12,809 nt of DNA from contig CAXTKV010000157.1 in assembly GCA_964244895.1 (NCBI GenBank), positions 1 through 12,809 of the forward strand, in the 5' to 3' direction. The position numbers were made by a program, and so were the translations under genes. The notes under the pieces were generated by a model. It was not told the DNA's origin. It was given only the letters and a program-made list of their open reading frames with translations, and made no database searches. How positions within the stretch are numbered: position 1 is the first letter of the stretch; each line of letters begins with the position of its first letter. Positions 1 to 12,809 of this stretch are shown here, piece by piece. This DNA comes from an uncultured Deinococcales bacterium (GTDB lineage Bacteria; Deinococcota; Deinococci; Deinococcales; JAAFIG01).

Positions 1-24
1 GAGAATACCGTTCCAGACGGTGCG
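1..24. repeat. Right part of a ~57-bp paired-palindrome element, truncated by the window start
   Basis: GAG-AATACCGTTC-C-AGACGGTGCG aligns with GAG-AATGGCGTCC-C-GGACGGTCTC at 10203-10226. Confidence 0.7.
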
Positions 25-48
25 TTGGATACAGCGCGGGTTTCGCGG

Positions 49-540
49 TCAGGGTTTGACGCGCGGGAATCTTTTGTCCAGCGCGCCGATCAGCGCGACC
101 TCGAGTTGGTTCGTGATGCTTTGCGGGTTCTCGTCCAGACCCTTTCCGGCCTCGGAGTCGGAGAAAGCGACCGCTGTTCGCGGTTGGGCATACCCTTCAA
201 TCGCAGAAACCAGGATCAGCACGTTCCGGGCGCGACCATCGATTTCTTCGCGCCACGGGGTTTCGCGCAGCGTGATCTGAAACAGATCCGAGTGGACGGG
301 TTCGAACTGCGTGTTCGCGACTTGCTCGAGTTTTGCATCTTTGAAAAAGAATTTGACTGGAAGATCGAAGTCGCGCACGAGCACGGGCGGATGGTTGAAG
401 CCTCGAACAAATTGGACGGAGAAAGCGGCGATTTCTTGCGCTTTGCCTTCCCAGATCATGTTCCCTAAATCGAGGTCATCCTGGGCTCGAGCCAGGCAAC
501 AGACCAGCAAGCAGGTCGCCAGCGCGTACAGAATTCGCAT
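49..540 (-). CDS. Hypothetical secreted protein (163 aa) with a Sec-type signal peptide
   Basis: N-terminus MRILYALATCLLVCCLARA|QDD has a basic residue, a hydrophobic core and an AxA site. A TAAACT box lies on the minus strand (547-552), 6 nt before the ATG at 540. No family recognised. Confidence 0.75.
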   Translation of the reverse strand: MRILYALATCLLVCCLARAQDDLDLGNMIWEGKAQEIAAFSVQFVRGFNHPPVLVRDFDLPVKFFFKDAKLEQVANTQFEPVHSDLFQITLRETPWREEIDGRARNVLILVSAIEGYAQPRTAVAFSDSEAGKGLDENPQSITNQLEVALIGALDKRFPRVKP

Positions 541-546
541 CGTTTC

Positions 547-552
547 AGTTTA
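547..552 (-). promoter_or_regulatory. -10 box (TAAACT) of a probable leaderless transcript
   Basis: Minus strand reads TAAACT-gaaacg-ATG with no Shine-Dalgarno. Same geometry as three other genes in the window. Confidence 0.65.
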
Positions 553-676
553 TGAAACCAGCTTCTTGAATTGTCCAGAAAGCCTTTTTCACGCGTACTG
601 GGGGGATTTGCGAGTTGCATCACTCGAAGAGTCGCCTGGGGCTTCTAACCCTACAGTCAGCGTGGGGCGCGCGGCG

Positions 677-682
677 TAAACT
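677..682 (+). promoter_or_regulatory. -10 box (TAAACT) of a probable leaderless transcript for the RNA methyltransferase
   Basis: TAAACT-gcgcgc-ATG(689), no Shine-Dalgarno. Confidence 0.65.
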
Positions 683-688
683 GCGCGC

Positions 689-1597
689 ATGACGCTCGAG
701 CCACAAGAATCAAGCGCCGAGAGGCCAGCCATCGTGCTCGTCTCGCCGAAAGAGGCGGGCAACGTCGGGAGCGTGGCGCGGGCCATGAAGAATTTCGGGT
801 TGATGGATTTGCGGATCGTCCAGCCGCGATTTCAGCTCGAGAAATCCTTGCTGATGGCCGTTCACGCCTTCGACGTGATCGAGGGCGCAAAAATCTTTGA
901 CACGCTCCTGGATGCCGTCGGTGGGTGCGAACTGGTGGCGGGCACGACCGCTCGGGGTCGGCGGGATCACGCGCCGCCGGTCGCGCTGCGCGAAGCTGCG
1001 CGGGGTTTCGCGGGCGTGCGCTCGAGCGCCGTGGTCTTCGGGCGCGAGGAACACGGGCTCTACAACGATGAACTCGATTTGTGCCACGTGCATATTCGCA
1101 TCCCGACGGATGCCGTGTATCCCAGCATGAATCTGGCGCAGGCCGTGCAGGTCGTGGTCTACGAGCTGATGATGGATCGCACCAACCCCGAACCGATTCC
1201 GGCGCGGGCTCCGGTGGCGGATCGGCGCGCGATGGAAGGCCTGTATGCGCACCTCTTGGAATTCATGCTCGAGGTCGGGTACACCGACCAATTCCGGCAG
1301 GATCACGCGCTCAGGCGCTTCCGGCAGATTTACGACCGCGCCCAATTGAACGCGCAGGACGTGGCCTTCGTGCGCGGGCTGGTCTCGCAGGGCTTGTGGG
1401 CATCCCGCAAGGCCAGGGGCTTGGGCGTGCCGGGCAGCGTGCCGTGGCCTCGAGAACCCCAGGACACCGCCCTTGCTCAACAGACGGCACCTGACGGGCC
1501 ACTCGCGCTTCTTGCTCCTGAAATGGCACCTGACGGGCCACTCGCGCTCCAGGACGATGAATCACAAGCGCCGTCCCAGACGGAGCTTTCGAAGTGA
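689..1597 (+). CDS. trmJ: TrmJ/LasT-family SPOUT tRNA/rRNA 2'-O-methyltransferase with a low-complexity C-terminal extension
   Basis: Family motifs VLVSPKEAGNVGSVARAMKNFG, AGTTAR, VVFGREEHGLYNDEL and IPT...YPSMNLAQAVQVVVYE, followed by the helical TrmJ C-terminal domain. Confidence 0.88.
   Translation: MTLEPQESSAERPAIVLVSPKEAGNVGSVARAMKNFGLMDLRIVQPRFQLEKSLLMAVHAFDVIEGAKIFDTLLDAVGGCELVAGTTARGRRDHAPPVALREAARGFAGVRSSAVVFGREEHGLYNDELDLCHVHIRIPTDAVYPSMNLAQAVQVVVYELMMDRTNPEPIPARAPVADRRAMEGLYAHLLEFMLEVGYTDQFRQDHALRRFRQIYDRAQLNAQDVAFVRGLVSQGLWASRKARGLGVPGSVPWPREPQDTALAQQTAPDGPLALLAPEMAPDGPLALQDDESQAPSQTELSK
1472..1548 (+). repeat. Two tandem in-frame 39-bp units in the methyltransferase tail (LAQQTAPDGPLAL / LAPEMAPDGPLAL)
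   Basis: The 24-mer GGCACCTGACGGGCCACTCGCGCT is identical at 1486-1509 and 1525-1548. CTTGCTC at 1472 and 1511 keeps the 39-bp period. Confidence 0.9.
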
Positions 1598-3483
1598 GCC
1601 AGACCCGAGAACTCGAGAAAGCACCGTTCGGCCTGGGTGCGCGATTGTTGGCTCCGCTGCGCACCGCTTTGAACGCGTTCGGGCTGCTGCGCCCGAACGC
1701 CGAACCGGGCGTGCTGTACCGCCGCGTGCGGCTGGCGCAGGTTTTTTTGCCGCCGTTGATCGCGCTGGTGGTGGTTTTTTACCAGTTGTACGTGGTGCGT
1801 CTGACCAGCCTGAGCGGCGCCTTCTGGGCTGAGTTGGGGTTTTACGGCATCATCGGGCCGATGGTGACGTACTACACCATCGGCTGGATCGGTGCGGAAG
1901 TGCGCGAGCGCGAGAAGGCCGAGGGCGATTTGCGCAACCTGTACCTGGAGCTTTCCGAATCGCACCGGCGGCTGGCGGCCATCCAGCGCGTCACCAAGCA
2001 GGTTTCGGAGGCCAACGACCTGGCCAGCACGGTCGAAACCGCTATCCGAGGATTGACCGAAGCGGTCGGGGCGACGGCGGGCGCGATCGCGCTCGAGAGC
2101 GGCATCGTGCGCACCGTCGGCATGGGTGACGCGCCGGTACCTCTGGAGGTTTTCGACCTCGAGCCCGTGAGAACCGGGTCTCAGACCCTGGAGAGGCCGT
2201 CCGGCTGGGCGGGCGCGACCAACCGATTGTCCGTGCCGCTCAGGTGGGGCGACCGTTTTCTGGGTGCGGTTCACGCGTACTTTCAGGGCATGCCGCGCCC
2301 GGAGGCCAAGGAACTTCTGGAAATCCTGGTCGGTGAACTGTCCGCCGCCATCGAAGCCACCGAGCACCGCACGCGCGACCTCCTGACGGTCTTCGAGGTG
2401 GATCGGAGCATCCGCGCCGAATCGAACCTGGAACGATTGCTCGAGGCCGTGCTGGGGCGCATCGGGACGCGCGTGAATGCGGCGGCGGCGGCGGTCTACC
2501 TGGCGGACGAGGGCGACCGTTTGACGCTCGCCTGGGGTCGGGACGTGCGCGGTGAGCGCGTGCGCGGCTACGAGGTCGGACGGCTGGCGCTTCAGGTCGC
2601 GCAGTCCAGAACGCCAGTCTTGCTGGACGATCTCGAGGCCGCACCGGAATTCGAAGGTGGGGCCGACCCGGTGCTCGAGGGTGCGCGTTCCGCGATCGGC
2701 CTGCCGATGCTGTCCGACACGGAACTGGTCGGGGTGATCGTGCTGGCGGACGAACGCCCGAACGCCTTCGACCCGAATGAGCGTCCGCTGCTGGGCTTGC
2801 TGGCCAACCAGGTCACGCTGGCGGTGCGCAACGCCCGCGCGTATCTGTACTCCGAGGAACTGGCGATTCTCGATGAACGCAACCGCATCGCCCGAGAGAT
2901 CCACGACGGTATCGCGCAGAGCCTGGCTTTCACGGCTCTGAAACTCGACCTGGCCGGACGGTTGCTGGGCAAGGACAACGAGCGCGTCAGGACGGAACTC
3001 GAGACCGCCAAGAACACGCTGCGCGAGCAGATCCGCGAGGTGCGCCGCTCGATCTTCGCGCTGCGCCCGATCGACCTCGAAAGGCTGGGTTTCCTGGAAG
3101 CCGTGCGTTTTTTCGTGCGCGATTTCGGCGAGCAGCACGGTATCCGCACCGAACTCGAGCAGATCGGGGAACCGATGCTGTCCCCGACCAACGAAGCCGT
3201 CGCTTTTCGCATCCTTCAAGAAGCCCTCAACAACGTCGCCAAGCATTCCAGGGCAAAAACCGCGCGGGTGATTCTGCGCTCCGACGATGGCGGTACGTCC
3301 CTGACCGTGCAGGACGACGGCGAGGGCTTCGACCCGGATGCCCTGACGGGCAAAGTCACCAGTGCGGGCGGTCTGGGCTTGCACCAGATGCGCGAACGCG
3401 TCGAATCGCGCGGTGGTCAGTTCGGGTTTTCCTCCGCGCGCGGTTCCGGAACCCGCGTCACGGCCAGCCTGCCGATAGGTTAG
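1594..3483 (+). CDS. Membrane-anchored sensor histidine kinase (2 TM, GAF, GAF, HisKA_3, HATPase_c; NarX/LiaS/DesK class)
   Basis: Two hydrophobic helices, GAF-type segments (LSVPLRWGDRFLGAV; SAIGLPMLSDTELVGVI), H-box ERNRIAREIHDGIAQ (His codon 2902-2904), N-box QEALNNVAKHS, G1 DDGEGFD and G2 GGLGLHQMRER. The GTG start overlaps the upstream stop (GTGA 1594-1597). Confidence 0.93.
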   Translation: MSQTRELEKAPFGLGARLLAPLRTALNAFGLLRPNAEPGVLYRRVRLAQVFLPPLIALVVVFYQLYVVRLTSLSGAFWAELGFYGIIGPMVTYYTIGWIGAEVREREKAEGDLRNLYLELSESHRRLAAIQRVTKQVSEANDLASTVETAIRGLTEAVGATAGAIALESGIVRTVGMGDAPVPLEVFDLEPVRTGSQTLERPSGWAGATNRLSVPLRWGDRFLGAVHAYFQGMPRPEAKELLEILVGELSAAIEATEHRTRDLLTVFEVDRSIRAESNLERLLEAVLGRIGTRVNAAAAAVYLADEGDRLTLAWGRDVRGERVRGYEVGRLALQVAQSRTPVLLDDLEAAPEFEGGADPVLEGARSAIGLPMLSDTELVGVIVLADERPNAFDPNERPLLGLLANQVTLAVRNARAYLYSEELAILDERNRIAREIHDGIAQSLAFTALKLDLAGRLLGKDNERVRTELETAKNTLREQIREVRRSIFALRPIDLERLGFLEAVRFFVRDFGEQHGIRTELEQIGEPMLSPTNEAVAFRILQEALNNVAKHSRAKTARVILRSDDGGTSLTVQDDGEGFDPDALTGKVTSAGGLGLHQMRERVESRGGQFGFSSARGSGTRVTASLPIG

Positions 3484-3537
3484 AACCGTCCAGCACGCCA
3501 TTTTTATATTCTCAAGAAGATTGTTCCAGACGGTGTT
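3482..3537. repeat. ~56-bp paired-palindrome intergenic element
   Basis: AGAACCGTCC-A-GCACGCCATT and AAGATTGTTC-C-AGACGGTGTT, centres 3492 and 3527, spacer contains CTCAAGAA. Overlaps the kinase stop codon. Confidence 0.75.
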
Positions 3538-3684
3538 CTTTGCGCATTGACGGCTGAATCGGATCGCCGTTCGTATCGGGCTCTCGAGCATCCGCGCAAT
3601 CCCAAGACTTTCAGGACAGCGTTTCGTTGCGCCCGCTGGGTTTCTCGAGCCCAATTCCTCATCGGCGGGCTCGCTCGGGCGTTG

Positions 3685-3700
3685 TATAATGCTCCAGAGG
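3685..3700 (+). promoter_or_regulatory. Consensus -10 (TATAAT) plus Shine-Dalgarno for the gene at 3707
   Basis: TATAAT at 3685-3690, AGAGG at 3696-3700, ATG at 3707. No clear -35. Confidence 0.55.
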
Positions 3701-3706
3701 CCATTC

Positions 3707-4090
3707 ATGAATGCACGAACCAACAGACTCCCGATCATCGTCGACGCCGTCTTGATCATGGAAACCCGCAATTCCAACGCGGGTTTGCGGACGCAAGCGT
3801 TCTCGGGTGGCTGGTCGAGGCTCTACCAGGCGGGCGATTACTACCTGGATCTGTCGTTCAAACCTGAATCCAAAACAGCCGTGCTGCTGGGGCGTTTGCT
3901 GCCGTCCGCACCCCAAGAGCGGCTCGAGGGTCGCGTGGAACTTCTTCCCGTCTCGGGTGGAGATGGTCTCGAGGCACCGCTGCATCCGTCCGGTGAGTTC
4001 CGTTTCGAGTGCAACACTTCCGGCGAGCACGCGCTGATGGTCGATTTGCAGGGCACGACCCTGCGCGTTCAACCGATCGAGATGAACTGA
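3707..4090 (+). CDS. Hypothetical 127-aa beta-strand-rich protein, possible partner of the CHAT protease
   Basis: RBS-supported ATG at 3707 (the ORF track extends to 3689). The pattern AVL..E...AGLR...SRLYQAGDYYLDL...LLGRLL...GEFRF...G.H.L suggests a transthyretin/carboxypeptidase-regulatory-like beta-sandwich (pattern recognition, not a search). Confidence 0.8.
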   Translation: MNARTNRLPIIVDAVLIMETRNSNAGLRTQAFSGGWSRLYQAGDYYLDLSFKPESKTAVLLGRLLPSAPQERLEGRVELLPVSGGDGLEAPLHPSGEFRFECNTSGEHALMVDLQGTTLRVQPIEMN

Positions 4091-4212
4091 GGGCACTCAG
4101 TCCAAAGAGCTTCTCGTCGAATTCCAAAAAACACCATCCAAGACGCCGAAATTCAAATGTCGGCTGCGAAATTCGGCTGGTATTATTTCCTGAATTTTTT
4201 CCAAGGCTGGCA

Positions 4213-4218
4213 TAGACT
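4213..4218 (+). promoter_or_regulatory. -10 box (TAGACT) of a probable leaderless transcript for the TPR-CHAT gene
   Basis: TAGACT-ttgaag-GTG(4225), with the GTG in frame with the CHAT ORF. Confidence 0.6.
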
Positions 4219-4224
4219 TTGAAG

Positions 4225-7107
4225 GTGACTGCGCGTCAAGACCCCGCCGTACCGTTCGAGGGTGTTGCCCTGATTAATCGGTTGCTGACCGCACCCGACG
4301 CGGCCTCACGGCTGGTATTGCTGCAGGATCGGGCGCTCGGGATTGACCTGATCGAAATCTTCAAACAAGAGGTCGAACGCGTGCGCGACACGGATGTCGC
4401 GCGCGCCGTGGCGGTCGGTGAGATCGCCACGGAGTTCGCAGAGCGCATCGGTACCCCCGACTCCCAGGCGCTGGCGTACTTCGCGCTGGGCTTGGCGCTC
4501 AACATCAACGGCGAGTTTGAACGGGCCTTCGAGGTGCTCGAGCAGGCGCGGGTGCTGTACCTGCAACTCGACCGGCAGGTTGACGCGGCCCGCGTGGCCA
4601 TCCGGCAATTGCAGGCGCTGGCCGTGACCGGACGCTACGAGGAAGCCCTCGAGCGCGGCAATCAGGCCGCTATGGTGCTGGAAACGCCCGGTTTTGAAAG
4701 CGAGTACGGGCGCTTGATGAACAACATCGGCAACATCAACCAGTACCTGGGGCGATTTGAACCCGCCGAGATCGCGCTGGAACGCGCCCGCCGCACGATG
4801 GTCGCGGTCGGCGATCCGATCGGGCTGGCGCAATCGCACGTCAGTTCCGGCAAGCTCTACGCCGCGCACGACCGCTTCCGCGAGGCCTTAGAGCACTATC
4901 AGACGGGATTGGAACTCTTCACGACGTTCGATCAGACGCGTTCCGTGGCGGGCACGAACACGCTGGTGGCGGCCTTATTTCAGCGCCAGGGCCGGTTGGC
5001 GCTGTCGCTCGAGCGCCTGAGCCGCGCCCGGCAGATGTTCGCGGATCTGGGCTTACCGGTCGATGCGGCGCAGGCGCAACTCGAGGAGGTTCGGGTTCGC
5101 AACGAACTCAACCTGATCGACGAAACCGAACCGATGGCCAAGGAAATCATCGAGGTTTTCCGGTCGCGCAGCATGATGCTCGATCTGGCCGAGGCGCTTT
5201 TTGAACTGGGCACGTCGCGCGCCAGGGCGCAACAGCCCGACGCGGCCCGAGAAACCCTGGAAGAATCCCGCCAGGCCTGGCTCGAGATCGGCAACGGCAC
5301 GCAAGCCGCGCTGGTCGAAGTCTCGATGGCGGCGCTGGATCTTTCGAGCGATGACCCCAAAGTGCTCGAATCCGCCCGCCAGCGCGCCGCCCAGGCCGCC
5401 GAAAAGCTCGAGCGCGCCGGGGCGCGCTCCGCGCTGGCCTTCGCGCTGTTGATCCTGGCCGAAGTCCAGAGCGCCCTGGAATTGAAGGACGATTCGATCC
5501 GAACCTTGGAGCGAGCCGATGCGATCGCGCATGAACTGAACGTGCCCGACCTGATCGTGCAGACGACCTGGCGCTTGGGTCGCGCCAGCATGGAGCAGGG
5601 CCATGCCATGAAGGCCGAATCGCGCTTCCGCGAGGTGATCGCCCAACTCGAGCAGGTGCGCGCCAGCCTGTCGGTGGACGATTTCAAGAGCGCCTACCTG
5701 GAAGACAAACTGGCCGTGTACGGCGACCTGGTAAGCTTGTTGATCGACCAGCAGCGCACCAGAGAAGCGCTCGATTTCGCCGAGCGCGCCAAATCCAGGG
5801 CGTTGCTCGATCAGCTTTCCCGGAACCTCGAGACGGACGATTCTGCCGCCGACCCGGAAATCGTGCGCCTCGAAGAGCGTCTGAGCCAGGTTCGTCGCGA
5901 CCTGAACGCGTCCTTCATGCGCTCCGAGGTCGAACGCGAGGCGACATCGACGCGCGGAGCCAGCCTGGATCGCGTGCTGGAACTCGAGCGGGAAGTCACC
6001 GAACTGATCCGCGAACTCGAACGCCGCCGGGTGGTGGCCGAACCCGAAGAAACGAGCGCGAACCCCGTCGATCTGCTCGCGACCATCGAACCGGGCGCGA
6101 CGCTGATCGAATACTTCGAGGTCGGCGATGAACTGATCGCTTTCGTCGCCGAAGACGCTCAGGTTCGCGCCGTGCGCGGCCTGATGCCCGACGCCGAGGT
6201 GCGCCACCGTCTGGAACGCCTCGAGTTCATCTTCGCGCGGGTGGCCAACCCCGGCCCTTACGCCGCCGTGTACACCCCAGAAGTCCTGCGCAAGCAGGTG
6301 GACGGGTTGCTCGAGGAGCTTTTTGACGGGTTGATCGCGCCGCTCGACCTGAAGCTCGAAGGGAAAAAGTTGATCGTCGTGCCGCACGGGGCGCTGTCCG
6401 CCGTGCCGTTCTCGGCCTTGAAATCCGGCGACGCGTACCTGATCGACCGCGCCCGGATCTCGCTCGCGCCCAGCCTGGCCGTTTACGCTGCCTGCACGGC
6501 CAGAGAATCCAGCCCGTCCACGACGGTCGCGGCTTTCGGCATTCCCAGCAAGGAAATTCCCGCCGTGGCCGAAGAGGTTCGCAGCGTCGCCCGCGTGTTC
6601 CCCGGCGGTCGCGCTTTCGTCGGCGAGGAAGCCAGCTTCGCGGCCTTTTTCGAGTTCGCGCCCGAAGCCAGCGTGCTGCACATCGCCACCCACGGCGCGT
6701 TCCGACCCGACAACCCGATGTTCTCCGGGCTGAAACTGGCCGATGGCTGGTTGTCCGCCCGCGATTTGTACCGTTTGCGTTTGCGCGGTTCGTTGACGGT
6801 GCTGTCCGCCTGCGAATCCGGCCTGGGTGCATCATCCGGCGGCGAGGTGCTGGGCTTGGCGCGCGGATTTCTGCACGCGGGCGCGCCCGCGCTGGTGGTC
6901 AGTTTGTGGCCCGTCCAGGACGAACAGACCGCCCTTTTGATGACCGCTTTCTACACCGGTTTGCACGCCGGACAGACCGTGGCCGACGCCATGCGCGGCG
7001 CGCAACTCGAGCTTCGCGCGCAGCACGACAATCCCTACCACTGGGGCGCGTTCACCGTCACCGGCGATCCGAACCGCACCGCCATGCTCAGTTCCGCGAA
7101 AGCCTGA
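4225..7107 (+). CDS. TPR-repeat CHAT-domain (caspase/separase-like, clan CD) cysteine protease, ~960 aa
   Basis: N-terminal TPR-like helical repeats (NNIGNINQYLGRFEPA etc.), ALDFAERAKSRALLD, LIVVPHGALSAVPFSAL, catalytic LHIATHG (His codon 6691-6693) and VLSACESG (Cys codon 6811-6813), VVSLWPVQD and HDNPYHWGAF. GTG 4225 is preferred over TTG 4219 because of the -10 spacing. Confidence 0.93.
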   Translation: MTARQDPAVPFEGVALINRLLTAPDAASRLVLLQDRALGIDLIEIFKQEVERVRDTDVARAVAVGEIATEFAERIGTPDSQALAYFALGLALNINGEFERAFEVLEQARVLYLQLDRQVDAARVAIRQLQALAVTGRYEEALERGNQAAMVLETPGFESEYGRLMNNIGNINQYLGRFEPAEIALERARRTMVAVGDPIGLAQSHVSSGKLYAAHDRFREALEHYQTGLELFTTFDQTRSVAGTNTLVAALFQRQGRLALSLERLSRARQMFADLGLPVDAAQAQLEEVRVRNELNLIDETEPMAKEIIEVFRSRSMMLDLAEALFELGTSRARAQQPDAARETLEESRQAWLEIGNGTQAALVEVSMAALDLSSDDPKVLESARQRAAQAAEKLERAGARSALAFALLILAEVQSALELKDDSIRTLERADAIAHELNVPDLIVQTTWRLGRASMEQGHAMKAESRFREVIAQLEQVRASLSVDDFKSAYLEDKLAVYGDLVSLLIDQQRTREALDFAERAKSRALLDQLSRNLETDDSAADPEIVRLEERLSQVRRDLNASFMRSEVEREATSTRGASLDRVLELEREVTELIRELERRRVVAEPEETSANPVDLLATIEPGATLIEYFEVGDELIAFVAEDAQVRAVRGLMPDAEVRHRLERLEFIFARVANPGPYAAVYTPEVLRKQVDGLLEELFDGLIAPLDLKLEGKKLIVVPHGALSAVPFSALKSGDAYLIDRARISLAPSLAVYAACTARESSPSTTVAAFGIPSKEIPAVAEEVRSVARVFPGGRAFVGEEASFAAFFEFAPEASVLHIATHGAFRPDNPMFSGLKLADGWLSARDLYRLRLRGSLTVLSACESGLGASSGGEVLGLARGFLHAGAPALVVSLWPVQDEQTALLMTAFYTGLHAGQTVADAMRGAQLELRAQHDNPYHWGAFTVTGDPNRTAMLSSAKA

Positions 7108-7152
7108 ACACCGTCCAGCACGCGTCCACGAAACACTGTCCTGAACGGTGTT
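7107..7152. repeat. Paired palindrome, short form (centres 25 bp apart)
   Basis: AACACCGTCC-A-GCACGCGTCC (centre 7117) and AACACTGTCC-T-GAACGGTGTT (centre 7142). Begins in the CHAT stop codon. Confidence 0.8.
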
Positions 7153-7294
7153 CCTCGTGCCCCGTTCGCTGTGGCACGGTTCCAACGGCCACGAACGCCT
7201 GGAGCGTTTTTCACTACGGTTTTAACGCCTCCCAAAAGACGGGTCGCGGGCGAACCTCCGTGCTAAACGCTCTTGTTTTCACTCGCACAGCTCG

Positions 7295-7325
7295 AAAAGT
7301 GTTTGCAAAGGGCGCAAACACTTTT
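7295..7325. promoter_or_regulatory. Perfect 12-bp AT-rich inverted repeat; operator or terminator-like
   Basis: AAAAGTGTTTGC (7295-7306), 7-nt loop, GCAAACACTTTT (7314-7325). Covers the expected -35 position of the phhB promoter. Confidence 0.55.
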
Positions 7326-7336
7326 GAAAAATGCTC

Positions 7337-7342
7337 TAGATT
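7337..7342 (+). promoter_or_regulatory. -10 box (TAGATT) of a probable leaderless phhB transcript
   Basis: TAGATT-gaaggt-ATG(7349). Confidence 0.6.
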
Positions 7343-7348
7343 GAAGGT

Positions 7349-7630
7349 ATGAGCAAAGCCCTGGACGACCAGCAGATCCAAGCCAAACTTCAGACCGTTC
7401 CCGGTTGGGCGCTCGAGGACGCGCAACTGGCGCGCACCTTCAGCTTTGCCAGTTACGCCGATGGCGTGGCCTTCGCCGTCAAGGTTGGCATGCTCTCCGA
7501 GAAGCTCGATCATCACCCGGACGCACTTTCGATCACCTGGAAGAAAGTTCGCGTGGCCTACGTCACCCACAGCGCGGGCGGTATCACGGAACTGGATTTT
7601 GACGCGGCGCTGAAGGTGTCTGGCCTGTAA
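7349..7630 (+). CDS. phhB: Pterin-4-alpha-carbinolamine dehydratase (4a-hydroxytetrahydrobiopterin dehydratase)
   Basis: 93 aa with PGW...LARTFSFASY, EKLDHHPD and VTHSAGGITELDF signature motifs. Confidence 0.93.
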   Translation: MSKALDDQQIQAKLQTVPGWALEDAQLARTFSFASYADGVAFAVKVGMLSEKLDHHPDALSITWKKVRVAYVTHSAGGITELDFDAALKVSGL

Positions 7631-7651
7631 AACACCGTTCAGTACGGCGTT
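7631..7651. repeat. Single copy of the 21-bp palindrome directly after the phhB stop
   Basis: AACACCGTTC-A-GTACGGCGTT. Confidence 0.75.
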
Positions 7652-7661
7652 CCTGATCTTG

Positions 7662-7733
7662 TCCCCCACTGCTTTAGTAGAGGAGAGGTGGCTCGAGACC
7701 GCCCGGTGTTGGCTGCCTCGAGCCGGAAGGGTC
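7662..7733. repeat. Double-hairpin intergenic element, second family (degenerate copy)
   Basis: TCCCCCACT..AGTAGAGGA hairpin, GAGGTG, GGCTCGAG..CTCGAGCC hairpin, CGGAAGGGTC. Same layout as 10097-10156. Confidence 0.55.
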
Positions 7734-7832
7734 GGTGTGCGGCGACCTCTTCGGCTCGAGGCCACCGCATCAGCCAACGCGCCTCGGCCTTTGGGCGGAG
7801 GACGCGCCCGGATTTCGCGCGTAACCTGACGT

Positions 7833-7912
7833 GGGAACAAAACGGTTCGGCTCGAGGACAAAACGTTCCGGTTCGGCTCGAGGACAAAACGTTCCGGCTC
7901 GGGAACAAAACG
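7833..7912 (+). repeat. Short direct-repeat cluster upstream of the efflux operon
   Basis: ACAAAACG at 7837, 7858, 7884 and 7905. Exact 26-bp tandem duplication CGGTTCGGCTCGAGGACAAAACGTTC at 7843-7868 and 7869-7894. Confidence 0.88.
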
Positions 7913-7946
7913 ATCGAGGTCGCGTAAGGGAAACCAAGGGGGTTCA

Positions 7947-9149
7947 ATGAGGAACGTTTTACGCAGGATTTGGATACCGATCCTGGTGCTGGCGCTCGGC
8001 GGGGTCGTCTGGAGCGTGGCGAGGCCCAAACCGGACCCTGGGCTCGAGATCAACATCGCCAGGGCCACGGCGGGCGAGTTCGTGCGTCAAGTGCGCGCCA
8101 ACGGCAGCGTGGACGCGCGCGTCTACAACCTGAACTTTCCGCGCTCTGGACGCGTGGCGCGCGTGCTGGTCAAGGAAGGTCAGGTGGTCGCGGTGGGCGC
8201 GCTGCTGGCGGAACTCGACACCACGGACGATACGGTCAAACTGACCAGCGCCAAGGCGAACCTGGCGGCGACCATCACGCAACTGGGCGCGCAGGGCAAC
8301 GAGACGGACGCGAACCGCGCCAAAATCCAGTCGCAACTCGAGGCGGCCAGAGGGAAACTCGCATCGGCGCAGAAGCTCGCGGCGGTCGGTGGCGTCTCGA
8401 GGAACGAACTTCAGGACGCGATCCGGGCGGTCAACGACCTGGAATCGCAAGTGCAGATTCAGTCCTCGCAGTCCACCACCTCGCAATCCACGCTCCAGGC
8501 CACCCGATCCGCGCGTCAGGCCGAGATCGCGGCGCTCGAGCGCAGCATCAGCCTGGCGCAACTGCGTTCGCCGGTGGGCGGCACGGTCTCCAAGGTGGAT
8601 TTCCTGGCGGGCACCGAGGCGGGCGCGGGCATCGTTCGGGTCGTGGAAAGCCGCACGCTGGAATTCCGCGCCAAGCTGGCGGAGGCCGACATTCCCGGTT
8701 TGAGCGTCGGGCAACCCGCACTGATCGTGCTCGATTCCGCGCCGGGCACGCCCCTGCAAGCCAAGGTCTCCAGGCTGTCCGTTCAGGCCGAAGTCTCCGT
8801 TCAGGGCGGCAGCGCGATCCTGCCCGTGATCCTGAAATTCACCGATGCCAACGCGCCCCGACTGGCTCGCCCCGGACTGACCGCTTCGGCGCGGATCACG
8901 ACTCTGCGCATCGAGGACGCCGTGATGATTCCGCTCGAGACGCTGCTGGAGGAACAGGGCAAAAGCTCCGTCTGGCTGGTGGATCAAACCAGTAAGACCG
9001 TCAAGAAAACACCCGTCACGATTCGCGCCCGCAACCTGACGCAAGCTGCCGTGAAGGGCGTTCCCGACGGCGCAATCCTGGTTTCTTTGCCGCCTGAAGC
9101 CCTCAAGGACGGCCAGAAGGTGCAGTACGCGCTCGAGAAGGGCAAGTGA
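7947..9149 (+). CDS. Efflux periplasmic adaptor / membrane fusion protein (MacA/HlyD family)
   Basis: N-terminal TM anchor, lipoyl-like halves SGRVARVLVKEGQVVAVGALLAELD and LRSPVGGTVSKV flanking a coiled coil, LARPGLTASARI. Shine-Dalgarno AAGGGGG at 7936-7942. Confidence 0.9.
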   Translation: MRNVLRRIWIPILVLALGGVVWSVARPKPDPGLEINIARATAGEFVRQVRANGSVDARVYNLNFPRSGRVARVLVKEGQVVAVGALLAELDTTDDTVKLTSAKANLAATITQLGAQGNETDANRAKIQSQLEAARGKLASAQKLAAVGGVSRNELQDAIRAVNDLESQVQIQSSQSTTSQSTLQATRSARQAEIAALERSISLAQLRSPVGGTVSKVDFLAGTEAGAGIVRVVESRTLEFRAKLAEADIPGLSVGQPALIVLDSAPGTPLQAKVSRLSVQAEVSVQGGSAILPVILKFTDANAPRLARPGLTASARITTLRIEDAVMIPLETLLEEQGKSSVWLVDQTSKTVKKTPVTIRARNLTQAAVKGVPDGAILVSLPPEALKDGQKVQYALEKGK

Positions 9150-9167
9150 TGAAGGTCGTGTGCCAGG

Positions 9168-9226
9168 GAACACCGTCCAAGATGCTATTCTCGAGGATAC
9201 GATTTTTTGCGTCTGGGACGGTGTTC
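9168..9226. repeat. ~57-bp paired-palindrome element (opposite orientation to the copy at 10170)
   Basis: GAACACCGTCCAAGATGC and GCGTCTGGGACGGTGTTC form a 16/18 inverted repeat. Centres 9179 and 9215, spacer contains ATTCTCGAG. Confidence 0.88.
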
Positions 9227-9315
9227 GAGGTGGCCACAAGCCGTGAGCCGCAGGCTCGCGGCCTGCGACGAGTCTTCTTTCCAGACCTCGCCGCGCCAGA
9301 CCGGGAGATTTCCTG

Positions 9316-10029
9316 ATGCCCTCCGTCCTCGAGATGCGCGGCATCACCAAGATTTACCGTTCGGGCACGAACCAGCGCACGGTCGAGGTGCAAGCCTTGC
9401 AGGGCGTGAATCTGGCCATCAATTCCGGCGAGTACGTGGCGATCATGGGGCCATCAGGTTCCGGTAAATCCACGCTGATGCACATCATCGGGTTGCTGGA
9501 CAGCCCCACGAACGGTTCCTACCAGCTCGGCGGCGACGAGGTCTCGGGCCTGAAGGATTCCGAACTGGCGCGCATCCGCAATCACCGCGTGGGCTTCGTG
9601 TTCCAGGCGTTCTTCTTGCTGCCGCGCCTGACGGCCCTGCGCAACGTGGCCTTGCCACTCGTGTACCGCGGCACGCCCGCCCGAGAACGCACCAGACGCG
9701 CTCAGGTCGCGCTGGAAAGCGTCGGATTGGGCAACCGCATGGATCATTTGCCGACGGAACTTTCAGGCGGTCAGAAGCAGCGCGTGGCGGTCGCTCGGGC
9801 GCTGGTGCAGGAACCGGACATTCTGCTGGCGGACGAACCGACCGGCAACCTGGATTCGCAGAGCACCCTGGAAGTCCTGGAACTCTTCGATAACCTGCAC
9901 CGCCAGGGAAAAACGATCATCATGGTCACCCACGAACCCGACGTGGCCGCCCACGCCGAACGCGTCGTGCGCCTGAAAGACGGGTTGGTCGTGTCAGACG
10001 AACGCCAGGGCAAGGGGGCGATGGCGTGA
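9316..10029 (+). CDS. ABC transporter ATP-binding protein (MacB/LolD/FtsE-like)
   Basis: Walker [11 protein letters not shown]-loop GFVFQAF, signature [15 protein letters not shown], Walker [14 protein letters not shown]-loop VTHE. GGAG RBS upstream. Confidence 0.96.
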
Positions 10030-10038
10030 GAGAGGTCC

Positions 10039-10066
10039 TCAGAAATCAGAGGTCAGCAGTCAGAGG
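10039..10066 (+). repeat. Four tandem heptamers TCAG(A/C)NN
   Basis: TCAGAAA TCAGAGG TCAGCAG TCAGAGG. Confidence 0.7.
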
Positions 10067-10096
10067 CCAACTTCTCGAGCCTCAAGATGCTCTCGT

Positions 10097-10156
10097 CCTC
10101 CCCTGCGAAGGAGGGGAGGTGTCATCCTCGCGCTGTTCGAGGATGACGGAGGGGTC
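10097..10156. repeat. Double-hairpin intergenic element, second family
   Basis: CCTCCCCT/AGGGGAGG (10097-10119) and GTCATCCTCG/CGAGGATGAC (10121-10147) are perfect stems, followed by GGAGGGGTC. Confidence 0.8.
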
Positions 10157-10169
10157 GCTCGCGCAAGAG

Positions 10170-10226
10170 AACACCGTCCTACACGGTTTTTTCTTGAATC
10201 TCGAGAATGGCGTCCCGGACGGTCTC
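10170..10226. repeat. ~57-bp paired-palindrome element
   Basis: AACACCGTCC-T-ACACGGTTTT and AATGGCGTCC-C-GGACGGTCTC, centres 10180 and 10216. The internal TTCTTGAATCTCGAGAA is identical to the last 17 nt of the window. Confidence 0.85.
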
Positions 10227-10246
10227 CTCGAGAAGGGGGTGAGGGC

Positions 10247-11449
10247 GTGACGCTCGAGAACATCCGCATCGCGCTGGAATCGCTCTGGGGCAACAAGCTG
10301 CGCAGCTTCCTGGCGCTGTTGGGCATCGTGATCGGCGTGTTCGCGGTCACGACCATGATTTCGTTGGGTCAGATCGCGCAGGTGGGCATCACGCGCGATC
10401 TGGAGAGCGTGGCGGGCAGATCCGTGTTCGTGCAGCCGAACTTCAACGGTGGTCAGGACGCCAGCACCGCGCCGATTCGCGAGGCCGACTTGCGGGCGCT
10501 CGAGCCGTTCCCGGTCGGGCTGGTGCCGCAGATTTTCACCAGCGCGCAGTACGAATCGCGCCCCGGAGAGCGGCGCAGCGTGACCTTGCAGGGCACGCCC
10601 GGTGACTTGCCCAGGCTCGACCCGACGAACAAGCTGGCGAAGGGACGCTACTTCACGACCTCGGAGGCGAACGGTGGGTTGGCGGTCGCGGTCTTATCCA
10701 ACAGCGCCGCCAAGGACTTGATCCCGCGCGGCGACCCGATCGGGCGCACGGTTCGTCTGTACCTGAATTCCGGTCAGCGCGTCGAATTGACCGTGGTGGG
10801 CGTGCTGGAAGCGCCGCCCGGATTGTTCGGCGGTTTCGGCGGTTCCACGGTCTACGCGCCGAACCCGTTCGTGTGGGCGTCCGGCGAGGGTCGGCGCGGC
10901 GAGTACACCTTCGTGACCATGATCCTGCGGCCCGGCGTTCAGGCCGCCGAGATTCAACGCCAGGTGACGCGACTCTTCGAGGGGCGTTACGGCAAGGACA
11001 AGTACCAGATTTCCAGCACGGAATCCTTCCAGGGCACGCTCAGTTCGATCACCACGGCCCTTCAGGCGCTGCTGGCGGCGATTGCGGCGCTCTCCTTGCT
11101 GGTCGGCGGCATCGGCATCATGAACATCATGCTGGTGTCCGTCACCGAACGCACCCGAGAGATCGGCCTGCGCAAGGCGCTCGGCGCGACCAACGGCTTG
11201 ATCCGCCAGCAGTTCCTGATCGAGGCGGTCGTGCTGACCGTGATCGGCGGTCTGATCGGCGTGATCACGGCGGTCGGGTTGCTGCTGGTGGTGGTGGCCA
11301 TCGTGCCGTTCTTCAAGACGTTTATCCTCGCGCCCTCGACGGTCATGTTGGCGCTCGGTGTGAGCATTTTCATCGGGCTGGTGTTCGGGGTTCTACCCGC
11401 CGCTCGCGCCTCGCGGCTTCACCCGATAGAAGCCCTGCGTTACGAGTGA
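10247..11449 (+). CDS. ABC transporter permease (MacB/FtsX family, 4 TM with periplasmic domain)
   Basis: NKLRSFLALLGIVIGVFAV, LLVGGIGIMNIMLVSVTERTREIGLRKALGA, QQFLIEA and PAARASRLHPIEALRYE. Confidence 0.96.
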   Translation: MTLENIRIALESLWGNKLRSFLALLGIVIGVFAVTTMISLGQIAQVGITRDLESVAGRSVFVQPNFNGGQDASTAPIREADLRALEPFPVGLVPQIFTSAQYESRPGERRSVTLQGTPGDLPRLDPTNKLAKGRYFTTSEANGGLAVAVLSNSAAKDLIPRGDPIGRTVRLYLNSGQRVELTVVGVLEAPPGLFGGFGGSTVYAPNPFVWASGEGRRGEYTFVTMILRPGVQAAEIQRQVTRLFEGRYGKDKYQISSTESFQGTLSSITTALQALLAAIAALSLLVGGIGIMNIMLVSVTERTREIGLRKALGATNGLIRQQFLIEAVVLTVIGGLIGVITAVGLLLVVVAIVPFFKTFILAPSTVMLALGVSIFIGLVFGVLPAARASRLHPIEALRYE

Positions 11450-11456
11450 TTCTACC

Positions 11457-11502
11457 AGCACCGTCCTGGACGCGAATTAAAGAATGCGTCCAGGACGGTC
11501 TT
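11457..11502. repeat. Paired palindrome, short form; perfect 14-bp stem between convergent genes, possibly a bidirectional terminator or 3' stabiliser
   Basis: ACCGTCCTGGACGC (11460-11473), 12-nt loop, GCGTCCAGGACGGT (11486-11499). Centres 11467 and 11492. Confidence 0.85.
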
Positions 11503-11587
11503 CTCGAGGGTCGAATCCGATGCTCGAGTAATCGTGTGAGGGCCGAACCCGACCCTTCTCTCGAGACGCGTTCGACCGCGCTCGAGC

Positions 11588-12658
11588 TTATTTCTTGAGC
11601 TTCGTCCAGACCTTGTCGCGCAAATCCGTGGCCTTCTGCGAGCAGATCTGGTTCGGGCGGAAACGCTTGGTCATCTCGGGCGGCGTGGTCACGGCGGGAT
11701 CGGATTTCAGGGCGGCATCGAAGAACGCGCTCGAGCCGTTGATGCTGTTGTTGTAACCCGTGAAATTGCTGGCAGCGGCGATGTTTTTGGGTTCCATCAT
11801 CCACTGGATGAATCTGATCGCGCCCGCCTTGTTCTTGGCGGTGGTGGGTACGGCCAGGTTGTCGTTCCAGAACGGCAAGCCCTCTTTGGGGTAGACGAAC
11901 ACGGCGGTTTTGAGCTTTTCCTTGGTTCGATGCGCCGCGCCGTTCCACTGGTGGTGCATGATGACTTCTTTGGCCTGCATGCGTTCGATGGTTCCGTCAC
12001 TGTTGTAGGTCGCCACGAACGGTTTTTGCTTGACCAGCACGGCCAGCACGCGTTCAGCCTGCTTGGGATCCTCGATGCACTGCGGCAAGCCGAGGTAGTA
12101 CGCGGCGGCGCTGAACAGGTCGTTCTGGTCGTTCAGGTCAGCGATCTGGCCTTTCAATTCCGGGATCGGCTCGAAGAAGCTCTTCCAGGAATCAGGCAGC
12201 TTGCCGCCGGGAACTCGAGCCGAATCGTAGGTGAAGCCCGTCACGCCCCACATGTACGGCGCGCTGAACTCGCGTTTCGGGTCGAAGGGCGGTTTCTGGC
12301 TGAAATCCGCGACGTTCTTCCACTGCGGGAAGCCGGCTGGGTTGATGCGCTCGAGAATCTTTTCGCCGATCATGATTTTCACCATGTAATCGGACGGCAC
12401 GATCACGTCGTAGCCCGCCGCGCCCGCCTTGAGCTTCGCCAGCAGGGATTCGTTCGAGTCGTAGACGTCCAGGTTGACCTTGATGCCGGTTTCCTTCTCG
12501 AAGGTTTTCAGCAACTCGGGCGGAATGTAGTTCGACCAGTTGTACAGGTTGATTTCGCTGGCTTGCGCCTGCACGTTCTGCGAGAGCGCGAAACCTGCCG
12601 CTGCCGCACCCAGAGCGAGCGCCCCACCGACCCACACGAGTTTCTTCGGTACGTTCAT
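11588..12658 (-). CDS. potD: Spermidine/putrescine ABC transporter substrate-binding protein (PotD/PotF family)
   Basis: Signal peptide, INLYNWSNYIPPELLKTFEKETGIKV, YDSNESLLAKL, YDVIVPSDYMV, PYMWGVTG and YPKEGLPFWNDNLAVP. Shine-Dalgarno AAGGAGG at 12664-12670 on the minus strand. Confidence 0.9.
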   Translation of the reverse strand: MNVPKKLVWVGGALALGAAAAGFALSQNVQAQASEINLYNWSNYIPPELLKTFEKETGIKVNLDVYDSNESLLAKLKAGAAGYDVIVPSDYMVKIMIGEKILERINPAGFPQWKNVADFSQKPPFDPKREFSAPYMWGVTGFTYDSARVPGGKLPDSWKSFFEPIPELKGQIADLNDQNDLFSAAAYYLGLPQCIEDPKQAERVLAVLVKQKPFVATYNSDGTIERMQAKEVIMHHQWNGAAHRTKEKLKTAVFVYPKEGLPFWNDNLAVPTTAKNKAGAIRFIQWMMEPKNIAAASNFTGYNNSINGSSAFFDAALKSDPAVTTPPEMTKRFRPNQICSQKATDLRDKVWTKLKK

Positions 12659-12772
12659 GACTGCCTCCTTGTGCCTCGAGGGTTCGAGGTGTGCGCGATG
12701 CGATCCGGTGGTCGATGAACTGTTGAACTCGAGGTGGCGAGAATGGGTGTGGGTGCTCGAGACTGACGCGAA

Positions 12773-12809
12773 AAGACTGTTCTGGACAGCGTTTCTTGAA
12801 TCTCGAGAA
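12773..12809. repeat. Left part of a ~57-bp paired-palindrome element, truncated by the window end
   Basis: AAGACTGTTC-T-GGACAGCGTT followed by TCTTGAATCTCGAGAA, matching 10170-10207. Confidence 0.8.

Follow-up and report, generated by a model that had tools for sequence, protein, structure and literature searches.

Does the 21-bp palindrome that recurs between the genes of this DNA belong to a repeat family that copies itself, or does it mark places where a protein sits? The window, a 12,809-nt stretch from an uncultured Deinococcales bacterium related to Deinococcus, carries the palindrome in nine of its ten intergenic gaps, as originally predicted. That prediction had offered both readings: a lineage-specific REP-like or MITE family, and an abundant binding site for a dimeric DNA-binding protein.

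The 21-bp site in the window and its source genome

Sites were called at ≥14 bits with a matrix built on the whole source genome (G000; 5.1 Mb, 91% complete). The scan returned 4,537 sites compared to 78 in a Markov control. Counted by mismatch to the 21-bp consensus, G000 holds 82, 153, 312, 495 and 792 copies at 0, 1, 2, 3 and 4 mismatches, compared to no copies at ≤3 mismatches and 0-5 copies at 4 mismatches for eight permuted palindromes. The genome-wide matrix scan that had been proposed as a check thus places the family far above both controls. The suggestion of a lineage-specific family that lies between genes and near stop codons was also supported: 40 relatives contain 0-1 copy each, and 4,265 of the 4,537 centres (94%) are non-coding, with a 60-fold density there. 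A metagenome scan with a loose pattern gave at least 120 stretches, among which one contig, L091, was a true congener, and viral contigs gave seven lone exact matches and no pairs. The site is a dyad with a variable, asymmetric centre, built from half-sites of two types, A, (G)AACACCGTCC, and B, RAWWYGCGTSC, and its consensus is asymmetric in use. Information is uneven along the site, with 2.1-2.3 bits at -7, -3 and +3 and 0.3-1.0 at -8.

All 15 centres first noticed in the window match the consensus in register (offset 0) and differ from it at 2-8 positions; only three lie within 3 mismatches (0 in 200 shuffles), and 14 of the 15 pass the genome-wide threshold. The exception, centred at 3613 (3603..3623), is degenerate and retains the right half only (half scores -8.0/+10.1); positions 3603-3606 are replaced by 49 other letters in the X1 relative. 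The gap at 541-688, where at most a very degenerate copy had been suspected, showed no site when its centres 575-577 (three in all) were scored. The sites are real, but the single palindrome is not the unit: ten of the 15 fall into five pairs, spaced 35, 25, 36, 36 and 25 bp. The first pair (3482-3502 and 3517-3537; 21.2 and 29.3 bits) overlaps a histidine-kinase stop codon and is retained in X1 with neither its position nor its spacing changed. The second (7107-7127 and 7132-7152; 17.7 and 28.9 bits) overlaps the stop codon of a TPR-CHAT gene. The third (9169..9225; 25.1 and 19.7 bits) occupies a 166-bp gap between HlyD and ABC-ATPase genes, which touch or overlap in 3/3 relatives with the operon, and the fourth (10170..10226; 32.4 and 24.4 bits) lies between the ABC-ATPase gene and a MacB-type permease gene. 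The fifth, an AB-BA pair (11457..11502; 24.6 and 33.2 bits), lies between convergent genes. Single sites comprise a weak one at 4130..4150 (15.2 bits), one abutting the pterin dehydratase stop codon (7631..7651; 25.0 bits), one at the contig end (12773..12793; 25.7 bits), and one at the contig start (4..24; 20.8 bits), whose partner could lie off the contig. No copy had been seen inside a credible coding sequence; this overlooked a sixth pair in the 3' end of a SpoU-methylase gene, where a split site (1463..1561, centre 1551; 18.3 bits when rejoined) has a partner at 26-bp spacing (1567..1587; 15.3 bits).

Paired geometry and the DNA beside the pairs

The unit is a helically phased, inward-facing pair, mostly one per intergenic gap. 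Among 1,726 pairs in G000, 1,601 are 25/26 or 35/36 bp apart (768/120 at 25/26 and 521/192 at 35/36), with 23/13 at 30/31 and 15 at 41. In the short class, each inner A-type arm adds ≈0.4 bp to the mean spacing (24.99, 25.44 and 25.86). Spacer length is kept while sequence is free: 562 of 564 spacers at 35 bp, and 215 of 215 at 36 bp, are distinct. In two congeneric sequences, pairs are in place with spacing unchanged and inner bases altered. The 658 strong "single" sites have 333 weak neighbours, 288 of them at 25, 26 or 34-36 bp; 20 units in G000 carry three or four sites. The units, ≈2,800 in total, are spread over all site-rich contigs at one per ≈1.4 kb and occupy 464/578 convergent, 1,389/2,396 tandem and 340/604 divergent gaps. 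In tandem gaps, the median distance is 37 bp from site to stop codon, compared to 110 bp to the next start. The number of units in a gap is under-dispersed (variance/mean 0.27-0.55), an effect that partly follows by construction if the gap was made by the unit itself. Intragenic units, 65 in all, fall where the intervals free of sites are longer (median 2,968 versus 2,276 bp; p = 9e-6). An expression proxy showed no link to the sites (0.72-0.80 across bins).

Hairpin repeats should leave compensatory changes between arms. We scored covariation by kappa instead of z values, which count each pair twice. Within one G000 site, arm kappa is ≤0.09, compared to 0.80-0.94 for a positive control of 97 GTAG REPs in the same genome; true REPs used as an internal control in this way can tell hairpin repeats from duplex sites. 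Covariation between 35/36 partners is mostly near 0 (highest 0.23-0.27, at single positions), and swapping arms leaves the folding of these pairs almost unchanged (real versus swapped, -23.6 versus -23.7 and -25.5 versus -25.6 kcal/mol). In the 25-bp class, some signal of a hairpin and of copying remains. Its two sites show inverted covariation (kappa 0.21-0.25 at five positions), real units fold slightly better than swapped ones (-26.7 versus -25.3; p = 0.056), and 58 of 768 units have a near-identical copy elsewhere, compared to 3.3 in a null that breaks left-right coupling; the 54 near-identical pairings include three 46-mers, from unrelated loci, that are exactly identical. Together, these results point to conversion of hairpins or to copying of whole units. 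Direct-repeat (Cas1-like) duplication was rejected, since direct covariation is absent from both the 25 and 35/36 classes.

DNA beside the pairs carries an AA/TT pattern with a period of 11.3-12 bp, phased to the pair and reaching ≈80 bp, in coding and non-coding flanks alike. Its amplitude is 0.0176, compared to ≤0.0039 in 20 jittered controls and 0.0011 around 5,884 CTCGAG anchor flanks, and no phasing appears with stop codons as the anchor. Against an independent template, the slope is 0.76±0.18 in G000 and 0.16±0.17 in orthologous codons of the site-free genome G006; a first flank test, which had noise in common with its template, gave a signal in G006 (0.0073±0.0025). The sites may instead choose pre-bent DNA as a target rather than remodel their flanks. 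Genome-wide, the AA/TT signal at 11-11.5 bp is 0.013 in G000 compared to 0.006 in G006 (≈2-fold). Among genes whose stop codon abuts a site, 44 of 81 end in TAA, compared to 20 of 81 orthologs. Gene truncation by insertion was not detected, as C-terminal tails were unchanged between 130 abutting and 733 distant orthologs (p = 0.22).

Putative docking sites on duplex DNA

Paired helical spacing, and a phased bending pattern that continues beside the sites even inside genes, imply that the units are likely landing sites for a protein complex. Direct observations (sites arranged in pairs, position-specific conservation, arms that do not covary as in a hairpin, phased flanks, a spread of one unit per gap and restriction to the lineage) are best read, and we think somewhat probably, as duplex-DNA docking sites for a predicted dimer-of-dimers that bends DNA. 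The dimeric-protein option of the original prediction thus fits best, with the amendment that its unit is the helically phased pair and not the single palindrome. Each palindrome would bind one dimer, and two dimers would touch only at allowed helical rotations. The predicted complex would be abundant, would bend the A/T-rich spacer, and would wrap or interwind ≈80 bp per side, and its long occupancy may have remodelled adjoining codons and stop codons. A likely role would be to divide the chromosome into topological units of ≈1.4 kb, with the sites as apices of loops or plectonemes, mostly just behind genes. Such docking sites would probably have arrived by two routes, some carried in short insertions that open gaps and others formed where they stand by substitution.

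Palindromic duplex sites that bind dimers or dimers-of-dimers and shape the nucleoid include matS (bound by MatP), the SlmA and Noc sites, and parS, which number tens per genome and mark regions; in contrast, the present family has ≈2,800 units over all site-rich contigs. Most nucleoid proteins of bacteria have low binding specificity, and the specific organisers known so far work from tens of sites. More tentatively, on the same sequence evidence, the family could represent sequence-positioned chromatin in one genus, with ≈200 bp wrapped or interwound at each of ≈2,800 paired sites. If so, amino acids and stop codons would have been rewritten since the split from the sister genus, and thousands of phased, even sites would directly test a bound protein as the cause of the 11-bp A-tract period. 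A close likeness is the E. coli gyrase-binding motif with the BIME-2 gyrase sites, described as a central block with two ≈50-bp periodic arms downstream of genes (PMC6379681). As described there, the gyrase motif is degenerate with a period of 10.75, whereas the G000 unit is a strict paired palindrome with a period of 11.3-12 and longer arms. GyrA of G000 has ordinary length (815 aa) and is 75% identical to that of G006.

No binding protein was identified among the G000 candidates. Profile searches gave four ParB and six AsnC matches that were not tied to the sites. A basic, highly expressed-looking protein of 159 aa (C258) has no Pfam or Foldseek match and only weak winged-helix-like structural matches (best Z 4.3). 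It was rejected as the binder, because its conservation in 12 of 18 site-free family genomes implies that it does not track the motif. No better binder appeared among the matches listed by codon usage or by G006 synteny (2.5 of 5.09 Mb of G006).

Alternative explanations

A REP/REPIN- or MITE-like mobile hairpin would explain the family if an HUH-type enzyme, since lost or missing from the assembly, copied a 46-bp AB-BA unit in the form of a folded single strand, with the other classes as decayed or recombined products; we consider this unlikely. REP, BIME and REPIN elements are described as 20-40-bp intergenic palindromes, in up to thousands of copies, that form inverted dimers with linkers near stop codons, are targets for other mobile DNA, and bind IHF, PolI and gyrase in E. 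coli (PMC3733652, PMC3333891, PMC8266576). The G000 sites share the palindrome length, intergenic inverted pairs near stops, copy number and targeting by other mobile DNA, but differ from those descriptions in lacking a terminal GTAG/CGTC tag and compensatory stems, in the absence of a detected RAYT, in linker lengths that step by helical turn, and in periodic, remodelled flanks. No fixed tag occurs at the site foot in 5,527 outer flanks, and CGTC lies inside the palindrome instead. Target duplication was sought at k = 2-8 over 81 offset pairs (1,721 pairs and 1,016 singles), with a best z of ≈3.5 and no consistent offset. Membership in a REP/REPIN or MITE family, as originally proposed, is thus not borne out by tag, stem covariation or target duplication. 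The nearly all distinct spacers also differ from the homogeneous interior of a DDE-type MITE, and helical quantisation with unrelated spacers speaks against a copied hairpin.

Mobilisers, among them those suggested as neighbours of the best copies, were sought in G000. Y1_Tnp/RAYT (PF01797) was not found in G000 at 91% completeness and is present in 16 of 18 family genomes; this is weak evidence, since true GTAG REPs persist in G000 without a detectable RAYT. The single GIY-YIG match is a 610-aa protein that looks UvrC-like by eye, and one weak DUF559 match has no site array. IS110 (PF02371), the recombinase family that a dRS3/IS110-type target would call for, was not found in the 91% complete G000, nor was a multicopy transposase among self-matches at ≥80%, where repeats may be collapsed in the assembly.

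The mobile hairpin draws its support from the 25-bp class (covariation and identical 46-mers), the highest occupancy in convergent gaps, +45-bp and ≈31-bp indels beside sites in congeners, and gap widening. Of gaps that are tight in G006 and carry a pair in G000, 30 of 31 widened by >40 bp, compared to 16 of 81 without a unit, which implies that insertion matters. Against it, some sites arose without indels inside conserved genes, and flanks and stops are remodelled.

A signal for DNA uptake in natural transformation, with molecular drive as the cause of its spread, seems rather improbable. Here the machine would grip paired sites, and a kinked spacer would feed DNA through the pore. Abundant, even copies gained in permissive places, including genes, scarcity on RepA- and integrase-bearing contigs, and a ComEC-family gene are consistent with uptake. 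Neisserial DUS are 10-12-base, non-palindromic signals; by contrast, the G000 sites are palindromic, are 94% non-coding and lack U-tract polarity. Like the G000 sites, Neisserial DUS and Pasteurellaceae USS are described as thousands of lineage-specific copies, often in close inverted pairs, that occupy permissive places and are absent from recently acquired DNA (PMC2397512), but in Neisseria, as reported there, one copy suffices and the pairs are terminators. Six relatives, each represented by a sample of 5-100 kb, showed no dialect of the site.

Recombination or nicking sites of tyrosine-recombinase type (10-11-bp arms, a 7-bp overlap and a cut at G(-4)/T(-3)) are a still more doubtful reading. 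The dyad with its variable, asymmetric centre would suit them, as would the greater divergence of spacer and inner bases than of nearby DNA in two congener comparisons. A new 39-bp mini-element splits the 21-bp site at one fixed bond: by a strict count, all 25 of its 25 primary insertions on site-rich contigs fall precisely at G(-4)/T(-3). However, T follows its insertion point in all targets, site-free relatives included. Integrase matches number 11 in G000 (nine over the cutoff), and no site array lies within 1.5 kb of the six best loci. Moreover, one would expect thousands of live sites to have scrambled the genome, yet synteny between the window and X1 holds over 668-6633.

RNA-level elements (terminators or mRNA-stabilising hairpins) would suit self-complementary sites just after stops but are very improbable, because the transcribed strand shows no preference for G-U over A-C (339 versus 380, 362 versus 383, 438 versus 400 and 143 versus 140), T-rich tails that would give a sense-strand U tract number 91 downstream compared to 83 antisense in 1,041 pairs, unit polarity is unrelated to transcription, divergent gaps are occupied, and the family has no Rfam match.

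The window holds one example of the mini-element in the split site of the SpoU-methylase gene. Two tandem 39-bp hairpin copies (repeat family D9; 1470-1508 and 1509-1547, forward strand) lie in frame between the arm at 1463-1469 and the remainder at 1548-1561, with the break between G(-4) and T(-3). The X1 relative has 21 letters in place of 1463-1549, and thus is without the insert.

Abundance and lineage range of the 21-bp sites

All 15 palindrome centres listed for the window in the original prediction were in register with the consensus, with 2-8 mismatches each, among ten genes that are ordinary. A site split by two tandem copies of a 39-bp element (1470-1547) was missing from the list. 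When the listed centres were scored with a matrix trained on the source genome (G000; 5.12 Mb in 328 contigs, 91% complete, 62.7% G+C), 14 passed at 14 bits, and the one at 3613 proved to be a half-site. The window corresponds to contig C157 of G000, and the names of homologs together with atlas taxa suggest an affiliation with Deinococcota. The genome contains 82 exact copies, and 1,834 copies at ≤4 mismatches compared to 0-5 for each permuted palindrome (n=8). At ≥14 bits, the matrix found 4,537 sites, where a scaled order-5 Markov control gave 78. Because the matrix was trained on the very genome scanned, significance rests on these controls, rather than on the site count. Relative to genes called by an in-house caller (4,310 genes; 79% coding), 4,265 of the 4,537 sites have their centre in non-coding DNA, and this 60-fold difference in density bears out the predicted intergenic enrichment. 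We conclude that the 21-bp family is real and far above chance. Twenty-seven contigs (419 kb; C5, C15, C36, C50, and others) are nearly site-free (<0.3 per kb versus a median of 0.97); C15 encodes a RepA, and site density on the RepA-bearing contig is 0.05 per kb. Site density could help flag plasmids, recent transfers, or misbinned contigs.

As anticipated for a lineage-specific family, 35 of 40 relatives lacked any copy at ≤2 mismatches, and the other 5 had one each. A second search pattern gave 655 matches in G000 and 1 across 18 family genomes, and exact matching across 185,579 species, possibly leaving out G000 and very near genomes, gave one lone match. The relative used as the outgroup (G006) had 1 site in 2.5 Mb scanned at 20 bits, and sampling 5-100 kb from each of six relatives revealed no analogous dyad. 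Among the genomes searched, the family is confined to one genus-level lineage. Retention in congeners was seen in two cases only. A metagenome contig (L091), 76-87% identical to contig C273, carries the same 25-bp pair in the same place, with unchanged outer arms, and a single site where G000 has a weak, longer arrangement. A relative in sequencing run X1 retains the pair centred at 3492 and 3527. The differences listed for this pair fall in the 14-bp spacer (4) and the right site's inner arm (3), with 0 in the left site, and were assigned to the X1 contig by inference from depth sums.

Pair geometry and tests of hairpin and duplex readings

There are two kinds of half-site (A and B). Of the 2,770 units in the genome, 1,726 are pairs, 1,024 are singles, and 20 are larger groups, with a median unit-to-unit distance of 1,412 bp. 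Pair spacing is quantised, with 1,601 of 1,726 pairs at 25, 26, 35, or 36 bp and minor peaks at 30/31 and 41 bp. At a 12-bit threshold, the main spacing classes have A arms outward and B arms inward (665/816 at 25 bp), and the reverse arrangement is commonest at 31 bp (8/17). Pair spacers are A/T-rich (45% G+C) and nearly all distinct in sequence. Many single sites have a decayed partner at the usual pair distances, and weak intragenic sites pair too (52 pairs at 25, 26, 30, and 34-36 bp versus ≈1 at most other distances).

The family is similar to REP/BIME elements in size and place, and had been read as REP-like. However, stem covariation, which gave kappa values of 0.80-0.94 in a positive control (97 copies of the genome's own GTAG REPs), was ≤0.09 for the arms of the 21-bp sites and near 0 at most positions of 35/36-bp partners. 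Moreover, arm-swapped versions of the 35/36-bp pairs fold as well as the real ones (190 each), and neither a terminal tag on the sites nor target duplication beside them was found. Because the tag and stem tests fail, the family should not be filed as REP. A REP- or MITE-like mobile hairpin, the foremost alternative, is unlikely. The exception is the 25-bp class, with kappa values of 0.21-0.25 at five positions and a near-identical copy elsewhere, in unrelated flanks, for 58 of 768 units. This class may undergo hairpin-templated repair or be copied as whole units, with convergence on the consensus as a further possible contributor.

The abundant sites might also serve as a DNA uptake signal, which ranks next and seems doubtful, and the paired palindromes as recombinase sites, which is quite improbable. 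RNA elements can nearly be discounted; the transcribed strand showed no excess of G-U, units had no U-tract polarity, and unit polarity was not tied to transcription.

The helical steps, the arm types that compensate for twist, the uneven conservation, and the even spread, together with phased flanks and stems that do not covary, are most simply accounted for by a protein complex on duplex DNA. One dimer would occupy each palindrome, the two dimers of a pair would be in contact, the spacer would be bent, and the flanks would be wrapped or interwound. On balance, we think it probable that the sites, whose geometry is observed directly, dock a putative complex of this kind, which would wrap DNA and might organise the chromosome. 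A search of the 91% complete genome for the binding protein did not identify it. The sites may still work like gyrase- or IHF-bound BIMEs. Comparisons drew on portions of PMC3733652, PMC6379681, PMC8266576, PMC3333891, and PMC2397512; the words Deinococcus and Thermus are absent from the main text of the first, whose supplements could list further families. No description of the 21-bp family was found in a literature search that is not reliable by sequence and covered few subscription journals.

Site origin and probable flank remodelling

Insertion is involved in site origin. The HlyD and ATPase genes, which touch in three relatives, are 166 bp apart in the window, and 30 of 31 tight gaps holding a pair are widened compared to G006, part of the widening DNA being other repeats. 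Substitution in place is also seen as a route to sites: intragenic sites of 38 bits in C34 and 33 bits in C78, and an entire intragenic 36-bp pair in C80, align to G006 without gaps. Other intragenic sites, such as that in C289, lie within residues that are extra relative to G006. Gaps carry one unit each, even at lengths of 300-450 bp, where 318 hold one, 46 hold two, and 1 holds more, compared to Poisson expectations of 163, 76, and 30, and intragenic units are found where intergenic neighbours are far apart.

Measured from the centre of the outer site, AA/TT frequency in the flanks peaks at ≈17, 29, 42, 53, and 65 bp. This signal has a period of 11.3-12, is present in coding as well as non-coding DNA, and is >4 times the largest jittered control; anchoring on stop codons or CTCGAG did not reveal it. 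Its age was tested with 1,183 mapped G006 orthologs (median identity 64.5%). A first test, whose phase derived from the same bases, suggested a shared pattern. With an independent template from 2,892 flanks without any aligned base, applied to 538 aligned flanks, the slope was 0.76±0.18 in G000 and 0.16±0.17 in G006, and for changed residues only it was 1.03 versus 0.13. Of the 81 genes whose stop codon touches a unit, 44 end in TAA, versus 20 of 81 G006 orthologs, with no difference in other genes (196/689 versus 194/689). Judged against one distant outgroup, the flank slopes and TAA stops favour remodelling after the sites appeared; choice of already patterned targets is the less favoured possibility.

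The 39-bp element and other features

The 39-bp self-nesting hairpin mini-element, present in 16/16 family genomes, splits the 21-bp site at a single bond, G(-4)/T(-3), numbered from the palindrome centre and located outside the site's loop. The X1 relative has the uninterrupted state of the window's split site. Strict right ends number 55. Site cores account for 25, tandem joins for 24, and a contig end for 1; the remaining 5 are different targets, each lying on a site-poor contig. Nearly all insertions into sites fall in the outer arm of a pair (24/25 by right ends; 32/34 left ends without an upstream partner), with 2,961 outer and 651 inner A arms on offer. In relatives, the targets are other repeats. 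The right end of the element resembles a B half-site, which suggests that an insert may leave a usable site.

The ≈100 classical GTAG REPs of G000 have covarying stems; a Y1 transposase (RAYT) was not found in the assembly and is present in 16 of 18 relatives. A separate hairpin repeat, with words that are found 20-35 times in intergenic sequence, lies at 10094-10160 of the window; the X1 run differs from the window over 10030-10166, spanning this repeat. Upstream of the HlyD operon, a 21-26-bp unit is repeated three times in tandem (7843-7915; family D5). CTCGAG is the commonest hexamer of G000 (21,883 copies), occurs at 3-8 per kb in every family genome sampled (loci L010-L032), and adjoins 13% of outer arms, an abundance reminiscent of cyanobacterial HIP1. 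Three HU-family paralogs are encoded on C10, C103, and C117 (L278-L280). Finally, C258:1094-1573 (L273) encodes a basic protein of 159 aa whose tail is rich in lysine. This protein has strong codon bias, no Pfam family, and weak Deinococcus homologs, is kept across the family, and is possibly an undescribed nucleoid protein.
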